IMG/VR virus record: IMGVR_UViG_3300008113_000108
Location: 57,418-121,417 of that record
DNA length: 64,000 nucleotides
Source: a virus
Reading direction: 5' to 3' (one strand)
Shown here: positions 1 through 64,000 of the stretch, one piece after another
How positions within the stretch are numbered: position 1 is the stretch's first letter
Layout of the letters: each line of letters opens with the position of its first letter
Notes under the pieces: model-generated
What the model saw: the letters and a program-made list of their open reading frames with translations, nothing else
What the model was told of the DNA's origin: nothing
Databases searched by the model: none
Translations under genes and position numbers: made by a program

Positions 1-29
1 GGCAACTATCAGGGATTGGGTCTTTTTAC

Positions 30-58
30 TTGACAAGCGAGCCTGGGTATGCTACCAT
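30..58 (+). promoter_or_regulatory. sigma70-type early promoter
   Basis: TTGACA(30-35)-17 bp-TACCAT(53-58) with extended -10 TG. Confidence 0.7.
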
Positions 59-86
59 ACATAGAGATGTTCTCCTGGAGCTTACC

Positions 87-452
87 ATGAATATTAAGCT
101 GATTCAACTTATTAACAATGACTATATTATCTGTGAGTACGAAGAACTAGATGAAGAGCCTTCTCTTTACATGAAGAATCCTTATCGAGTTGTGGAGCTA
201 ACCTATTGGGATTACAACGAAGACGATAAGCATTTTCCTCCAGATAATGCAGTGTTTCTGCAAACAACCGAAGAAAAAAATATTAAAGATGAAAAAGAGA
301 TTGTTACAGTTCAGAGTGATTATGCTCAATTACTCAAGTATCCACTATTCACCAACGATACAGATATCCTGTTAAATTCTGATAGGATCATGACAATTGT
401 TGATCCACTTCCAGAAGTTCTAAACCTTTACGTTCAACTAATTTCTAAATGA
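87..452 (+). CDS. hypothetical protein (conserved position upstream of gp43)
   Basis: ORF; ATG at 87 follows GGAG RBS; the TTG at 30 is the -35 box. Confidence 0.75.
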   Translation: MNIKLIQLINNDYIICEYEELDEEPSLYMKNPYRVVELTYWDYNEDDKHFPPDNAVFLQTTEEKNIKDEKEIVTVQSDYAQLLKYPLFTNDTDILLNSDRIMTIVDPLPEVLNLYVQLISK

Positions 453-2941
453 GGTTTTATACCAACGTACAACTCATTCGTGATGTAGTTCACTATCGTG
501 GCTACAACAATGGAGTTCAGGAAATATTCCAGGACAAGTTTTCTCCTACTCTCTTTGTTCCATCCAAGAAGGAAAGTAAATATAAAACTCTAGATGGGGA
601 ATGCGTAAGTCCTATCAAATTTGATAAGACTAATGATGCAAAAGACTTTCTCAAGAAGTATGAGGATGTAAACAACTTTGTTGTTTATGGTTACGAGAGA
701 TTTCTGTATCAATACATTGCAGATCAGTTTCCAGAAGAGGAAATCAAGTTTGATATTTCTTCAATGAAGATCGTCTCTCTTGATATTGAGGTTGCATGTG
801 AGAACGGGTTTCCTAATGTGGAAGCTGCTGCCGAAGAAATGCTTTGTATTACAATCAAAGATATCAATACAAAGCAACTGATTGTATGGGGTGTTCGTGA
901 GTATGAGAACACTCGCTCAGATGTTGAGTATCGAGTATTCTGGACTGAGCAGGAAATGCTTCAAGACTTCCTGAATTGGTGGGTTCAGAATACTCCCGAT
1001 GTTGTGACTGGGTGGAACGTATACCTTTACGATATTCCATACATCATGCGTAGGCTAGATAAAGTTCTATCTACAAAGCATATGAAATCTATTTCTCCCT
1101 GGACTGTAGTGACCAATCGAGAAGTAGTAATCATGGGTAGACCACATATCATCTATGAGATTGCAGGTCTATCTGTTCTAGACTATCTTGATCTGTATAA
1201 AAAATTCACATATACAAACCAGGAATCATATCGTCTAGATCATATTGCATTTGTTGAGCTTGGAGAAAAGAAACTAGATCACTCCGAGTTTGAAAACTTC
1301 AAAGACTTCTATACAAAAGATTGGCAGAAGTTCATTGATTATAACATTCATGACGTAGAACTTGTTGACCGCATGGATGACAAGATGAAACTGATTGAAC
1401 TTGCAATCACCATGGCGTATGACGCAAAGGAGAACTTTGAAGATGTTTATTCTCAAGTAAAGACTTGGGACAATATCATCTTCAACTATCTAAAGCGTAA
1501 GCACATTGTAGTTCCTCCAAAAGTCAGTCAAAAGAAGGATTATGCATATGAAGGTGCATATGTAAAGGATCCTATTTTGGGTAAGCATGAGTGGGTGGTT
1601 TCATTTGACTTGAACTCACTGTATCCTCACCTCATCATGCAATACAATATCTCTCCTGAAACTCTTCTACAAGAGAGATTCCCAAGCATTAATGTAGATA
1701 AACTTCTCCATAAACAAATTGATACCAGTTCACTAGAATGTGCTACGGTATGTGCCAATGGAGCAATGTTTGATACTCATGAGCAAGGGTTCCTTCCCAA
1801 ACTGATGGAGAAGATCTATGAAGACCGAACCATCTACAAAAAGAAGATGCTTGCTGCCAAACAGCAATACGAAAAGACTCCAACGACGGAGTTGAAGAAA
1901 GAGATCGCCAGATGCAATAACATTCAGATGGCACGTAAGATTCAACTTAACTCTGCCTATGGTGCCATCGGAAATGAATACTTTAGGTATTTCCTGATCA
2001 CCAACGCAGAAGCTATTACTCTTTCTGGTCAGCTTTCAATTCGCTGGATTGAAAACAAGATGAATGCGTATCTAAATAAAATTCTCAAGACAGATAACGA
2101 AGATTATGTTGTTGCTTCAGATACTGATTCCATCTATCTCAATATGGGTCCTTTGGTCTCTCATATATTCAAGGGAAGAGAAGCGACTACTGAGAAAATT
2201 GTCAATTTCATTGATAAGATCTGTACGGTGGAACTTGAGCCTTATATTGAAAGTTCTTACCAAGAACTGGCGAACTATGTGAATGCATATTCCCAGAAGA
2301 TGAAGATGAAACGTGAGAACATTGCAGATAAAGGAATCTGGACTGCAAAGAAACGTTACATTCTCAACGTATGGGACTCTGAGGGTGTAAGATACGAGAA
2401 ACCCAAGATGAAAATCATGGGTCTTGAAACTGCACGATCCTCCACGCCATCATACTTCAGAGATAAATTGACTAAGGCATTTGAAATTATTCTGATGAAG
2501 GATAATGATGTTCTGATTGATTTCATCAATAAGGTTAAGATGGAAACTAGAAGACAAGATATTGTAGACATTTCATTCCCTCGTAGTTTGAACAATCTCA
2601 AGAAATACAAGGGATCATCTACACTGTATGCTCCAAAAACTCCAATCCAAGTCAGAGGAGCAATTCTATACAATCATCTTGTTAAAAAATTAAAGATTGC
2701 CAATAAGTATCCATATATTCAGGAAGGAGAAAAGATCAAGTTTGTATACTTGAAAACTCCTAACCCAATTCAAGAAAATGTGATATCATATTTTCAAACA
2801 CTGCCTCCAGAGTTTAATGTGCATAAGTATATTGACTTTGATATGCAGTTTTCCAAGAGCTTTCTAGAACCACTCAACTCAGTACTAAATTCTATTGGCT
2901 GGGTTTCTGAAAGACGAGGAACACTAGAAGCATTTTTGTAA
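449..2941 (+). CDS. gp43: T4-like family B DNA polymerase
   Basis: Exo motif DIEV; pol motifs SFDLNSLYP, KIQLNSAYG, SDTDS; 830 aa. Confidence 0.98.
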   Translation: MRFYTNVQLIRDVVHYRGYNNGVQEIFQDKFSPTLFVPSKKESKYKTLDGECVSPIKFDKTNDAKDFLKKYEDVNNFVVYGYERFLYQYIADQFPEEEIKFDISSMKIVSLDIEVACENGFPNVEAAAEEMLCITIKDINTKQLIVWGVREYENTRSDVEYRVFWTEQEMLQDFLNWWVQNTPDVVTGWNVYLYDIPYIMRRLDKVLSTKHMKSISPWTVVTNREVVIMGRPHIIYEIAGLSVLDYLDLYKKFTYTNQESYRLDHIAFVELGEKKLDHSEFENFKDFYTKDWQKFIDYNIHDVELVDRMDDKMKLIELAITMAYDAKENFEDVYSQVKTWDNIIFNYLKRKHIVVPPKVSQKKDYAYEGAYVKDPILGKHEWVVSFDLNSLYPHLIMQYNISPETLLQERFPSINVDKLLHKQIDTSSLECATVCANGAMFDTHEQGFLPKLMEKIYEDRTIYKKKMLAAKQQYEKTPTTELKKEIARCNNIQMARKIQLNSAYGAIGNEYFRYFLITNAEAITLSGQLSIRWIENKMNAYLNKILKTDNEDYVVASDTDSIYLNMGPLVSHIFKGREATTEKIVNFIDKICTVELEPYIESSYQELANYVNAYSQKMKMKRENIADKGIWTAKKRYILNVWDSEGVRYEKPKMKIMGLETARSSTPSYFRDKLTKAFEIILMKDNDVLIDFINKVKMETRRQDIVDISFPRSLNNLKKYKGSSTLYAPKTPIQVRGAILYNHLVKKLKIANKYPYIQEGEKIKFVYLKTPNPIQENVISYFQTLPPEFNVHKYIDFDMQFSKSFLEPLNSVLNSIGWVSERRGTLEAFL

Positions 2942-2961
2942 ATTATTATTAGGAGTTAATC

Positions 2962-4002
2962 ATGAGTTTCTTAAATAGTGTTATCAAAGAGTTAGATAAC
3001 GAGTATGCAGGAATCGTCGAAGATGGAGTCGCCGCAGGAGATTGTGGGGGCTTTGTTGACACTGGGAGTTATATCTTTAATGCTCTCCTTAGTGGCAGTA
3101 TTTTTGGGGGGCTACCTAACAACAAGATTACAGCTCTCGCTGGTGAGTCATCTACTGGAAAAACTTTCTTTGCTCTCTCAATCGTTAAATTCTTCCTTCA
3201 ACAGAATCCTGATGGAGAAGTAATTTACTTTGAAACTGAGTCTGCAATTACCAAGGATATGATGACCAGTCGTGGTATTGATGCCAAACGAGTTGGTCTA
3301 GTTCCAGTATCTACAGTTCAGGAGTTTCGTACTCAATCAATCAAGGTTGTGGATGAGTACATGAAGCTAGCCAAGGGGGATCGTCCACCCCTGATGTTTG
3401 TGCTAGACTCTCTGGGAATGCTTGCGACCACCAAGGAGATCGAGGATGCCTCTGCAGGCAAGGAAACCAGGGATATGACACGTTCACAGGTTATTAAGTC
3501 TGTGTTCCGAATTCTTTCTCTCAAGCTAGGTACTGCTGGCATTCCTATGATTGTCACTAACCATACCTATGATGTTATTGGATCATACATGCCAACCAAA
3601 GAAATGGGTGGTGGCTCTGGTCTGAAGTATGCTGCTTCCACAATCATCTATCTGTCAAAATCAAAAGAGAAGGATGGAACCGAAGTTGTAGGTAACATCA
3701 TCAAGTGCAAAGCATTCAAGTCTAGGTTTACAAAAGAAAATTCTCTAATTGAAACGAGGTTGTTTTATGATGAACGTGGACTTGACAAGTACTATGGACT
3801 ACTGGAGCTGGGTGAGAAGTACGGAATTTTCACTAAGTCAGGTGGGCGTTATGAAATTGCTGGTGGCAAGTATTATGCTAAGGCTATTCTTTCGGAGCCT
3901 GATAAATTCTTTACGCCAGAAGTGATGCAGGCACTTGACGAATGTGCCAAAAAGGAGTATAGTTACGGAGCGGTAGAGACCTTTGATGGAGAAGATGATT
4001 GA
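2962..4002 (+). CDS. uvsX: RecA-like recombinase UvsX
   Basis: Walker [21 protein letters not shown]; between gp43 and gp41. Confidence 0.96.
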
Positions 4003-5381
4003 TGGATAGAATTGAATCCAAGATTCTTTCAAACTTAATTTATGATGAACGGTACACCAGAAAAGTAATTCCATTTATTAAGGACACTTACTTTGAACTT
4101 CTATCTGAAAAAATTGTATTTCAGGAAATTCACAACTATGTGATGAAGTATGATGATATTCCTTCCAAGTCTGTTCTCAAAATCGAGATCGAGAATCGGA
4201 AGGATATCTCAGATGACATTTTTCAGACTTCAGTTAATCTAGTCAATGATCTCAAAGAAGAAAAATTTGATGATCAGTGGCTACTAGACACTACTGAAAA
4301 ATGGTGCAAAGATAGAGCCATTTATTTGGCTCTATTAGAATCAGTTAAAATTGCAGATGGAAAGGATAAGACTAGGAGCAAAGATTCCATTCCGTCTATT
4401 CTTTCCGATGCACTATCAGTTTCATTTGATGAACACGTTGGTCACGACTACATTTCAGACTCAGAATCCAGATATGATTTTTATCACAAAAAAGAAGACA
4501 AAATCCCATTCGACATTGAACTCCTCAACAAAATTACAAAAGGTGGTATCCCTAATAAGACTCTCAACGTCGCTCTTGCTGGTACGGGTGTCGGGAAAAG
4601 TTTATTCATGTGCCACATGGCTAGCTCCGTGCTCTTGCAGGGGCGCAATGTTCTCTACATTACACTTGAAATGGCAGAAGAACGCATTGCTGAACGAATT
4701 GATGCGAACCTCTTGAATGTAAATATTCAGGATATTATAGATCTCCCCAAATCAACTTACGAATCTAAAGTTAACAAACTAGCAGAGAAGACCAGAGGCA
4801 AGTTGATTATCAAAGAATATCCAACTGCATCTGCTCATGTTGGACATTTCAAATCTCTTCTAACTGATCTCGCATTAAAGAAAGGATTTAAGCCAGATAT
4901 CATCTTCATTGATTATCTAAATATCTGTGCATCTTCTCGATACAAAGGAACACTGGTAAACTCTTACACATATGTAAAAGCTATTGCCGAAGAGTTACGT
5001 GGTCTTGCTGTAGAGTGCAATGTTCCAATTGTATCTGCAACACAAACAACTCGTCAAGGTTATGGCAACACTGATGTAGAGCTTACTGATACTTCCGAAT
5101 CCTTTGGTCTTCCTGCTACTGCTGACTTCATGTTTGCTCTTATTAGCACAGAAGAACTTGAAGCTCTAAATCAAATCATGATCAAGCAGTTAAAAAATCG
5201 TTATAACGACCCAACCTCATACAAGAGATTCGTCGTGGGTATTGACAGAGCCAAGATGAAGCTGTATAATGTAGAGGACAGTGCTCAGAAAAATCTGACT
5301 GATTCTGGTCAGAAAGATGATGAGTACGATGAAAAACTATCCAAAAAACAAACTAGATCATTTGAAGGTTTTAAAGTATGA
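3999..5381 (+). CDS. gp41: replicative DnaB-like helicase
   Basis: [31 protein letters not shown]. Confidence 0.97.
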
Positions 5382-5818
5382 CAAAAAAGCTAATTAGTCT
5401 CAACGCATATCAAGATTTCGTTGGCGATACTACTAGTCTGGCTTCCAGTAATCCAGAAGAATTTGTAAATCGTATCAAAGAAGTTGAGCGGAAAAATCCA
5501 GAGGACAACGTAAATGCTGCTGGTGTTGATCTAAACCGACTTCTGACTGCTGCTATTGGTCTTACTGCTGAGGGTGGTGAGTTTGCTGAAGTTGTTAAAA
5601 AGATTGCTTTCCAGGGCAAACCTTACAATGAACAGTCACGAATTCACATGATCAAAGAGCTTGGTGATGTGATGTGGTATATTGCACAGGGTTGTATTGC
5701 TCTTGGAACTGACATCGAAGAAGTCCTAGAGACCAACGTAGAGAAGCTAACTGCTCGTTATCCTGAAGGAGTATTCCGAGTATTCCATTCTGAAAACCGT
5801 AAAGAAGGAGATATCTGA
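5378..5818 (+). CDS. mazG: MazG-like nucleotide pyrophosphohydrolase
   Basis: GLTAEGGEFAEVVKK...KELGDVMWY; usual cyanophage position after gp41. Confidence 0.92.
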   Translation: MTKKLISLNAYQDFVGDTTSLASSNPEEFVNRIKEVERKNPEDNVNAAGVDLNRLLTAAIGLTAEGGEFAEVVKKIAFQGKPYNEQSRIHMIKELGDVMWYIAQGCIALGTDIEEVLETNVEKLTARYPEGVFRVFHSENRKEGDI

Positions 5819-6237
5819 TGAACGTGAATGACTGCCTAAGTGATCTCTTTGGGAAAAATTCTACGATGATTTTGTCCGATATTGATAAGATTAGATCTCT
5901 AGGACAGTCATTTAACTTCACAGTTTCTGAACACAAAAAGTTTACAATTGCACTTAGGAATGCTGAAATGTCATTGCGAAAGAATTCAGCATTCCTAAAT
6001 TTTATTTCTAAAAATCAAAACTTTTATTTGTTTGTTGTATTTAAACAATTCATACAAACTGGAAATAAGTTAGATACCTTTGAAGAGTATTACACTAAAT
6101 TTGGCACACGATACAAAAACAAAATTTCTACCTACGGATTGCAATTCTTCAAACTATATAAACAAAGTTTTGAAGAACTTTATAAAATAGCAAATTATTT
6201 GCACACTGCAAAATCTATTGTGACAGTTAGAATTTGA
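5818..6237 (+). CDS. hypothetical protein
   Basis: 139-aa ORF coupled to mazG stop (TGATG). Confidence 0.6.
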   Translation: MNVNDCLSDLFGKNSTMILSDIDKIRSLGQSFNFTVSEHKKFTIALRNAEMSLRKNSAFLNFISKNQNFYLFVVFKQFIQTGNKLDTFEEYYTKFGTRYKNKISTYGLQFFKLYKQSFEELYKIANYLHTAKSIVTVRI

Positions 6238-6269
6238 CCTAAATAATAAATGTAGAACTTTTGTTTTTG

Positions 6270-7454
6270 ATGAAGACATTTACACAATTTATAACAGAAG
6301 CAAGAACTCCCGCAGGAAAGGAAGCGGAGAAGAAAGGTCTTGTCCATATGGGCAAGGGTTACTATTCAAATGCCAAGGGAGAGATTGTAGCTAAGAGTGA
6401 GCAGGGCGGACAGAAGTTAGTTTCTATTTCAAAAGACGAGAAACAAAAATTAAAGAATGGTCAACCTTTAATGGGACCATCTTCAATGGCAGATGTTCAA
6501 AATGCACCTGCTCCACAACAACAATCGCAACCACAAGATGCAACCGCAGAGCCTGATCAGCTAGAGCATGGTCAAGGTCCTGCGGTTGTTATTACTTTTG
6601 GAAGATTTAATCCTCCTTCACTTGGACACGAACAATTAATCAGTGCAGTTCAAGAGCAAGCTGAAGAACTAGAAGCTGAATATAGAATATATCCAAGCCG
6701 CACATCAGATAAAAAGCAAAATCCTTTAGACTTCAAAACCAAATATAATATTCTCCAGCATGTATTTCCAGATCATGCAGAAAATATTATGAATGATCCT
6801 GAGAATGGAGATAACATTTACGATATTCTAACCTCACTTCATGACGAAGGATATCATCATGTTATCATTGTGTGCGGTGATGAGAATGTTCAAAAGTACG
6901 AGAAGATTGCTCAAAAGTACAATGGAACTGTTTATGACTTCTATGGAGTAGAAGTTGTCAGTGCAAACATGCAGGATCCTGACACAGATAAGTCAGAAGG
7001 AATCACAAGTTCAATGATGCGTAAAGCAGCACTTGAGAACGATTATGAAACTTTCAAGCAAGGGCTTCCTGGAAATGTCAGCAAAAAAGAGTGCCGTGCA
7101 ATTTACATGCAGGTAAGAAAATCATTAAACTTGAAAGAAGAACTTTGGAAAATTTCTCCAAGTTTAGATGCCGAGAATCTTCGTGAAGAATATTATCAGG
7201 GTAACATCTTTAAACTTGGAGAAAGAGTAATAGATTCCGTGACTGGTATTGATGGAAAGATTGTTACCAGAGGATCTAATTATGTAATCTTTGTCGATGA
7301 GCAAAAGAAGATTCATAGAACTTGGATTAAAGATTTAAGTTATCATCCAGGACCATTGGAAATTGGTACGGATGATTATCGAGAGTATCTTCAGAGAATG
7401 CATCCAACAGAACCTGTAAAGTCATTTACTAGAGGCAAACGAAAAGATAAATAA
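6270..7454 (+). CDS. cytidylyltransferase-like (HxGH family) nucleotidyltransferase with T4 internal-protein-like N-terminus
   Basis: ITFGRFNPPSLGH motif, SSSMMRKAA; N-term MKTFTQFITEA; late promoter TAAATA at ~6240. Confidence 0.85.
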   Translation: MKTFTQFITEARTPAGKEAEKKGLVHMGKGYYSNAKGEIVAKSEQGGQKLVSISKDEKQKLKNGQPLMGPSSMADVQNAPAPQQQSQPQDATAEPDQLEHGQGPAVVITFGRFNPPSLGHEQLISAVQEQAEELEAEYRIYPSRTSDKKQNPLDFKTKYNILQHVFPDHAENIMNDPENGDNIYDILTSLHDEGYHHVIIVCGDENVQKYEKIAQKYNGTVYDFYGVEVVSANMQDPDTDKSEGITSSMMRKAALENDYETFKQGLPGNVSKKECRAIYMQVRKSLNLKEELWKISPSLDAENLREEYYQGNIFKLGERVIDSVTGIDGKIVTRGSNYVIFVDEQKKIHRTWIKDLSYHPGPLEIGTDDYREYLQRMHPTEPVKSFTRGKRKDK

Positions 7455-7486
7455 TAATAAATAAGAACTCAATTTAAGTGCAGAAT

Positions 7487-10351
7487 ATGGATTTATCTAT
7501 TGTCTCAAAATTCATGTCTCTCACCCCAGACATGATGTACAAGGCTACAAAAATGGTAGAATCTGCTCAGGCATATTTTCCAGGTGATGTGGACTCTCAA
7601 GAGCAGTATTTGCAAGAGAACTTAATTGACCAAACTCTTGAATACGCTCTAACTCTTCTAGAGGATAAGAAGATTAGAGATTACATGGGAGTTGCGGTAT
7701 ATACCAACGGAACCACATTTAGTGCTCCAACTCTAGCTCTTTACAATGTTGCTTCAATGCCAGAAATGAAGCAACGAATCCAAGCAAAGCTAAATGCTAA
7801 GAGTAATGTTCGTAAAGAAGAAACTGAATTAGTTCAAGAGAAGAAAAGACCTAAACTAAAAGGTCGCAAGTTCAATGGCAAGAATCCTTGGTGGAATTCT
7901 GATGGCGACGACAAACCATATGAGCCAGGTGATGACGTAAAAAAAACTAGAAAAGAAGCAGTAGATTATGTTGCTGAACTTTGGAAAGGTAGACACGGAC
8001 AGTCAGAGAAAGAGTATCAAGATAATAGATCTGATGCTGGCAAGAGAATCTCTGGAGACTCTCAAACTGGACCAAACTATTACACCAAGGGTCGTGCTCG
8101 TGGAGCTAAACCAGATGCGCCAACAGCACCTGGAGCAAAACCAGTAAATACTCCAAAGCTTAGCTCAAGCGAGAAAGAATATCATCAATACAATAAGAGT
8201 GGTGCAAAAAATAGAGCACAATATAATAAAGTTGGTGGTTCCAAAGGTCTTCCTGAGGAAGTAAATCTAGTCAATGAAGAGGATCCATGTTGGAAAGGAT
8301 ACACTCAAGTTGGAATGAAAAAGAAGGGTGGTCGTGAAGTTCCAAATTGTGTTCCTTCAAAAGGAGTTCCAAAAGCAAAAGGATATAAAGCTGAAGAAAC
8401 TTCAGTAGAAAAAATTGATAGAATTTCTAGAGAAAAGGTAGCTCAAAGAGCTGCCGCCGCAAAGGCAGATAGAGAAAAGAGAGCACAATCTGCATCACAA
8501 TTCCAGGCACATAAAAAGGAAGTTCTTGCAAAAGGTGGTCGCCCAGTAGATGCTCTTGATTCCTGGCAAAGGAAAAAGATGGCTGCTGCAAAAACAAATG
8601 AAGAACTTGCAGAATTTGCTGCAGATTATTTCATTGCAGAGGGTCTCAATGAGTATGGTATTGATATTCTAATTGAAGATCTAGGCATTGATGCTTTCTG
8701 TGATTATATTGAAGTTCTTGCAGAAGAAGAGGAAGTTCTTCTAGAGTGGAGAAGAGGTGCAGGCGGAACTAAAGTTCGTGGATCTGGAACTTCAAAATCT
8801 GGTAAGTCAATTGGTTCATTAAAAGGTGGTGCTAAGGCATCTGCTATTCGTGGAACTGCAGAGCATAAGGCAAGAAAAGCAGAAAAGGCAAAGGAATCAA
8901 GTAAGTCATCTGGAATGGCTGCAGCACTGAAGAGTCAATCTAAAGTTGCTAATGCCAAGAAATCACAGCCAGCAACAAAATCAACACCCACACAAACAAA
9001 AGAAAAATCAAAAGGTGGAATTCTCGGTGCTCTCAGAGCTAGAGCAGAAAGAGATACTGCACTTCTGAAAAAATCAGTAGATACAGCTAGAAAAGTAGGA
9101 GCTAGACGTGCAGCGGAAGTTAAAGCAACTTATGATGCAGTTAGAGAAAGGGGTAAAAAGGCTGAACAATCTGCATCAGCAACTAGAGCAAGAAGAAAAG
9201 CAACTGTCGCAGCAGGTAGAGCGGCTCAGGCTGCAGGTAGAACTGCAGTCAAAGCTGCAGGAGCTGCAGGAGCAGCTGCGGGATCAGCAGTAGCAGCTAA
9301 AAAGGCTGGCAAGTCAAACGCTGCTGCAGCAGGCAGAGCTGCTGGAACCTTTGTCAAGAAAATGACCAAGGAAGAAAAGGAACTACTCACACATTATTTC
9401 ATTGAATCTGAAATTGCATTTAACTATGATGAAGTTCAAGAGATCTTTGAATCACTTGATCAGGAGCACTTTGACTACTACATCGAAAAAGCGATGATGA
9501 TGGTAGAAGAATCTGAGCCATCAGCTCTAGAAATCATTCAAGAAAAACTAGGCACAGTATTCGGAGCCTCAGATTTTAACTTCTCAGATTGGAGACATCT
9601 AACCGAGAAGACTTCTGATGACGATTCTACTGGAAAATTTGTAAGACTAACACAAAACAATAGAACTGATAATACTCCAGATGTAAAGGGCAAAAGAAAG
9701 GATGGTGTAATTATCAATCCTCAAGTTGATATGAGAAGAGAAGAAGTTGAGCCAATTGAAGAGAAAGCTCCTCCAGGTGCTAAGTATGAGAGAATGGTTA
9801 AGCATATCAAGAAAGGTTATTCTGAAGGTGGGCTAACCAAAAAAGAAAAGAGCATTGCTTATGCTACTGCATGGAAAGCAAAAAACAAACAGCAGCAAGA
9901 GCAAGCTGATCCACAAGCTGCAAAAACAGCAGCTAAGAATCAGCAACAAATGAAGGCTCAAGATCAAATGAGAAGAAAGCAGCTAATGCTTCAGCAGCAA
10001 AGACTTCAAATGCAAAAGCAAGGAAAACTTCCAACAGGTCATACCATGGAAGAAGTCGAGCACGTAGATGAAGCAACTAGATACTCAAAGGAAACAGGTA
10101 AGAGCTTTAGAACTGGTAAGCCAGTTGTAAAAGGTGGAAGTGCTAAGAATGACAAAGCATTTCAAATGATTTCCAAAATGATGGGATCTAGCAGAGCTGG
10201 CACTCAACCAAGAGGACAGAAAAAAGAGCCAGGTAAAAAGCCACCAGAAGCAGGTAAGTATGGCGGTCCTCAATCTCCAGCACAAAAAGTAGCTGCTCGC
10301 CGTGCTGCTGCTCAGAGAGCAAAAGACATGATGCATTCAAGATTCGACTAA
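7487..10351 (+). CDS. large Lys/Ala-rich modular protein, probable virion head-associated protein
   Basis: 954-aa ORF; basic modules separated by acidic xxE/EE linkers; TAAATA upstream. Confidence 0.8.
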   Translation: MDLSIVSKFMSLTPDMMYKATKMVESAQAYFPGDVDSQEQYLQENLIDQTLEYALTLLEDKKIRDYMGVAVYTNGTTFSAPTLALYNVASMPEMKQRIQAKLNAKSNVRKEETELVQEKKRPKLKGRKFNGKNPWWNSDGDDKPYEPGDDVKKTRKEAVDYVAELWKGRHGQSEKEYQDNRSDAGKRISGDSQTGPNYYTKGRARGAKPDAPTAPGAKPVNTPKLSSSEKEYHQYNKSGAKNRAQYNKVGGSKGLPEEVNLVNEEDPCWKGYTQVGMKKKGGREVPNCVPSKGVPKAKGYKAEETSVEKIDRISREKVAQRAAAAKADREKRAQSASQFQAHKKEVLAKGGRPVDALDSWQRKKMAAAKTNEELAEFAADYFIAEGLNEYGIDILIEDLGIDAFCDYIEVLAEEEEVLLEWRRGAGGTKVRGSGTSKSGKSIGSLKGGAKASAIRGTAEHKARKAEKAKESSKSSGMAAALKSQSKVANAKKSQPATKSTPTQTKEKSKGGILGALRARAERDTALLKKSVDTARKVGARRAAEVKATYDAVRERGKKAEQSASATRARRKATVAAGRAAQAAGRTAVKAAGAAGAAAGSAVAAKKAGKSNAAAAGRAAGTFVKKMTKEEKELLTHYFIESEIAFNYDEVQEIFESLDQEHFDYYIEKAMMMVEESEPSALEIIQEKLGTVFGASDFNFSDWRHLTEKTSDDDSTGKFVRLTQNNRTDNTPDVKGKRKDGVIINPQVDMRREEVEPIEEKAPPGAKYERMVKHIKKGYSEGGLTKKEKSIAYATAWKAKNKQQQEQADPQAAKTAAKNQQQMKAQDQMRRKQLMLQQQRLQMQKQGKLPTGHTMEEVEHVDEATRYSKETGKSFRTGKPVVKGGSAKNDKAFQMISKMMGSSRAGTQPRGQKKEPGKKPPEAGKYGGPQSPAQKVAARRAAAQRAKDMMHSRFD

Positions 10352-10385
10352 AATAAATAGAAGTGAATCCTTTCTGGAGAAAATC

Positions 10386-10559
10386 ATGGGAGCATTAGTA
10401 GAAGTAGTAAAGCCACTACTACTTGCAGCAATGAATAGCTGCCACACTAAAAAACTAGTATGTGAACTACTTGATCGCTATGTAAACACCACTGATAATG
10501 ATATTGATAATGTACTAGCAGCAACAGTAAGAACTGCACTTCTAAAGAATTGTAAGTGA
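10386..10559 (+). CDS. small hypothetical protein (57 aa, MGALVEVVKP...)
   Basis: GGAG RBS, TAAATA upstream, read by hand. Confidence 0.7.
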   Translation: MGALVEVVKPLLLAAMNSCHTKKLVCELLDRYVNTTDNDIDNVLAATVRTALLKNCK

Positions 10560-10708
10560 TTGAATGTTTGCTGGTAAACTGGGGAGTGAGTCTAGTATTA
10601 GCTTTGCTCCTCAGCTTCTCTGAGTACCTTGGCAAGACAAAGAGATTTAAAGAAAATAGTATAATAGATTTTAGTAAAAACACTATAAGACGTATGCTGG
10701 GGAGGTAA
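10556..10708 (+). CDS. small membrane protein (50 aa)
   Basis: GTG overlapping previous TGA; hydrophobic N-term then SEYLGKTKRFKENSI. Confidence 0.55.
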   Translation: MIECLLVNWGVSLVLALLLSFSEYLGKTKRFKENSIIDFSKNTIRRMLGR

Positions 10709-10721
10709 CTCCCCATTTTTT
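10698..10721 (+). terminator. rho-independent terminator
   Basis: TGGGGAG-GTAA-CTCCCCA followed by T run. Confidence 0.8.
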
Positions 10722-10759
10722 ATAAATATTAATAGAATAAAAATTCAAGAGGGGTTTAA

Positions 10760-11398
10760 ATGTCTCTATACGGAAGAACTGATTCTACTGCAAACGTAAA
10801 TAAAGCAAAGAATGCTGTTGGTATTCCTGCTTCTAACTCCGCTGGCGGTGGTCCTAATTCAGTAACCAAAAGTTTTGTTTTTGTAGATAATACTGAAGCA
10901 CAACTAAATGAAAACAAAGTTCGTGGTATTACTGGTCCTGGTTGGTGGGCATATAGCACATATACTGATGCCGCAGGAAATACTCGTCATAAAGCTGAGC
11001 ATCTAGTTTTCATCTCTAACCCAGATACCAACGCAAACGAAACTCAGACTGATGATACTATTGCAGCAGACGTTGCATCAGCAGTAACAATCAACGTTGC
11101 ATATCCACAGAATGCTACTACATCATCTGGTGGTGCAACATTTACAGTTAATGGTCAAACCACCACAACTGGAACTCCAGGAACTCTTGTTTATCAGTGG
11201 CAAGTACAAACTGCAACTGGAACACGTTGGACCAATGTTACCAACACTGGAATCTACACAGGTGCTACAACTCACACTCTAACTCTAACTGGTGCTACTT
11301 CAACAGTTACTGGTTATAAGTATAGAGTAAAGATCACATCTGCTGGTGGTACTGAGGAAGTTATTTCTAGAACTGCAACTCTAACATTTGGCACCTGA
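10760..11398 (+). CDS. probable virion structural protein with C-terminal Ig-like domain
   Basis: YQWQ...W...TLTL...YKYRVKI Ig pattern; TATAAATA late promoter at 10721. Confidence 0.75.
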   Translation: MSLYGRTDSTANVNKAKNAVGIPASNSAGGGPNSVTKSFVFVDNTEAQLNENKVRGITGPGWWAYSTYTDAAGNTRHKAEHLVFISNPDTNANETQTDDTIAADVASAVTINVAYPQNATTSSGGATFTVNGQTTTTGTPGTLVYQWQVQTATGTRWTNVTNTGIYTGATTHTLTLTGATSTVTGYKYRVKITSAGGTEEVISRTATLTFGT

Positions 11399-11404
11399 TA
11401 AAAT

Positions 11405-11767
11405 ATGAGATTTACTGAATTGAATGAAGATAACTTTTTGTTATTTGCAATAAAACATTATGACAATCCAAATGCAATGACAAAAGATGATTTTTTTGAA
11501 GACCTAAAACGTTTTAAGTATATTAAAAGATTACTGAAACGATTTGATAAAACGGGGATTCTCAAAACTCATCTTTTGTTAAATCATATTATAGTTGTTT
11601 ATAATATATTTGGCGATGCAGCTACACCAATATTATTCTTTAAAATAGAACAACAGTATTGGAAGTACTTGAAATCTTTTATGTTGTTCTTGAATAGAAT
11701 CGAACAAGACACACTTTCAACTATACAACCTGATTCATATTGTTTAGAGGAACTTAATAAAATATGA
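11405..11767 (+). CDS. conserved T4-like phage hypothetical protein
   Basis: LNEDNFLLFAIKHYDNP...EDLKRFKYIKRLL...LLLNHII pattern typical upstream of primase. Confidence 0.8.
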   Translation: MRFTELNEDNFLLFAIKHYDNPNAMTKDDFFEDLKRFKYIKRLLKRFDKTGILKTHLLLNHIIVVYNIFGDAATPILFFKIEQQYWKYLKSFMLFLNRIEQDTLSTIQPDSYCLEELNKI

Positions 11768-12147
11768 ACTACAACGAAGAAGTTGCTGCGAATAGTGTTG
11801 GTACAGGAGCTGCAGTATCTTTACCTCCTAGTGTTGAGCCACCAGGAATTCCTGCTTCCAAAAGAAAAAGGAAAAAACTAAAAGAGCAAAATTTATTTGA
11901 GAGTGGTGGAAAGGTAATTGACCAACTGAAACAGATTTCATTGGCGGGTCAACAAGGTATGGTTATGTTTGACAATGGAGAAAAGGCTCAAGTTTCTCCT
12001 GACAGTGCAAATAAACTAGTTGATTTATATAGAAATTTGAATGCTAGTAATAGAGTCAAGATGATCAAAACTATCAATTCATCTTCTGCTGGATTTGAAA
12101 AGATTTCGACATTTGCATCCTCCAGAGGTTCACAGCCAGTTCAGTAA
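11764..12147 (+). CDS. hypothetical protein
   Basis: 127-aa ORF coupled by ATGA overlap. Confidence 0.7.
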   Translation: MNYNEEVAANSVGTGAAVSLPPSVEPPGIPASKRKRKKLKEQNLFESGGKVIDQLKQISLAGQQGMVMFDNGEKAQVSPDSANKLVDLYRNLNASNRVKMIKTINSSSAGFEKISTFASSRGSQPVQ

Positions 12148-12158
12148 CCGAGGGTAAA

Positions 12159-12575
12159 ATGTTTCAAAATTCTTCAACAGAAACTAAATTAGCTTTACTT
12201 GAAGAAAGACTCAGCGTATACGAGAGGATGATGAAAAAGATCGACTCTGCAATAGAAAAGATAAGTGAAACGAGTCAGACTATCAGTAAGATGCTAGCAA
12301 TACATGACGAGAGAATCGAACAAACCGTGAAGTCGGATGAGATTATAATTAAAATGGTGGAAGAGATAAAGAAGTCTAACACCACAGAGCATAAATCTGT
12401 ACTTGATAGAGTAGAAGAAATTGAAAAAACTGTTGGAGATTTGTTAAAATTCAGATGGCAGGTGGCAGCAATTTCGGGGGTGGTTGTGCTAGTTGTCGGA
12501 CTGGTCGTACCCTTTATTGACAACATGGTGGGAATGCACTATAATGGGGGGACTGAGCAGCCCTCCACTAAATGA
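12159..12575 (+). CDS. coiled-coil protein with C-terminal transmembrane helix
   Basis: heptad-rich then WQVAAISGVVVLVVGLVVPF. Confidence 0.75.
   Translation: MFQNSSTETKLALLEERLSVYERMMKKIDSAIEKISETSQTISKMLAIHDERIEQTVKSDEIIIKMVEEIKKSNTTEHKSVLDRVEEIEKTVGDLLKFRWQVAAISGVVVLVVGLVVPFIDNMVGMHYNGGTEQPSTK
12517..12545 (+). promoter_or_regulatory. sigma70 consensus promoter for primase-nrdAB
   Basis: TTGACA-17-TATAAT perfect match. Confidence 0.8.
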
Positions 12576-13555
12576 GTTACATTGACACCAAATACATTAA
12601 CCTCATTTCTATTCGTCTAGAAAAATTTTCAAGAAAAAAAGATAACCTATACAACTTTCGTTGTCCCTACTGTGGCGATTCTGCGAAGAACAAGAATCGT
12701 GCAAGAGGGTTTTTCTTTCTGATGAAATCGGATATGGTGTATAAGTGCCATAACTGTGGAGTTGGAAGGAGTCTTGCAAACTTCCTAAAGGATATGGATG
12801 TAACTCTCCATGATGAATATGTCATGGAAAGATTTAAGTCTGGGCTAACTGGACGAGGATCTAATACAGCAAATCCAAAGATGATGGAGTTCAAGAAACC
12901 TGTGTTTATTAAAACACCGCTGTCCGAACTCCAAAAGATATCAGAACTAAATAATTCACACCCAGCAAAAGAATACCTTCTCAAAAGACAAATTCCAGAA
13001 AAATATCTTTCTAAGTTCTATTACGCAGAGGATTTTCATGCTTGGGCCAAAACAGAGAATTCAATCAAAGAGTCCAGAATCGTCATCCCACTCATGTCCA
13101 AAAGTGGAAAGCTTTTTGGATTTCAGGGGCGGGCTCTTGACAAAAATTCAAAACTACGCTATATTACTACCATCCTGGATGACAAGTACGTTAAACTATT
13201 TGGACTTGATACTGTAGACTTCGATAAAACCATCTATGTAACAGAGGGTCCATTCGACTCTCTTTTTCTGTCTAATGCTATCGCCATGTGCGGATCAGAC
13301 ATTTACCTAGATAAAAACATCTACAAAGATCGAGTATTCATTTTAGACAATGAGCCACGCAACGTACAAATCGTTAACAAGTATGACAAGCTTATTGATG
13401 CAGGAGAAAAAGTGGTAGTATGGCCAAGTACCATAAAAGAAAAAGATATTAACGATATGGTTATTGCTGGACTCAACCCACAGCAGATAATCGAACAAAA
13501 CACATTTCAAGGGTTGGAAGCTAAAGTTCAATTTACTACATGGAAGAAAGTATGA
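12572..13555 (+). CDS. gp61: DNA primase
   Basis: Zn finger CPYCGD...CHNC, TOPRIM VTEGPFDS, DNEPRN, KDINDM. Confidence 0.96.
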   Translation: MSYIDTKYINLISIRLEKFSRKKDNLYNFRCPYCGDSAKNKNRARGFFFLMKSDMVYKCHNCGVGRSLANFLKDMDVTLHDEYVMERFKSGLTGRGSNTANPKMMEFKKPVFIKTPLSELQKISELNNSHPAKEYLLKRQIPEKYLSKFYYAEDFHAWAKTENSIKESRIVIPLMSKSGKLFGFQGRALDKNSKLRYITTILDDKYVKLFGLDTVDFDKTIYVTEGPFDSLFLSNAIAMCGSDIYLDKNIYKDRVFILDNEPRNVQIVNKYDKLIDAGEKVVVWPSTIKEKDINDMVIAGLNPQQIIEQNTFQGLEAKVQFTTWKKV

Positions 13556-15852
13556 GTAACGGTACTAAAGTTAAAAAACGTAATGGTACTTTTGAATCTC
13601 TAGATCTAGATAAAATTCATAACATGGTTGAGTGTGCTTGCGGTGGTCTTGCAGGTGTGAGTGCCTCCCAGGTTGAAATCAACTCTGGAATTCAATTCTA
13701 TGATGGAATTACCACAGATGAAATCCAAGAAATCCTTGTTAGGTCAGCTAGTGATCTTATCAGCCTCGATAATCCAAATTATCAGTATGTTGCTGCTCGT
13801 CTCTTGCTTTTTGGTTTATATAAACAAGTCTTTGGAAATAACTGGAAAACTGGGTTCCCTTCAGTAGGATATCATCTTTACCAGGGCATCATGAAAGGTG
13901 TTTATGATAAAGAATTATCTTGTAAGTATACAGATGAAGAGTGGGACAAAATTAACTCTTGGATTGATCATGAAAGAGATTATCTTTTTACCTATGCTGG
14001 TCTTCGTCAAGTAGTAGATAAGTATTTGGTTCAGGACAGGAGTTCAAAGCAGATCTATGAAACTCCTCAATACATGTATATGCTAATCTCTGCGACTATC
14101 TTTGCAGAGTATCCAAAAGAAACAAGACTAGATTATGTCAAACGATACTACAACGCAATCTCTAAGCACAGAATCAACATTCCAACGCCAATCATGGCAG
14201 GCGTTAGAACCCCTCTTCGTCAATTTGCTTCTTGTGTGCTTATTGATTCTGACGATTCTCTCAATTCTATCTTCAGCTCTGACATGGCTATTGGCCGTTA
14301 TGTTGCACAGCGGGCTGGAATCGGTATCAACGCAGGCCGAATCAGGGGTATCAATAGCAAGATCCGTGGTGGAGAAGTTGCCCATACAGGAGTTATTCCA
14401 TTCCTCAAGAAATTTGAAGCGACGGTCAGGTGTTGCACTCAAAACGGCATACGTGGTGGTTCAGCTACAGTTCACTTCCCTATTTGGCACAAAGAAATAG
14501 AAGATATTCTTGTTCTAAAGAATAACAAAGGAACGGAGGACAACCGTGTACGTAAACTCGATTATTCCATTCAAATCTCCAAGATCTTCTATGAGAGGTT
14601 TATCCAAGGTAAAGAAATTTCGCTCTTCTCGCCCCACGACGTTCCAGGCTTGTATGATGCTTTTGGAACTGATAGTTTTGATCAACTATATGAGAGTTAT
14701 GAACGAGATCAGTCTATTCAAAGAAAGACTATCAGTGCTCAAGAACTATTCCTCGATCTGCTTAAAGAACGTGCTGAGACTGGTCGGATTTACATCATGA
14801 ATATTGACCACTGCAATTCTCATAGTTCCTTCCTAGACAAAGTAAATATGTCTAATCTCTGTCAGGAAATTACACTTCCTACAGTACCCATCAATCATAT
14901 TGATGATCAGGCAGGCGAGATTGCACTTTGTATTCTTTCTGCAATCAATGTCGGAAAGCTAAACAACTTCTCCGAACTAGAAGAACTTTGTGATCTTTCA
15001 GTTCGTGCTCTTGATGAACTCATTGATTATCAGAACTATCCAGTTGAAGCTGCACGTATCTCCACCGAGTCACGACGCTCACTTGGAATCGGCTATATTG
15101 GTCTTGCTCACTTCCTTGCTCGTAATGGTGTCAAGTATGAAGATTCTCAGGCTTGGAAACTAGTTCATGATTTAACTGAAGCATTCCAGTATTACTTACT
15201 CAAAGCATCAAATCAACTAGCTGTAGAGAAAGGTCCATGCGACTATTTTAATCGCACTAAGTATTCTCAAGGAATTCTTCCAATTGATACTTACAAGAAA
15301 GACGTAGACGAACTCGTACCTAACGAATTAAACCATGATTGGGAAACACTTAGAACATCCATCTTGGCTAACGGTCTCAGGCACTCAACACTGTCCGCAC
15401 AAATGCCATCGGAAAGCAGTTCCGTTGTGTCAAATGAAACAAATGGAATCGAGCCACCTAGAGATTACTTGTCCGTTAAGAAATCAAAGAAGGGACCTCT
15501 TAAGCAGATTGTCCCCAGCTATCAAACTCTCAAAAAGAATTATACACTTCTTTGGGAAATGCCTAGCAATATTGGTTATATCAATATTGTTGCAGTTATG
15601 CAAAAATTCTTCGATCAAGCGATTTCTGGAAACTGGTCATATAACCCAGAGAATTATGCCGATAATGAAGTACCTGTTAGCGTAATGGCACAAGACCTTC
15701 TAACCACATACAAGTATGGCTGGAAGACATCATACTATCAGAATACATATGATAGCAAATCTGATTCTGATGTAGAAGAGAAAGGAGAAGCTCTATCTCA
15801 ACTACTATCACAACTAGAATCTGATGAAGACTGCGAAAGCTGCAAAATCTAA
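13552..15852 (+). CDS. nrdA: ribonucleotide reductase class Ia alpha subunit
   Basis: ATP cone VKKRNG, SNLCQEI, C-terminal CESCKI. Confidence 0.98.
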   Translation: MSNGTKVKKRNGTFESLDLDKIHNMVECACGGLAGVSASQVEINSGIQFYDGITTDEIQEILVRSASDLISLDNPNYQYVAARLLLFGLYKQVFGNNWKTGFPSVGYHLYQGIMKGVYDKELSCKYTDEEWDKINSWIDHERDYLFTYAGLRQVVDKYLVQDRSSKQIYETPQYMYMLISATIFAEYPKETRLDYVKRYYNAISKHRINIPTPIMAGVRTPLRQFASCVLIDSDDSLNSIFSSDMAIGRYVAQRAGIGINAGRIRGINSKIRGGEVAHTGVIPFLKKFEATVRCCTQNGIRGGSATVHFPIWHKEIEDILVLKNNKGTEDNRVRKLDYSIQISKIFYERFIQGKEISLFSPHDVPGLYDAFGTDSFDQLYESYERDQSIQRKTISAQELFLDLLKERAETGRIYIMNIDHCNSHSSFLDKVNMSNLCQEITLPTVPINHIDDQAGEIALCILSAINVGKLNNFSELEELCDLSVRALDELIDYQNYPVEAARISTESRRSLGIGYIGLAHFLARNGVKYEDSQAWKLVHDLTEAFQYYLLKASNQLAVEKGPCDYFNRTKYSQGILPIDTYKKDVDELVPNELNHDWETLRTSILANGLRHSTLSAQMPSESSSVVSNETNGIEPPRDYLSVKKSKKGPLKQIVPSYQTLKKNYTLLWEMPSNIGYINIVAVMQKFFDQAISGNWSYNPENYADNEVPVSVMAQDLLTTYKYGWKTSYYQNTYDSKSDSDVEEKGEALSQLLSQLESDEDCESCKI

Positions 15853-15863
15853 GGAGACCTTAC

Positions 15864-17027
15864 ATGGAATTTATTAAAAATACAAAAAGTGAAATCAAGG
15901 GTATGACCGTATTTAATAGTAATCATGTAGATACTAAAAAGCAACCAATGTTTTTTGGTAAGCCACTTGGAGTTCAAAGGTATGATAGCTACAAGTATCC
16001 TATCTTTGAAAAGCTAACTCAACAACAACTTGGATACTTCTGGAGACCCGAGGAGGTCTCCCTCCAGAAAGATCGTGCAGATTATCAAACACTTCGTCCC
16101 GAACAAAAACATATCTTCACTTCTAACCTGAAGTATCAGATCATGCTTGATTCTGTTCAGGGTCGTGGTCCTGGTCTTGCATTCCTTCCATATTGTTCTC
16201 TTCCAGAACTAGAAGCTTGCATGACCATCTGGGAAACTATGGAGATGATTCATAGTCGCTCATATACCTACATCATCAAGAATGTTTATTCTGATGTGAC
16301 TGAAGTATTTGATACTATTCTAGATGATGAAAAGATTCTAGAACGTGCCACTAGTGTTACTCAAGCATACGATGAACTTATTCAGTGTGCTCATCAATGG
16401 GATTCGGGAAATCTCTGGAGTCTAGGAGATCATACTACTGCAAATATTGAACTCAAAGAACTAAAGCGAAAGCTTTATCGTGCAATCATGAATGTAAACA
16501 TTCTTGAAGGTATTCGTTTCTATGTTTCATTTGCCTGCAGCTTTGCATTCGGTGAACTAAAACTCATGGAAGGATCTGCAAAAATCATTTCTCTAATTGC
16601 CCGTGATGAATCACAGCATCTTGTAATTACTCAAAACATCATCAAGAATTGGAAGAATGGTGATGATCCTCAGATGCTAGAAATCATTGCTGAAGAAGAG
16701 AATAATGTACGAGACATGTATCTTCGTGCAGTAAATGAAGAGAAAGCATGGGCAGAATATCTGTTCAAGGACGGTTCTATGATTGGTCTAAATGCTAAAC
16801 TTCTCTCTTCCTATGTTGAGTATATTGCCAACCGTAGAATGAAGGCAATCGGAATCAAACCAATGTTTGATATCTCTATGTCAAACAATCCACTTCCCTG
16901 GACTGAGCATTGGCTAAATTCCAAGATGATGCAGAATGCTCCACAAGAAACTGAAATCGAAAGTTATGTAATTGGTGGCATTAAGCAGGATATGAAGAAA
17001 GATACTTTCTCTGGATTTAAACTGTGA
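15864..17027 (+). CDS. nrdB: ribonucleotide reductase class Ia beta subunit
   Basis: FWRPEEV, EMIHSRSY, LEGIRFYVSF, RDESQH, APQETE. Confidence 0.98.
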   Translation: MEFIKNTKSEIKGMTVFNSNHVDTKKQPMFFGKPLGVQRYDSYKYPIFEKLTQQQLGYFWRPEEVSLQKDRADYQTLRPEQKHIFTSNLKYQIMLDSVQGRGPGLAFLPYCSLPELEACMTIWETMEMIHSRSYTYIIKNVYSDVTEVFDTILDDEKILERATSVTQAYDELIQCAHQWDSGNLWSLGDHTTANIELKELKRKLYRAIMNVNILEGIRFYVSFACSFAFGELKLMEGSAKIISLIARDESQHLVITQNIIKNWKNGDDPQMLEIIAEEENNVRDMYLRAVNEEKAWAEYLFKDGSMIGLNAKLLSSYVEYIANRRMKAIGIKPMFDISMSNNPLPWTEHWLNSKMMQNAPQETEIESYVIGGIKQDMKKDTFSGFKL

Positions 17028-17080
17028 TTAATACTGGAGTTTTATAAATAATATTATAAAATAACATTTATAAAACTCCA

Positions 17081-18034
17081 ATGACAGAAACTCAAAGACT
17101 TTACGAATCATACTTTGCAGTATACAATGATGATCTCAGAGAGACTCTTTCTGAGGAAGCAGATCTATTTGAAGACGTAGATTATCTTTATGATGATGAG
17201 CTAGAAGAGATTGTTGACGAAACAATCGAGTCTATGATCGAAGAAGGTTATGATCTAGATGAGATTGAAGAAGCATTTGAAGACATTCTTGCAGAAGCTA
17301 CAGTAACTACTGGTCGTGGTGGTTATACAAAACTTAGCTCAGACAAGCGTTCAGCACCAGTAACAACTGGTCAAGGAACTGCAATGCGTCAGGCTGCTAG
17401 AAAGAAAGCTGTAGTATCTGCTGCTCGCCAGAGACAAGCTCAGGCAGTAAAGGATGCTCCAGGTAAAGCTGCAGGTAGAGTAAAGGCTGCGGTACAAAGT
17501 GGTGTAGCAAAAGCTAGAAAGGCAGTAGACACTGCTGCTGGCGATTATGCTGCTAAGCATAAACTAGTATCTGGCAAGAAGGGTCAAGCACTAAACAGAA
17601 GTGCTATCGGAATGAAGCAAGCTTCAAAAGATCCTTCTGGTCGTAGAGATATTCGTTCAAAGGTTGTTGGCCATCTTGCACAGAGAGCGGCTAACAAACT
17701 TCAGCGTGGAGTTGAAAAAGCAAAGGGTGCAGTTAAGTCTGCTGGTCAAGCTGCAGTAGCAAAAACTAAGTCTTCTAGCGATGCTGCTCAGGCTAAGATG
17801 CAAGCAGCAGGTTCTGCTGCGAAGAAGTCTGGTAAGAGCCTAGTCGGAAGAGTAGCTAGAAAGGTAGCTTCAGGTGCTGGTAAGCTTGCATCCAGACTTG
17901 GAGAAGAAGTAGATGTATACGATGTAGTTCTAGAGCATCTTCTAGAGGAAGGCTATGCCGAGACTCCAGAAGCAGCTCAGGCAATCATGGTTAATATGTC
18001 AGAAGCTTGGATCTCAGAGATCCTAGAAGGCTGA
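17081..18034 (+). CDS. hypothetical late protein: acidic N/C termini, Ala/Lys-rich core
   Basis: 317-aa ORF, TATAAATA at 17043; C-term YDVVLEHLLEEGYAETPEAAQAIMVNMSE. Confidence 0.8.
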   Translation: MTETQRLYESYFAVYNDDLRETLSEEADLFEDVDYLYDDELEEIVDETIESMIEEGYDLDEIEEAFEDILAEATVTTGRGGYTKLSSDKRSAPVTTGQGTAMRQAARKKAVVSAARQRQAQAVKDAPGKAAGRVKAAVQSGVAKARKAVDTAAGDYAAKHKLVSGKKGQALNRSAIGMKQASKDPSGRRDIRSKVVGHLAQRAANKLQRGVEKAKGAVKSAGQAAVAKTKSSSDAAQAKMQAAGSAAKKSGKSLVGRVARKVASGAGKLASRLGEEVDVYDVVLEHLLEEGYAETPEAAQAIMVNMSEAWISEILEG

Positions 18035-18053
18035 TTTAAACCTCAAATTTCTC

Positions 18054-18081
18054 AAGAGACCCTATAGGGGTCTCTTTTTTT
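18054..18081 (+). terminator. rho-independent terminator
   Basis: AGAGACCC-TATAG-GGGTCTCT then T run. Confidence 0.8.
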
Positions 18082-18156
18082 ATGGCTGAGATCCCCAGTA
18101 AAAACGGCTGAAAAAACCCTGTTTTCTGCCTTATTAAGGGTTTTCTGGATGAGGGC

Positions 18157-18185
18157 TTGACAAGACTCCCAAAAGCATGTATAAT
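18157..18185 (+). promoter_or_regulatory. sigma70 consensus promoter
   Basis: TTGACA-17-TATAAT with extended TG. Confidence 0.8.
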
Positions 18186-18234
18186 AACTCTGTCAGGGTT
18201 CAGATAAATATTTTGAGTTATTATAGAATATATA

Positions 18235-18582
18235 ATGAAACCTCAGAGTGCTAAGGCTAAAGGTAGGAATTTACAGAAGTGGGTTAGAGATCAACTCATA
18301 GAACAACTAGAAATACATCCTGAAGATATTGAATCTAGATCTATGGGTGCTGGTGGAGAAGATTTGATTATGGCTAGAGCAGCCAGAAGTAAATTTCCCT
18401 TTTCTATAGAATGTAAAAATGTTGAAAAGTTAAATGTCTGGGAAGCATATGAGCAAGCTAAAGCAAACTGTGGAGATTATGAACCTATTGTGGTCATGAA
18501 AAAGAATCACAAGAAACCATTGGTAGTAGTAGACGCAGAGTACTTTATTAAACTATTCGGAGAGAAAAATGGCCAAGATTGA
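18235..18582 (+). CDS. PD-(D/E)XK nuclease / Holliday-junction-resolvase-like protein
   Basis: SAKAKGR, GEDL, SIECKN motifs. Confidence 0.7.
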   Translation: MKPQSAKAKGRNLQKWVRDQLIEQLEIHPEDIESRSMGAGGEDLIMARAARSKFPFSIECKNVEKLNVWEAYEQAKANCGDYEPIVVMKKNHKKPLVVVDAEYFIKLFGEKNGQD

Positions 18583-19270
18583 TCTACATAACTTCTTCAA
18601 ACATTTTGACGAAAAGAATCCAAAGCATGTTGCTGCGGTAGCACAGTTTGAAGAAGTATTATTAAAAAAAGTCCCAGAAGAAATGGATGATGTTTCTACA
18701 TGGGTTAAAACATTTAGAAGTAAACCAGAAAAAAAGGCACTAAATATTCTGGATAATTTTCCATGGTTCCCTCAAACAGATAATTACAGAGATGCTAACC
18801 GTACTTGTAACAGTTCTAGTTGTGCTATGTGTCTTGAGTATTTTAAACCAGGCACGTTAAAAGGACCAAAAGGAGACGATGCTTATGTTCAGAAAGTCTT
18901 CTCAATCGGAGATACCACAGATCACTTGGTACAAACAAGGGTTCTTGCTTCTTATGGAATTAAGTCGAGTTTCAGCTATTCCCTTTCTTTTGCTGATCTT
19001 GATCGAGAGCTTGCCGCTGGTAGACCTGTTGTTATTGGTATTCTTCATAGGGGCACTCTATCTGCTCCCACGGGAGGACACATGGTAGTTGTGATTGGCC
19101 GCACACCTGCTGGAGATTACATCGTAAATGACCCCTACGGTAGCCTCAACGACGGCTATACTGGTCCAGTGACCAATGGTAAAGGAGCAGTCTATCGACG
19201 ATCTGATCTAGCTCGTAGATGGTGTCCAGGTGGCAAGGATGGCTGGGGTAGGGTTTTCCAGGCACCATAA
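18569..19270 (+). CDS. peptidase C39-like protein, putative endolysin
   Basis: QTDN...TCNSSSCAM (Cys), GGHMVVVIG (His), VNDPYG (Asp). Confidence 0.8.
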   Translation: MAKIDLHNFFKHFDEKNPKHVAAVAQFEEVLLKKVPEEMDDVSTWVKTFRSKPEKKALNILDNFPWFPQTDNYRDANRTCNSSSCAMCLEYFKPGTLKGPKGDDAYVQKVFSIGDTTDHLVQTRVLASYGIKSSFSYSLSFADLDRELAAGRPVVIGILHRGTLSAPTGGHMVVVIGRTPAGDYIVNDPYGSLNDGYTGPVTNGKGAVYRRSDLARRWCPGGKDGWGRVFQAP

Positions 19271-19293
19271 GTTTTATAAATATCCCAAACACC

Positions 19294-19322
19294 TTGACAA
19301 CCAAATAGAAGTGTGTTAAGAT
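19294..19322 (+). promoter_or_regulatory. sigma70-type promoter for ncRNA/tRNA-Tyr
   Basis: TTGACA-17-TAAGAT with extended TG. Confidence 0.65.
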
Positions 19323-19328
19323 TGTTTT

Positions 19329-19435
19329 AAGTCTGAATCCAGTAAACCTTTTGGCATCTCCGCCACGAGTCCTGCTGGAAATATGTTACTCGCTATGCAG
19401 ATAGCATAGAAGGAGGCATTACTGGTTTCAGGCTT
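19329..19435 (+). ncRNA. unassigned structured RNA (long stem plus four-way junction)
   Basis: AAGTCTGAATCCAGTAA pairs with TTACTGGTTTCAGGCTT; inner helices CCTT/AAGG, TGGC/GCCA, CGAGT/ACTCG, CTATGC/GCATAG. Confidence 0.65.
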
Positions 19436-19438
19436 ATC

Positions 19439-19521
19439 GGGTAGGTGTCCGAGTGGTTTAAGGAACCTGACTGTAAATCAGGCGGCTCTGTCCAACGCTG
19501 GTTCAAATCCAGCCCTGCCCA
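19439..19521 (+). tRNA. tRNA-Tyr(GTA)
   Basis: cloverleaf, CT-GTA-AA loop, long variable arm, GTTCAAATC. Confidence 0.95.
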
Positions 19522-19642
19522 TTGACAACACCAATTTATATTATAAGCGATTGAGTTGTTGTCATTTTGTGCCCAGGAGATTGCCTCTTGAAAAAGAGGT
19601 GTACCCCTTTCTCTATTGGGATGTAGAGTTCTATTCAAATTA

Positions 19643-20005
19643 ATGCGTTTTATTTCAACACTTCTTATCGCTTCAACACTTCTTGGATTTACGCCCCAAA
19701 AAGCTGAAGCAGCCAGCGGATGTTCAATGGCTTCTCATTATGGTGTCGGTGATGGATATCACGGTCAAACCACCGCTAACGGTGAAAGATACAATGCATA
19801 TGGTAAATCAGTAGCACATAAATGGCTTCCATTTGGTACTAGATTACGAGTGACAAATCAACGAAATGGAAAATCAGTTATTGTGCGAGTGAATGATAGA
19901 GGTCCATATGTCGGAGGACGAGACCTCGATCTGTCCTACGGGGCATTCTCTTCAATTGCACACCCAGGACAGGGAGTGGCGAGTGTCTGTTACTCTAGAG
20001 TTTAA
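19643..20005 (+). CDS. rlpA: RlpA-like lytic transglycosylase (DPBB domain) with signal peptide
   Basis: ASHYG...TANGE...AHKWLPFGT...VRVNDRGPY...DLS. Confidence 0.9.
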   Translation: MRFISTLLIASTLLGFTPQKAEAASGCSMASHYGVGDGYHGQTTANGERYNAYGKSVAHKWLPFGTRLRVTNQRNGKSVIVRVNDRGPYVGGRDLDLSYGAFSSIAHPGQGVASVCYSRV

Positions 20006-20042
20006 CAGATAAATATAGGGGAGACTTGATCTCCCCTTCCTC

Positions 20043-20441
20043 ATGAATAAGAAGCAGGTAATAAATTTTGCAATCATTGGTGTAATACTTACATCATCAG
20101 TAGGTGTACTTACAAAATGTACAGGGATTGATGAGATACATTGGTATGACCTGATTGACGAAATTCAAAGAAAGTATTTTCCAAACAGTCAATTAAACGA
20201 CTATATAATAAAGGATCCAGCACTCCTTGACCGTCGTGTTAAGAGAGATGTCGATAAAGCGATCAGTGATTATGAACGCTTGACAGGAGATGATGGACGT
20301 GTTAGACTTCCATCACCACGATACTCAGAAAAGCCCATAGATAGTTCTGTGTGCTATACTGATGAGTGTCGAGCACTAGGAGGAGAAATCCGACTTTGCT
20401 CTCCATGGGTTCCAGACTGCCCCTTGACAAACCGAGAATAG
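20043..20441 (+). CDS. hypothetical membrane-anchored protein
   Basis: N-terminal TM helix; C-terminal Cys cluster. Confidence 0.7.
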   Translation: MNKKQVINFAIIGVILTSSVGVLTKCTGIDEIHWYDLIDEIQRKYFPNSQLNDYIIKDPALLDRRVKRDVDKAISDYERLTGDDGRVRLPSPRYSEKPIDSSVCYTDECRALGGEIRLCSPWVPDCPLTNRE

Positions 20442-20452
20442 TCTGGTACAAT
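20424..20452 (+). promoter_or_regulatory. sigma70-type promoter of tRNA array
   Basis: TTGACA-17-TACAAT with extended TG. Confidence 0.7.
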
Positions 20453-20464
20453 TAACTGGCAAAT

Positions 20465-20538
20465 GACTCAGTAGCTCAGTTGGATAGAGCATCTGCCTTC
20501 TAAGCAGTTGGTCGGGGGTTCAAGTCCCTCCTGAGTCG
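20465..20538 (+). tRNA. tRNA-Arg(TCT)
   Basis: GACTCAG/CTGAGTC acceptor, CT-TCT-AA loop, GTTCAAGT. Confidence 0.95.
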
Positions 20539-20567
20539 TGACAACTGAATATTTAAGGTATGCACCA

Positions 20568-20822
20568 ATGTACAAAATTAGATGCAAAGATTGCAACATG
20601 GAGTTGCATGTAACTCAACCAAATCGTGGTCAATCATGTAAGTGTCCCAATAGAGCTTACATACGACTTGACAATAACGGATTACCTGTTATAGTAGCTG
20701 ATGACATGACCAGAATTGAAATGGTAAGTGGATTTACAAAACCAAAAGAGAAACAAAAGTCTGTTGAACATTTTGATGTTCCCAAGAGACGAATACGCAG
20801 ACTAGATTACGAAGTTCGTTAA
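20568..20822 (+). CDS. small Zn-ribbon-like hypothetical protein
   Basis: CKDC...CKC. Confidence 0.7.
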   Translation: MYKIRCKDCNMELHVTQPNRGQSCKCPNRAYIRLDNNGLPVIVADDMTRIEMVSGFTKPKEKQKSVEHFDVPKRRIRRLDYEVR

Positions 20823-20831
20823 TTTAGTCTA

Positions 20832-20903
20832 GGGAGTATAGCTTAATGGTTAGAGCGGGCTCCTTATAAGGGCTTAGTCTGGGTTCAACTCCCAGTATTC
20901 CCA
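20832..20903 (+). tRNA. tRNA-Ile(TAT)
   Basis: GGGAGTA/TATTCCC acceptor, CT-TAT-AA loop, GTTCAACT. Confidence 0.9.
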
Positions 20904-20926
20904 TTAGGAATCGACGGGTTCCTAAA

Positions 20927-21108
20927 GAATGTGGCAGAACAATCCTTGTGGTTACTCACGGGATAATGCAATAGGTTAGGGGTGGTGCCCGCTGTATCGT
21001 TGAGAAATCAAAGGTATAGAACTTCCGACCAAGAAGAATCTAGGTTCCTGGAAATACGGTTGTCAGTGTAACCATCCAGGTTGTGGGTATGACAGATTCC
21101 CACCATTC
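20927..21108 (+). ncRNA. manA-like RNA motif
   Basis: GAATG/CATTC closing stem, multiple hairpins, GGTGGTGCCCGCTG core, kissing TGTCA/TGACA; tRNA-adjacent as described for manA; family assignment from memory. Confidence 0.65.
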
Positions 21109-21120
21109 ACCCAAAACATT

Positions 21121-21168
21121 CATCATCAGAGGTTGCCAGTTTGCAGATGATGTCTCAGTAATAACTGG
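21121..21168 (+). ncRNA. H-type pseudoknot RNA element
   Basis: CATCATC/GATGATG stem; loop CCAGTT pairs with downstream AACTGG. Confidence 0.5.
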
Positions 21169-21173
21169 AATTG

Positions 21174-21233
21174 GGAAGAATAATGAAGCCGCTTGATTTT
21201 AAATCAAGATTAAACATGCATCTTATTCTTCCA
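21174..21233 (+). ncRNA. stalked hairpin with anticodon-arm-like tip
   Basis: GGAAGAATAA/TTATTCTTCC stem enclosing CTTGA-TTTTAAA-TCAAG. Confidence 0.4.
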
Positions 21234-21237
21234 TCAA

Positions 21238-21313
21238 GGTCTCATCGTCTAACTGGTCAGGACGACGCCCTTTCAAGGCGTAAATTCGGGTTCAATCCCC
21301 GATGAGACTACCA
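21238..21313 (+). tRNA. tRNA-Glu(TTC)
   Basis: cloverleaf, CT-TTC-AA loop, encoded CCA. Confidence 0.95.
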
Positions 21314-21387
21314 CGGGCATTAGCTCAGTTTGGTAGAGCGCCGTCTTTGGGAGGCGGATGCCGAAGGTTCAAATCCTTCATGCCCGA
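21314..21387 (+). tRNA. tRNA-Pro(TGG)
   Basis: CGGGCAT/ATGCCCG acceptor, TT-TGG-GA loop. Confidence 0.95.
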
Positions 21388-21424
21388 CTTACCGTTACCA
21401 GAACTTTTTCTGACGGTATATCGT

Positions 21425-21488
21425 AGATGAACTGCAAAGTCAGTATACGGATAGAGGTTAGGTCCCTGGTTTCACACCTAATCCATCT
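21425..21488 (+). ncRNA. unassigned three-way-junction RNA
   Basis: AGATG/CATCT, ACTG/CAGT, TTAGGT/ACCTAA; carries ACGGAT and CCCTGGT. Confidence 0.45.
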
Positions 21489-21561
21489 GGGGGATTAGCT
21501 CAATTGGTAGAGCAGCGCCTTTGCAAGGCGAAGGTTAGGAGTTCAAATCTCCTATTCTCCA
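21489..21561 (+). tRNA. tRNA-Ala(TGC)
   Basis: cloverleaf, TT-TGC-AA loop, G3:U70 pair. Confidence 0.95.
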
Positions 21562-21581
21562 TTCCCACTATATTATTTTTT

Positions 21582-21826
21582 ATGGGAGACTCAGTTAAGT
21601 ATCAAATTGAAAAGGCTGAACATGCACTTCGTTCTGCACTTGAACTAGGTGCAATGCATGAAGATCCTTATACTCTTCAGCTTTACAAAAGCTAGGTTAC
21701 ATTATTATCATGGGTAAAACTCAACATGTAGTAGAAGACTTTAACGTAGAAGGTGGAATTCCTTTTGCCACAAATTATCCTAATGTTGAGGAAGTTAATT
21801 CTCCAGACATTAATCTAATTACCTAA
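21582..21826 (+). pseudogene. hypothetical gene apparently split by a frameshift near 21677
   Basis: MGDSVKYQ...EDPYTL in one frame continues plausibly as SALQKLGY...NLIT* in the -1 frame. Confidence 0.45.
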
Positions 21827-21880
21827 ATATCATCAATACCTCTCAAGCCTATCTAAAGAAGCTCAAACAGAGAGGTCACT

Positions 21881-21951
21881 GCGAATGTGGTGTAGCGGTA
21901 ACATCCCATCCTTCCAAGTTGGTGTCACGGGTTCGATCCCCGTCATTCGCT
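21881..21951 (+). tRNA. tRNA-Gly(TCC)
   Basis: GCGAATG/CATTCGC acceptor, CT-TCC-AA loop. Confidence 0.93.
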
Positions 21952-21972
21952 TCCTCAATCCTTGAGGTTATT

Positions 21973-22128
21973 ATGTCACTTATTTCACAAAAAGATAGGG
22001 ATCTTGCTATTGAAGCATTAGACTTCTATCTCTTCAATAAAAAATTTGATTTTACTGAAGAAAAAAGAATGGAAGTTAATGCTCTCATTAACTGGATTAA
22101 ACTAGAAAAAACTAAACATGAAAATTAA
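21973..22128 (+). CDS. small hypothetical protein
   Basis: GAGG RBS then MSLISQKDR... Confidence 0.7.
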   Translation: MSLISQKDRDLAIEALDFYLFNKKFDFTEEKRMEVNALINWIKLEKTKHEN

Positions 22129-22282
22129 TCTTTGGTATTGTGAACATATGAAACAATGGAGATGGACTCTTGTAGATGATCATCGTCCAGTTGTTAAAAT
22201 GGAGTCTGGTCAACAACCAGATCTTCGGGTAGCAATGAATGACATTGCAAACACTGTTGAATATATGTTAAGTCATCAGTGA
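22118..22282 (+). CDS. small hypothetical protein (54 aa, MKINLWYC...WRWTL)
   Basis: read by hand; overlaps previous stop. Confidence 0.7.
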   Translation: MKINLWYCEHMKQWRWTLVDDHRPVVKMESGQQPDLRVAMNDIANTVEYMLSHQ

Positions 22283-22288
22283 TTTCTT

Positions 22289-22360
22289 TGGGGTGTAGTT
22301 CAGCGGTAGAACGCTTGACTGTTAATCAAGTTGTCGCAGGTTCGATCCCTGCCACCCCAG
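22289..22360 (+). tRNA. tRNA-Asn(GTT)
   Basis: TGGGGTG/CACCCCA acceptor, CT-GTT-AA loop. Confidence 0.95.
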
Positions 22361-22382
22361 TTACTACAATTCGTAGTAAACT

Positions 22383-22463
22383 GTAGGAACCAAAACCTCT
22401 TCCTGGTCACTGGCTGGGTAATGTAAAGAGGGAGGCTTAAGGTGATGCTCTCCCCTCCTACCA
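22383..22463 (+). ncRNA. unassigned structured RNA
   Basis: GTAGGA/TCCTAC closing stem, CCTCTT/AAGAGG helix, GC-rich island in AT-rich context. Confidence 0.45.
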
Positions 22464-22491
22464 CTAAATACATGTATCGAAGGATACAGTC

Positions 22492-22752
22492 ATGAAATAT
22501 AAGATCTCATCGAACTATTGTTTTTACAATAACGAAATTGTTGAGATGTATTTCATCAATAATGTTCCATTTACATTTGAAGAACTTCCTCAAATAATGC
22601 AGGATGATCCCTACATTCAAATTGAAGCTTCAAACAATGAAGAGTATAGTCCAGAAGATCTATATAAAACTTCATTCTATTTGATAGACGAAGAATGTCA
22701 TCCTTGTTTATTCCCAGTGGACTTAGAAAACCCAGAAGATATGCCTGAGTAA
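22492..22752 (+). CDS. hypothetical protein
   Basis: 86-aa ORF, AAGGA RBS, TAAATA upstream. Confidence 0.75.
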   Translation: MKYKISSNYCFYNNEIVEMYFINNVPFTFEELPQIMQDDPYIQIEASNNEEYSPEDLYKTSFYLIDEECHPCLFPVDLENPEDMPE

Positions 22753-22791
22753 TTTGTAAATACTATAAATAGTTACAAATTACTTTCTAGT

Positions 22792-23148
22792 ATGAAAACT
22801 TGTTCTAAGTGTGGTATAGAAAAACCATTGACAGAATACCACTCTGCTGGTATTATAGATGGCAAAAGATACCTTCGTGGAGAATGTAAAGTTTGCCAAA
22901 AGAAGGTAGTCAAAAAAAGAAACAATTCTATCCGTGAAGACTACATTGAATGGAAAAAAACTCTCAAGTGTAATAGATGTGGATTTGATGATTATCGTGC
23001 TCTTCAATTTCATCATGAGAGAGACAAAGAATATAATATAGCAGAAATGCTTCGTTCTGGATTTTCTCTTGAAAAGATTAAATTTGAAGCAGAGAAATGT
23101 AAAGTTCTTTGTGCTAATTGTCATCAGATTCATCATTCACGCCTCTAA
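22792..23148 (+). mobile_element. HNH homing endonuclease gene
   Basis: CSKC..CKVC Zn finger; CNRC...LQFHH...LCANCHQIHH. Confidence 0.85.
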
Positions 23149-23211
23149 AGCATTGTGGTGATGCACCGCTCTTGTAAAGCGGAGACGACAGTTCAATTCT
23201 GTCTAGAGGCT
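23141..23211 (+). tRNA. tRNA-Thr(TGT)
   Basis: GCCTCTA/TAGAGGC acceptor, CT-TGT-AA loop. Confidence 0.92.
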
Positions 23212-23232
23212 TTGTATGCTAGGATAGCTACT

Positions 23233-23442
23233 ATGTATGAAGACCTTACCACCTTTGAAAAACAACTAGCTCAATTTGGAGATAGAGTCCAAGTTATTGT
23301 TGGACTTGAAGTTGGAGGAAAGCTTCATGCAGATGAAGCCTACAAACAGATTAAAGATCTTGTAAAGGATCTTAAAAAACTTCGTAAGAGTGAATTAAAG
23401 CATGGCAACGATCTCGACAATTCAAACTTTGGATTCCAGTGA
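23233..23442 (+). CDS. conserved cyanophage hypothetical protein
   Basis: FGDRVQVIVGLEVGGKL...EAYKQIK; AGGA RBS. Confidence 0.75.
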   Translation: MYEDLTTFEKQLAQFGDRVQVIVGLEVGGKLHADEAYKQIKDLVKDLKKLRKSELKHGNDLDNSNFGFQ

Positions 23443-23998
23443 AGAAGATCCTGGATTTGAAATTACTCATTTGTCATTCCGAAAGAGAACATCTGAAGGC
23501 ATATATGGTGGTCCAGTAGATTACTACATTGGCAACATCGTATTTCGTTTGACGAATGAAGAAGCGAAAGGTCGCATGGAGTATATTCTATCAGAGAATG
23601 AAAGGGTTCGTGTGGCACCAGATGAAGAACTTCATGACAAATATTATGATGGATTAAGTTTTAATCTTTCAGATGCTTGTAAAGAAGAAGAAGCAGTAGA
23701 AGATGAAAACGGAGAAAAATTTTATCCAGTTAAAATTACGAACAAGCATAATTTAGAAGACGAGGATGTATTCATCTGGGCATATCGTCGTAACATGGAT
23801 CCTATGCATAGTTTTGTAGAATACATTGAGAAGTTTGATTGTTACAGAATGCACGAATACTTCCAGGACACCCCTGTAGTTCGTGGTATAATACAGTATC
23901 TCCAAGACATGAAAGATGGCAAACCCAATCCAAGTCGTACAGTCTATCATGAGCAGTTTCTCACCACGCTCACAAACCTCTGTTGGTGGTGGGACTAG
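23402..23998 (+). CDS. hypothetical protein
   Basis: 198-aa ORF ending LCWWWD. Confidence 0.75.
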   Translation: MATISTIQTLDSSEEDPGFEITHLSFRKRTSEGIYGGPVDYYIGNIVFRLTNEEAKGRMEYILSENERVRVAPDEELHDKYYDGLSFNLSDACKEEEAVEDENGEKFYPVKITNKHNLEDEDVFIWAYRRNMDPMHSFVEYIEKFDCYRMHEYFQDTPVVRGIIQYLQDMKDGKPNPSRTVYHEQFLTTLTNLCWWWD

Positions 23999-24122
23999 GC
24001 AGTGCTCAAAATGTCACATTGAATACCCCCTTGACAAAGACCACTACCAAGTGGTAAAATACTTTCGTTCTGGATTTTCATATTATTGCAATGAATGCAA
24101 TAAACCGAAGCCCAGAGACTAG
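23949..24122 (+). CDS. small Zn-finger protein (HNH-associated type), start uncertain
   Basis: CSKC...YYCNEC. Confidence 0.5.
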   Translation: MSSFSPRSQTSVGGGTRQCSKCHIEYPLDKDHYQVVKYFRSGFSYYCNECNKPKPRD

Positions 24123-24138
24123 CCAACTAAATATACTG

Positions 24139-24180
24139 AGACACGGATGGTCTATAACAGCACTGGTCGGGAGCAACCCC
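24139..24180 (+). ncRNA. CGGA-loop/CUGGU RNA module, copy A
   Basis: AGAC-ACGGATG-GTCT, A-rich linker, GCACTGGTC, GGG-AGCAA-CCC. Confidence 0.5.
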
Positions 24181-24191
24181 CTTTAATTTCT

Positions 24192-24389
24192 ATGAAAAAT
24201 ACCCAATACTGTTCACTCAAGTTATTAAGTATCTGCACTGAAATTGAAAGTGTAATTAACACACTTAAACAAATTCAGGACCGTATGGACCTGAAAAATT
24301 ATGTTAAAATTCAGGAAACAATTAAAATACTTGATGAACACAAACACTATATTTGGAAAATTTATACTGATATAGAGGTCTCGGAATGA
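24192..24389 (+). CDS. hypothetical protein
   Basis: 65-aa ORF between RNA modules. Confidence 0.55.
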   Translation: MKNTQYCSLKLLSICTEIESVINTLKQIQDRMDLKNYVKIQETIKILDEHKHYIWKIYTDIEVSE

Positions 24390-24425
24390 CTTAAAAACTT
24401 GCCCTGGTGGAGTCAAGTATGACCC
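24376..24425 (+). ncRNA. CGGA-loop/CUGGU RNA module, copy B
   Basis: AGGTC-TCGGAAT-GACTT, A-rich linker, GCCCTGGTGG, GTC-AAGTAT-GAC. Confidence 0.5.
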
Positions 24426-24431
24426 AATTTA

Positions 24432-24538
24432 GTCCTCGTCGGATTGGACATTAAATATGCCGACTGGTGCGGATGAAGAGTTTTTGACTCTGCCGAGTTT
24501 CCAGTTTTCTCGTAATCAAAACTGGTGGCGAGCCTGCA
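24432..24538 (+). ncRNA. wcaG-like RNA motif
   Basis: two UGGYG elements (CTGGTGCGG, GTGGCGAGCCTG); pseudoknot CGAG/CTCG with CCAGTTTT/AAAACTGG; family assignment from memory. Confidence 0.7.
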
Positions 24539-24584
24539 AAGGGGTTGACAACCCCAACTACTCCTGCTATAGTAGGAGTTTCAT

Positions 24585-24654
24585 GGAAGTGAAGCCAACT
24601 GGAACGGCACGGAGACAATCCATACAGTAGTTGGTTCGATCCCAACCACTTCCC
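24585..24654 (+). tRNA. tRNA-like RNA with degenerate anticodon arm
   Basis: GGAAGTG/CACTTCC acceptor, GCC/GGC D arm, GTTGG-TTCGATC-CCAAC T arm, anticodon arm only GGA-GACAA-TCC. Confidence 0.65.
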
Positions 24655-24691
24655 AAATATAAATAAAATCTGTAGTTAATCATTTAAAATT

Positions 24692-25573
24692 ATGATGATT
24701 CGTTCATTTATTGCTGCTGGTGTTGCTGCTGCTTCTATTGCTGCTCCTGCCATGGCACAAGTCACCAGTGTTTCACAATTGCGTGACGTTCAACCAACCG
24801 AATGGTCATACCAGGCTATTTCTAACCTAGTATCTCGTTATGGTTGTGTTGCTGGTTTCCCTGATGGTACTTTCCGTCCTGGTGAACCAGCTACTCGTGC
24901 TCAGCTTGCTGCACTAACCAATGCATGTCTGGATCGTATTAGCGAATTCCAAACTGCTGCAGATGCACAACTAGCTGCTGCTCTACGTGCTGAGTTTGCT
25001 AAGGAACTCGGTGCTACCAATGCCCGTGTAAGTGCTCTAGAAGTAGCTGCTGCTCAAAAAGCTCAGGGTGTTGGCAACTATCTAGGTGTTGGTGTTCTTC
25101 TCAATCAGCAAGGTGTTGCTGGCAACGGTTATAGTGCTCAGCGTACTATTTCTGGTGCTACTGTTCAGGCACGTTATGCTGTGAAGAACTTTACCAACCT
25201 GAATGCTGTTTCAGTTCGTCCCTATGCTAGCTTCGTAGGTTCTCCTGCTGGTCAGATTGGTTCTGGTGGTGGTGCTCTTGTTTCATATGATTGGAGCATT
25301 TCCCGTGCTAAGTCTGGTGTAAGTCGTGCTAACATCTATACTGGTGTTGGTTATCAGATCCCCTTTGTAAACAACACTGCTGCTAATTATCAGTCTGCTG
25401 TTGGCAACCGTGGTCAAGTTGTTCTTGCTCTTGGCGTAGAAGGTCGTATCACCAACTCACTAGTTGGTTTTGCTGATCTCAAGTTTCCTACCACCAATGC
25501 TGCTAACAGCTATGGTGCTACCAACGGAACCTATTCACCTGTGTTCACCACGGGTCTGGGATTCAAGTTCTGA
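24692..25573 (+). CDS. SLH-domain outer-membrane protein (cyanobacterial porin-like N-terminus, beta-barrel C-terminus)
   Basis: signal peptide, QVTSVSQLRDVQPTEWSYQA...YGCVAGFPDGTFR...TRAQ, terminal GLGFKF. Confidence 0.85.
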   Translation: MMIRSFIAAGVAAASIAAPAMAQVTSVSQLRDVQPTEWSYQAISNLVSRYGCVAGFPDGTFRPGEPATRAQLAALTNACLDRISEFQTAADAQLAAALRAEFAKELGATNARVSALEVAAAQKAQGVGNYLGVGVLLNQQGVAGNGYSAQRTISGATVQARYAVKNFTNLNAVSVRPYASFVGSPAGQIGSGGGALVSYDWSISRAKSGVSRANIYTGVGYQIPFVNNTAANYQSAVGNRGQVVLALGVEGRITNSLVGFADLKFPTTNAANSYGATNGTYSPVFTTGLGFKF

Positions 25574-25586
25574 TTCTCTAACAATT

Positions 25587-25638
25587 GGGGGTTGACAAAC
25601 CCCCTTTTTTCATATATAATAATGTAACAATTTGTAAT
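25587..25638 (+). promoter_or_regulatory. terminator overlapping sigma70 promoter, with HLR1-like box, upstream of hli
   Basis: GGGGGTT-GACA-AACCCCC-T6 hairpin; TTGACA(25592)-17-TATAAT(25615); reverse strand ATTACAAA-TT-GTTACATT at 25621-25638. Confidence 0.7.
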
Positions 25639-25645
25639 AAACACA

Positions 25646-25840
25646 ATGACAGTAACAACTAATGATCGTGGGCAAATGAATATGTTTGCTAAAGAGCCCA
25701 CAATGTATTATGAAAATTATGGAATGTATACACCCTTTGAAATTAAGGAACGTACTAATGGGCGCTGGGCAATGGTCGGCATTATTGCTGCTTTCATTTC
25801 TTATTCTATCACAGGTAAACTATTCTTCGGAATCTTTTGA
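25646..25840 (+). CDS. hli: high-light inducible protein
   Basis: ERTNGRWAMVG chlorophyll-binding motif, TGKLFFGIF. Confidence 0.92.
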   Translation: MTVTTNDRGQMNMFAKEPTMYYENYGMYTPFEIKERTNGRWAMVGIIAAFISYSITGKLFFGIF

Positions 25841-25851
25841 GGAGGAAAACA

Positions 25852-25971
25852 ATGGAAAAGATCTTCACAGAAAAGGCTGAGCGCCTAAATGGTCGTCTCG
25901 CTATGCTTGGATTCGTAGCTGCAGTTGGTGCATATCTCGCCACTGGTCAAGTAATTCCAGGTGTATGGTGA
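25852..25971 (+). CDS. hli: high-light inducible protein (39 aa)
   Basis: AERLNGRLAMLGF...TGQVIPG; GGAGG RBS. Confidence 0.93.
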   Translation: MEKIFTEKAERLNGRLAMLGFVAAVGAYLATGQVIPGVW

Positions 25972-25972
25972 T

Positions 25973-26059
25973 ATGGGAGAAGTAGTTTTTACAGTTACTA
26001 GTATTTCATTTCTAGTATTACTATTTCACTCTATCAATAAACTTTCAGAAACATACTAA
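25973..26059 (+). CDS. 28-aa single-TM peptide
   Basis: MGEVVFTVTSISFLVLLFHSINKLSETY directly after hli. Confidence 0.5.
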   Translation: MGEVVFTVTSISFLVLLFHSINKLSETY

Positions 26060-26065
26060 TAAATA

Positions 26066-26091
26066 CAGGAGGTTCTACACCTCCTTTTTTT
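26066..26091 (+). terminator. rho-independent terminator
   Basis: AGGAGGT-TCTAC-ACCTCCT then T run. Confidence 0.75.
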
Positions 26092-26724
26092 ATGGCTATA
26101 AAATTTATTGATGCGGCAAAGCATAGTAAAGGATATATGCATCAGAACGATGCGTGGGAGTATTTACAGCAAAATACTTCTCCTAGTGTATTAGAAGAAT
26201 TTGAAAAAAGATTTAGAAACGAATATAAAGTATCCAATCCATCTATAGTTCCAGAATGTGGATTGGATTTGGTTAAAGAATTTGAAGGATGTAAATTAAG
26301 TGCATATTATGATCCCCATACTGGTGGACTTCCAATCACAATTGGCTGGGGAAGTACCAGAGATATGAGTGGAAAGCCATTTAAAATCACTGATAAAATT
26401 ACTCAGGTACAAGCAGATCAACTACTTGAGTATCAAGCTAGAAATCAGTTCCTTCCACCACTAACCAAGATTCCATATTGGAATGAAATGAATGAAGAAA
26501 TGAGAGGAGCACTACTCTCATTTGCATATAATCTAGGTGCTAACTTTTATGGATCCGAAGGATTTACTACTATAACTAAAGTGCTAAAAGATAAGTCTTG
26601 GCACATGGTTCCAGAAGCACTTTATCGTTATCGTAATCCAGGATCATCTGTAGAGAAAGGTCTTGCACGTAGACGCAGAGCTGAAGGTGCTTTATGGGAA
26701 AAGGGACTTAGTAAACTTAAATAA
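26092..26724 (+). CDS. GH24 phage lysozyme (endolysin)
   Basis: EFEG...AYYD...TIGWG, SFAYNLG, GLARRRRAE. Confidence 0.92.
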   Translation: MAIKFIDAAKHSKGYMHQNDAWEYLQQNTSPSVLEEFEKRFRNEYKVSNPSIVPECGLDLVKEFEGCKLSAYYDPHTGGLPITIGWGSTRDMSGKPFKITDKITQVQADQLLEYQARNQFLPPLTKIPYWNEMNEEMRGALLSFAYNLGANFYGSEGFTTITKVLKDKSWHMVPEALYRYRNPGSSVEKGLARRRRAEGALWEKGLSKLK

Positions 26725-26874
26725 TTTTCTTCCTTTCTTTGCAGGTCTGCGAATAAAACGATTAACCTCAACCGATTGTCTTTTTGGTTGAGGTCTTCTA
26801 TTTTCTAGCATCATTCCATCATTGGTCAATAATCTGGCTATGATTAAAAACTCAATGAGTATTGTTTTTGTCAT
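26692..26874 (-). CDS. small hypothetical protein
   Basis: 60-aa ORF in minus-strand cluster. Confidence 0.55.
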   Translation of the reverse strand: MTKTILIEFLIIARLLTNDGMMLENRRPQPKRQSVEVNRFIRRPAKKGRKLFKFTKSLFP

Positions 26875-26977
26875 TGCCCTCTAAGTAATCTAACATCATG
26901 ATGTAGGTTAAAAAACTTAGTGTGCCCAATAGTATTATTCCGAGTCCTATTGAAACTCCCCATGGAAAGTCATTCAT
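26852..26977 (-). CDS. small membrane protein (41 aa, MNDFPWGVSIGLGIILL...)
   Basis: read by hand; overlaps neighbours. Confidence 0.6.
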   Translation of the reverse strand: MNDFPWGVSIGLGIILLGTLSFLTYIMMLDYLEGNDKNNTH

Positions 26978-27254
26978 CTTCTTTTTTCTTTTTAAGGTCT
27001 GCTTTGAGTGCTATTATAGTAGCAAGAAGTGACATCAAAGTTTGAACAGATTCTGATGTATTATCATCACATTTACTTGGAGGTTTTGCCCCAGTTTGAT
27101 TAAATGCTTTTACAAGATACAAATAATGTAAACTGGTCATTACTTTAAAATTGCAGATGACATAATTTGTAAATGTCATTGCAACGATAGATGTTGCAAC
27201 AAAAGCAACTAGCAAAGGAACAATATTATCTAGGGTTGGAAATCTAAATTTCAT
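26970..27254 (-). CDS. two-TM hypothetical protein
   Basis: two hydrophobic segments, charged tail. Confidence 0.65.
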   Translation of the reverse strand: MKFRFPTLDNIVPLLVAFVATSIVAMTFTNYVICNFKVMTSLHYLYLVKAFNQTGAKPPSKCDDNTSESVQTLMSLLATIIALKADLKKKKEDE

Positions 27255-27438
27255 TTTTATGAATCCAAGTTTTTAATTCATGTAAATATTCTCTTAGCAT
27301 GTTAGCTTTTTCTTCATGCCAAGGATCTTCAGTTTTCAAGTATTGTCTTGTGTGATTATCTATCGCTTTTAATATATTGTGGATAGGAGCATTCCACGGT
27401 TCCCTAATGGGAGTATTAAATGTTCTTCTCTCGTCCAT
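27244..27438 (-). CDS. conserved cyanophage hypothetical protein
   Basis: NTPIREPWNAPIH...AIDNH...LKTWI. Confidence 0.75.
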   Translation of the reverse strand: MDERRTFNTPIREPWNAPIHNILKAIDNHTRQYLKTEDPWHEEKANMLREYLHELKTWIHKNEI

Positions 27439-27580
27439 ATAGGTTCTGCTCCATGTAGGTATATAACTTTTCTTTCAGTTCACTATATACATCCCACATT
27501 TCTTCAGAACCAGTTTTCTCCTGGTAAGCATTGCAAGCTAAAATTAAGTAGTCTATGTCGGTGGAGTTAAGTTTATACAT
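27416..27580 (-). CDS. small hypothetical protein
   Basis: ACNAYQEKTGSEEMWD; minus-strand CTAAATA at 27602-27608. Confidence 0.7.
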   Translation of the reverse strand: MYKLNSTDIDYLILACNAYQEKTGSEEMWDVYSELKEKLYTYMEQNLYGREKNI

Positions 27581-27616
27581 TCGTAATTTCCAACTCAACT
27601 ATATTTAGGAAACCCC

Positions 27617-27692
27617 TTGACAAATTTCAGGGGTCGTGCTACTATAAATAAGTGTTAAGGAATCAACACATTCCTTAACATATTTTTACAAA
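27617..27692 (+). promoter_or_regulatory. psbA dual promoter (sigma70 plus T4 late) with 5'UTR hairpin and HLR1-like box
   Basis: TTGACA-17-TACTAT overlapping TATAAATA; TGTTAAGGAAT/ATTCCTTAACA hairpin; TTAACATA-TT-TTTACAAA. Confidence 0.7.
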
Positions 27693-27713
27693 CCATTACG
27701 TTCTTTTAAGACT

Positions 27714-28793
27714 ATGACTGCAACTCTCGCTCAACAGCGTGGGAGCAACACTTGGGAACAATTCTGCGAGTGGGTGACTTCCACCAATAACCGTCTATAC
27801 GTCGGTTGGTTCGGAACTCTAATGATTCCAACACTTCTCGCTGCTACTATCTGTTTCATTGTTGCTTTCATTGCTGCTCCTCCTGTCGATATCGACGGTA
27901 TCCGTGAGCCTGTTTCTGGCTCACTCATGTATGGAAACAACATCATCTCTGGTGCTGTTGTTCCTTCTAGCAATGCTATCGGCCTGCACTTTTACCCCAT
28001 TTGGGAAGCTGCTTCACTTGATGAGTGGCTATATAATGGTGGACCATTTCAACTAATCGTCTTCCATTTTCTAATTGGTATCTATGCTTACATGGGTCGT
28101 GAATGGGAACTATCTTACCGACTGGGTATGCGTCCTTGGATTTGTGTTGCCTACTCTGCACCCGTTGCTGCTGCTAGCGCAGTGTTTCTGGTCTATCCAT
28201 TCGGTCAGGGATCCTTCTCTGATGCGATGCCTCTGGGGATTTCAGGAACTTTCAACTACATGCTTGTTTTCCAGGCAGAACACAACATTCTTATGCACCC
28301 TTTCCATATGCTGGGAGTTGCTGGTGTCTTCGGTGGTTCTCTTTTCTCTGCTATGCACGGATCTCTTGTCACCTCTAGTCTTGTACGTGAGACGACAGAA
28401 ACTGAATCACAGAACTACGGTTACAAGTTCGGACAAGAAGAAGAAACCTACAACATTGTAGCTGCTCATGGTTATTTTGGTCGCCTTATTTTCCAATATG
28501 CTTCCTTCAATAACTCACGTTCACTACACTTCTTCCTTGCTGCTTGGCCTGTAGTTGGCATCTGGTTTGCTGCTCTCGGTGTTAGCACCATGGCATTCAA
28601 CCTCAACGGATTCAACTTCAACCAGTCTCTGCTTGATAGTGGCAACCGTGTCATTCCTACTTGGGCTGACATCCTCAACCGTGCTAACCTTGGTTTTGAA
28701 GTGATGCATGAACGCAACGCTCACAACTTCCCTCTTGACCTTGCCGCTGCTGATATGACCCCTGTGGCACTTACCGCACCAGCTATCGGTTGA
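27714..28793 (+). CDS. psbA: photosystem II D1 protein
   Basis: [42 protein letters not shown]; no intron. Confidence 0.99.
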
Positions 28794-28820
28794 CAATCTC
28801 ACGATAACGTGCTAAGATTA

Positions 28821-28847
28821 GAGAGCCTAAATGGGCTCTCTTTTTTT
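28821..28847 (+). terminator. psbA terminator
   Basis: GAGAGCCT-AAAT-GGGCTCTC then T7. Confidence 0.8.
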
Positions 28848-29216
28848 ATGACTGAAAATGACGAATTGAAAACTAAAATTTGTGTCTATTGCAACCAGGA
28901 AAAACCATTATCGGGTTATCCTGGACACCGAGGACATAAAGATAGGTTAGATACAAGATGTAGGCAATGTATTAGTGAGCAAAATAAATTGAGATATAAA
29001 CTCAAAAAAACTGCTCCACCAAAACCAGAAGTGTGTGATCTGTGTGGAAAGAAACCTCCACATAATAAAAAGATTGTTCTTGATCACTGCCATGAAACTG
29101 GAACATTTCGTGGATGGCTATGTGACCCATGCAACGTTGGATTGGGCAACCTGGGAGACAATCTTGAGTCTCTTACCATGGCGGTTCAATATCTTCAGGA
29201 GCGATCTAGGGGTTGA
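28848..29216 (+). mobile_element. endonuclease VII-family homing endonuclease (F-CphI-like)
   Basis: CDLC...VLDHCH.TG.FRGWLC..CN.GLG; directly downstream of psbA. Confidence 0.88.
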
Positions 29217-29263
29217 CAAGCATCTAGAAATGGTGTATGATACTCAAGTGAATTTAAAAAATT

Positions 29264-29932
29264 ATGACAAAATACAACATGTGGGTTAGCTCTGGAGATA
29301 CTTCATGGGCTAGAACTTACTTCAATGAACTTGGAGCTGTTCAATTAACTCAAGAACAAGTTGATAAGTATTTCACTTTTGATGAAAAAGGCGTAATTCA
29401 ATTCGATGATGAAGTTCTTTGCGAAGCAACTGACCGAGATTGGGACGATCCAGAAAATGATTTTCCTACTTGGGATACAATTACTGATGGATGTATTTGT
29501 TGGGGTCCTGATGTGGACGATCAAAACATCGGTATTTCCCCAGTAGATGATGATGAAAATCCTATTTGGGTACAACCTATCGAACAACTCACTTACTATT
29601 CAAAAGAAGATATTGAAGAGTCTGTTCATTATGAAGAAGAACCTGGCAAAGCCGTTGCATGTATTCTACCTGAAATGGAAAATAAAGACGGAGTATGGAT
29701 TCTTTACAACTCATATGAACGTGGCGGGTACATCGGTGAATTTGAAATTCCCGATGGAGAAGAATTCGATCCTTCTAAACTAATTGTTCACCTCACTGAA
29801 GTTGCTGAGTCTTGGACTGTAGTGAGTGGAATCGAATACAACGGGGAAGATATATATTGTGAAGGCGATACCATTGGCAAAGGAATCGACTGGTATGTGT
29901 ATCACAATGGAAATCTTAAAAGTTTTAAATGA
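29264..29932 (+). CDS. acidic hypothetical protein
   Basis: 222-aa ORF; promoter TTGACA-17-TATGAT upstream. Confidence 0.75.
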   Translation: MTKYNMWVSSGDTSWARTYFNELGAVQLTQEQVDKYFTFDEKGVIQFDDEVLCEATDRDWDDPENDFPTWDTITDGCICWGPDVDDQNIGISPVDDDENPIWVQPIEQLTYYSKEDIEESVHYEEEPGKAVACILPEMENKDGVWILYNSYERGGYIGEFEIPDGEEFDPSKLIVHLTEVAESWTVVSGIEYNGEDIYCEGDTIGKGIDWYVYHNGNLKSFK

Positions 29933-30162
29933 ATATGGAAGAACAAATCATTGATGTTGAATCAACTGCAGTAGTTGAAGAAGAAACAGTACTAACTCCA
30001 GAACTTAGTCTGAATGAAGATAGGATTAAAACTCCTGCTGAGATTAGAAAAGATCTTGAGCAACTTAAACAATTAAATAAGCAACTTAAAAAAATCAAAC
30101 GATACATGAGAAGTCCTCTGCACGAAATTCGTCAGATGGACGCTAGAACATCAATCAATTAG
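29929..30162 (+). CDS. hypothetical protein
   Basis: 77-aa ORF. Confidence 0.65.
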   Translation: MNMEEQIIDVESTAVVEEETVLTPELSLNEDRIKTPAEIRKDLEQLKQLNKQLKKIKRYMRSPLHEIRQMDARTSIN

Positions 30163-30196
30163 TGATATATAATAAGTAACCTTTGGTTACTTTTTT

Positions 30197-30283
30197 GGAG
30201 GGGCAATCCGATTGGCGACGGAACCTGTCTTGAAAACAGTTGAGGTGTTAAAGCCCTTGGGGGTTCGACTCCCCCTCCCTCCG
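30197..30283 (+). tRNA. tRNA-Ser(TGA)
   Basis: GGAGGGG/TCCCTCC acceptor, CT-TGA-AA loop, long variable arm. Confidence 0.95.
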
Positions 30284-30300
30284 TTGTCCGTTATAATTTT

Positions 30301-30456
30301 ATGGATGAAACTTTTTATAAAGAATTTTGTGAACGGATTCAACACAGCTTACAAATTTCCATAAAGCATGGACACAATGATTACGCATTGGGACTAAAAA
30401 AATCTGTAATGATTTTAAATGAACTGAGGAAGAAGTATCAAACTGAGTCTAAATAG
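30301..30456 (+). CDS. small hypothetical protein (51 aa)
   Basis: read by hand. Confidence 0.5.
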   Translation: MDETFYKEFCERIQHSLQISIKHGHNDYALGLKKSVMILNELRKKYQTESK

Positions 30457-30480
30457 TAGCACTCTTTATTGATAAGTCCC

Positions 30481-30687
30481 ATGGAAAAGTGTCCAGCATG
30501 TGGAGTAATTATTGAAGATGGAGTTGCTAAGTTTTCATATGGTAAGCCAGGAGATTTAGAGTTTCTAGCTCAAAGAGTTTGCCAATATCGTAAAGTTGAT
30601 TCTCCATGTATTAATCCTTGTTTTAATGAGGAACATGATTATCCCCCTGGATATGACGAAGCCCCTAATTTTAATGTACCATTATGA
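30481..30687 (+). CDS. Cys-rich hypothetical protein
   Basis: CPAC...FSYGKPG...RVCQY...CIN. Confidence 0.7.
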   Translation: MEKCPACGVIIEDGVAKFSYGKPGDLEFLAQRVCQYRKVDSPCINPCFNEEHDYPPGYDEAPNFNVPL

Positions 30688-30869
30688 ATACTGAAAACCA
30701 AGAAATTGAAATTGAGTTAGATGATAAAACTGCTGCTTTAGCTCATATAATGGCTGAAGAAAAAGGCATTACAGTCGAAGAGCTTATTAGACAATGTTTG
30801 GATGAAGCCATAGAAAGTGGTTATTTTGATAATCCAGAGAATGTCACAACTGATGATCCATTAGACTGA
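30684..30869 (+). CDS. small protein, possible ribbon-helix-helix
   Basis: IEIELD...AEEKGITVEELIRQCL. Confidence 0.6.
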   Translation: MNTENQEIEIELDDKTAALAHIMAEEKGITVEELIRQCLDEAIESGYFDNPENVTTDDPLD

Positions 30870-31030
30870 TGGAGTATTCGATATACCTATCATTATTTTT
30901 AGCAGTATTTGCATACGTTTGCATTACTGATCCAAATGTTCTTGAATGGATCAGTATAAAAATTAATCACTTTATTGTGGATATGCAGTTAAAGTATATC
31001 AAACTTAAGTGGATGTTTAAAAAATTCTGA
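30869..31030 (+). CDS. small membrane protein (53 aa)
   Basis: TGATG coupling; hydrophobic N-terminus. Confidence 0.55.
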   Translation: MEYSIYLSLFLAVFAYVCITDPNVLEWISIKINHFIVDMQLKYIKLKWMFKKF

Positions 31031-31036
31031 CTTTCA

Positions 31037-31073
31037 AAGGGGGCTTGACAGCCCCCTTCTTTTTTGGTATACT
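31037..31073 (+). promoter_or_regulatory. terminator hairpin with embedded -35 of a sigma70 promoter
   Basis: AAGGGGGC-TTGACA-GCCCCCTT-T run; TTGACA-17-TATACT. Confidence 0.75.
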
Positions 31074-31095
31074 ACTGGGGTGACTCAAACGTAAC

Positions 31096-31332
31096 ATGCA
31101 AATTACAATTTATAGTAAAGACAATTGCCCCTATTGCGAGAAAATCAAGCGAGTATTTGATTTGCTTGAATTGAGTTTTGTCGAATATAAATTGAATGAA
31201 CATTTTACTCGACAAAACTTTATTGACGAATTTGGAGACGAAGCCACCTTTCCAAGAGTATTCATTGACAATGATATGATTGGTGGTTGCGTAGATACCA
31301 TTGCTTATCTCAAGGAGAACAAAATTCTATGA
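31096..31332 (+). CDS. nrdC: glutaredoxin
   Basis: CPYC active site, TFP, IGG. Confidence 0.92.
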   Translation: MQITIYSKDNCPYCEKIKRVFDLLELSFVEYKLNEHFTRQNFIDEFGDEATFPRVFIDNDMIGGCVDTIAYLKENKIL

Positions 31333-32030
31333 GCCAGATCGCAGCTTTCATTGACACTGTTATTGATGATTTTGTTATCACTCGCAAAAAGTCAAAAGCT
31401 AACTTTATTCAGTTCCTTCGATCAGAAGATATTGACCGAAGAACTATCAATGATTTTGTAGACAATAAACTGGGTTTTGTTCTAGAACAAATTGATGAAT
31501 TAACCATTGCACTAGATGGTGAAGATCAAGTAGTAAAAGAAGGGTATGGAAACTTTCGTCGTCCAGAGATACGAGAGTTTAAAGATCTTCTAAATCAGAT
31601 TGTAGATGATCTTTACACCTACAAAAACTCTAAAAAGATTGTTCGCAAAAGGAGAAAGGTATCCCCAGATAAAATTGTGAAGTATGTCAAACTTTACGAT
31701 AAAGAACTGGAGCTAGGTGGTAATACATACAAGCCAGGCAAGCCACAAGACATCATTGGAGCCAAGTATGTATTTCTATACAACATCGAAAAGCGAGAGC
31801 TTTGTTATTATGTCGGAAGGTCTTTATCAGTTCGTCGCACTATGATTGATGGTTTCGATCCAGAGAAATCATGGGTACGAACTTTACGAAAGCCAGAAGA
31901 ATTTCTAACTGAAGTTATTTCTTGCACTAAATTTAATGCTGAGAATATCGGCAGTCACTTGACAACTAAACCAAAGTCTCCTTCTGGTAGAATGACACCG
32001 AAGCACATTCTAATCAAAGTTATTACATGA
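31329..32030 (+). CDS. conserved T4-like phage hypothetical protein
   Basis: IIGA...LYN...R.L..Y...RTLRKPEE...GR. Confidence 0.75.
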   Translation: MSQIAAFIDTVIDDFVITRKKSKANFIQFLRSEDIDRRTINDFVDNKLGFVLEQIDELTIALDGEDQVVKEGYGNFRRPEIREFKDLLNQIVDDLYTYKNSKKIVRKRRKVSPDKIVKYVKLYDKELELGGNTYKPGKPQDIIGAKYVFLYNIEKRELCYYVGRSLSVRRTMIDGFDPEKSWVRTLRKPEEFLTEVISCTKFNAENIGSHLTTKPKSPSGRMTPKHILIKVIT

Positions 32031-32194
32031 CATCTATTCAAGAAAAGTTACTAAATAAAAATGTAAGAGCAATGATAAGTGGGAGGAAAAAAGACTTGAA
32101 AAAGCCTGACTTCCACTTCGATAAAATAGTTTCCATTTTCAAACGAAACTACAGAGTGGAAGTCAAAATCTTCATCCAAGATCAACAAGACTAA
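32027..32194 (+). CDS. small hypothetical protein (55 aa)
   Basis: ATGA overlap; read by hand. Confidence 0.55.
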   Translation: MTSIQEKLLNKNVRAMISGRKKDLKKPDFHFDKIVSIFKRNYRVEVKIFIQDQQD

Positions 32195-32214
32195 CACTCT
32201 AAAGGGAAAGAACC

Positions 32215-32451
32215 ATGGCAAATCTATTAATTTTACTTACTGTATTTGCAGTAGGATTTGTTTTAATAGGACTAAGTTTTTTAATTGGAATGGTGTTTGG
32301 ATGGTTCGCTAATGAATATTTCAATCCGATTTCAAATCATACTAATACTGGTCATCCAGAAATGTATGACGAGAATGGGAATTATATTACCGAGGAATTA
32401 ATTGCTGTACGTTTTGAAGACGACGAAGACGACGAAGACGAAGAGGATTAA
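32215..32451 (+). CDS. membrane protein with acidic tail
   Basis: TM helix, HPEMYDENGN, poly-D/E. Confidence 0.75.
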   Translation: MANLLILLTVFAVGFVLIGLSFLIGMVFGWFANEYFNPISNHTNTGHPEMYDENGNYITEELIAVRFEDDEDDEDEED

Positions 32452-32454
32452 TTT

Positions 32455-33336
32455 ATGATACTGGTTGATATGAATCAGTGCATGATTAGTAATTTGATGA
32501 TGCAAACTAAACTGAGTGACGGATTGGACGAAAGTATGATCCGTCACATGGTATTAACATCTCTCAAAGCTTACAAAAAGAAATTTCATGCAGAGTATGG
32601 AAATTTAGTTCTTTGTTACGATAGTAAGCACTATTGGAGAAAAGAATTCTTCCCATACTACAAACAGAATAGAAAGAAGGATAGAGAAAAATCATCCTTC
32701 GATTGGAATCAAATCTTTGAAATTCTCAATAAAATCAGAGACGAGATTCGTGACAACTTTCCATACATCGTAATGGAAATCTATGGAGCAGAAGCAGATG
32801 ATATCATTGCTACTCTCTGCAAACATGTTTCCATTCAGAACATCAAACGACAAAAGGATAATTTAAAAACAGAGAAAGTCTTAATTTTATCAGGAGATAA
32901 AGACTTCATTCAATTATCTAAGTATCCTTGTGTCACTCAATACAATCCTGTACAGAAAAAATATGTTACAGATGGTATTGATCCAAAACTTTATATCAGA
33001 GAACACGTAATTAAAGGAGATCGTTCTGACGGTATTCCAAACTTTCTATCTGCTTCTGACACGTTTGTTTCTGGAAAGAGACAAAAGCCCATTAGCAAAA
33101 AGAACATAGCTAAGTGGGTACTATCAGAACCAGAAAGCTATTGTAATCAGGAACAGCTAGCGAACTATCATCGCAATCTCAAGCTAATTGATCTTGCTTG
33201 TATTCCTACTACAATAGAAGAAAAAATTATAGATGAATACAACTTGTTAAATAGTAACAAACCCAAACAGGTATCAATAAATTATTTTATTGAAAACAAA
33301 TTAGTTTCACTATTAAATGAAATGGAGGATTTTTAA
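32455..33336 (+). CDS. rnh: T4-type RNase H (5'-3' exonuclease)
   Basis: ILVD, YKQNR, EADDII, SGDKDFIQL, GDRSDGIPN. Confidence 0.95.
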   Translation: MILVDMNQCMISNLMMQTKLSDGLDESMIRHMVLTSLKAYKKKFHAEYGNLVLCYDSKHYWRKEFFPYYKQNRKKDREKSSFDWNQIFEILNKIRDEIRDNFPYIVMEIYGAEADDIIATLCKHVSIQNIKRQKDNLKTEKVLILSGDKDFIQLSKYPCVTQYNPVQKKYVTDGIDPKLYIREHVIKGDRSDGIPNFLSASDTFVSGKRQKPISKKNIAKWVLSEPESYCNQEQLANYHRNLKLIDLACIPTTIEEKIIDEYNLLNSNKPKQVSINYFIENKLVSLLNEMEDF

Positions 33337-33339
33337 CTC

Positions 33340-33792
33340 ATGGCTGAATTACCAGTAGAAAGACTTCTGCTCTCAGAAGTTCTACAAAAAGTATCTAATG
33401 CTAAAACGAAAAAGGAAAAGATCGGACTGCTAAACAAATATAAGACTCCTGCACTACAATCAATTCTAATCTGGAACTTTGATGATAGTGTAGTTTCTAT
33501 GTTGCCTGAAGGAGACGTACCTTATACTCCTAATGAAGCTCCAGTAGATACGGAGCACACTCGACTACTCCATGAGTATCGAATTCTTTATAACTTTGTT
33601 AAGGGTGGTAATGATGGTCTCTCTGGAAACAAAAGAGAAACCATGTTCATCCAACTCCTAGAAAGTCTTCATCAAGATGAAGCAAAACTTCTCTGCATGG
33701 TAAAAGATAAACTTGTAGGTAAGAAATATAAGATTACCAAAGCCTGTGTAGAAGAAGCTTATCCAGAAATTAAGTGGGGAAATAGGTCGTGA
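33340..33792 (+). CDS. conserved T4-like hypothetical protein
   Basis: LPEGDVPY...KRETMFIQLLESLH..EA. Confidence 0.8.
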   Translation: MAELPVERLLLSEVLQKVSNAKTKKEKIGLLNKYKTPALQSILIWNFDDSVVSMLPEGDVPYTPNEAPVDTEHTRLLHEYRILYNFVKGGNDGLSGNKRETMFIQLLESLHQDEAKLLCMVKDKLVGKKYKITKACVEEAYPEIKWGNRS

Positions 33793-33793
33793 T

Positions 33794-34051
33794 ATGTGTA
33801 AGATTGTACACCAAGACTGTGATAAAAGTCTAGCTGCTGATAAGACCCTACCTCTAAACTCATATTTGGTCACGTATACACTTGACAATCAGCTCAAATA
33901 TGATATAGTGGTATGTAACAAGCGGGCTCAGATCTTCGACATGTACTGGGACAAGTACCGAGAGGGTCTAAAGGATATCCGCTGGACTGATGGCAAAGTC
34001 AATCCTAAACTCTGGGGAAACCCGCCAAAAGAACCTAAAAAGAAAAAGTAA
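33794..34051 (+). CDS. conserved cyanophage hypothetical protein
   Basis: LPLNSYLVTY...IFDMYWD...GKVNPKLWG. Confidence 0.75.
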   Translation: MCKIVHQDCDKSLAADKTLPLNSYLVTYTLDNQLKYDIVVCNKRAQIFDMYWDKYREGLKDIRWTDGKVNPKLWGNPPKEPKKKK

Positions 34052-34053
34052 TT

Positions 34054-34716
34054 ATGAGCAATGTTTATTTGATTTCACTCAGTCAAGGGGCAGGCAAACT
34101 AGAAGGTAAGTCTGCCCAAGAAGTGATTACATATACTGCCCGTGTAAGTAATCCAGCAAATCAAGAAAATTTTGATACTGCATCTAAGCTTCTTCGTTAT
34201 TGCATTCGTCAGAATCACTGGTCAATCTTTGAGCAAGCTGATATGACTCTAGAAATCAATACTAGTAGAGGAATTGCAGCTCAAATTCTTCGTCACCGTT
34301 CATTTACATTCCAGGAATTTTCACAGCGGTATGCTGATACCAAACTTCTTTCTGATCGCCCTCTGATTCCTGATCTTCGCAGACAGGATGACAAGAATCG
34401 TCAAAACTCTATTGATGATTTTGGCGATTATGTAAAGCTAAAGATGCAAGGTGAAATCCAAGACTACTTTGACAGAGGACAGCAACTTTATGATAGTCTT
34501 CTTAATCAAGGTGTTGCTAAGGAATGTGCAAGATTTGTACTTCCACTATCAACTCCAACTAGAATTTACATGAAGGGCTCAGCTAGGTCATGGATACATT
34601 ACATCAATCTTCGCTCTGCTCATGGCACTCAGAAAGAGCACATGGACATTGCCAACGAATGTAAAGAAGTATTTAAAACTGCTTTCCCTGATCTTGCCGA
34701 AGCTTTAGAATGGTGA
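34054..34716 (+). CDS. thyX: flavin-dependent thymidylate synthase
   Basis: HWSIFE, QILRHRSFTFQEFSQRY, ECARFVLP. Confidence 0.96.
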   Translation: MSNVYLISLSQGAGKLEGKSAQEVITYTARVSNPANQENFDTASKLLRYCIRQNHWSIFEQADMTLEINTSRGIAAQILRHRSFTFQEFSQRYADTKLLSDRPLIPDLRRQDDKNRQNSIDDFGDYVKLKMQGEIQDYFDRGQQLYDSLLNQGVAKECARFVLPLSTPTRIYMKGSARSWIHYINLRSAHGTQKEHMDIANECKEVFKTAFPDLAEALEW

Positions 34717-34736
34717 TCTGATCTTCCCTCTATATT

Positions 34737-35285
34737 ATGAACATCTTTTATTTGAACTATAACCCAGTTGTGTGTGCTCAAGAGCATTGCGATAAACATG
34801 TTGTAAAAATGATTGTTGAGTATGCACAACTTCTATCAACCGCTCATCGAGTTCTTGACGGTATTGGTTATTACGAACTTTCTAGTAAGAATCGACAAGT
34901 CAAGAGATTCAAACTCGATGAGCCAAGGGAATCAAATCTCTATAAAGCTTGTCATATTAACCACCCTTCTGCTGTCTGGGCTAGGAGTTCTAAATCACAT
35001 TACAAGTGGCTCTACGAGTTATTTGAACAATGCTGCATTGAATACACCAGGAGGTATGGCAAATTCCATGCTACTGAATCTCTAAAAGGATATTTACGAC
35101 ATACTCCTAATAATCTTCCAGATCTTGGATGGTCAGAACCTCCTCCAGCAATGCCCGATAAATACAAGCAAGCTGATTCAATTCAGTCGTATCGCAATTA
35201 TTACATTGGAGAAAAAGTTTCCTTTGCGAAATGGAAATCTCCAGCTACTATTCCTGAATGGTTTAAAACACATGCCTACGTATAA
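34737..35285 (+). CDS. pyrimidine-dimer DNA glycosylase family protein
   Basis: MNIFYL...HCDKHVVKMIVEYAQLLSTAH, HINHPS..W, SYRNYY. Confidence 0.8.
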   Translation: MNIFYLNYNPVVCAQEHCDKHVVKMIVEYAQLLSTAHRVLDGIGYYELSSKNRQVKRFKLDEPRESNLYKACHINHPSAVWARSSKSHYKWLYELFEQCCIEYTRRYGKFHATESLKGYLRHTPNNLPDLGWSEPPPAMPDKYKQADSIQSYRNYYIGEKVSFAKWKSPATIPEWFKTHAYV

Positions 35286-35505
35286 ATTCCGAGATAATAA
35301 CACTGGTGAGATCTTTGAGAAGTGGATGTATATGGCAGAGAGGGAACCTTATCTAAAAGAAAATCCACACATTAATCAGGTTCCCACTGGAATGTCTTCC
35401 GTCAGTGAAGTCGGGGATTGGAAAAATACCAAAGTACCTGGCTCATTTAAAGACGTTCTAGGACGCATCAAAAAATCATATCCTAATTCCACATTTGAAG
35501 TATGA
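35272..35505 (+). CDS. FmdB-like small protein
   Basis: MPTYKF...TGE; usual position before phoH. Confidence 0.7.
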   Translation: MPTYKFRDNNTGEIFEKWMYMAEREPYLKENPHINQVPTGMSSVSEVGDWKNTKVPGSFKDVLGRIKKSYPNSTFEV

Positions 35506-36257
35506 CTAGTTCCCGCAGAAAGAAAAACGAATCCTCCTTTGCAGACCTATCTGCTAAAAAGGTCAGGAGAAAAAAGCCTATTGATCTAGAGCATATGGTT
35601 GATATTCAACCTCTGACTCCAGCTCAAGAAAAAGTATTTGAATCATACGCTCAGGATAAGAATTTATTTTTATATGGTGCGGCTGGAACTGGTAAAACAT
35701 TCGTTAGCCTATACCTAGCACTCAAAGATGTTCTAAACGAAAGAACACCATATGATAAAGTTTATATGGTTCGTTCTCTAGTTTCCACTAGAGAGATTGG
35801 CTTCCTTCCAGGAGATCATGAAGATAAATCAAGTCTTTATCAAATTCCATATAAGAATATGGTAAAGTACATGTTTGAAATGCCAGACGATGCATCATTT
35901 GAAATGCTATACGGCAATCTAAAGAATCAAGGAACAATTAGTTTCTGGAGTACTTCATTCATTCGTGGTACTACACTTGACAATGCTATCATCATTGTAG
36001 ATGAAAGTCAGAACCTAAACTTCCACGAACTAGATTCTATTATCACTAGGGTCGGACAAGATACCAAGATTATTTTCTGTGGTGATGTTCAGCAAACAGA
36101 CCTTATCAAGACTAATGAAAAGAATGGAATTCTAAACTTCATGAGTATTCTCAATACTATGGAAGAGTTTTCTATGATTGAATTTGGTATTCCTGATATT
36201 GTTCGTTCTGGTCTAATCAGAAGTTATCTAATTAGTAAACTTAATTTGGGATTCTAA
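35502..36257 (+). CDS. phoH: PhoH-like ATPase
   Basis: GAAGTGKT, IGFLPG, RGTTL, DESQN, GDVQQTDL. Confidence 0.96.
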   Translation: MTSSRRKKNESSFADLSAKKVRRKKPIDLEHMVDIQPLTPAQEKVFESYAQDKNLFLYGAAGTGKTFVSLYLALKDVLNERTPYDKVYMVRSLVSTREIGFLPGDHEDKSSLYQIPYKNMVKYMFEMPDDASFEMLYGNLKNQGTISFWSTSFIRGTTLDNAIIIVDESQNLNFHELDSIITRVGQDTKIIFCGDVQQTDLIKTNEKNGILNFMSILNTMEEFSMIEFGIPDIVRSGLIRSYLISKLNLGF

Positions 36258-36259
36258 TA

Positions 36260-36922
36260 GTGTTTGTACATCTAAATAATGCTTCTTTGATTGATTTAGT
36301 CGCAGAGACTACCGAAAGCGGAAGGGTCTATGTTACTCCAGAGGGTAACAAGTATCCTTCCGTTACTACTGTAATTGGAGCTAAATCAAAACAATCCATT
36401 CTAGAATGGAGAAAGCGAGTAGGTGAAGCAGAAGCAAATCGTATTTCTTCTAGAGCAGCTTCTAGAGGAACTTCTCTTCATTCTATGAACGAAGATTACC
36501 TAAATAATATATTCGATGAAGAGAAGTACAAAACCAAGGTACTTCCTCTATTCATGTTCAAGCACCTTAAACCGTTTTTAAACAAGATTAACAACATTCA
36601 TGTTTTAGAAGGTGCTCTATACAGCGACAGACTGCAACTGGCTGGACGAGTTGATTGCATTGCAGAATATGAAAATGAGCTTGCAATCATAGACTTCAAA
36701 ACTTCTACTGAACCTAAAAAGCGGGAATGGATTGAAAATTACATTGCACAGGAGTGTGCATATGCTATGATGTACTATGAACGCACTGGAATCAAAGTCA
36801 AAAAACTAGTGACTCTGATTGCTTGCGAGGATGGAGAGGTTCAAGTTTTTCAAGAGTATGATATTAAAAAGTATATGAGTGTGTTGATGTCATACATCAA
36901 CCATTGGAAAGAAACCCACTAA
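36260..36922 (+). CDS. PD-(D/E)XK exonuclease
   Basis: YPSVTTV, RGT..H, AGRVDC, IDFKTS, Q..AY. Confidence 0.88.
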   Translation: MFVHLNNASLIDLVAETTESGRVYVTPEGNKYPSVTTVIGAKSKQSILEWRKRVGEAEANRISSRAASRGTSLHSMNEDYLNNIFDEEKYKTKVLPLFMFKHLKPFLNKINNIHVLEGALYSDRLQLAGRVDCIAEYENELAIIDFKTSTEPKKREWIENYIAQECAYAMMYYERTGIKVKKLVTLIACEDGEVQVFQEYDIKKYMSVLMSYINHWKETH

Positions 36923-36934
36923 TTTCAGACTCTA

Positions 36935-37273
36935 ATGGATCAAAGTAAAAAACTAAAAAAGACTGGTAAAGATCCAGTAAAACCCGAAAGTTTTTACAAG
37001 AACTCTCCGTGTGTATCTGAATCTTTTGAACAAATTATTGAGGACAAGTTTATGACTACTGCGAAATTTTCTATGGAAGTTGAGGAGATTGTAAAGACAA
37101 ATCAAGGAGGAATTAATTACATTGAAGCAATATTAATTTATTGTGAAAAGTATGATATTGAATTGGAGAGTGTTTCCAAATTGATTTCAAAACCACTAAA
37201 AGAAAAACTTAAAGTTGATGCACAACGCATGAACTTTATGAAGAAAACTTCTAGGGCACGGCTTCCTCTATGA
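36935..37273 (+). CDS. gp33: late transcription coactivator
   Basis: YIEAI..YCE...E.V.KLISKPLKEKLK.DA...NF. Confidence 0.88.
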   Translation: MDQSKKLKKTGKDPVKPESFYKNSPCVSESFEQIIEDKFMTTAKFSMEVEEIVKTNQGGINYIEAILIYCEKYDIELESVSKLISKPLKEKLKVDAQRMNFMKKTSRARLPL

Positions 37274-37857
37274 ATGGATTTGAAGTTTACAAACTTTACC
37301 TCGCTATAAAATTACATTTTACTTCAGATAGTTACAACTATTTTACCTTCAACGGAAAAACAAGAACTACTCTTCAATCTTTTGAAAAACGAAGAGACAA
37401 ATATTTTTTTAAAAAACTAGCAACAAAATTTAGTCAAGAAGAACTAATACAATACTTTGTTGCTCACTTCGTACAGAATGAGGATACTTGGATTGGAGAC
37501 ATATCCAAGATAGAAAACTCTTCTGTATATTTGGAGTGGACAAAGAAAATACAGAGCATGTCATTTGTATTTTCTAATGATGTAGATCAGCTATTGAAAG
37601 ATTTAGAATTTGAACAAATATTCAAGGTTACTTCTACTCATCCACCTTTACTGAAGAAATACTTATCAAAGTCTATATCACTAGAGACTCTAGTTATCTT
37701 CAACAAATTGCTAAATTTTGTCAAAGATTTTGACAAGACTATTGCAGATCCTGTGGTCTGGCCAGAACTCAAAAGGAAGGTACTGAAATACGAACCTTTC
37801 CTTTTGGTAGACAAACCTAAATATAAACAGATACTTTTGTCGAAGGTAACGAACTGA
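37270..37857 (+). CDS. gp59: helicase loader
   Basis: YLAIKLHFT..YNYF, FEKRRDKYFFKKL, ISLET. Confidence 0.88.
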   Translation: MNGFEVYKLYLAIKLHFTSDSYNYFTFNGKTRTTLQSFEKRRDKYFFKKLATKFSQEELIQYFVAHFVQNEDTWIGDISKIENSSVYLEWTKKIQSMSFVFSNDVDQLLKDLEFEQIFKVTSTHPPLLKKYLSKSISLETLVIFNKLLNFVKDFDKTIADPVVWPELKRKVLKYEPFLLVDKPKYKQILLSKVTN

Positions 37858-38192
37858 TGTCTTTCTTTGAACAAGAATTAATTCGTGATGAATTAGAAGA
37901 AATGTCAACACTATATCAAGAGATTGCTTTCTTGATGTATAGTCCACATGAAAAATCTGAAGATGATCGTAGAGAATGTTTAGATAAATTAGAAAGACTC
38001 GTAGAACTTCAAGAGCTTCTCTATTTTAGAGCAAAGTATTCTAGCGATACCGAAGCCGAAGAGTTTGTAGAAATGCTTCGTGCCTCAGCAGCTTTTCTCG
38101 GGGTGCCCTCGGACATTGATGTGTCACAAATCTTCATCCAGATGAAGGAGGACATTTCCAGAGCCAAGGAAAAGCTTGACAAATCTATCTGA
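37857..38192 (+). CDS. conserved cyanobacterial/cyanophage hypothetical protein (DUF1825-like)
   Basis: MSFF..E.I..E...Q...Y.R...S.D.EA. Confidence 0.7.
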   Translation: MSFFEQELIRDELEEMSTLYQEIAFLMYSPHEKSEDDRRECLDKLERLVELQELLYFRAKYSSDTEAEEFVEMLRASAAFLGVPSDIDVSQIFIQMKEDISRAKEKLDKSI

Positions 38193-38266
38193 ACCTGCTA
38201 CCATGGTCTCATGGGTTCGGGTTCACAGGCCAAATCCATTTAATCCAATCAATACGGAGAATACAC

Positions 38267-39166
38267 ATGTCATTTGCAACACTCAAGCGTAACTCAACCT
38301 CTGCTTTCGATAAGCTAACCCAGGAAATCGAAAAGATGTCCACCACTGAAGGTGGTGCTGATGAACGTTTCTGGAAGCCAGAGATGGACAAAGCAGGTAA
38401 TGGTTATGCAGTAATCCGTTTCCTTCCCGCTCCTGAAGGGGAAGATGTTCCTTGGGCGAAAGTCTGGAGTCATGCTTTCCAAGGTCCTGGCGGATGGTAC
38501 ATTGAGAATTCCCTAACTACCCTCAACAAGAAAGATCCAGTTGGTGAACTGAATCGTCAACTGTGGAACAGCGGTAGTGATAAAGATAAAGAGATTGCTC
38601 GTAAGCAAAAGCGTAAACTATCATATTACAGCAACATCTATGTAATCAAAGATCCTGCTCATCCAGAGAACGAAGGTAAAGTATTCCTTTACAAGTTTGG
38701 TAAGAAGATCTTCGACAAGATTACTGAAGCAATGCAACCTGCATTTGCAGATGAAACCGCCATCAATCCATTTGACTTCTGGACTGGTGCAGACTTCAAA
38801 CTCAAGCTTCGTAAGGTTGAAGGTTACTGGAATTATGATAAGTCTGAGTTTTCTGATCCTGGTACTCTAGGAGACTTCGATGATGATCAACTAGAGAAAA
38901 TCTATTCCAAGACTCACAGCCTTGCTCAGTTTACTGCAGAAGACAACTTCAAGTCCTATGAAGAACTTCAGAAGCGTCTAGATATGGTTCTGAATTCTCG
39001 TCCAGCACAACGAGTTGATCGTGAAACCTATGAAGATGAAGAAGAAACTACAGTAGAATCTTTCGCTGCTAGTGCTGCTCCTTCCTTCTCTTCACGTTCT
39101 ACCAGTAGCAATGACGATGAAGATGATACTCTGAGCTACTTTGCTCGACTAGCTGAAGAAGACTGA
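38267..39166 (+). CDS. gp32: single-stranded DNA-binding protein
   Basis: DERFWKP..DKAGNGYAVIRFLP, WYIENSLTT, acidic tail. Confidence 0.97.
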   Translation: MSFATLKRNSTSAFDKLTQEIEKMSTTEGGADERFWKPEMDKAGNGYAVIRFLPAPEGEDVPWAKVWSHAFQGPGGWYIENSLTTLNKKDPVGELNRQLWNSGSDKDKEIARKQKRKLSYYSNIYVIKDPAHPENEGKVFLYKFGKKIFDKITEAMQPAFADETAINPFDFWTGADFKLKLRKVEGYWNYDKSEFSDPGTLGDFDDDQLEKIYSKTHSLAQFTAEDNFKSYEELQKRLDMVLNSRPAQRVDRETYEDEEETTVESFAASAAPSFSSRSTSSNDDEDDTLSYFARLAEED

Positions 39167-39173
39167 TAATATT

Positions 39174-39198
39174 AAAGGGGGCGCAAGCCCCCTTTTTT
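39174..39198. terminator. terminator between convergent genes
   Basis: AAAGGGGGC-GCAA-GCCCCCTTTTTT. Confidence 0.85.
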
Positions 39199-39833
39199 CA
39201 TGGAGTCTCGGATAATCTAACTCCAGCAGAATCAATCTTGTATTGTGTATCGTAGGCAAATAGAGTTTCAATTTCTTCCTTCATCACGCTCAAGAACTCT
39301 GGCTTGATTAAAAAGATATCTCTTTTCTTTTCGTTTTCTCTGTACTCAAATTCTCTATTAGTTATTCTATCCATGACCATCGCACCGCTCAAATTATTGA
39401 ATGTGAATGATGGATAGTAATTGACGTTTTGTTGTTCAGTTCTACCTTCATTGTATTCAATAATTACTCCTCCTTCAAGAATTACACTATCACCATTATA
39501 GATTGTCTTTGTTTCCCAATATCTAACATTATTTTGAGTATTGCCATACTTCTTTTCAATTGCCAGATCTAACTCATAGTCAGATACTGGCCAGTCATTG
39601 TGAACATCAATGATATTGTTTAGAATTAAAATAGTCCAGTACCATTCTGGAGATCCATAAACTCTATTGGAAATGATTTCTGGAGTTTCTCCTGTCTGAA
39701 TAGTATACCTAGTTGATGCTACATACAGAGCATTTAAGTTGTCTCTAAATCTAACTCTGCGAAATAAATTTTTTGATAACTTAACACCACCTTTATAAGG
39801 ATAATAGAAGTTTGGTTGTGAATCAAAAAACAT
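39198..39833 (-). CDS. gp53: baseplate wedge protein
   Basis: GETPEIIS..YGS...W.IL..N.I......WP...KY; ENEKKR.I. Confidence 0.88.
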   Translation of the reverse strand: MFFDSQPNFYYPYKGGVKLSKNLFRRVRFRDNLNALYVASTRYTIQTGETPEIISNRVYGSPEWYWTILILNNIIDVHNDWPVSDYELDLAIEKKYGNTQNNVRYWETKTIYNGDSVILEGGVIIEYNEGRTEQQNVNYYPSFTFNNLSGAMVMDRITNREFEYRENEKKRDIFLIKPEFLSVMKEEIETLFAYDTQYKIDSAGVRLSETP

Positions 39834-39834
39834 T

Positions 39835-40824
39835 TTAGTATCCTCCGTTTTGATCTAAGACATTATCTGCAGTAATGATCTCAGTTTCTGCAAAGCTTAG
39901 ATTCAAATCATACGCAACAGGTGCAGGACCACTTAGCCCATTTCCGTTGGCTAGATGTGTAGCCCATACATTATCTGGTGTATAGTTTACTGATACAGAT
40001 TTGAGTACACAAGGTTTAATTTTTGGTAGTGATTGAATTACTACATCTGAAGTCCCAGCCTTTACCCATCTAAGATCAAATATATTAGGAACAGTTAGCC
40101 ATCTATCACTCAATCTTGCAGTTGATGAAGTGTTCTCAGTTGTTTGTTGAAATCCTCCACTGCTGCTATAGTTTGGAAGTGAGTAGTATCTGAGAGCCTT
40201 GATGATTCTATGAATTCTTGATTGCTCTGAATTGTTTCTAGGAACTAGTTTCCAGGAAAAGTTAAATTCTCTTACTGCGATTCCTTTGAATACTTGTTCA
40301 ACGTAAGGGTTTAAAATTTTTCCGCCAACTCCTTGAGTGAGAAGCTCTGCACTAGGAGCACCAGGAACCTTCTGAAGCTCCTTTAGAAGCACCTCTGGGA
40401 TCCCTCCTGCTGCGAGCTGGGATAGCTGCTGACCAATATTGGATCCCCCCGCTGCCGCTGCTGCAGCCAACGCTGGAGCCATTTTCCCTACGATCCCAGC
40501 ATTATCAGTAGACCAACTTAACTGATCATCAAATTTAATATCATTAGGGATTGGAAGTAATACAGTTGATAGTTTCTTTCTATTTCTTGTAGATGTAACT
40601 CCGTTTGTAATCTGAGTTACTTGATTGACAGATTGAATATTTGACAGCGAAGTTACTTCAGTACCACCAGCTCTGCCCGACTTTGAGATAGGAACATATT
40701 CAAGTATGTCAAGCTTGAGCATATCGACCATACTATTTTTGTCTGGCCAATATAAATCATTTTGAAAGGCATTTTGTGCATAGTCTCCATTCGGATTACT
40801 ATAAGATTTACTTGCTGTTGTCAT
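39835..40824 (-). CDS. gp48: baseplate tail-tube cap
   Basis: LPIP, ILNPYVEQVFKG...R.F.FSWKLVPRN..E, CVL..VSVNYTP, LSFAETEI. Confidence 0.85.
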   Translation of the reverse strand: MTTASKSYSNPNGDYAQNAFQNDLYWPDKNSMVDMLKLDILEYVPISKSGRAGGTEVTSLSNIQSVNQVTQITNGVTSTRNRKKLSTVLLPIPNDIKFDDQLSWSTDNAGIVGKMAPALAAAAAAGGSNIGQQLSQLAAGGIPEVLLKELQKVPGAPSAELLTQGVGGKILNPYVEQVFKGIAVREFNFSWKLVPRNNSEQSRIHRIIKALRYYSLPNYSSSGGFQQTTENTSSTARLSDRWLTVPNIFDLRWVKAGTSDVVIQSLPKIKPCVLKSVSVNYTPDNVWATHLANGNGLSGPAPVAYDLNLSFAETEIITADNVLDQNGGY

Positions 40825-40859
40825 AAATATTTTATGATATGCCCTTTATATTAATATTT

Positions 40860-41297
40860 ATGAATACTTTAAAGGGAAAATACATCCCAAAAAACATTCA
40901 TAAGTATAAAGGCAACTATAGAAACATAATCTATAGGTCTTCATGGGAATTAAAGTTCATGAAGTATTGTGACACTAGACCAAATGTGCTAGAATGGGGA
41001 TCTGAGGAAATTGTTATTCCGTATAGATCTCCTTTGGACAATAGAATACACAGATACTTTGTAGATTTTTATGTTAAGATTCAAGACAGTGATGGGACTA
41101 TCACAAAGTATCTGATTGAAATAAAGCCAAGCAAACAAACAGTTCCCCCCAAAAAGCCTCAGAGACAAACTAAAGGTTATATCTATGAAGTTACTGAGTA
41201 TGTAAAGAATCAGGCTAAATGGAAAGCCGCTAAAGAATTCTGTGATGATAGAATGTGGAAGTTTAAAATCCTCACAGAGTCAGAGCTAAAGGTATGA
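40860..41297 (+). CDS. gp4: head completion nuclease
   Basis: KYKG....I.YRSSWE, WGSEE..IPY, HRYFVDF, EIKP, NQAKW. Confidence 0.92.
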   Translation: MNTLKGKYIPKNIHKYKGNYRNIIYRSSWELKFMKYCDTRPNVLEWGSEEIVIPYRSPLDNRIHRYFVDFYVKIQDSDGTITKYLIEIKPSKQTVPPKKPQRQTKGYIYEVTEYVKNQAKWKAAKEFCDDRMWKFKILTESELKV

Positions 41298-41854
41298 AAA
41301 GAGAAGTATCGGCTAGGACAAGGAAAGATACAAATCTGAATATATTTCAGCAGGTAGATGCTCTTGTTAAAAATGAGAAGGGATTTGGGACAAAGAGTTA
41401 CAGTTGGTATAAAGAAAATGTCGCAGCAGTAGCTAAGAAAAATGACATTTATAAAACCTTAGTTACTCTGGATGAAACTTTAGTTCCTAGTGGAGGTGTT
41501 TTATATTTGTTTGAGTATAATGCTACATGGGCAAGGAAGCTTCCATATTATGATGAATTTCCATTGGTCTATATGTTGCAAGGTGGAAGAAAATTTTTTG
41601 GAGCAAATCTACATTATCTAAATTATCCTACCAGATACAAAGTATTAAAAAGTATTATAGATGGACGACCAACAATTCCGAAACAGTGTTTTCATAATTA
41701 TGTTTATGAAGGTCTTGAAACACCGCTATTTAAAATAAATAGTGAAGATTGGATGAAATCTATCTTCCTGCCATTGGAAAGTTTTGTCAGCAGGCAAAGA
41801 GGATCATATAAACAAGTAAGTAAATCCTTTGTTTGGGGAGATTCAAAACGATGA
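41294..41854 (+). CDS. gp2: DNA end protector-like protein
   Basis: LPYYDEFPLV...FGANLHYL; follows gp4. Confidence 0.8.
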   Translation: MKREVSARTRKDTNLNIFQQVDALVKNEKGFGTKSYSWYKENVAAVAKKNDIYKTLVTLDETLVPSGGVLYLFEYNATWARKLPYYDEFPLVYMLQGGRKFFGANLHYLNYPTRYKVLKSIIDGRPTIPKQCFHNYVYEGLETPLFKINSEDWMKSIFLPLESFVSRQRGSYKQVSKSFVWGDSKR

Positions 41855-42681
41855 GTACAATTATAAGTACTGATATTCAAAATTTTAATGACTTTAAATC
41901 CTACGTAGGACGTTATGGATTTTCATTAAATAACTTTTATGACGTGCAATTCCTCTTGGCAAATAATGGCAATAGTTTTCTACAAAGTATTTTTACCAGA
42001 GGTCTAGCTACCAATAGTGGTTCTGGTCAGGGCATATCTACTCTGATGAGACTGTATGCAGATGAGTGTACCATTCCAGGATACTCTATTGCTACAGGAG
42101 ATTTCAGAATTACGAACAGTCCTAACATGAAATATGGTTATGGAATTGTCAACAATGAAATTACGATGTCATTTATATCCGATGCAGATGCAGAAATACG
42201 AAAGACATTTGACTCCTGGGGAAACTTTATTTACTCTAGTGTGTCATCTGCAACGGATCAATCAAACCCATTGAACATTAATTCTACAGATCAATTAGGA
42301 AGAACCAGATATAAAGACGAATACGTTTTGGACATTGCTATCATCAAGCTTGAGAGATATGGAAGTAGTGTTAGAAATTTTGCTAAGAATCCTTTAGATA
42401 GGCTTTCCCCTGGAAGGACAGTTCCTCATTCTAGATTATTCCCTGGAACTGATACTTCAGCTCTTCAGATGGTGAAGTCTGGTTTTGGAGATGCAATTCA
42501 AAAATATTCTATGAGATTGCAGAATTGTTTTCCAACTACTATCTCTGCAATTCCTTTGAATAGTGGGTCTTCACAACTTGTTAAAATTCAAGTTACATTT
42601 GAATATGATCTAGCAGTACCAACATCTCAGACTGGAGGAACTGCAGATGCAACTGGTAAGTGGAAGACTGTTATTGGGTGA
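41851..42681 (+). CDS. tail tube/baseplate tube initiator (gp54/gp19 family)
   Basis: C.IPG, F..W, L.NCFPTTISAI.L, VTFEY. Confidence 0.7.
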   Translation: MSTIISTDIQNFNDFKSYVGRYGFSLNNFYDVQFLLANNGNSFLQSIFTRGLATNSGSGQGISTLMRLYADECTIPGYSIATGDFRITNSPNMKYGYGIVNNEITMSFISDADAEIRKTFDSWGNFIYSSVSSATDQSNPLNINSTDQLGRTRYKDEYVLDIAIIKLERYGSSVRNFAKNPLDRLSPGRTVPHSRLFPGTDTSALQMVKSGFGDAIQKYSMRLQNCFPTTISAIPLNSGSSQLVKIQVTFEYDLAVPTSQTGGTADATGKWKTVIG

Positions 42682-42713
42682 CTAAATAATTTTAAATTAT
42701 ATTATAATTTACT

Positions 42714-43424
42714 ATGCCTTTACCTAAATTAGTTGCGCCGACTTATGAGTTGGAACTTCCTTCAACTAGTCAAAAAATTAAGTATCGTCCATTCCTAGTT
42801 AAAGAAGAAAAAATTCTTCTCCTCGCTATGGAATCTGAAGATGAAAAGCAAATGATCAACGCAGTTCAGACTATTCTCAAGAACTGCATTCAAACTAAAT
42901 TGAAAGTAGAAGATCTTTCTATTTTTGATATTGAATATCTTTTCCTCAACATTCGTGCTAAGTCAGTTGGAGAAGAAATTGAACTGAATATCACTTGTCC
43001 TGATGATGGAGAAACTACTGTTCCTGTAACAATTAATGTTGAGGACATTAAAGTTCAAAAGTCAGATGATCATGAAAAAATTATTGCAATGAATGATTCT
43101 ATTTCCATTACCATGAAATATCCAAGCATGGAAATGTTTGTTCAAAACAACCTATCTGGTAATGTGAAGACTGAAGACATTTTTGAAATTGCTTCTTCTT
43201 GTATTGATCAGGTTGTTGATGGTGAAGAAGTGTATGAAGTCAAGAGCTTCAGCAAAAAAGAAATCAATGAATTCTTGGATAGTCTTGATACAAATCAGTT
43301 CATGAAGATTCAGAAATTCTTTGAGACCATGCCTAAATTAAGTCACACAGTCAATGTGACTAATCCAAACACGAAAAAGGATAACGAAGTTGTTATTGAG
43401 GGTCTTGCATCTTTTTTCGCATAG
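42714..43424 (+). CDS. gp26: baseplate hub assembly protein
   Basis: MPLPK...PTYEL.LPS..IKYRPFLVKEEKILL, IRAKSVGE, EGLASFF. Confidence 0.9.
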   Translation: MPLPKLVAPTYELELPSTSQKIKYRPFLVKEEKILLLAMESEDEKQMINAVQTILKNCIQTKLKVEDLSIFDIEYLFLNIRAKSVGEEIELNITCPDDGETTVPVTINVEDIKVQKSDDHEKIIAMNDSISITMKYPSMEMFVQNNLSGNVKTEDIFEIASSCIDQVVDGEEVYEVKSFSKKEINEFLDSLDTNQFMKIQKFFETMPKLSHTVNVTNPNTKKDNEVVIEGLASFFA

Positions 43425-43606
43425 CTCTAGCACATGAGACGCTAGAAAATTATTTTCGGATTAACTTTATATTATTGCAGCATCATAAATGGTCACTAAC
43501 TGAAATTGAAACTATGCTTCCATGGGAAAGAGATGTTTATGTTCAGATGTTAATTGATTTTATTGAAGAAGAAAATAATCGAAATAAAACTTCTCAGCCT
43601 CTATAG
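43418..43606 (+). CDS. gp51-like hub assembly ORF without its own start codon; probably reached by -1 frameshift from gp26
   Basis: RIALAHETLENYFRINFILLQHHKWSLTEIETMLPWERDVYV...; slippery T-TTT-TTC at 43412-43418. Confidence 0.7.
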   Translation, partial: RIALAHETLENYFRINFILLQHHKWSLTEIETMLPWERDVYVQMLIDFIEEENNRNKTSQPL

Positions 43607-43609
43607 TAA

Positions 43610-46600
43610 ATGGCAATTTCACTCTTTAGTCTAAAGAAATCTCCTACACAGAAAGTAACTTCTTTCATAGATCCAACTAAGTTTGGTGGGGCAGCTTCTG
43701 GTGGGAGAAAAAGATTACAGAGTGAAGTTGTCGAAGCTAAAATTGCAAATAAAGAAGTAAAAGAATTAGGGTATATCAGAAGAGCACTAGAAACTTTAGT
43801 AAGCATTGAAAAAAGACATTACGATTTAGTAACAGATTCTATTAAACAGTTTGTCCTATCTGAAGAAAAGAGACAAGCTAGAGAAGAAGAGTCCATGCAG
43901 GAATCTTCCAAAGATAAAGAGAAAAATAAAAAGGAAGAAAAAAATCCATTAGTAAGAGAAGGCAAAAAAAGACTTGAAGGATTTGGTGAATTCCTTCAAG
44001 GATTGATGAAGATGTTCATCGGGTATAAAATTTTAGAGTGGGCATCTAAACCAGAGAACGGAAAGAAGATTCAAAATATAATTAACTTCTTTGGAAGACT
44101 GTTTAAATTTATAGGTGTTATCGGAAAAGGAATTGCAATTGCATTTGGAGCAACTCCGATAGGAATAGTTTTAAATAATCTTCCAAAGGCATTTGATCTT
44201 GTAATCAAAGTAATAGGAGGAATTGTAGATTTTCTCACATTCAAATGGATGGGAGAATCTATACAAAATGTTGGAAAATTAATTGGTGATTCGATTAATG
44301 TACTAAAAATTATTCCTGAAAGTATTGGCAAGGTCATTGATTTTGTTACAAATTTAATTCCCAACTTCATTGAAAATGTTTTAACTGAGGGATTGTTTGG
44401 AAGTCAGAAGCAACTACAACAAGAATTAGATCAATCAGAAAAGACTGGAACTGCAACTTCAGGTTCGGACACTGGAGGAGCACCTAATCAACAAACACCT
44501 CAAATAGATTTTGGAAAAGTTTTAGGTGATTCAATTAAAGGAGTTGCAAGTAAAGTTCTAGAGAACGTAATTCCAGGCGGCAAATTTATATCTGATGTTG
44601 GGAAAGGAATCTCAGGATTGTTTGGCGGGGATAAAGATCTTCCTAAGTTAGCCAAGGGTGGCATTGTAACAAAACCAACTGAAGCCATTGTTGGGGAAGC
44701 TGGTCCTGAAGCAATTTTACCATTAGATAAACTAGGGTCATTTGGAATTGCAGACTTCAAAGGAAAAGTTGATAAACAAATTCCTAAGTTCATCAAACTA
44801 TTGACCCTTCCATTTAAAATTATTGGTGCTGGAATTGTAGCGCTCATTTCATCTAGTGTATCAAACATTCCTGGTTTGGGTCCAGTATTGATGCCATTAA
44901 TTTCAAACGTTGCTTCAATGTTTGGCATTCCACCTTCATTAGTCAAGGGAATGTCTAACTTTGCTGCGGCGGCAGTATCTACTGTCGGCAAAGGAATATC
45001 AGGTGCAGCTGAAATCTTTGGATCCAAGGAACCAAAGATTCAAAAGACAGATGAGTTTAAACCATCTGGAGATACATCCGTCAGAGGATTGTTGGGTGAC
45101 ATTTTAACTGCATTGATAAGCAAGAATTCATCCGATACAAAACCTACTCAAACTCCATCAGCTCCTCCTGCGGGAGCATCCCCAGCTCCATCAGCAGCTC
45201 CAACTTCTGGTGCTCCTGCGATGCCACCAAACGCATCTATGGCAAAGCCAGGTGAAGCATCTGTTCAGAACCTAGAAGGAACTGTATCAGATTTACAGAA
45301 GAAAGGATTTAAGTATGTTAATAATACTGCAAATAGATTCTTCCAAGATGAACAGGGAAGATTATATGAGGCAGCTAGGACTGGATCTACTTTAGCTGGT
45401 GCAGATAAATTTAAACTAAAGGCAGTAACTCAAGAACAAATTGATAAAGGATTCACTGCTGCTGGAAGTGAGAGAACTACTGGCAGCAGAAATAATCAAG
45501 AAATTCAAAGACAATTAGAAATGTTCCGAATCATCAATGAAGGAGGAACACTGAGAAAACAAACCACTGGATCTGAAACTCAAGTCAAGCAAGATGGTAA
45601 GTGGCAAAATAAAGCTACTGGTGGAAATATTCATGGGTTTGGGGATGGCGATAAGTATCCAGCATTACTAGAGGCTGGAGAGTACGTTCTAAACAAAAAT
45701 GCTGTTAAAGGAGTTGGGGGACAAAAGTTCCTAGACAAAATTAACTTTGATATGTTCCCAAGATTTGGAAATGATATCTCAAGACTATATGATAATGATA
45801 AGGTAGTTACTAGAACATATGCAAATGGAGGCATTATTGCTGCAGCAAAACAAGCAGTGTCTCAGGGAAAGAGAGGTCCAGCATCTCCTCCATGTGCTTC
45901 ATGGGTTAGAATGGTTCTAGGTATGGCTGGTAGTCCAGCGGCAAATAAAGTTACTGCAAAAGGAGATCTAGATCCAGAGAAGAAAACCTGGGGTCCTAAC
46001 ATGGCAGCTTCATTTGCTGGTAGTGATATGGGTGAAATTATTGGAAGTCAGGGAAATCTTCAGCCAGGTGATGTGGTCTTACATAGAAACACATATGGGA
46101 ATTATCCTGCAGGTGCGGTAACTCACGTATCTATTGCATCTGAAAAGAAAGGTAAAATTTACCATCAACCAACTTCTGGGGCACCACCAACAGAAGGAAG
46201 TATTTGGAACTTTAAAGCAGGTATTAGATTAGGCGGAAGCGGAGGAACACTTCCTACAAGCACTACTTCTGGTGGAGGGGGTGGTGATTCTTCTTCAACT
46301 CCAGATTGGTCATCCATTGGAACTGAACTTGGAAATCTATTTAAAACAATGAATACTCCAGTTCAAGCAGAACCTCAAGAACCTCCTAAAATAACTGCCT
46401 CAGTTCCTGCAACTTCTCAGAGACTACAATCTGCACAAAAGGAAAATGTCAAGATAGAAGCTGAGAAAAGAGTTGCTGGGAAAAAATCTACTGGTAATGT
46501 TGTTACAATTGGCGATCCAAATAGAACTATTACGGAGTCAAATACTAAAGCAATAACTCAACCTTTAGGTGGAACTACTCCTCCAATTCCACTATCTGTC

Positions 46601-46618
46601 TATCCTGTAAACCCATAA
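43610..46618 (+). CDS. tape-measure/baseplate hub-like protein 1 with C-terminal NlpC/P60-CHAP-like domain
   Basis: 1002 aa; helical N-half, LAKGGIVTKPT..GEAGPEA, CASWVR...QPGDVV...HVSI. Confidence 0.7.
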   Translation: MAISLFSLKKSPTQKVTSFIDPTKFGGAASGGRKRLQSEVVEAKIANKEVKELGYIRRALETLVSIEKRHYDLVTDSIKQFVLSEEKRQAREEESMQESSKDKEKNKKEEKNPLVREGKKRLEGFGEFLQGLMKMFIGYKILEWASKPENGKKIQNIINFFGRLFKFIGVIGKGIAIAFGATPIGIVLNNLPKAFDLVIKVIGGIVDFLTFKWMGESIQNVGKLIGDSINVLKIIPESIGKVIDFVTNLIPNFIENVLTEGLFGSQKQLQQELDQSEKTGTATSGSDTGGAPNQQTPQIDFGKVLGDSIKGVASKVLENVIPGGKFISDVGKGISGLFGGDKDLPKLAKGGIVTKPTEAIVGEAGPEAILPLDKLGSFGIADFKGKVDKQIPKFIKLLTLPFKIIGAGIVALISSSVSNIPGLGPVLMPLISNVASMFGIPPSLVKGMSNFAAAAVSTVGKGISGAAEIFGSKEPKIQKTDEFKPSGDTSVRGLLGDILTALISKNSSDTKPTQTPSAPPAGASPAPSAAPTSGAPAMPPNASMAKPGEASVQNLEGTVSDLQKKGFKYVNNTANRFFQDEQGRLYEAARTGSTLAGADKFKLKAVTQEQIDKGFTAAGSERTTGSRNNQEIQRQLEMFRIINEGGTLRKQTTGSETQVKQDGKWQNKATGGNIHGFGDGDKYPALLEAGEYVLNKNAVKGVGGQKFLDKINFDMFPRFGNDISRLYDNDKVVTRTYANGGIIAAAKQAVSQGKRGPASPPCASWVRMVLGMAGSPAANKVTAKGDLDPEKKTWGPNMAASFAGSDMGEIIGSQGNLQPGDVVLHRNTYGNYPAGAVTHVSIASEKKGKIYHQPTSGAPPTEGSIWNFKAGIRLGGSGGTLPTSTTSGGGGGDSSSTPDWSSIGTELGNLFKTMNTPVQAEPQEPPKITASVPATSQRLQSAQKENVKIEAEKRVAGKKSTGNVVTIGDPNRTITESNTKAITQPLGGTTPPIPLSVYPVNP

Positions 46619-46619
46619 C

Positions 46620-49496
46620 ATGCAAACTATCACTCCGATAAAGTCAGGTGCATTTTTAAATTCTAGTAAGCGTTTAGCAGAGCTTACTAGAATTCGTAGT
46701 GCTTCTATTACTTTACTGAAGTATAAAAAAGATAGACTTAAGTTAGAATTAAAGTACAAGCAAACTAGAGATAAGTTTGAAACTAGACAAAATATATTAG
46801 ACAGAGAAAAAGCTCAAGAAAAGAAGAAACAAAAAACTATTAAAAGCAGGCTAGCCAGAAAATCTGAAAGAGCTGCCTCTGGTGGATTACTAGATTTGCT
46901 ATTTACATTTGCAAAACTAAAGGTATTACTTTGGGCAGCAGACCCAAAGAATGTCAAGGCATTACAGGGACTATTTGAATTTTTTAAAGGTGTTTTTAAA
47001 GTCATAGACTTCTTTGCAACTATTGGAGTTGAAGGTCTACTAGGAGGTCTTGGAGATTTAGTATCACCAGAGAGCACAAATATTCAAAGATTATTTGCAG
47101 TCTTCAAGATATTTGGTGGATTCTTTATTCTATCAAAGATGCTTAGATGGTCTAATCCATTTAATGCAATTAAGGATCTTCAAAGAAATAAAGGCATAAT
47201 TTCAAAGATATTTAAATCTCTTGCATCCAAAGATTTTAAATCTGCACTTGATGGAATCAAGAAGTTATTAACTCCTCAAATATTCAGAAAAGGTTTAGGT
47301 CAATCTATTCAGAGAGTAATACTCAAAGTATTTGGAAAGGGTGGACTAAAAGCTGTTCAAGCATTAGCAACAAAGCTAGGATTTAAAACTGCTCAGCAAT
47401 TAGTTAAAGGTGGAATTGCAAAAGGTGCTTCTGCAATTGGAAAGAGAATTCCTTTAATTGGTCCATTTATTGGACTTGGAATTAACTTATTGATGGGCGT
47501 TCCTCTGGATGTCTCTCTAGTTAGATTTGCTGGAGCTGCTGCGGGTGAGTGGATTGGAAGACTTTTATTTGGATTACTAGGTGCATTTTTAGGAAGTGTA
47601 ATTCCAGGTGCTGGCACAGCATTAGGTGGTGCTGCTGGTCTAGCTGTTGGTGGTTTTATTGGAAATCTAATTGGTGAATGGTTGGCAGACTTAATGTATG
47701 GTGGGCTGAAATCTTTATTTGGCGGAAAGAAAAAGGAAGAACCAGCACTTGCAGTTGGTGGTATTGTAACAAAACCAACTAGAGCATTAATTGGTGAAGC
47801 AGGACCAGAAGCAGTCATTCCTCTTGGGCAAATTTATAATGGAAGCATTTTAAATGCTCCTCTTGGAATTGTTGCATCATCAATGATTGGTGGTATTGAT
47901 GCACTCATAACATCAATGGGTCCAGTAGGACTAGCATTCAGACCATTTGCATCTCAATTATTAGCACCATATGCAAGAGAATTTGGAAAGGAAAATTATA
48001 CGTTCTCTTCTAATCTTGCCAAAAAATCTGGAGCAACAATAAAAGCATCTCCTGAAAAAGACACTGAAGATCAGCAGGTATTGAGTGCAGTTGTTGGAAC
48101 AGATCTTCCACTAACAATTATTGATAAGAAGCAAGATGAAAAGCAAGATCGTTATAATACTGGATTTAGTGTTCGTGAAATCCTTGCTGATATTTTAAAC
48201 AACATCATCAACATTGATTTTCGTGATGGAGCTGGTGGTCCTGGTGGTGGAGGAGGCGGTGGCGGTGGAACCGATCAGGCATTGACTGCTGCTGATCTAG
48301 ACGCTATTAAGGCATCATCTGCAGATAAACGTGCTGCAGCTCACCTTGCAACTTTAGAGGCATCTGCCCCACAACATGTTGCCGACGTATATCAAGTTAT
48401 TCTAAACAGAGCTGCTAATCAAAGTGGTGGTATTCCTGCAGTCATTACTGCTAAAGAACAGTTCAGTCCATACTCTGCTGCATTGTATGGCTCAAGTGCT
48501 GATGGTGCTGCTGCTAGAAAATATGGTGGTCTTGGACTAACCAAAAAAGAACTATTTGATTTAGCTGGAAAGTCAGATGGTATTCAACAATTAACTAGTA
48601 GATTCCAAGCTGGAAATCCTAAAGTTGCTGCTCAAGTTCTTGCTGACTTTGAGAAGAATGGACCACTATCTCAGAATGCAAAGAAATTTGTTGGTGGTGC
48701 TCAATACTTCATGGGATATAAAGTTACTTCAAATGATAGAAGAAGATCAGATGGAGGAAACTGGTTCAGAGATAGATACCAAACTGGTGGTGTTGTTGCA
48801 ACTCAAGGTGTTGGTGATACTGGTCCTGGTTATACTATTCAGGGAGCTACAGATCAGAGAGGAAGACCTATAGTATTCTCTCAAGCTGCTGCTTCAGCAT
48901 TCGCAAAAATGATGAAGGATTCGGGTGGAGTAGTCAAAGGATCTGATGTTGCAAGTAGCAAGAGAAGTCCAAAGAAAAATTCTGATGTTGGAGGTGCAGC
49001 TAGGTCTAAGCATCTTTATGGAATCGCTATGGATATTCATGGATCCTCTGAGAAGTGGATTAGAAAGAATGGTTCTAAGTATGGATGGATTGTGAATGAT
49101 TATCCAGGATCTCACGGAGGACACTTTGAGTTTGGTGGTCCTGGAATAAAACCATCTGATGCACAGCAACAACAAAGTGCTCCAGGCAATGAAGGAAATC
49201 AAGATACTTCTGAACCACCAAATTGGGATTCTATTGCTAATGAACTTGGCAATTTATATAAACTACTAAATCCTTCTGCACCTTCAGTAGACTCACAAAG
49301 TCTAGCTTCTCAGAGCATGGACTTTTTACAAGCATCCAAATTGGATGTTAAACTTTCTGATACATATATTATATCACAGGGAAGTACTTCGGTTTCAAGC
49401 TTTAATGTACTAACACCACTTCCTCAAGCAGATTATTCTACTGGTGGATTCTCTCATATGGATAGCTCAGCATACCAATTACAAAGTAGACTATAA
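46620..49496 (+). CDS. tape-measure/baseplate hub-like protein 2 with SleB-like and M15 peptidase domains
   Basis: 958 aa; LAVGGIVTKPT..GEAGPEA; EA...VYQVILNR...QFS; RS...N..VGGA..SKHLYGIAMDI...HFE. Confidence 0.72.
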   Translation: MQTITPIKSGAFLNSSKRLAELTRIRSASITLLKYKKDRLKLELKYKQTRDKFETRQNILDREKAQEKKKQKTIKSRLARKSERAASGGLLDLLFTFAKLKVLLWAADPKNVKALQGLFEFFKGVFKVIDFFATIGVEGLLGGLGDLVSPESTNIQRLFAVFKIFGGFFILSKMLRWSNPFNAIKDLQRNKGIISKIFKSLASKDFKSALDGIKKLLTPQIFRKGLGQSIQRVILKVFGKGGLKAVQALATKLGFKTAQQLVKGGIAKGASAIGKRIPLIGPFIGLGINLLMGVPLDVSLVRFAGAAAGEWIGRLLFGLLGAFLGSVIPGAGTALGGAAGLAVGGFIGNLIGEWLADLMYGGLKSLFGGKKKEEPALAVGGIVTKPTRALIGEAGPEAVIPLGQIYNGSILNAPLGIVASSMIGGIDALITSMGPVGLAFRPFASQLLAPYAREFGKENYTFSSNLAKKSGATIKASPEKDTEDQQVLSAVVGTDLPLTIIDKKQDEKQDRYNTGFSVREILADILNNIINIDFRDGAGGPGGGGGGGGGTDQALTAADLDAIKASSADKRAAAHLATLEASAPQHVADVYQVILNRAANQSGGIPAVITAKEQFSPYSAALYGSSADGAAARKYGGLGLTKKELFDLAGKSDGIQQLTSRFQAGNPKVAAQVLADFEKNGPLSQNAKKFVGGAQYFMGYKVTSNDRRRSDGGNWFRDRYQTGGVVATQGVGDTGPGYTIQGATDQRGRPIVFSQAAASAFAKMMKDSGGVVKGSDVASSKRSPKKNSDVGGAARSKHLYGIAMDIHGSSEKWIRKNGSKYGWIVNDYPGSHGGHFEFGGPGIKPSDAQQQQSAPGNEGNQDTSEPPNWDSIANELGNLYKLLNPSAPSVDSQSLASQSMDFLQASKLDVKLSDTYIISQGSTSVSSFNVLTPLPQADYSTGGFSHMDSSAYQLQSRL

Positions 49497-50818
49497 TGAA
49501 TCAACAATTTGCTGGAGATTTTTCTCTAAAAGAAGTTAGATTATATCCTATAAAAGATGAAGCCAAATTAGCTGGCAACAAAAATTATATTGATATCAAG
49601 CAATTAGTTCAAGAAGTTACTTTATATGAGAGTGTAATTTCTACAAGTTTATACTGTCAATTTGTAGTCCAGGATATTGGAAATAATATCATTGGAGAGT
49701 TACCATTAATTGGTCAAGAGAGAATCGAAGTTATTATATCAACTTTATATGCAAACTATAATCTAAACTTCTACATTCATAAAATTGATGGTAGAGTGAT
49801 GGAAGAAAAGAACCAAGTGTATGTGGTTCATTGTGTAAGTAAAGAAGCATTGATGAATGAATATACTAGAATTCGTGAAAGACTTGGAGGAAAGAAAGCA
49901 GAAGATTTTATTGAAGATAAGTTAAAGACCATCAGCAATAAAAAGTTCAATAAGGATGCTACCTTATATCCTTTCGACATGTATGTTCCGAATTGGAGAT
50001 TATTTGATGCTGCAGTTTGGATGTCTAGAAGAAGTGTAGCATCAAAATATAAAGATTCTGTTGGGTATCTATTTTACGAAACTCTGGAGGGATATAATTT
50101 TAAATCTCTAGATGTTCTGTTCAATGCTCCTCAGTATCCAAACAATTCTACTAGATATGCGTTTGCCCAGGGCAACACTGATGTATCAAAAACAGAAGCC
50201 AACAACTATAGAATCATAAAATATTCTTCTACTAAAGCATTTGATATTTTTGAAGATCTTCGTAATGGAGCCTTCTGCCACAATGCTCTGTATGTTGATA
50301 TCAATAACAGAAACTATCAAAACTGGGTGACAAACGCATCAAGTTATTGGAAAGACATGACTCATTTGGGAAACATGACTCCATTCCCAAATGAAGATTT
50401 ACTCAAGAAGCCATCAAGATTAGTTTATAGACCTACAACTATTTCTACATTTGGATGGAAAGATATGTCTTCATCTGAAATTGAAAGTCTCAATCACATT
50501 GATGAAGTAAACAAGAACTTTGAGAAATCTATCTATAGATATTATTTCCTAGAGTATAACAAGATGGAGATTTCTATTCCAGGAGATCTAAAACTCAGAG
50601 CAGGTAGTGTAATCAATGTTTCTATTCCATCTCCAAAGAGAACTAGCGCAAGCAAGGTAATAGAAGACAAGAGACTTAGTGGAAAGTATTTGGTTCACTC
50701 AGTCAAGCATACGATCCTAAATAGAACTGAATTGAGGACCATTGCCACGTTAACTAGAGATTCTTTTGGAGGCAATGAAATCAATAACATCTCCGCAGAA
50801 ACTAGAGAAACCATCTAA
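49496..50818 (+). CDS. baseplate hub protein (gp27-like)
   Basis: YES, LPLIGQE, FYET..GYNFKSLD, IPGD..L.AG, SGKYLV..V.H. Confidence 0.7.
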   Translation: MNQQFAGDFSLKEVRLYPIKDEAKLAGNKNYIDIKQLVQEVTLYESVISTSLYCQFVVQDIGNNIIGELPLIGQERIEVIISTLYANYNLNFYIHKIDGRVMEEKNQVYVVHCVSKEALMNEYTRIRERLGGKKAEDFIEDKLKTISNKKFNKDATLYPFDMYVPNWRLFDAAVWMSRRSVASKYKDSVGYLFYETLEGYNFKSLDVLFNAPQYPNNSTRYAFAQGNTDVSKTEANNYRIIKYSSTKAFDIFEDLRNGAFCHNALYVDINNRNYQNWVTNASSYWKDMTHLGNMTPFPNEDLLKKPSRLVYRPTTISTFGWKDMSSSEIESLNHIDEVNKNFEKSIYRYYFLEYNKMEISIPGDLKLRAGSVINVSIPSPKRTSASKVIEDKRLSGKYLVHSVKHTILNRTELRTIATLTRDSFGGNEINNISAETRETI

Positions 50819-51033
50819 TGGATAACAATTTAGACAACCATATAGAAAAAAATCGCAGTGAGATTTTTGATCCCAACACAAATTCTCAGCGTCGTCGTTT
50901 CCTAGAGGGTGAACTAGATTCCCTATTGAAGTACAAAGAAAATAATCCAAGTAAAATTGAAGACCCAACACCTTTAGAATTATTCTGTGATGAAAATCCA
51001 GATGCTCCTGAATGCCGCATTTACGAAGTTTAA
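50818..51033 (+). CDS. cp12: CP12 Calvin cycle inhibitor (phage type)
   Basis: PTPLELFCDENPDAPECRIYE. Confidence 0.88.
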   Translation: MDNNLDNHIEKNRSEIFDPNTNSQRRRFLEGELDSLLKYKENNPSKIEDPTPLELFCDENPDAPECRIYEV

Positions 51034-51036
51034 TTC

Positions 51037-53478
51037 ATGTCAATTAATCCTACATTACAAAGCTCTGCTTTCCTTGGCAATAGTGACTTTACTTGGTGGT
51101 TAGGCACAGTAGAGAACTCTGATGATAGAGATGCCAAGTTGGGTAGAGTTCGTGTAAAAATTCTTGGATTTCATGATCCATATGAAAAGCCAGAAAATTT
51201 ACCTTGGGCTTTAGTTCTTCAACCAACTACAAACCCTGCAATTAGTGGTGTAGGTAATGCTGCCAACTCTTTGAAGGCAGGAAGTTTTGTTATGGGATTT
51301 TTCCTAGACTATCCAGATTGTCAGCAGCCTGTAGTTCTAGGATCATTTTATAGCCAAATCAAATCAGTAGTAATTCCAGACTCTCCATCTGCAGCCACAA
51401 ATCCTGGTGCTGTAAATGCCATCACTCCAAAGCAAACTGAGACTGGACAACCACAAGATTCAGAAAGAACCAATGATGCGGGAGGTCTTGCATCTGAATC
51501 TGTAGCTGCATCTTCTCTTCCTGCTTCACCATCTAATCCATCAGGTAATTTAGGTGCAACTTCAGTTGCAGATGGTAAAGATGGTCCTGCTAAAACTCTA
51601 GCAGAAGATATCAAAAGATGTATTGAAGGTCTTGGAAATATATTTAAGACTGGTATTGTATATAATCCAAATGCTTTAAACCCAACTCTGACCCATGATG
51701 TTTCTATTGAACAAAATTATATTCCTGTTGCTAATGTAGGATCATTTCCTCCAGTAGGGCAAATTAAAATTGGAAATGAGGTGATTGGATATAATGGAAA
51801 GAATGAAACATCTCTAGTTCTCCTCAAACGAGGAATGAATAAATCTAAACCTGTTGCTCACACTAAAGGTGCATCAGTAACTTATATCAAGAAAACTGAT
51901 ACTCCTATTGAGATCTACGGTAAGTTTACCAACAAAGTTGTTGATCTAAAGAGTGCTGTAGATAGATGCTTACAGGTAATCAGAAACTTAATTTGGTATG
52001 TCGTCAACCAAGTTAAGTCTTGGTTAATGGCAGAGGTTACAAAAATTCTAAATGCAATTGGTCTAGCTTCCAGCAGTCCAATTCCGTATTTTGTTAAGAC
52101 TGTAACTGAAGTTATCATTCAGATTCTGAGAACCATTGGTTGCACTTTAGATGAAGCTTTAGTTGATGCTTTGATGAAAGGAATTGAAGGATTCATCAAG
52201 GACTTTGTAGAGAATCTTGCTAATGATCTTCTATCTCTAGCAGAAAATTACATTCGATTTGCAGAAGAATGTATCAATAATGTATTTGGTTCTATATTTG
52301 AAATCGTTTCTATTGGAACTGAAATTGCAAATGCAGTCACTGGAATCATTCAGCTAATTGAAAGTGTTGGTAAGATTGGAGAGATGGGTGCTCTATTTGA
52401 TTCCGATGGATATGTCAATGCAAACTTACTATCAAATGTTGGAAACATTGTATCATTCATTCTAAACTTACTTGGCATCGGTTGCAATAGAACTACTGAT
52501 TCTCCAATTCAAATAGATTGGAACGAATGTTCCCTAACAGGAAATAATTGTAATCCATTTAACTTCAGAGTTACAAATAATATTCAAGGTAAATGGAACC
52601 CAGAATATTCTAAGCAGTTTATTCAAGCTAGTGAAAGACATGTTATTGTTATGGATGATACTCCATATAATAACAGACTTGTCATTGAAGCTGTTGGCAG
52701 TAGAACTGGTTTCCAAATTGATGATGATGGAAATATTCGTGTTACAAATAGTAACAATAAAGTTGAAGTAACTTTTGGAAAGCAAGAAGTTACTATCATG
52801 GGAGATGCTCACGTTAAAGTCAAAGGAAATTATCACCTCAAAGTCGGTGGCGATTACCATTTAGAAGTCGATGGAAAGTATAGTGTCTTTGCAAACAGAG
52901 AAAGTAAAGTAACATATAATGGCGAGCACGAAACAATTTACAAGAATGATTCTAAACTCAGCGCCGCAAATGGATTTGCTCTAGCTGCATCTAAACTTGG
53001 ACTATCTGCATCAGGTCAATTAGATTTGTATGCACCTTCATTCAGCACATTCTGCACAGAACAAAACCATCTCTGTACTGGTTCATGGAACTTGTTTGCT
53101 CTATATGATAACAAATACATTGGATTGAATTCCTTCAGACTTATTGGTGCCAATAAGATTAGTTTGCGTGCTGGAGCAAATACTGATATTGGCACAGGTA
53201 TTTCAAATACATTCCAAGCAGCATTGGAAAACACTTGGAAAGGTGGTATTTTGAATACTACTATCATGGGAACCAACAATACAAACAAGCTAGCTATTGA
53301 TTCCAAGAATACTGTTGGTGTTACATCTAAGTCTAGACTTGCAGTGCAGATTGAATCTGTTGGCGGACCAAACTTCTGTGCGATTGCTGCACCAGAGTCT
53401 AGAGATTCTGCTGGACCTATTATAGATAGAAGTGCAACTCTCTGCATGAGACAAGCACCGATCATTATTGATAACTAA
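51037..53478 (+). CDS. gp5: baseplate central spike
   Basis: OB fold WWLGTVE..D...LGRVRV...LPWA...GFFLD...QQPVVLGS; C-terminal V.G beta-helix repeats. Confidence 0.88.
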   Translation: MSINPTLQSSAFLGNSDFTWWLGTVENSDDRDAKLGRVRVKILGFHDPYEKPENLPWALVLQPTTNPAISGVGNAANSLKAGSFVMGFFLDYPDCQQPVVLGSFYSQIKSVVIPDSPSAATNPGAVNAITPKQTETGQPQDSERTNDAGGLASESVAASSLPASPSNPSGNLGATSVADGKDGPAKTLAEDIKRCIEGLGNIFKTGIVYNPNALNPTLTHDVSIEQNYIPVANVGSFPPVGQIKIGNEVIGYNGKNETSLVLLKRGMNKSKPVAHTKGASVTYIKKTDTPIEIYGKFTNKVVDLKSAVDRCLQVIRNLIWYVVNQVKSWLMAEVTKILNAIGLASSSPIPYFVKTVTEVIIQILRTIGCTLDEALVDALMKGIEGFIKDFVENLANDLLSLAENYIRFAEECINNVFGSIFEIVSIGTEIANAVTGIIQLIESVGKIGEMGALFDSDGYVNANLLSNVGNIVSFILNLLGIGCNRTTDSPIQIDWNECSLTGNNCNPFNFRVTNNIQGKWNPEYSKQFIQASERHVIVMDDTPYNNRLVIEAVGSRTGFQIDDDGNIRVTNSNNKVEVTFGKQEVTIMGDAHVKVKGNYHLKVGGDYHLEVDGKYSVFANRESKVTYNGEHETIYKNDSKLSAANGFALAASKLGLSASGQLDLYAPSFSTFCTEQNHLCTGSWNLFALYDNKYIGLNSFRLIGANKISLRAGANTDIGTGISNTFQAALENTWKGGILNTTIMGTNNTNKLAIDSKNTVGVTSKSRLAVQIESVGGPNFCAIAAPESRDSAGPIIDRSATLCMRQAPIIIDN

Positions 53479-53541
53479 TATTACAGGGGTTGACAGGCCG
53501 AGTCCTGTGTGCTATGATACCTAGGTATTGAACCCCTGCCT

Positions 53542-53727
53542 ATGAACATCCGATCCGACTCAACGCTAAACCGAGTGGAAGTTGATGTTCTTTCTAGAAC
53601 TATTCATCTTCATGGCGATGATGGAGAGTACCTTGAAGTACATGAACCAGATCCACAAGACTTTACAAACATGTGTAACTTTATCAATGAAAGTTTGAAT
53701 ACTGATATGATTGAGTACAAGTATTGA
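53542..53727 (+). CDS. small hypothetical protein
   Basis: 61-aa ORF with TTGACA-17-TATGAT promoter upstream. Confidence 0.7.
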   Translation: MNIRSDSTLNRVEVDVLSRTIHLHGDDGEYLEVHEPDPQDFTNMCNFINESLNTDMIEYKY

Positions 53728-53811
53728 AAATCAAAATGCCCCTTTAATTACCAAATACCCCCAAAAAAATTCCCCAGGATTTTTTGTCCTATAGGTTTTT
53801 TTGGGTTTATT

Positions 53812-53894
53812 GGGCGTATGGTGAAATTGGTAAACACAACTGACTTAAAATCAGTCGAGGATTCCTCTTGTCGGTTCAAGTCCGACTATGCCCA
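53812..53894 (+). tRNA. tRNA-Leu(TAA)
   Basis: GGGCGTA/TATGCCC acceptor, CT-TAA-AA loop, variable arm. Confidence 0.94.
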
Positions 53895-53925
53895 TAAATA
53901 AATCATCGTTTATTTTGACACGGAA

Positions 53926-54261
53926 TTGAAAAAGCTAGGAAAACACTGTGTAGCAGAACTGTACGGCTGCGATCATTCAATTCTCGATAACGAGAAAACT
54001 TTAATTGAATTAATCAAAGAATCTATTGATATTGCTGACGCAACTCTTTTAGACATTTGCTCTTATAAATTCCAGCCACAGGGGGTTACAATCGTAGCTT
54101 TGCTGTCAGAAAGTCATATTTCTATTCACACTTGGCCCGAAGATGGCAACGTCGCATTAGACGTTTTTACCTGCGGAAGTTCTAAGCCAGATTTAGCACT
54201 TTTGCACATCATAAACTTCCTAAAACCATCTGAATATAACATGAATTGCTTTGATCGGTAA
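53926..54261 (+). CDS. speD: S-adenosylmethionine decarboxylase proenzyme
   Basis: LGKH...ELYGC, FQPQGVT, ESHISIHTWPE, DVFTCG. Confidence 0.95.
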   Translation: MKKLGKHCVAELYGCDHSILDNEKTLIELIKESIDIADATLLDICSYKFQPQGVTIVALLSESHISIHTWPEDGNVALDVFTCGSSKPDLALLHIINFLKPSEYNMNCFDR

Positions 54262-54314
54262 GCATATCTAGTATAAATAAATCTAGATTTTTTACCTCCG
54301 TCACGGTAACTCAT

Positions 54315-57300
54315 ATGGCTTTAACTAGAATCACTTCTGGTGGTATTGCTCCTGGTGTTGTCATTAAGTTTGATAATAATAATACTCCAACATCTCCAGC
54401 TTTCAGTTTCAATAATCCTAGCGATACTGGAACTGGTATCTATCAACCAGCAACTAACGAAATTGGTATTGCAACTGCTGGACAACCAAGGCTGATTGTT
54501 AAAGCTGACGGTAAAGTTATTTCATATAACGAAGACGGGACTCCTGCAGTACTTGGTGGTACTAACCCAGACTTCGTAAATGCTAGCAATATTATGCTTT
54601 ATGTCAACCAGTCTGACTTAAATGCGACTGATGCATTATCCAACGACGGAGGTAATGTAAACAGACCATTCAAATCAATTGAACGTGCTCTACTAGAAGC
54701 TGCACGTAGAAGCTATGTTGCTGGCAATAGCAATGATAAGTTTGAGGCATTCACCATCATGGTTATGCCTGGCGACTATACTATTGACAACCGCCCAGGT
54801 GTTATCGGAACAAATAATCTAACATTCACGAACTTTGAACAGGAACTATACAAGTTCAACCCTAAGAATGGTGGCGTTATCGTTCCTAGAGGTACTTCTA
54901 TCGTCGGTTACGACCTTCGTAAGACAGTTATTCGTCCTAAGTTCGTTCCAACTCCTAGCGGAGTGCTTGGAGCAGATACTGGAGATGCTTACAGAATCAG
55001 TCATGTGCTGTATGATGCAGCAAACATGATGGAGAGAAACCGTGGATACATCCAGGAGCAAGCATGGCTATATGCTAAGTCTCAGTATCCTTCTCTCACT
55101 TATCTAAACGATACTTGCAAGAGAGATATCGGTTACTTCATTGATGGAATTATTTCTGACCTTCGCCAAGGTGGAAACCAGAACTCTTTCATCGTCGGTG
55201 AATTCTACACTGATGGAACAACTTGGAAGTTCCTAAATTCACCAAACGAGAGAGCAGCAACCAAGGTCGCATTCAACTATGCAAGAGACCTACTCGTAAA
55301 GGCTGCAAATAACTGGGCAGGTTCATATGCTCATACTCCACTTGCAGGTTCTACAGTAACTAAGACCACATTTAGTGCTGGTGTAGATTATACAGTAGGA
55401 AATGGCGACTGCTCATCTGTCGAGTCTGCAGTTACTGTTCTAACATCAATCGTAACTGGAATCATTGATTATCCAGATACATATACAACTCTTTACAATA
55501 AGACTCCTGGTGTATTTGAACAGACCTCCATCTTCAAGGTAACTGGTGGTTGTTATTTCTGGCAGATGACCTTCAAGGATGCAAAGACTGCTCCTTTCAA
55601 TGGCGTAACATATAATATTAGTGGAGTTCCATCATTCACCACTGCTGCAGACGCTAACTACTCTCACCATAAAGTTGTTGCATTTACATATGCAGACCAA
55701 AGAACAACTGATGGTGAACTAGATCAATACTACAAGAAGATTGACCTCTGGGATACCACAATTGATGGTGGTAACGCAAGACAGGTTAAGAAGGAAGAAT
55801 ACGAGATCGTTGGTGATAGAAGCAAGAACACCACAATTGATACTGTTAACTCCTGCTCACCATACATCTTCAACTGTTCACTACGTTCTGTCCTCGGTAT
55901 GTGCGGTATGCATACTGATGGTAGCAAAGTTGCAGAGAACAGCTTCAAGTCAATGGTTGTTGCTCAGTTCACTGGTATCTCACTTCAGAGAGACAACAAC
56001 GCATTCTATCAGCCAAAAGATCTTGAAGGAGATAATAATAACTCACTATACAACGATTCAACTGGTACTACTAATCCACCAATCTACGCAGATCCTGATG
56101 CAGAGTATCGTCCAGAATGGAGACACTTCCACATCAAGGCATCTAACGGTGGCTTCATTCAGGTAGTTTCCGTTTTCGCAGTTGGTTATGCTGACCAGTT
56201 CCTAGCTGAGTCTGGTGGTGATATGTCTATCACCAACTCCAACTCTAACTTCGGTCAGATCTCTCTGCGTGCTAAGGGTGCTCAGTTCAGTGCATTCGCA
56301 CCTGCTTCACAAGGTAAGATCACTGCTGTTATTCCACCAAGAGGTATTTCTTCAACTCAGAGTTCTGCTGAATTCTATGCAATTGATTACTCAACCACTT
56401 GGCAGAAGAACGGACAAGGTGACAAGATTTACAATGCAAACCAAGTTGCAACTTTCACCTCTAACCAGAACAAGTTCAGAATTTACCTAGATATCGGTGG
56501 TCTAAACTCAGAGAATGATATTCCAGAACTCATTGTAGATGCAGTAGATCAAACCTCTGGAACCACAGTAACCAAGAGATATCTAAACTTCGGTAGCAAC
56601 GGAAACTATAATCTATTCAGAGATTACTACAGCACTTCAGGTACAATAGCTGCATCTGAAGCTAAGATTCAAACTACAGTAGAAACTGAAACTGGTGGAG
56701 TCAATACTTACACTGCAGCAGTTGCTATTAATGGAGAAACTGCTGGTGAAACAACAGGAAATAACGCTCAGAGACAAGGTTATTTCTGGGATCCAACAGT
56801 AAATAAAGTATACATTAAGATCAATGCAGACGATGCTGCAACTGATGCTTTCCTCAGTAACTTCATCTTTGCCACAACTTCAGAATCAGTATTCACCACA
56901 ACTGAAACTACAAACCCAGATGGTTCTATTTCAATTGTAACTGGAACCAGCAATATCACTGTTCTTCAGTACTTCGATGGATTCCCATCAACTCTAGCTA
57001 CTGCTAAGTACATTGATAACAGAGCATCATCACCTAATGATCTACTCTGGAGAATTGAATATACAATTCCAAAGGGCATTTCAACTATTCCAAAGCCACC
57101 TGAGAAGAGATTCGTCATCAAGGGTACTCGCCCAGAAAACGGTGTTGATGGTATGCCATACACCGATTATCGCTTCATGATCTGGGACGTTGAAGAAATC
57201 ACTTCATGGGAAAAGAATGTACGTGATGGCAGATATTATCTAACAGTTATTCGTACAGATATCAACAAGTTTGTAGATTCAACTGCAAACACTCCTGATA

Positions 57301-60300
57301 CAATTACTAGAAGACCAACTGGAATCACTCCTTCTGCTGCATTTACAACTTCATTCATTGAAGCTGTAAATAACTTCGATAAGGAGACCAGAGTAACCTC
57401 CAACGTAAACTACCTATATCCTTCAATCAACGAAGAAGGTCCTACTTATGATGTAAGAAGAATCTGGAACCCACCACAAACAGATTCTCGTGTACTTGTA
57501 GAGCCAATTGCTGCAGGTAAGAGAGTTAAGGATCTATCCGTACCTAACGCTAAGTATTACAGAGGCGGTTCTACACCATTTGCAGATATTCCTGCAATGA
57601 CCTCTGTAACTGCAGAAGCAGTACATCGTCTTGTACAATCTCTTGATCTCAGATATGCACAGTCAACCACTGCATCAACCTCAAGAGTTGTAGTTGCTCC
57701 AGTTCTATCATGGGATAGCCGTGCTGGTGCAAATGAATATACTACTTCAGAAGTAAATATCTATGGTACTGGTTCTTTCCGTTATGGTGCAAATGGAACC
57801 AGACAAAGCATTCCTACAACTGCATCACCAAACGTATTTGGTATTGATGCAGAAGCTTCAGATAGAAGAATTCCAGTTGTAGCTGCTGGCGCTTCATTCA
57901 CTGCTCCATCTTCATCTAATTCAGATAGCATCAATAGTGCTGCACCAACAATTCCACTCTACAGACCATCCATCCTACGTGCATCTTCACACACCTGGGA
58001 ATATATCGGTTTAGGTTCTGGTAACTATTCAACTGGTTTCCCAAATCTGCAGACAAGAGTTCTCAAGAACTACGAACAGTTCATTGCACAGGGTTATGAA
58101 AACTCTGGTGGTTTCGTTGCTTCATCTGGTACAAACTCTAACGGCGACTTCTACATTGGAAACCAAGTTGTTCAGGCAGGTGGTACATCAACAGTAACTC
58201 TAAACGTACCTAAAGTACGTAAGTCTTCTGAGTCCAACTATGTTGATATCACTAACCTAGAGAACAGAATTTCTAACGCTGTTGTCAACGTAACTGCTGC
58301 AATTGGTAGAAATTCATCTTCACAGAATGCTCTAAAGGCACTATCAAACTTCTTCAACACTGCTAAGCTAAGTGTTACTGACCGTGCAACCATTCAGAGC
58401 TTGATTGTCAATGACAGACTATTCATTGCAAACACAAGAATCAACAATGGTTCAAACTTCCCAGAAGCAAACACCGAGGCATTTGGTTTCGTTAAGGCAG
58501 CAAGACCAGAGAAGACTGGTTTCATCTCAACTGATACCAATGACAGACTCTATGTTTCACCTAAGTTCCTCGATGCTTGGAGAATCAAGAGACAGCTAGT
58601 TTCAGCTTCTAACATTACTCTAGATAACAACAGAATTTATCTACAGCCACTAAGCAGAACTCTACTCGATAGTGCTTCAACTTCAACTTCAACTGGAATT
58701 ACAACTTCAACTTCAACTCTAACTGTAAAAGAATCTGCAGGTATTCCTACCTATGGTGTTCTTGATATTGACATGTCACTCAAGTATGTTGAAGTTGGTG
58801 ATTATCAAGTAGATGGAAGCAACAGAATCTATCTAAATCCAAGAATTAATGTTAACCTAAACTATACTACTATTGATTATACTTCAAATATCATCACTCT
58901 CAATGCAAACCAAAACTACATTGGAAGACAATCATATCTAGAAAACGTTCTAGGAACATCTGGATATAACTCTGTAATTAAGCATTGGTCCAGCCCAATT
59001 GATGATGGTGCAAGTGCAAGTGAGAAGGATATTAAGTATCTACGCTCAAATCTAACTCAGAACTTCAGTGTAAGTGCTGCAGGAAACCCAACTCCAGAAT
59101 CCCCAGTAAATCTATTCATCAGCACAACTGATTGGCCATCTTGGCCAGATCGTGGTGCAGTAACTCTAAGAGAATATCCAAAGAATGGTTCTTACAGATA
59201 TTCAACTTATGTTTACTACAAGGGAGCTACTGGTCAGTTAATTCTTGTCAGAAAGGTTGCAAACGCTTCTGGAAATGATACTGGACATACCTATAACGTA
59301 ACATATAATAATGGTTATGCTGGTATTCCTTCCAAGAACGTATTCTTCTCTGGTTGTACAACCACCGTATCCTTTGCTGATAGATGGGCAAGGGAAGAGC
59401 CATTCATTCCATCAGTTGAGTCAATTTCAGAAGATATCGACCTAGAATCTGCAACTCTATACACAGTTCCTGAAAAGTCAGTTGGTTATACTGGAGATAT
59501 TGATGACACCTTCATTAACAATAGCCTACCAAACCCATTCAGCTCCAAGGCTCTAGGTGTCAACCTACAGAACAGACAAGCTGTTAAGAAGTTTGCTCCA
59601 CTGACAACATTTGGTCAAGTACAAACATGGTGTGAGACTTCAGGATTCAACGTCAACGATAACGTTGAACTTCTAATGAAGCCTGGTTACTATAAACTAG
59701 ATGGTGCTTCATTCCCATGTAGAATTACAATTAATGGTACTGGTTTACAAAAGAGCAGCGTATTTGCTGGTAAAGAGCAGACTGGAACCTCACAAGGTAG
59801 AATGGGTGGTTATCTAGAAACCAGCACCAAGAGAGGAGATAGCATTTACTTCTATCGTGCCCCATCATTTGGGGATCAGTGGGGCAACAACACAGATAGA
59901 CTTTATACAACTGTAAGTGGTGGACTAACTTCTAAGGGTGGATTTGATCTTTCTAATGTTCACTTCCTAGGTCTAAATGATGCAGTAATCAAGAATGAAA
60001 TTCTCGATGAAGCATATTCAACTGATTCACTAATTTCTGAAGCAAGAAAGGCAGTTAGAAAGGCATATTACATTAAGAATACCAGCAACTTCCCAAATAC
60101 AACTACAACTGATGGAATTGCAGGAGCACTAACTTTCACTGCAAATACCACTGGTGGTCAAGGTAAAGCTACAATTAGCTACTATCTAAACAGTGATGAC
60201 ATCATGGTAGCTGCTCTAGGAGCTGCAACTGATGGTGATATCAACACTGCTGATAAGACAACTTCTCGCTACATGATTATTACCATTGAAGCGAATAAGT

Positions 60301-63300
60301 TCTTCAGCACATCTGATCAAAGACAATATTTTATCTGGGCAAGAAATTACATCATCCCAGGTACAACTCTATACTGGCTACCAAGTGGTGGAACTGTTTC
60401 ATCTGCAACAAGAAGTACCAAAGTAGTTAATGTCCGTTATACAAACCGTTCAGTAGCAACTACTTGGGACACCACTTCAACTGAAAAGATTGAAGTTCTA
60501 GTTTCAACTTATCAGGGCACTTCAAATAATACAAACAAAGGTAACAGTTCAGCATACACCAATGCTACTGAGGATCTAGATCTAAACAGTGGTGCTGGTG
60601 CATATACAAATGGTAATGACGCTAAGGCAGTATTTGTAAATGAAGATGGTGCAGAATTTGCATCTCTAACTTACAACTGGGCTCTCAATAATAGAAGAAG
60701 ATTCCTACCAAGAGGATTTGCTTTTGCTGGTGGTTATCAGGGTGCTATTATCTACACAGTTCAGTCAACTGCTGCAGAAGGTTCTACTTCACTAACTCTT
60801 GACAGCATTGAAGGTCTAAAGACTGGAGATATTATTTTCGGAACTAACATTCCTGCAGGTGCTACAATTACAGTACCAACTTCTGGAACCACTATTACTC
60901 TAAGTAATGCAGTTCTAGCTGGTGGTTGCCCATCAGGTTCAAAAGTTTCATTCACTCAAACCGATGACTTTGGCAACGAGATTGTTAAGTTTGACAAGCC
61001 AGAAATCTTTGGTATCATCAATGGTTATGAGCAGGGAACTATTAACCTAGTAGTTGACCTAAACCCAAGCGTTGATATTGATCCAACAATTCGTCAGTAT
61101 CCATTCACAGGATTCTCTTCCTATGTTGCAATGTTGATGCAATTTAAGTCATCAACAGGTGAAGATGGCGGGATTACACTTCCATACTTCTACAATGGAT
61201 TTAAGAGAATTACTGGTACAACATCTTCAAGATTCGTACTACTACAAGTTTCTCCTGGTGCTATTGCATCCATCAGCGATCCAACAAACCCAGCAGCAAA
61301 CGTAAACCCATACATCGACAACTCTGGTATTAACGCAGGTATTCTATCCAGATTCGCAACCTTCGGTCCATTCTCACTACAATCTGGTGGTGGTAAAGGA
61401 ACTGGATTTACTGCAAGCAACATTACTGCAAGCAATGTAAGCACAACTGCTGGTCTCAAGTCACTTCTAGATGCTGCAATCACCAATGGTGGTTCAGGTT
61501 ACAACACTGTAGCAACTGTAATCGTAAATCCAATCTCAGGTGCAACTGGAAGCGGAGCTACATTTAGTGTAAACATTAGCTCCACTGGAGCAATCACTTC
61601 ATTCAATGTAGGTGGAACAATTACCACTCCATACAACGGAAGCTTCTCAGTTACTGTTGTAGATAGAAAGGGCTTCATCATGGTTAACAATAGACTAGTT
61701 AGCCTCTCCACCACAAGCTTTAGAAATGATGAAGAATTCATTGCAGTTTGTAAGGAAAACCTACTCGTTGAAAACTGCCCATACCTAAGAAGTGGTACTA
61801 CTCAGACTAATACATTCGGTAAGAACATTTATCTAAACTGGCCATATTCACACAGAGCCCTCAGAAGAAGATTCCTTGCGGCATCACTACCAAACATTGG
61901 TAACTTCTGTGCTCCACTTGTTAACGTAGATGCAATCCCAGGTTCTAACGTACCATTTAATGTCATTGATGTTACCATCGGTGCTCAGTCTCCTGCAGAT
62001 ACTTCAGCAAACAGATTTGGCGGCGGATACTCTGGTGGCGTAATTCGTGCAAGAGGTTCAAACCTATCTCTCCGTGGTGTAAGAATCAGAGGAAACCTAT
62101 CACTAGATTGGACTGGTCTACTTTATACTGGATCTGCTAGAAACCAAGGTTCATTCACTTATGGTCACTCTGTAGAAATGCTACAGATGGAAGATGAGAA
62201 CAAGTTCTCACAACTAGGAAGTGGAAATGAATACACCATTGGTGTTGCTAAGGATGACGAAGACTTCCAGAGAAAGACTGAGTATGATCCAAGAAACAAC
62301 TGCTTCATCGAACCAGCTAAGGATCCATATGGAACACTTGCTGACGCAGACTCCAGAACATTCCCAATTAACACATATCAAGCTATCAGAAGGTTCAACC
62401 AGAAGACCACTTCAATTACAGTTGATGGCACTACCATCTCTGCAGGTGGTCTACTAACCAAGATTGAACTAACTGAAAGATATGAAACTCCATTCCCAAT
62501 TTACTATAATGATCTTGACACTGGATATACTGGAGATGAATCTGGTATTCGTCTAAGATGGAACAATACTGGTGCTTCTGTAAGCAGTGCTTCATCTGTA
62601 GGTGGAACACTAGCAGCAAGACAACTTTCATTCCTATATCGTGAAGACGATCAGGAAGTTGTATCTAACATCTTCCTTGGAGCATTTGCATCAAGAATTG
62701 TTAAGACTACAAACATTGCAACTTCATATGCAACCGTAACCAAAGTTCAACTTCCAACCACAGCATATAATGCTTCAGGAACAGCAACCAGTGGCGGCAC
62801 ATGGAGACTTGCACTGATTACATTCAGTGGATCAATTCCTCTCAGCACTGCAAATGGTTCAACCATTAAATTCCTAACAAACTATCTAACTACAAACAGA
62901 TATAAGTATATCACTACTTCAACTGCAAGATATGCTAAGCAAGAATATCAAGGTCATGCAGAACTCAATCTTGTAGAGACTGGAACTCCTCAATATGCAA
63001 TTCACTCTGATATCAGAGTTGAAAAAACAGGAACTCCAAGTGCAAACCTCAGCAGAAGCAACGTAGTTTACCTAGTAAATAATCGTGACTCTGCAGGAAC
63101 AACTCCAGGTAGAGCATACATTTCAACTGATGGTTCTGGAAACATCACTACATTTGATATCATTAGTTATGGTTCTGGACACCTAGAATCTGACACCTTC
63201 AAGATCACTTCTGACTCTGCAGGCACTAACATTGTAACTGGTGGTATCACTCTAACTGCTGTTAGAAACCTAACTGATGACATTCAGATGTTTGAGCCTG

Positions 63301-64000
63301 GTGAATTCATCGGTGTTCTTCCATCAAACTGCTTCGTTCTAAACAGCATCAACAACCCAAGCGTTGCAAACATTAAGGCAGAGCTACAAAAAGCTAAGCT
63401 AATCTTTAAGCCAGGAAGCTATGTATTGTTCAACGGTACATACTACAAGATTGCTAAGGACAGCGTTAGCTATTCTAACAAGCCATATCTAGGTGTTTAC
63501 AGATATGTAAACTCTCTAAACACTGCAGATATTCGTGCAAATATCGTAGTAATGCTTGAGGATGTTGAGTACAAGCCAACATATGGTTCTAATGTAAGAT
63601 TTGATATCTTTGATAACGATAACCTACTTGATTACTGGCCAACTTCTGGAAGATGTGTAATTGGAAACCTAGAAACTTGCGATTTCGTCAAGGGTGGAGA
63701 TCCAACTACAAATACTGGTTATACTCTAACTCTAACCAGAAGCATGACCAAGTACTACCCACACTATATTCGTGACTGGGAAGGTCTTGATCCTAATGAT
63801 TCTCTATCAGAAGATGTTACCGTTGAAAGCTTTGTTCCAACTACAATCAGACTTGCTGATCCAGTTGACGCAACTTGCTTCGGATTCAAGAGAATCAAGC
63901 CAGATACTTCAAACATCGCCAACGTTACCACCAAGGGTTATATTTCACCAACTGGTAAGTATTCAACCTCTGTCGCTAAGGTTTCAATTCCTTCAGCCGC
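54315..64000 (+). CDS. giant virion structural/tail fibre-like protein (>3200 aa, runs off window)
   Basis: ATG at 54315 after TATAAATA; same frame reads open at the window end and no closed ORF from this start appears in the track; YVN...RPFKSIERALLEA, SPYIFNCSLRS.LGMCG motifs of cyanophage fibre proteins. Confidence 0.85.
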   Translation, partial: MALTRITSGGIAPGVVIKFDNNNTPTSPAFSFNNPSDTGTGIYQPATNEIGIATAGQPRLIVKADGKVISYNEDGTPAVLGGTNPDFVNASNIMLYVNQSDLNATDALSNDGGNVNRPFKSIERALLEAARRSYVAGNSNDKFEAFTIMVMPGDYTIDNRPGVIGTNNLTFTNFEQELYKFNPKNGGVIVPRGTSIVGYDLRKTVIRPKFVPTPSGVLGADTGDAYRISHVLYDAANMMERNRGYIQEQAWLYAKSQYPSLTYLNDTCKRDIGYFIDGIISDLRQGGNQNSFIVGEFYTDGTTWKFLNSPNERAATKVAFNYARDLLVKAANNWAGSYAHTPLAGSTVTKTTFSAGVDYTVGNGDCSSVESAVTVLTSIVTGIIDYPDTYTTLYNKTPGVFEQTSIFKVTGGCYFWQMTFKDAKTAPFNGVTYNISGVPSFTTAADANYSHHKVVAFTYADQRTTDGELDQYYKKIDLWDTTIDGGNARQVKKEEYEIVGDRSKNTTIDTVNSCSPYIFNCSLRSVLGMCGMHTDGSKVAENSFKSMVVAQFTGISLQRDNNAFYQPKDLEGDNNNSLYNDSTGTTNPPIYADPDAEYRPEWRHFHIKASNGGFIQVVSVFAVGYADQFLAESGGDMSITNSNSNFGQISLRAKGAQFSAFAPASQGKITAVIPPRGISSTQSSAEFYAIDYSTTWQKNGQGDKIYNANQVATFTSNQNKFRIYLDIGGLNSENDIPELIVDAVDQTSGTTVTKRYLNFGSNGNYNLFRDYYSTSGTIAASEAKIQTTVETETGGVNTYTAAVAINGETAGETTGNNAQRQGYFWDPTVNKVYIKINADDAATDAFLSNFIFATTSESVFTTTETTNPDGSISIVTGTSNITVLQYFDGFPSTLATAKYIDNRASSPNDLLWRIEYTIPKGISTIPKPPEKRFVIKGTRPENGVDGMPYTDYRFMIWDVEEITSWEKNVRDGRYYLTVIRTDINKFVDSTANTPDTITRRPTGITPSAAFTTSFIEAVNNFDKETRVTSNVNYLYPSINEEGPTYDVRRIWNPPQTDSRVLVEPIAAGKRVKDLSVPNAKYYRGGSTPFADIPAMTSVTAEAVHRLVQSLDLRYAQSTTASTSRVVVAPVLSWDSRAGANEYTTSEVNIYGTGSFRYGANGTRQSIPTTASPNVFGIDAEASDRRIPVVAAGASFTAPSSSNSDSINSAAPTIPLYRPSILRASSHTWEYIGLGSGNYSTGFPNLQTRVLKNYEQFIAQGYENSGGFVASSGTNSNGDFYIGNQVVQAGGTSTVTLNVPKVRKSSESNYVDITNLENRISNAVVNVTAAIGRNSSSQNALKALSNFFNTAKLSVTDRATIQSLIVNDRLFIANTRINNGSNFPEANTEAFGFVKAARPEKTGFISTDTNDRLYVSPKFLDAWRIKRQLVSASNITLDNNRIYLQPLSRTLLDSASTSTSTGITTSTSTLTVKESAGIPTYGVLDIDMSLKYVEVGDYQVDGSNRIYLNPRINVNLNYTTIDYTSNIITLNANQNYIGRQSYLENVLGTSGYNSVIKHWSSPIDDGASASEKDIKYLRSNLTQNFSVSAAGNPTPESPVNLFISTTDWPSWPDRGAVTLREYPKNGSYRYSTYVYYKGATGQLILVRKVANASGNDTGHTYNVTYNNGYAGIPSKNVFFSGCTTTVSFADRWAREEPFIPSVESISEDIDLESATLYTVPEKSVGYTGDIDDTFINNSLPNPFSSKALGVNLQNRQAVKKFAPLTTFGQVQTWCETSGFNVNDNVELLMKPGYYKLDGASFPCRITINGTGLQKSSVFAGKEQTGTSQGRMGGYLETSTKRGDSIYFYRAPSFGDQWGNNTDRLYTTVSGGLTSKGGFDLSNVHFLGLNDAVIKNEILDEAYSTDSLISEARKAVRKAYYIKNTSNFPNTTTTDGIAGALTFTANTTGGQGKATISYYLNSDDIMVAALGAATDGDINTADKTTSRYMIITIEANKFFSTSDQRQYFIWARNYIIPGTTLYWLPSGGTVSSATRSTKVVNVRYTNRSVATTWDTTSTEKIEVLVSTYQGTSNNTNKGNSSAYTNATEDLDLNSGAGAYTNGNDAKAVFVNEDGAEFASLTYNWALNNRRRFLPRGFAFAGGYQGAIIYTVQSTAAEGSTSLTLDSIEGLKTGDIIFGTNIPAGATITVPTSGTTITLSNAVLAGGCPSGSKVSFTQTDDFGNEIVKFDKPEIFGIINGYEQGTINLVVDLNPSVDIDPTIRQYPFTGFSSYVAMLMQFKSSTGEDGGITLPYFYNGFKRITGTTSSRFVLLQVSPGAIASISDPTNPAANVNPYIDNSGINAGILSRFATFGPFSLQSGGGKGTGFTASNITASNVSTTAGLKSLLDAAITNGGSGYNTVATVIVNPISGATGSGATFSVNISSTGAITSFNVGGTITTPYNGSFSVTVVDRKGFIMVNNRLVSLSTTSFRNDEEFIAVCKENLLVENCPYLRSGTTQTNTFGKNIYLNWPYSHRALRRRFLAASLPNIGNFCAPLVNVDAIPGSNVPFNVIDVTIGAQSPADTSANRFGGGYSGGVIRARGSNLSLRGVRIRGNLSLDWTGLLYTGSARNQGSFTYGHSVEMLQMEDENKFSQLGSGNEYTIGVAKDDEDFQRKTEYDPRNNCFIEPAKDPYGTLADADSRTFPINTYQAIRRFNQKTTSITVDGTTISAGGLLTKIELTERYETPFPIYYNDLDTGYTGDESGIRLRWNNTGASVSSASSVGGTLAARQLSFLYREDDQEVVSNIFLGAFASRIVKTTNIATSYATVTKVQLPTTAYNASGTATSGGTWRLALITFSGSIPLSTANGSTIKFLTNYLTTNRYKYITTSTARYAKQEYQGHAELNLVETGTPQYAIHSDIRVEKTGTPSANLSRSNVVYLVNNRDSAGTTPGRAYISTDGSGNITTFDIISYGSGHLESDTFKITSDSAGTNIVTGGITLTAVRNLTDDIQMFEPGEFIGVLPSNCFVLNSINNPSVANIKAELQKAKLIFKPGSYVLFNGTYYKIAKDSVSYSNKPYLGVYRYVNSLNTADIRANIVVMLEDVEYKPTYGSNVRFDIFDNDNLLDYWPTSGRCVIGNLETCDFVKGGDPTTNTGYTLTLTRSMTKYYPHYIRDWEGLDPNDSLSEDVTVESFVPTTIRLADPVDATCFGFKRIKPDTSNIANVTTKGYISPTGKYSTSVAKVSIPSA

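Follow-up and report, generated by a model that had tools for sequence, protein, structure and literature searches.

Structured RNA modules interleaved with tRNA genes in a freshwater cyanophage, some of them bordered directly by tRNAs

What fills the gaps between the tRNA genes of a T4-like freshwater cyanomyovirus, a virus of cyanobacteria, and are these pieces freed as RNAs by tRNA processing? The window is a 64,000-nt stretch of this phage (IMG/VR record IMGVR_UViG_3300008113_000108; phage fragment 66% complete), in which nine tRNAs lie within 19439-23211 (ARAGORN and Rfam). The original prediction placed about ten structured non-tRNA RNAs around these tRNAs, and comparison with 67 related IMG/VR loci agrees with it: we found about nine modules (Table 1) and, besides these, unit B, which was absent from the earlier list. 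Every one of the 12 flagged coordinates maps to a conserved element (19329 in unit A; 20927 in the interior of manA; 21121 and 21174 in unit C; 21390 and 21425 in D1 and D2; 21838 in the abiF-like RNA; 22383 in F; 24139 and 24376 in the two copies of GH; 24432 in wcaG; 24585 in the tRNA-like element). The small ORFs between the tRNAs mostly belong to real phage families (PHROG matches for 7 of 10).

Table 1. Positions in the window of tRNAs, folded-RNA modules and associated features
Feature	Position	Strand	Evidence or remark
Sigma-70-like promoter site TTGACA-17-TAAGAT	19294..19322	+	ahead of unit A; 10/12 matches in consensus scan, consensus match only
Unit A, long basal stem bearing junction; 5' leader of tRNA-Tyr	19329..19436	+	includes motif X
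Motif X	19382..19421	+	model R1, 57.5 bits
tRNA-Tyr(gta)	19439..19521	+	ARAGORN, Rfam
Unit B, structured 5' leader of DPBB/RlpA-like lipoprotein gene	19570..19632	+	
DPBB/RlpA-like lipoprotein gene	19643-20005		Pfam DPBB_1, 3e-22
Promoter-like site	20424-20452		ahead of tRNA-Arg; consensus scan
tRNA-Arg(tct)	20464..20539	+	ARAGORN
tRNA-Ile(tat)	20832..20903	+	ARAGORN, Rfam
manA RNA	20904..21113	+	RF01745, 105.6 bits (gathering score 55.2)
Unit C (hairpins C1 21121-21153, C2 21174-21233)	21121..21233	+	between manA and tRNA-Glu
tRNA-Glu(ttc) and tRNA-Pro(tgg), back to back	21238..21388	+	ARAGORN
D1 hairpin	21389..21420	+	first base is the first after tRNA-Pro
D2 leader helix	21450..21487	+	ends at position -1 of tRNA-Ala
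tRNA-Ala(tgc)	21488..21562	+	ARAGORN
abiF-motif RNA	21839..21876	+	RF03085, 35.4 bits (gathering score 37)
tRNA-Gly(tcc)	21881..21951	+	ARAGORN
tRNA-Asn(gtt)	22288..22361	+	ARAGORN
Motif F, three-helix RNA	22383..22464	+	
tRNA-Thr(tgt)	23141..23211	+	ARAGORN
GH copy 1	24139..24189	+	model R3, 57.9 bits
GH copy 2	24377..24432	+	model R3, 53 bits
wcaG RNA	24430..24539	+	RF01761, 48.2 bits (gathering score 42)
Promoter-like site TTGACA-17-TATAGT	24545..24573	+	11/12 consensus matches
69-nt tRNA-like RNA	24585..24653	+	

The spacers had been described as GC-enriched, foldable units. Their conserved structure stands, but their GC is only modestly raised (0.35-0.48 versus a coding mean of 0.36), and folding energy gave a mean z of -1.69 across 10 spacers versus -1.10 across 22 coding segments from this region (Mann-Whitney p = 0.087), with one spacer at z = +1.1. 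What tells the spacers apart from coding DNA is conservation and covariation, not folding energy alone.

Structured RNAs in the spacers were borne out by the related loci. We found compensatory changes in X, F, GH, B, D2 and the abiF-like RNA, and their pair counts far exceed both controls, with the caveat that covariation counts among related sequences may beat shuffles even without structure. Motif X (19 distinct sequences) is 92.6% paired with 7 pairs changed on both sides, and motif F (15 distinct sequences) is 95.6% paired with 12 such pairs; 0 of 500 shuffles matched either. The corresponding values are 99.6% and 4 pairs for D2 (23 distinct sequences), 99.2% and 4 pairs for the abiF-like RNA (14), and 97.3% and 8 pairs for unit B (25), while the 61 distinct copies of GH are 98.4% paired, with one long-range pair that is CG in 46 and UA in 15. 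Both stems of unit C, for which there are five sequences only, stay paired through several double changes in two loci (L034 and L054), as read off the alignment; D1 shows little covariation. Unit A, kept at full length in 6 loci, has an MFE z of -4.87, and 0 of 200 shuffles fold equally well.

An Rfam scan placed manA and wcaG above the gathering score and abiF just under it (E 2.9e-5 on 161 bases, full model matched), and gave no match at E<=5 for X and F. Most of the spacer RNAs had been thought unassignable to a family; this holds for at least five motifs that are uncatalogued and show compensatory base changes (X, which is part of unit A; D2; F; GH, which is present twice; and B), but not for the three Rfam families. 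Also present are unit C and a non-decoding mimic of a tRNA. Motif X is a three-helix hairpin of about 40 nt with an anticodon-arm-like apical stem-loop (loop CAGAUAG). Model R1 located it at 33 places in 1.07 Mb, all 33 on the plus strand, which is the tRNA strand. When the IMG/VR sample was widened, 39 of 65 usable contexts had X 0-6 nt behind a tRNA (12 kinds in all), and in five contexts tRNA-like genes use its stem-loop for their anticodon arm. Across clades, there is little or no variation at unpaired positions of X (loop and internal loop) and of F (junction strands). Neither motif was found in 151 host-family genomes; hence, no host counterpart hints at their target.

As predicted, several of the structured spacers lie within a few nucleotides of tRNA ends: manA, the abiF-like RNA, X, D1, D2, C2 and, in relatives, F do so at 0-5 nt. 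In the window, the spacing is 0 nt between tRNA-Ile and manA, between tRNA-Pro and D1, and between D2 and tRNA-Ala, 2 nt between unit A and tRNA-Tyr, 3 nt between the abiF-like RNA and tRNA-Gly, and 5 nt between C2 and tRNA-Glu. Counting distinct contexts, a tRNA end or start lies within 5 nt of manA in 11 of 13 (6 of 13 have one on each side), of the abiF-like RNA in 15 of 15 (always before tRNA-Gly, at 3 nt in all mapped loci), of D1 in 13 of 13 (directly after tRNA-Pro), of D2 in 25 of 30 (directly before tRNA-Ala, -Pro, -Tyr or -Ile-gat), of X in 21 of 28, and of F in 7 of 16 (F ending before the tRNA, at 2-3 nt in mapped loci). GH, however, adjoins a tRNA in 1 of 72 contexts, wcaG in 0 of 35, B in 0 of 27 and the tRNA mimic in 0 of 8; the neighbours of these four are ORF starts or their own promoter-like sites. 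We infer that RNase P would cut at the 5' end of the following tRNA and an RNase Z-type 3'-end enzyme behind the preceding one, which would free manA, the abiF-like RNA, X/unit A, C2, D1, D2 and, in relatives, F; GH, wcaG and B would be leader or inter-ORF elements outside this set. Punctuation of a long transcript by tRNAs is supported for some modules only: for manA, RNA-level evidence places the ends exactly at two tRNA borders, but a single uniform operon of effector RNAs does not accommodate GH, wcaG, B and the mimic, which, one GH context aside, do not adjoin tRNAs.

GH copy 1 stops 8 nt short of the start codon (ATG) of a 65-aa ORF (24192-24389), and copy 2 overlaps the stop of this ORF and extends up to wcaG. 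The promoter-like site at 24545..24573 lies inside a conserved stem-loop-plus-promoter module that precedes tRNA-Ser or tRNA-Met in other clades. The 69-nt tRNA-like RNA has acceptor, D and T arms, with the anticodon arm replaced by a 3-bp stem and a 5-nt loop; it was not called by ARAGORN, has no RF00005 match and reaches 14.6 bits (E 6.3) with the tRNA-Sec model. Its 7 distinct sequences are 100% paired with 2 double changes, both in one locus (L016), a result that 14 of 500 shuffles reach. This RNA is probably a non-decoding tRNA derivative with a separate promoter.

For manA, there is evidence from RNA. In the window, manA begins at the first base 3' of tRNA-Ile, and its 3' end is undefined since unit C, not a tRNA, comes next. 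The deepest contig on the stretch in one metatranscriptome run, X20 (depth 46, 236 nt, covering 20909-21111), carries 31 loose letters that read as the start of a manA, and forms a closed 206-nt cycle (5 + 200 + 1 = 206, plus an overlap of 30 = 236). Against the stretch, the contig has 11 mismatches and 3 deletions, and the 206-nt spacer of four close relatives (L070, L082, L083 and L084) agrees with it in length, mismatch count and deletion sites; in L082 and L083 this spacer sits exactly between tRNA-Ile and tRNA-Pro (ARAGORN). At the junction, the last base before tRNA-Pro is joined to the first base after tRNA-Ile with no extra letters. Tandem manA was absent from DNA contexts (13 loci and 20 places, overlapping sets), and DNA contigs of runs X2 and X3 read straight through tRNA-Ile, manA and tRNA-Glu. 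Hence, with a contig that fits the spacer and no tandem manA in DNA, manA appears to be excised at tRNA borders and its ends joined, either in vivo or during library preparation. The whole 206-nt spacer would be present as an RNA in its own right and have its ends ligated, possibly by an Rnl2-type RNA ligase like that of the nearest isolate, S-CREM1, which encodes an annotated RNA ligase (PF09414, 100.8 bits) and has its tRNA-Leu, manA and tRNA-Asn in direct contact. Joining may precede assembly into RNA cages; manA RNAs are described in a preprint as forming decamers and a 60-mer cage in vitro (10.64898/2026.07.01.735769).

The closed contig may instead not be an in-vivo product, arising from a relative with tandem manA, or from ligation or reverse-transcriptase template switching of abundant linear manA in library making, and we take this as a serious possibility without favoring it. 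The RNA evidence is a single contig from a single run, at assembly level, the library chemistry is listed as 'other', and RNA libraries can contain DNA; moreover, Rnl1, Rnl2 and RtcB were not found in the 66% complete phage fragment, nor RtcB and PF09414 in 4 candidate host genomes. Against it stand the lack of tandem manA in the DNA contexts, the continuous DNA contigs and the clean junction. Even in-vitro joining would support tRNA-punctuated excision, since it also requires molecules ending exactly at both tRNA borders.

Alternatively, X, D1, D2, C2, unit A and perhaps F could be purely cis-acting leaders or trailers that aid tRNA folding, present RNase P/Z/E sites or protect the polycistronic precursor and are then discarded, with no role in trans. 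The portability of D2 (before four tRNA kinds) and X (after 12), the reach of the D2 helix to position -1, the failure to find X and F in the host family, and RNA-level evidence that concerns manA rather than these modules all fit; but the invariant unpaired positions of X and F exceed the needs of a spacer hairpin, the reuse of the X stem-loop as an anticodon arm points to a recognized surface, and manA (in-vitro cages) and the abiF motif (a protein-binding antitoxin) are left unexplained; we consider this reading unlikely. Less probable again is a cis-regulatory role, as leaders or riboswitches of downstream protein genes, for manA and wcaG and, extending this, for the new motifs; Rfam types manA and wcaG as Cis-reg, and Weinberg 2010 assigns the two to potential 5' UTRs. 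GH copies often stop 10-15 nt ahead of an ATG, and B is always followed by the DPBB lipoprotein gene, yet in 6 of 13 contexts manA lies between two tRNAs and has no ORF that it could regulate, manA is seen as a separate RNA with joined ends, tRNAs rather than ORFs follow the abiF-like RNA, D2 and F, and wcaG is followed by the promoter module and then a tRNA or the mimic. We give least credence to the modules being DNA-level features, that is, PeSL-type promoter/stem-loop recombination cassettes and decaying tRNA fragments that shuffle tRNA genes, with apparent structure inherited from tRNA ancestry and not selected in RNA. Such cassettes are described in T4-like phages (PMC4122927, PMC2839356), module order varies between clades, the stem-loop-plus-promoter unit recurs, and X and the mimic have tRNA-like parts; however, in six motif families, compensatory double changes speak for selection acting on the base pairs, all X places are on the tRNA strand, and a decaying pseudogene would not retain 100% pairing in the mimic's four arms.

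The favored reading, with its proposals on tRNA release, manA, the abiF-like RNA, GH/wcaG/B and the mimic taken jointly, we hold to be rather probable: the region would be a modular array, on one strand under a few early-type promoters, that combines at least eight conserved folded-RNA families with tRNA genes and small ORFs. Nothing in the analysis speaks for the ribozymes or protein sponges that had been suggested.

Enzymes of tRNA processing set the ends of neighboring RNA in MALAT1/mascRNA and in mitochondrial transcripts, and tRNA-intron circles (tricRNA) are excised and then circularized. Those systems are eukaryotic or archaeal with other ligation enzymes, whereas here a phage RNA lies between two tRNAs. 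Phage T4 RNAC and RNAD are likewise small non-tRNA RNAs from a T4-type tRNA region, described as of unknown role (PMC3014915), and are likened here by location; the present region has many more modules, several assignable to families, and some with joined-end RNA evidence at exact tRNA borders or a host counterpart. GOLLD and ROOL are reported as phage-borne, RNA-only cages often near tRNA islands, the GOLLD linker sometimes housing tRNAs (10.1101/2024.12.08.627333; PMC5737381). In comparison, manA is about 206-210 nt rather than 580-800 nt or more and occupies the inter-tRNA spacer completely, down to the last base; the window had no GOLLD or ROOL match. S-CREM1 has the order wcaG, tRNA-Met, tRNA-His (called by ARAGORN, missing from the record annotation), tRNA-Leu, manA, tRNA-Asn, abiF, tRNA-Gly. 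The accessible portions of its paper give wcaG, manA, abiF and glnA as Rfam matches treated as cis-regulators, and those portions are silent on tRNA contact, excision, joined ends, a host AbiF counterpart and uncatalogued motifs (PMC9964418).

The defense decoys of the original prediction gain a concrete candidate in the abiF-like RNA. The Abi_2 (abiF) gene was not found in the phage fragment, which leaves this RNA an orphan. Abi_2 scores above cut-off in 15 of 301 genomes that sample the family to which the nearest psbA hosts belong, and the abiF motif lies directly upstream of the Abi_2 gene in 4 of 6 fetched loci; Abi_2 was found in 0 of the 4 nearest-psbA genomes. The host-family motifs and the phage copy have in common a non-consensus CAAACAG with its flanks, and all of their scores are under the Rfam gathering score. 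The phage RNA is an orphan and looks like the RNA that precedes Abi_2 toxin genes in the likely host family; it may thus serve as a decoy of the antitoxin. Counter-defense by an antitoxin look-alike carried on a phage is a known idea, and a pseudo-ToxI reportedly allows phage escape from ToxIN. abiF-motif RNA is described as binding AbiF directly and neutralizing it in cis and in trans (10.1101/2025.04.15.648962). The motif of the phage copy is the same as in RCd22, the AbiF/Abi_2 antitoxin of Clostridioides difficile, for which trans neutralization by direct binding is reported; unlike RCd22, the phage RNA is a single motif rather than paired motifs, has no adjoining abiF gene and is separated by 3 nt from the tRNA that follows, and any activity of it is putative. 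Most likely, the phage RNA would act in trans, mimicking the antitoxin RNA that belongs to the host's AbiF (Abi_2/HEPN) systems of abortive infection.

The phage record is 121 kb long with an estimated completeness of 66%, and its nearest isolate is S-CREM1, an estuarine T4-like cyanomyovirus (Kyanoviridae) that is 73-77% identical across patches. Among isolates, megablast found no DNA relative with a query coverage of 80% or more, and a more distant DNA search gave patchy matches only, except for S-CREM1 and S-PM2. The best matches of the phage psbA are in freshwater Cyanobium and Synechococcus genomes (91-93%), and the DNA datasets containing the stretch are mostly freshwater metagenomes. 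ARAGORN and Rfam agree on nine tRNAs, and seven of the ten small ORFs amid them have PHROG matches, so these ORFs are mostly real; Pfam matches nearby are a DPBB/RlpA-like lipoprotein, DUF7219, a C39-like peptidase and an SLH-domain protein. Eight non-coding spacers of at least 50 nt remain, and every one holds at least one conserved element. Using the 198-aa protein of the region as the query, we obtained 67 IMG/VR loci (protein identity 63-85%), in which nhmmer detected homologues of almost all the spacers.

tRNA-Thr shares its first 8 bases with a 118-aa cysteine-rich ORF; the DNA of this ORF is similar to S-CAM3 endonuclease genes annotated as HNH, and its only Pfam match is a weak one to DUF5679. 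An ARAGORN Ser(tga) tRNA at 30196-30284 exceeds the Rfam tRNA-Sec gathering score (49 vs 47 bits), probably as an artefact of its long variable arm. Relatives (loci L016, L035, L048, L069, L045 and others) have odd ARAGORN anticodons at conserved positions, with Arg(gcg) or Asn(att) at the place of the window's tRNA-Tyr; His(atg) and Pyl(cta) are called as well. Perhaps these genes are more cases of non-standard tRNAs or of tRNA mimics.

Features of the tRNA region (window coordinates), with pair counts and tRNA proximity over distinct contexts
Feature	Position	Distinct sequences (of places)	Paired	Pairs changed both sides	tRNA within 5 nt
Unit A	19329-19436				
Motif X	19382-19421	19 of 33	92.6%	7	21/28, 3' of Leu-tag or Ser-tga
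Nine tRNAs	19439-23211				
Unit B	19570-19632	25 of 33	97.3%	8	0/27
Terminator-like hairpin	20017-20037				
manA	20904-21113				11/13, both sides in 6
Unit C (hairpins C1, C2)	21121-21233				C2, 3/4
D1	21389-21420				13/13, 3' of tRNA-Pro
D2	21450-21487	23 of 39	99.6%	4	25/30, 5' of Ala, Pro, Tyr or Ile-gat tRNA
abiF-like RNA	21839-21876	14	99.2%	4	15/15, always ahead of tRNA-Gly
F	22383-22464	15 of 20	95.6%	12	7/16
118-aa ORF	22792-23148				
tRNA-Thr	23141-23211				
198-aa protein	23402-23998				
GH, two copies	24139-24189, 24377-24432	61 of 92	98.4%	4	1/72
65-aa ORF	24192-24389				
wcaG	24430-24539				0/35
Stem-loop-plus-promoter module	24540-24580				
tRNA mimic	24585-24653				0/8

At gathering level, Rfam returned manA (RF01745, 105.6 vs 55.2 bits, model positions 1-192 of 192) and wcaG (RF01761, 48.2 vs 42 bits, positions 1-98 of 98). 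A laxer scan added an abiF-like RNA just below the RF03085 gathering score (35.4 vs 37 bits), with all 37 model positions aligned, both nested helices and the conserved unpaired letters of the model present and no non-standard pair, and nothing else credible. The original prediction had left most of the structured spacers without a family; this holds for several motifs and not for these three.

Base pairs were counted over distinct sequences with at least 80% profile coverage, with identical duplicates and partial matches dropped, on structures written by hand from the alignments; covariance models were made for X, F and GH. Slid controls were 20-70% paired for every motif counted, and 0 of 500 shuffles matched the observed covariation score and number of double-changed cells for X, F, GH, B, D2 or the abiF-like RNA, a comparison to be read knowing that related sequences may beat shuffles without any structure. 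A long-range pair in GH is CG 46 times and UA 15 times. The structured RNAs predicted for the spacers of the tRNA region are confirmed by this covariation and by their conservation, and the covariation proposed as a check on the unassigned spacers is present in X, F, GH, B and D2. For unit C, five sequences were available, too few for a formal pair count; its first-hairpin loop, CCAGU, has its complement in a conserved ACUGG further 3' (unit taken as 21114-21237), both are invariant in the five, and the two may form a pseudoknot.

The case was not rested on folding energy since the z-scores of spacers and coding pieces did not differ significantly (mean -1.69 for 10 spacers vs -1.10 for 22 coding pieces, p = 0.087). 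Unit A alone was conspicuous (z = -4.87), and spacer GC was 0.35-0.48 vs 0.36 for the coding pieces. Folding energy was dropped as evidence, and the comparison counts against describing the spacers as GC-enriched foldable units, their GC being only modestly raised.

Maps of the relatives' loci and tallies of distinct contexts divide the modules into two classes by their distance from tRNAs, with GH, wcaG, unit B and the tRNA mimic as the non-abutting ones. Of the proposed operon, in which tRNA punctuation would cut a long transcript into small effector RNAs, the punctuation stands for a subset of modules, with support at the RNA level for manA only; the region as a whole is a mosaic and not one operon. 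The functions discussed below for RNAs in the array are ones that we infer.

manA does not lie in a 5' UTR: its first base comes directly after tRNA-Ile, and unit C and then tRNA-Glu lie downstream of it. In relatives, manA sits between two tRNAs, and in S-CREM1, tRNA-Leu, manA and tRNA-Asn are in direct contact. The one RNA run found to hold part of the stretch is a metatranscriptome (X20), kept as contigs, and we read nothing into the parts that its contigs leave uncovered (e.g. 22729-23814). The deepest X20 contig on the stretch, record 11, is 236 nt long with a depth of 46, which relative to its neighbours was not taken as a measure of expression, and it lies on 20909-21111 with 11 other letters and with single bases missing at 21048, 21052 and 21079. 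A further 31 letters of the contig read like the beginning of a manA. We found that the 206-nt spacers of four relatives (L070, L082, L083 and L084) share the 11 mismatches and the three deletions (one placed at 21047) and begin with the further letters of the contig; in L082 and L083, ARAGORN places exactly 206 nt between tRNA-Ile and tRNA-Pro. The arithmetic of the contig is 200 aligned letters with 5 clipped ones and one T, giving 206, and 30 repeated letters, giving 236; this length is the form of a closed cycle in a graph of 31-letter words, 31 being what we take to be the word length of these assemblies. Hence, from its length, mismatches, deletions and ends, the RNA library holds the base before tRNA-Pro joined to the base after tRNA-Ile, as one contig of one run, at assembly level and with unspecified library chemistry.

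A tandem manA in the DNA was considered as the source of this junction and rejected for the DNA contexts examined: manA followed by manA was not seen in 13 loci and 20 IMG/VR or metagenome places (overlapping sets), and DNA contigs of two DNA runs, X2 and X3, cross the manA region uninterrupted. In-vitro ligation or template switching would give an identical junction, and either would still require RNAs with their ends at the tRNA borders.

A second X20 contig, record 10 (19524-20047), has its start some 3 nt beyond tRNA-Tyr, ahead of the point where transcription from the next promoter-like site would be expected to begin, and runs to a terminator-like hairpin after the lipoprotein gene; it is no more than a weak hint. 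Unit B, without an Rfam match and absent from the elements listed in the original prediction, is a conserved structured leader that invariably precedes the DPBB/RlpA-like lipoprotein gene.

The AbiF toxin (Abi_2, HEPN-related) is neutralised, in cis as well as in trans, by an RNA that carries two abiF motifs and binds the toxin directly (10.1101/2025.04.15.648962), and the syntenic abiF copy of S-CREM1 is listed at 51.6 bits (PMC9964418, Table 4). We found no PF07751 (Abi_2) in the 121-kb phage record, at its 66% completeness, and the motif precedes tRNA-Gly instead. In the family of the hosts with the nearest psbA, Abi_2 was above the cut-off in 15 of 301 sampled genomes and in none of the four genomes with the nearest psbA themselves. 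Four of the six host Abi_2 loci fetched (L172-L175) have an abiF motif just 5' of the gene at 30.7-33.6 bits, under the gathering score of 37 bits; hence, RF03085 under-detects the Cyanobiaceae lineage. Host and phage copies share features that depart from the Rfam consensus: CAAACAG, flanking letters and, for three relatives, an inserted inner hairpin. Since the phage record has no Abi_2, the host motifs upstream of Abi_2 share these features and abiF RNA has a known antitoxin action, the phage look-alike, which would be released 3 nt before tRNA-Gly, is on sequence grounds a reasonable candidate for counter-defence.

The 18-letter core pattern of X occurs in at least 118 IMG/VR places. Among the matches listed, X lies 0-6 nt after a tRNA of 12 kinds in 39 of 65 usable distinct contexts, a D2-like module is directly 3' of X in about ten, and in five (L194, L203, L214, L231 and L257) a weak tRNA-like gene has the stem-loop of X as its anticodon arm. 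ARAGORN calls these five genes Ile(gat) at a relaxed threshold only, and A replaces U before the 'anticodon'. In the clade of the window, X is part of unit A, a larger element with a promoter-like site before it and tRNA-Tyr after it. Neither X nor F had a counterpart in a sample of 151 host-family genomes under strict filters, which is not proof of absence.

One motif, GH, accounts for the elements at both 24139 and 24376 (57.9 and 53 bits with the GH covariance model, R3), and the 64-kb window has just these two copies. With filters off, R3 matched at 24139 and 24377 only and gave nothing at 24430-24480 up to an E value of 10, which removes the third GH-type copy predicted inside wcaG and also rules out GH as a shortened 5' domain of wcaG. 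In the clade of the window, the GH pair flanks the 65-aa ORF, itself without a Pfam or PHROG match, at a constant spacing of 193-195 nt; in other clades, GH copies stand in tandem ahead of wcaG without the ORF. On the 3' side of wcaG comes a conserved stem-loop-plus-promoter module and then tRNA-Met, tRNA-Leu or the tRNA mimic. This module (also in L017, L024, L030 and others) has a G/C stem-loop around the -35 box and a hairpin around the -10 box, and recurs 5' of tRNA-Ser, tRNA-Met and the tRNA mimic. It resembles the PeSL promoter-terminator cassettes reportedly present in T4-like phages.

The tRNA mimic has no ARAGORN call and, over 601 bases, no RF00005 match at E<=10; tRNA-Sec alone matched, at 14.6 bits. 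Its middle arm has a 3-bp stem and a 5-nt loop vs the 7-nt anticodon loop of tRNA. Its seven distinct sequences are 97% identical; L016 alone has double changes, two of them, which 14 of 500 shuffles equal, so with one lineage varying the covariation is suggestive.

RNase P and RNase Z leave products with a 5' phosphate and a 3' hydroxyl, and such ends are substrates for Rnl-type ligases. In S-CREM1, the gene SCREM1_113 is annotated as an RNA ligase (PF09414, 100.8 bits); of the other manA-bearing records, two gave weak matches (25-27 bits). A profile search of the phage record (66% complete) found neither PF09414 nor PF01139; PF09511 matched neither there nor in control genomes, so this blank is uninformative. 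RtcB and PF09414 were not found in four candidate host genomes, nor RtcB in five manA-bearing phage records.

These observations can be joined into one reading, which we offer tentatively and regard as possible and not as probable: manA would be a phage 'RNA capsomer' instead of a riboswitch. RNase P and RNase Z would cut manA base-exactly from the tRNA array, leaving a 5' phosphate and a 3' hydroxyl, and during infection its ends would be joined into a circle by an Rnl2-type RNA ligase of the phage; circular manA would then assemble into decameric or 60-mer cages, as seen in vitro. From the same array would come one or more antitoxin decoys, among them the abiF-like RNA, and, in the form of X, mimics of anticodon arms, and the tRNA island could thus be a launch pad for counter-defence RNAs.

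The general kind of arrangement is already known, as non-coding RNAs in phage tRNA islands and as the annotated manA, wcaG and abiF of S-CREM1. manA is a cis-regulatory riboswitch candidate in Rfam and in Weinberg 2010, and a 2026 preprint (10.64898/2026.07.01.735769) describes manA decamers and an RNA-only, 60-subunit icosahedral-like cage by cryo-EM; the available text still terms manA a putative cis-regulatory element, and neither 'tRNA' nor 'circular' occurs in it. We found no publication on tRNA flanking or circularity of manA, with the proviso that the supplements of Weinberg 2010 and 2017 may mention tRNA neighbours; likewise, 'abiF' is absent from the main text of Weinberg 2017, whose supplement may describe it. 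GOLLD and ROOL are other cage-forming phage RNAs, 'often near tRNA islands' (10.1101/2024.12.08.627333; PMC5737381), and their Rfam models had no match in the window at gathering level or in 19000-25000 at E<=5. The T4 tRNA region has two RNAs of unknown role, RNAC and RNAD (PMC3014915), which are like those of the window in genomic setting only. In the literature searched we found neither the joined ends of manA and its contact to the base with tRNAs, nor a host counterpart for the orphan abiF RNA, nor several covarying motif families that are uncatalogued.

Since 2010, manA has stood as an orphan 'riboswitch candidate'; the literature searched gives no route for its synthesis in cells. Its exact tRNA flanking, with an RNA contig joined at the tRNA borders, provides a testable biogenesis route and ties manA to GOLLD and ROOL, the cage-forming phage RNAs close to tRNA islands. 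New RNA families could be built from X (at least 118 IMG/VR places), GH (61 distinct copies) and the covarying D2, F and B. The orphan abiF-motif RNA, with matching RNAs 5' of Abi_2 toxins in the probable host family, is a testable candidate for an anti-defence decoy in cyanophages.

Follow-up and report, generated by a model that had tools for sequence, protein, structure and literature searches.

We found that 107 nucleotides lying between a sigma-70-like promoter and a tRNA-Tyr gene of this viral DNA specify a discrete, conserved structured RNA on the plus strand, as a first-pass annotation of the sequence had proposed. This assignment is supported by 13 distinct homologues with compensatory changes and by the clean presence or absence of 107-110 nt at one site. 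The element is an optional cassette, and its 3' arm is one copy of a widespread hairpin module of about 40 nt. This module had been missed by the first-pass annotation; the CTATGC/GCATAG arm and the flanking ACTCG and AAGGAG words are part of it. We favor, at slightly better than even confidence, an explanation in which a discrete small RNA is released by tRNA processing and the module is its protein-recognition core. Taken as a whole, the earlier observation is partly confirmed and the earlier interpretation partly supported.

The window analysed here is a 64,000-nt stretch (positions 57,418 to 121,417 of IMG/VR record IMGVR_UViG_3300008113_000108) and forms part of a 121-kb viral contig estimated to be 66% complete. 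It contains manA and wcaG RNAs and eleven tRNAs (Rfam 15, ARAGORN), and shares synteny with T4-like Synechococcus phages, for example S-PM2 and S-CREM1, over nrdB and neighbouring genes. The following features, in window coordinates, define the locus and the RNAs downstream of it.

18569-19270: Peptidase_C39_2-like gene, directly upstream of the promoter and element
19275-19282, plus strand: T4-type late-promoter word TATAAATA, kept in all aligned homologues
19294-19322, plus strand: sigma-70-like promoter TTGACA-17-TAAGAT with TG before the -10 box, 10 of 12 matches
19329-19435, plus strand: whole structured RNA element, 107 nt, fold z -4.75, 13 distinct homologues
19439-19521, plus strand: tRNA-Tyr (GTA), CCA not encoded, called by ARAGORN and by Rfam (tRNA, 60.9 bits)
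20904-21113: manA RNA (RF01745), 105.6 bits in Rfam, starting at the base after tRNA-Ile (20832-20903)
24430-24539: wcaG RNA (RF01761), 48.2 bits against a gathering score of 42, slightly downstream of the tRNA array

The RNA had been placed about 7 nt after the promoter and 3 nt before tRNA-Tyr, and both placements hold: six bases intervene and the element opens at the seventh, and the three nucleotides ATC separate its end from the tRNA, putting the RNase P site of tRNA-Tyr 3 nt past the element. Every member has a 6-nt spacer, of differing sequence, between its -10 box and the opening pair of the terminal helix, and in all of them the element begins where +1 is expected. The homologues share an invariant -35 box, and each has a -10 box of variable sequence. 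By analogy with T4-like phages, the word at 19275-19282 is probably a late promoter. An RlpA-like DPBB lytic transglycosylase gene lies downstream of the element and tRNA-Tyr, and the element is single-copy in the 121-kb record. Two other observations were made in the window. A 115-aa ORF two genes upstream (18235-18582) gave a sub-threshold match to PF24608, a phage PDDEXK endonuclease (21.9 bits against a cut-off of 27). The stretch 30196-30284, called tRNA-Ser (TGA) by ARAGORN and matched best within its clan by tRNA-Sec in Rfam (49 bits, gathering score 47), is probably a tRNA-Ser with a long variable arm.

The plus strand of the element folds with a minimum free energy of -41.1 kcal/mol, against -25.0 +/- 3.4 kcal/mol for 200 shuffles (z -4.75), none of which was as good; the value for the reverse strand is -36.5 kcal/mol. 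An Rfam search had been suggested as a check, and no Rfam 15 family matched the element body at E<=10, where only tRNA-Tyr and two sub-threshold chance matches were returned. A weak sX4 alignment (22.3 bits; gathering score 70) starts at 19430 and is centred on the tRNA. Neither ARAGORN nor Rfam (RF00005, E<=10) called a tRNA within 19329-19435, in agreement with the earlier remark that this RNA lacks tRNA signatures. A small ORF of 8 codons inside the element was dismissed, its sole in-frame change being non-synonymous and further support lacking. As for a target in trans, the reverse complement of an invariant linker in the element occurs once elsewhere in the window with 1 mismatch, which is the chance level.

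Homologues were collected from viral contigs by pattern scans and by searching with the upstream protein, and an 18-base scan of metagenome contigs added 8 carriers (one cut by a contig end) together with 4 chance matches. There are 13 distinct full-length homologues, with a mean column identity of 95%. When 19250-19560 was compared by BLAST with 50,697 phage records, 57 matched in the tRNA-Tyr part only and none covered the element; these records hold no cultured-phage carrier of the full element. A tRNA stands 2-3 nt behind the element in 11 of the 13. In the remaining two, L090 and L189, the tRNA is absent, and a late-promoter word and a PD-(D/E)XK endonuclease gene lie behind the element. 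This endonuclease (341-700 in L090, same position in L189; PF11645, E 2.2e-12) stands where others have tRNA-Tyr, and the replacement may be a homing-endonuclease swap. In three loci (L007 at 1276-1366, L011 and L182) the element is followed by an atypical 91-nt gene, which ARAGORN labels tRNA-Arg and which differs from the tRNA-Tyr of other members by an insertion in the D-arm region.

Occupancy of the site was compared among 80 loci fetched via the upstream gene. R1, a covariance model of the module, detected the element in 7 of these loci and a module by itself in one. Of the 80, 63 fell outside the parsing rule and 17 with the same double promoter fit it; in these 17 the promoter is followed by the element in 7, directly by tRNA-Tyr in 8 and by tRNA-Asn in 2. 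In an RNA-library contig of a relative, exactly 110 nt are absent between the -10 box and the tRNA. S-PM2, which is syntenic, has a lysin gene directly after the upstream gene and no R1 match. Presence in an RNA library was observed for a 93%-alike relative, in which upstream gene, element and tRNA run continuously along a 588-nt contig from a freshwater metatranscriptome library; DNA can contaminate RNA libraries. The best explanation of the carrying lineage is that it consists of freshwater or estuarine T4-like cyanophages.

Alternative folds of the element were compared on the alignment of the 13 distinct homologues. The parts of the conserved fold are listed below, with element positions in brackets.

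19329-19345, plus strand: 5' strand of the terminal helix (1-17), pairing with 19419-19435
19348-19369, plus strand: hairpin A (20-41), loop AUCUCC, from covariation and RNAalifold
19370-19379, plus strand: hairpin B (42-51), 3 bp and a 4-nt loop, from the RNAalifold consensus
19380-19387, plus strand: invariant linker, AAAUAUGUU region (52-59), unchanged in 13 of 13
19388-19415, plus strand: module core, consisting of A, CUC, G, a 6-bp helix with AGAUA loop, AAG and GAG, from covariance model R1
19419-19435, plus strand: 3' strand of the terminal helix (91-107), with a U4.G104 wobble in 13 of 13

Collecting homologues for covariation, the other check suggested earlier, revealed structural conservation in the terminal helix and in the hairpin at 20-41. 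The covariation score was 0.101, compared with 0.061 for shuffles (0 of 500 as high) and at most 0.036 for slid controls; it rests on few events because only 13 closely related full sequences are available. Compensatory pairs in the terminal helix are 7-101 (GC 8, AU 2, GU 2), 9-99 (AU 10, GC 2) and 11-97 (CG 10, UA 1), and mismatches are tolerated at 10-12/96-98. The 17-bp basal stem described earlier survives as 16 pairs, with a U.U mismatch at 10/98. Within hairpin A, pair 22-39 is kept in all 13 sequences as three pair types (UG 8, GC 4, UA 1), pair 26-35 is GC in 11 and AU in 2, and 23-38 is a mismatch in 10 of the 13; when the 13 sequences are folded individually to minimum energy, 9 form the hairpin. 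The invariant U4.G104 would be a C.A mismatch on the opposite strand, and the wobbles U4.G104, G10.U98 and U22.G39 fix the strand as plus. The RNAalifold consensus comprises the terminal helix, hairpin A, the 3-bp hairpin B and an arm at 55-91, in which 55-59 pair with 87-91, so that the linker partly belongs to the weak stem that closes the module arm. The three pairs of the predicted hairpin B are invariant, its one change (U45 to A) falling in the loop; the closing stem of the module arm and the inner pairs of the module are likewise invariant within the 107-nt family. The conserved fold favored by covariation would thus be a four-way junction of terminal helix, hairpin A, hairpin B and the 3' arm.

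A four-way junction had also been described by the first-pass annotation. Its topology is kept in the consensus, whereas the helices it named are replaced by others. We consider it quite improbable that this earlier junction, with its kissing loops, is the functional structure. All the complementary words it named are found in the sequence, and it is essentially the minimum-energy fold of the window sequence (-41.1 versus -39.2 kcal/mol for the consensus fold, a gap of 1.9) and that of 3 other members, so both folds may be populated. Its CCTT/AAGG helix, however, is broken at pair 22-82 in 4 of the 13 sequences, and its CGAGT/ACTCG helix at 39-63 in 5 and at 38-64 in 3, in each case uncompensated, while the rival pair 22-39 is kept throughout. 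The fold lies 10-19 kcal/mol above the minimum in L182, L184, L086, L087, L089 and L090, and 8-14 above it in three others. The proposed CTCC/GGAG contact is not supported either: GAG pairs with CUC in the conserved fold, and in short modules the words ACUCG and AAGGAG form a CUC/GAG pairing that covaries. Every loop-A variant keeps 3-4 bases of ATCT/AGAT complementarity. This persistence is weak evidence for a kissing loop because the partner loop AGAUA is invariant in the family and equally conserved in short versions that have no partner loop.

The module came to light through a partial BLAST hit in L076 and matches of a 20-base scan in L093 and L094, where the arm stands alone between tRNAs, inside a short stem of other sequence. 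Its closing stem is variable and 4-7 bp long; beyond this come a bulged A, 3 bp of helix, a G/AAR internal loop, a helix of 6 bp and a pentaloop of the form ANAYA. R1 finds its sole copy in the window at 19378-19425 (47.8 bits, E 1.2e-12); the match is partly by construction because the window row sat in the seed alignment, and its weak point is that 3 of the 5 closing-stem model pairs are non-standard in this copy. A degenerate pattern run over viral contigs gave 86 stretches, reduced to 65 distinct contexts among the loci, and a second, looser pattern gave at least 120 stretches, with 86 distinct, less-biased instances among the matches listed.

In 46 sequences, as many as 5 pair types occur in a single column of the closing stem; its covariation score is 0.373 against 0.126 in shuffles (0 of 500 as high), and its many U.G pairs fix the strand. 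Among the matches listed, the outer pair of the 3-bp helix is paired in 86 of 86 instances (CG 52, GC 28, AU 2, UA 2, GU 2) and the bulged base is A in 83 of the 86; the third internal-loop base is G with 49 of the 52 C-G pairs and A with all 28 G-C pairs. This base, number 35, follows pair 12-38 from three steps away, being G where that pair is C-G and A where it is G-C, A-U or U-A, a correlation that could reflect a tertiary contact or two clades. Several known motifs were considered and rejected. Reading AAGGAG as a Shine-Dalgarno sequence or a GGAG-nuclease site was abandoned as 36 of the 86 instances (among the matches listed) have AAAGA plus a variable base, with the partner changed accordingly. 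A K-turn was rejected as the strand facing the AAR bulge is without the required GA, and a tetraloop-receptor and a loop-E motif were likewise discounted by eye.

In cultured phages, R1 found copies in S-SZBM1, DSL-LC02 (two) and S-EIVl, with the outer pair switched from C-G to G-C or A-U; in DSL-LC03 the module was found by BLAST match only. Complete phage genomes carry 1-2 copies, and S-PM2 carries 0. The records of the four cultured phages leave the module unannotated. Rfam was also run on 10 further loci (E<=0.5) and, at gathering score, on 6 loci, and matched the module in neither set.

Placement was counted for 114 distinct module instances among the matches listed. Of these, 58 begin 3-8 nt past a tRNA 3' end, with a mode of 5, an offset indicating that the closing stem begins at or beside the first trailer base. 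The others include 12 full-length elements, 42 modules without an upstream tRNA (in 19 of which a -10-like word is no more than 70 nt away) and 2 lying too close to the end of a contig to be assigned. Ten kinds of tRNA are found upstream, and some modules are flanked on either side by a tRNA only a few bases away. No common downstream gene was found among 76 contexts; there are many small unrelated clusters, including HNH endonuclease (6), a glutaredoxin-like protein and an RlpA-like protein. The HNH gene lies 20-450 nt after the module in these 6 of the 76 contexts (L103, L099, L128, L137 and others), and in DSL-LC02 an annotated HNH gene lies upstream of the second module. A further arrangement was seen in L161, L107, L121 and about 20 similar loci, where the module is located within a larger promoter-proximal RNA-like region. 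Regions of the L161 type have a CCCC...GGGG hairpin ahead of the module and a long imperfect hairpin behind it, and match no Rfam family at gathering score.

A pattern scan of 185,579 species genomes yielded 9 stretches. Five were dismissed as stem complementarity was missing, and the 4 real ones are all on MAG contigs of at most 2.5 kb, which look viral. When R1 was run on 121 genomes of one host-related family (the family of G001), it matched only in the genome with a module-bearing MAG contig and in none of the 120 others. The module was thus seen only on viral or virus-like contigs in these searches. A reading of the module as a host decoy, or as mimicking a cellular RNA, was rejected on the grounds that the species-genome scan gave only these four short contigs.

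In the explanation that we favor, the dual promoter (late TATAAATA and early sigma-70-like) would start transcription from the first base of the 16-17-bp terminal helix, and an RNase P cut at tRNA-Tyr, 3 nt downstream, would yield an RNA of about 107-110 nt. As both of its ends are base-paired in the terminal helix, the RNA should be stable. A 3' end made by RNase P, which the first-pass annotation had put forward, would fit the 2-3-nt gap before tRNA-Tyr; as L090 and L189 have no tRNA behind the element, RNase P is not the general 3'-end maker. Short modules may be released by RNase Z together with RNase P. Bulged purines, fixed loops and freely covarying stems are typical of protein-recognised hairpins such as coat-protein operators and boxB. 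The fixed bulged A, internal loop and pentaloop of the module, carried on a freely covarying stem, point to recognition by a protein, so that the module would be the functional core, a hairpin whose sequence is specifically recognised by a protein of the phage or the host. After tRNA-punctuated processing, the module RNA would act in trans as a small, stable molecule. What speaks against this reading is that 42 of the 114 instances among the matches listed have no upstream tRNA and that the downstream genes are diverse.

Alternatively, the element may act in cis, as a promoter-proximal 5' leader of its own transcript that, for example, protects the 5' end, tunes RNase P processing of tRNA-Tyr or modifies the polymerase so that it continues into the downstream genes. 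The start of the element always falls where this one promoter should initiate, its place ahead of the PD-(D/E)XK gene makes it a positional leader in L090 and L189, and about 19 module instances among the matches listed lie within 70 nt of a -10-like word. On the other hand, eight close relatives run from the same promoter to tRNA-Tyr without the element, indicating that the tRNA does not need it; the module occurs as often behind tRNAs in mid-array, with diverse genes downstream; and no terminator or expression platform overlapping the element was found. We regard a role as cis leader as unlikely. Less likely still is a more speculative proposal, in which the module represents a new class of functional RNA in cyanophages. 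It would either process itself, as a minimal unit that sets the 3' ends of tRNAs, or work in trans as a decoy for a host RNA-metabolism or defence protein, and the 107-nt RNA would be its stabilised, promoter-driven 'high-dose' form, gained as a cassette.

Self-cleavage has been considered separately, with the module as a small ribozyme trimming the 3' trailer of the upstream tRNA, a role proposed for theta ribozymes, and the 107-nt element as an elaborated copy. The unpaired nucleotides are highly conserved, and the 58 of 114 instances (among the matches listed) that start 0-3 nt beyond the last tRNA base have the placement reported for theta ribozymes in the accessible text of PMC10879173. 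Yet the predicted structure is a simple nested hairpin with no conserved downstream pseudoknot partner among 65 contexts, no Rfam 15 ribozyme family matches it, 42 instances (among the matches listed) lack an upstream tRNA, and the window's own module sits upstream of its tRNA. This makes a ribozyme improbable in our judgment. We give the least credence, and very little of it, to a reading at the level of DNA, as a miniature inverted-repeat insertion or the footprint of homing, in which the 17-bp terminal repeats merely resemble an RNA stem. Such an element would account for the clean presence or absence at one site and for repeats that are terminal and inverted, and these tRNA regions often contain homing endonuclease genes of the HNH and PD-(D/E)XK types. 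However, inverted termini are the only MITE character present: the element is single-copy, and neither multiple copies nor a target-site duplication was found, no direct repeat being seen at its junctions. Site and orientation are the same in all members, with the same promoter ahead in 13 of 13 and a tRNA behind in 11. Wobbles are tolerated on one strand only, compensatory changes occur in both helices, and the internal module has independent RNA-type covariation with many U.G pairs.

Phage tRNA arrays are usually read only as helpers of codon usage; here, in freshwater and estuarine cyanophages, tRNA genes also frame small structured RNAs. Rfam 15 has no entry for a short hairpin that is under strong structural selection in more than 100 distinct contigs and in four cultured phages. 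S-SZBM1 and DSL-LC02 (model-confirmed) and DSL-LC03 (BLAST only) infect laboratory Synechococcus, making the motif directly testable, and the 107-nt RNA offers a natural stabilised version of the module for comparison. We rate the element and module as a new RNA family among the small RNAs embedded in phage tRNA arrays. No description of either was found in the literature; the accessible text of the S-CREM1 paper lists only Rfam-derived ncRNAs, and the supplements of PMC10690425 (10,006 viral candidate RNAs from IMG/VR), which stand apart from its main text, may list the motif.

Among known RNAs, abiF (RF03085) is similar in being a hairpin of about 37 nt between tRNAs, in the ncRNA/tRNA array of cyanophage S-CREM1, where its copy (L253 932-968, S-CREM1 10531-10567; 52.2 bits) lies between tRNA-Asn and tRNA-Gly. 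It differs in sequence and structure, and its 37-position model finds nothing in window positions 19200-19700 at E<=10. In the part of the S-CREM1 paper that is accessible, abiF motifs are reported in a variety of bacteria. Words resembling abiF were seen by eye near modules in L099 and L161, below the Rfam threshold. Theta ribozymes, which are minimal HDV-like ribozymes, are likewise compact RNAs directly at phage tRNA 3' ends (accessible text of PMC10879173), but they are known from gut Caudoviricetes, in contrast to cyanophages, and the module has neither a double pseudoknot nor an Rfam hit. With phage operator hairpins, namely coat-protein operators and boxB, the module shares a pattern, and the analogy is functional only.

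This window also contains manA and wcaG RNAs, two structured RNAs known from T4-like cyanophages, for which cis regulation or a riboswitch function has been proposed (PMC2864571). They are separate families from the present element, and no Rfam model matches 19329-19435 at E<=10. The manA copy in the window has further tRNAs behind it and no protein gene, and is thus another structured RNA framed by tRNAs; its position flush with tRNA-Ile and the T4 RNAs RNAC and RNAD are the closest precedents for the present arrangement. The ends of T4 RNAC and RNAD are made by tRNA-processing enzymes. As described in the accessible text of PMC3014915, these are two small RNAs from the T4 tRNA region, whose role is unknown. 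The present RNA resembles them in position and kind only, as a small non-tRNA RNA that would be co-transcribed with the tRNAs of a T4-type phage. It differs in lying at the promoter end of the array and in carrying a module found only in cyanophage contigs, and it bears on the old question of the role of non-tRNA small RNAs in T4-type tRNA regions.
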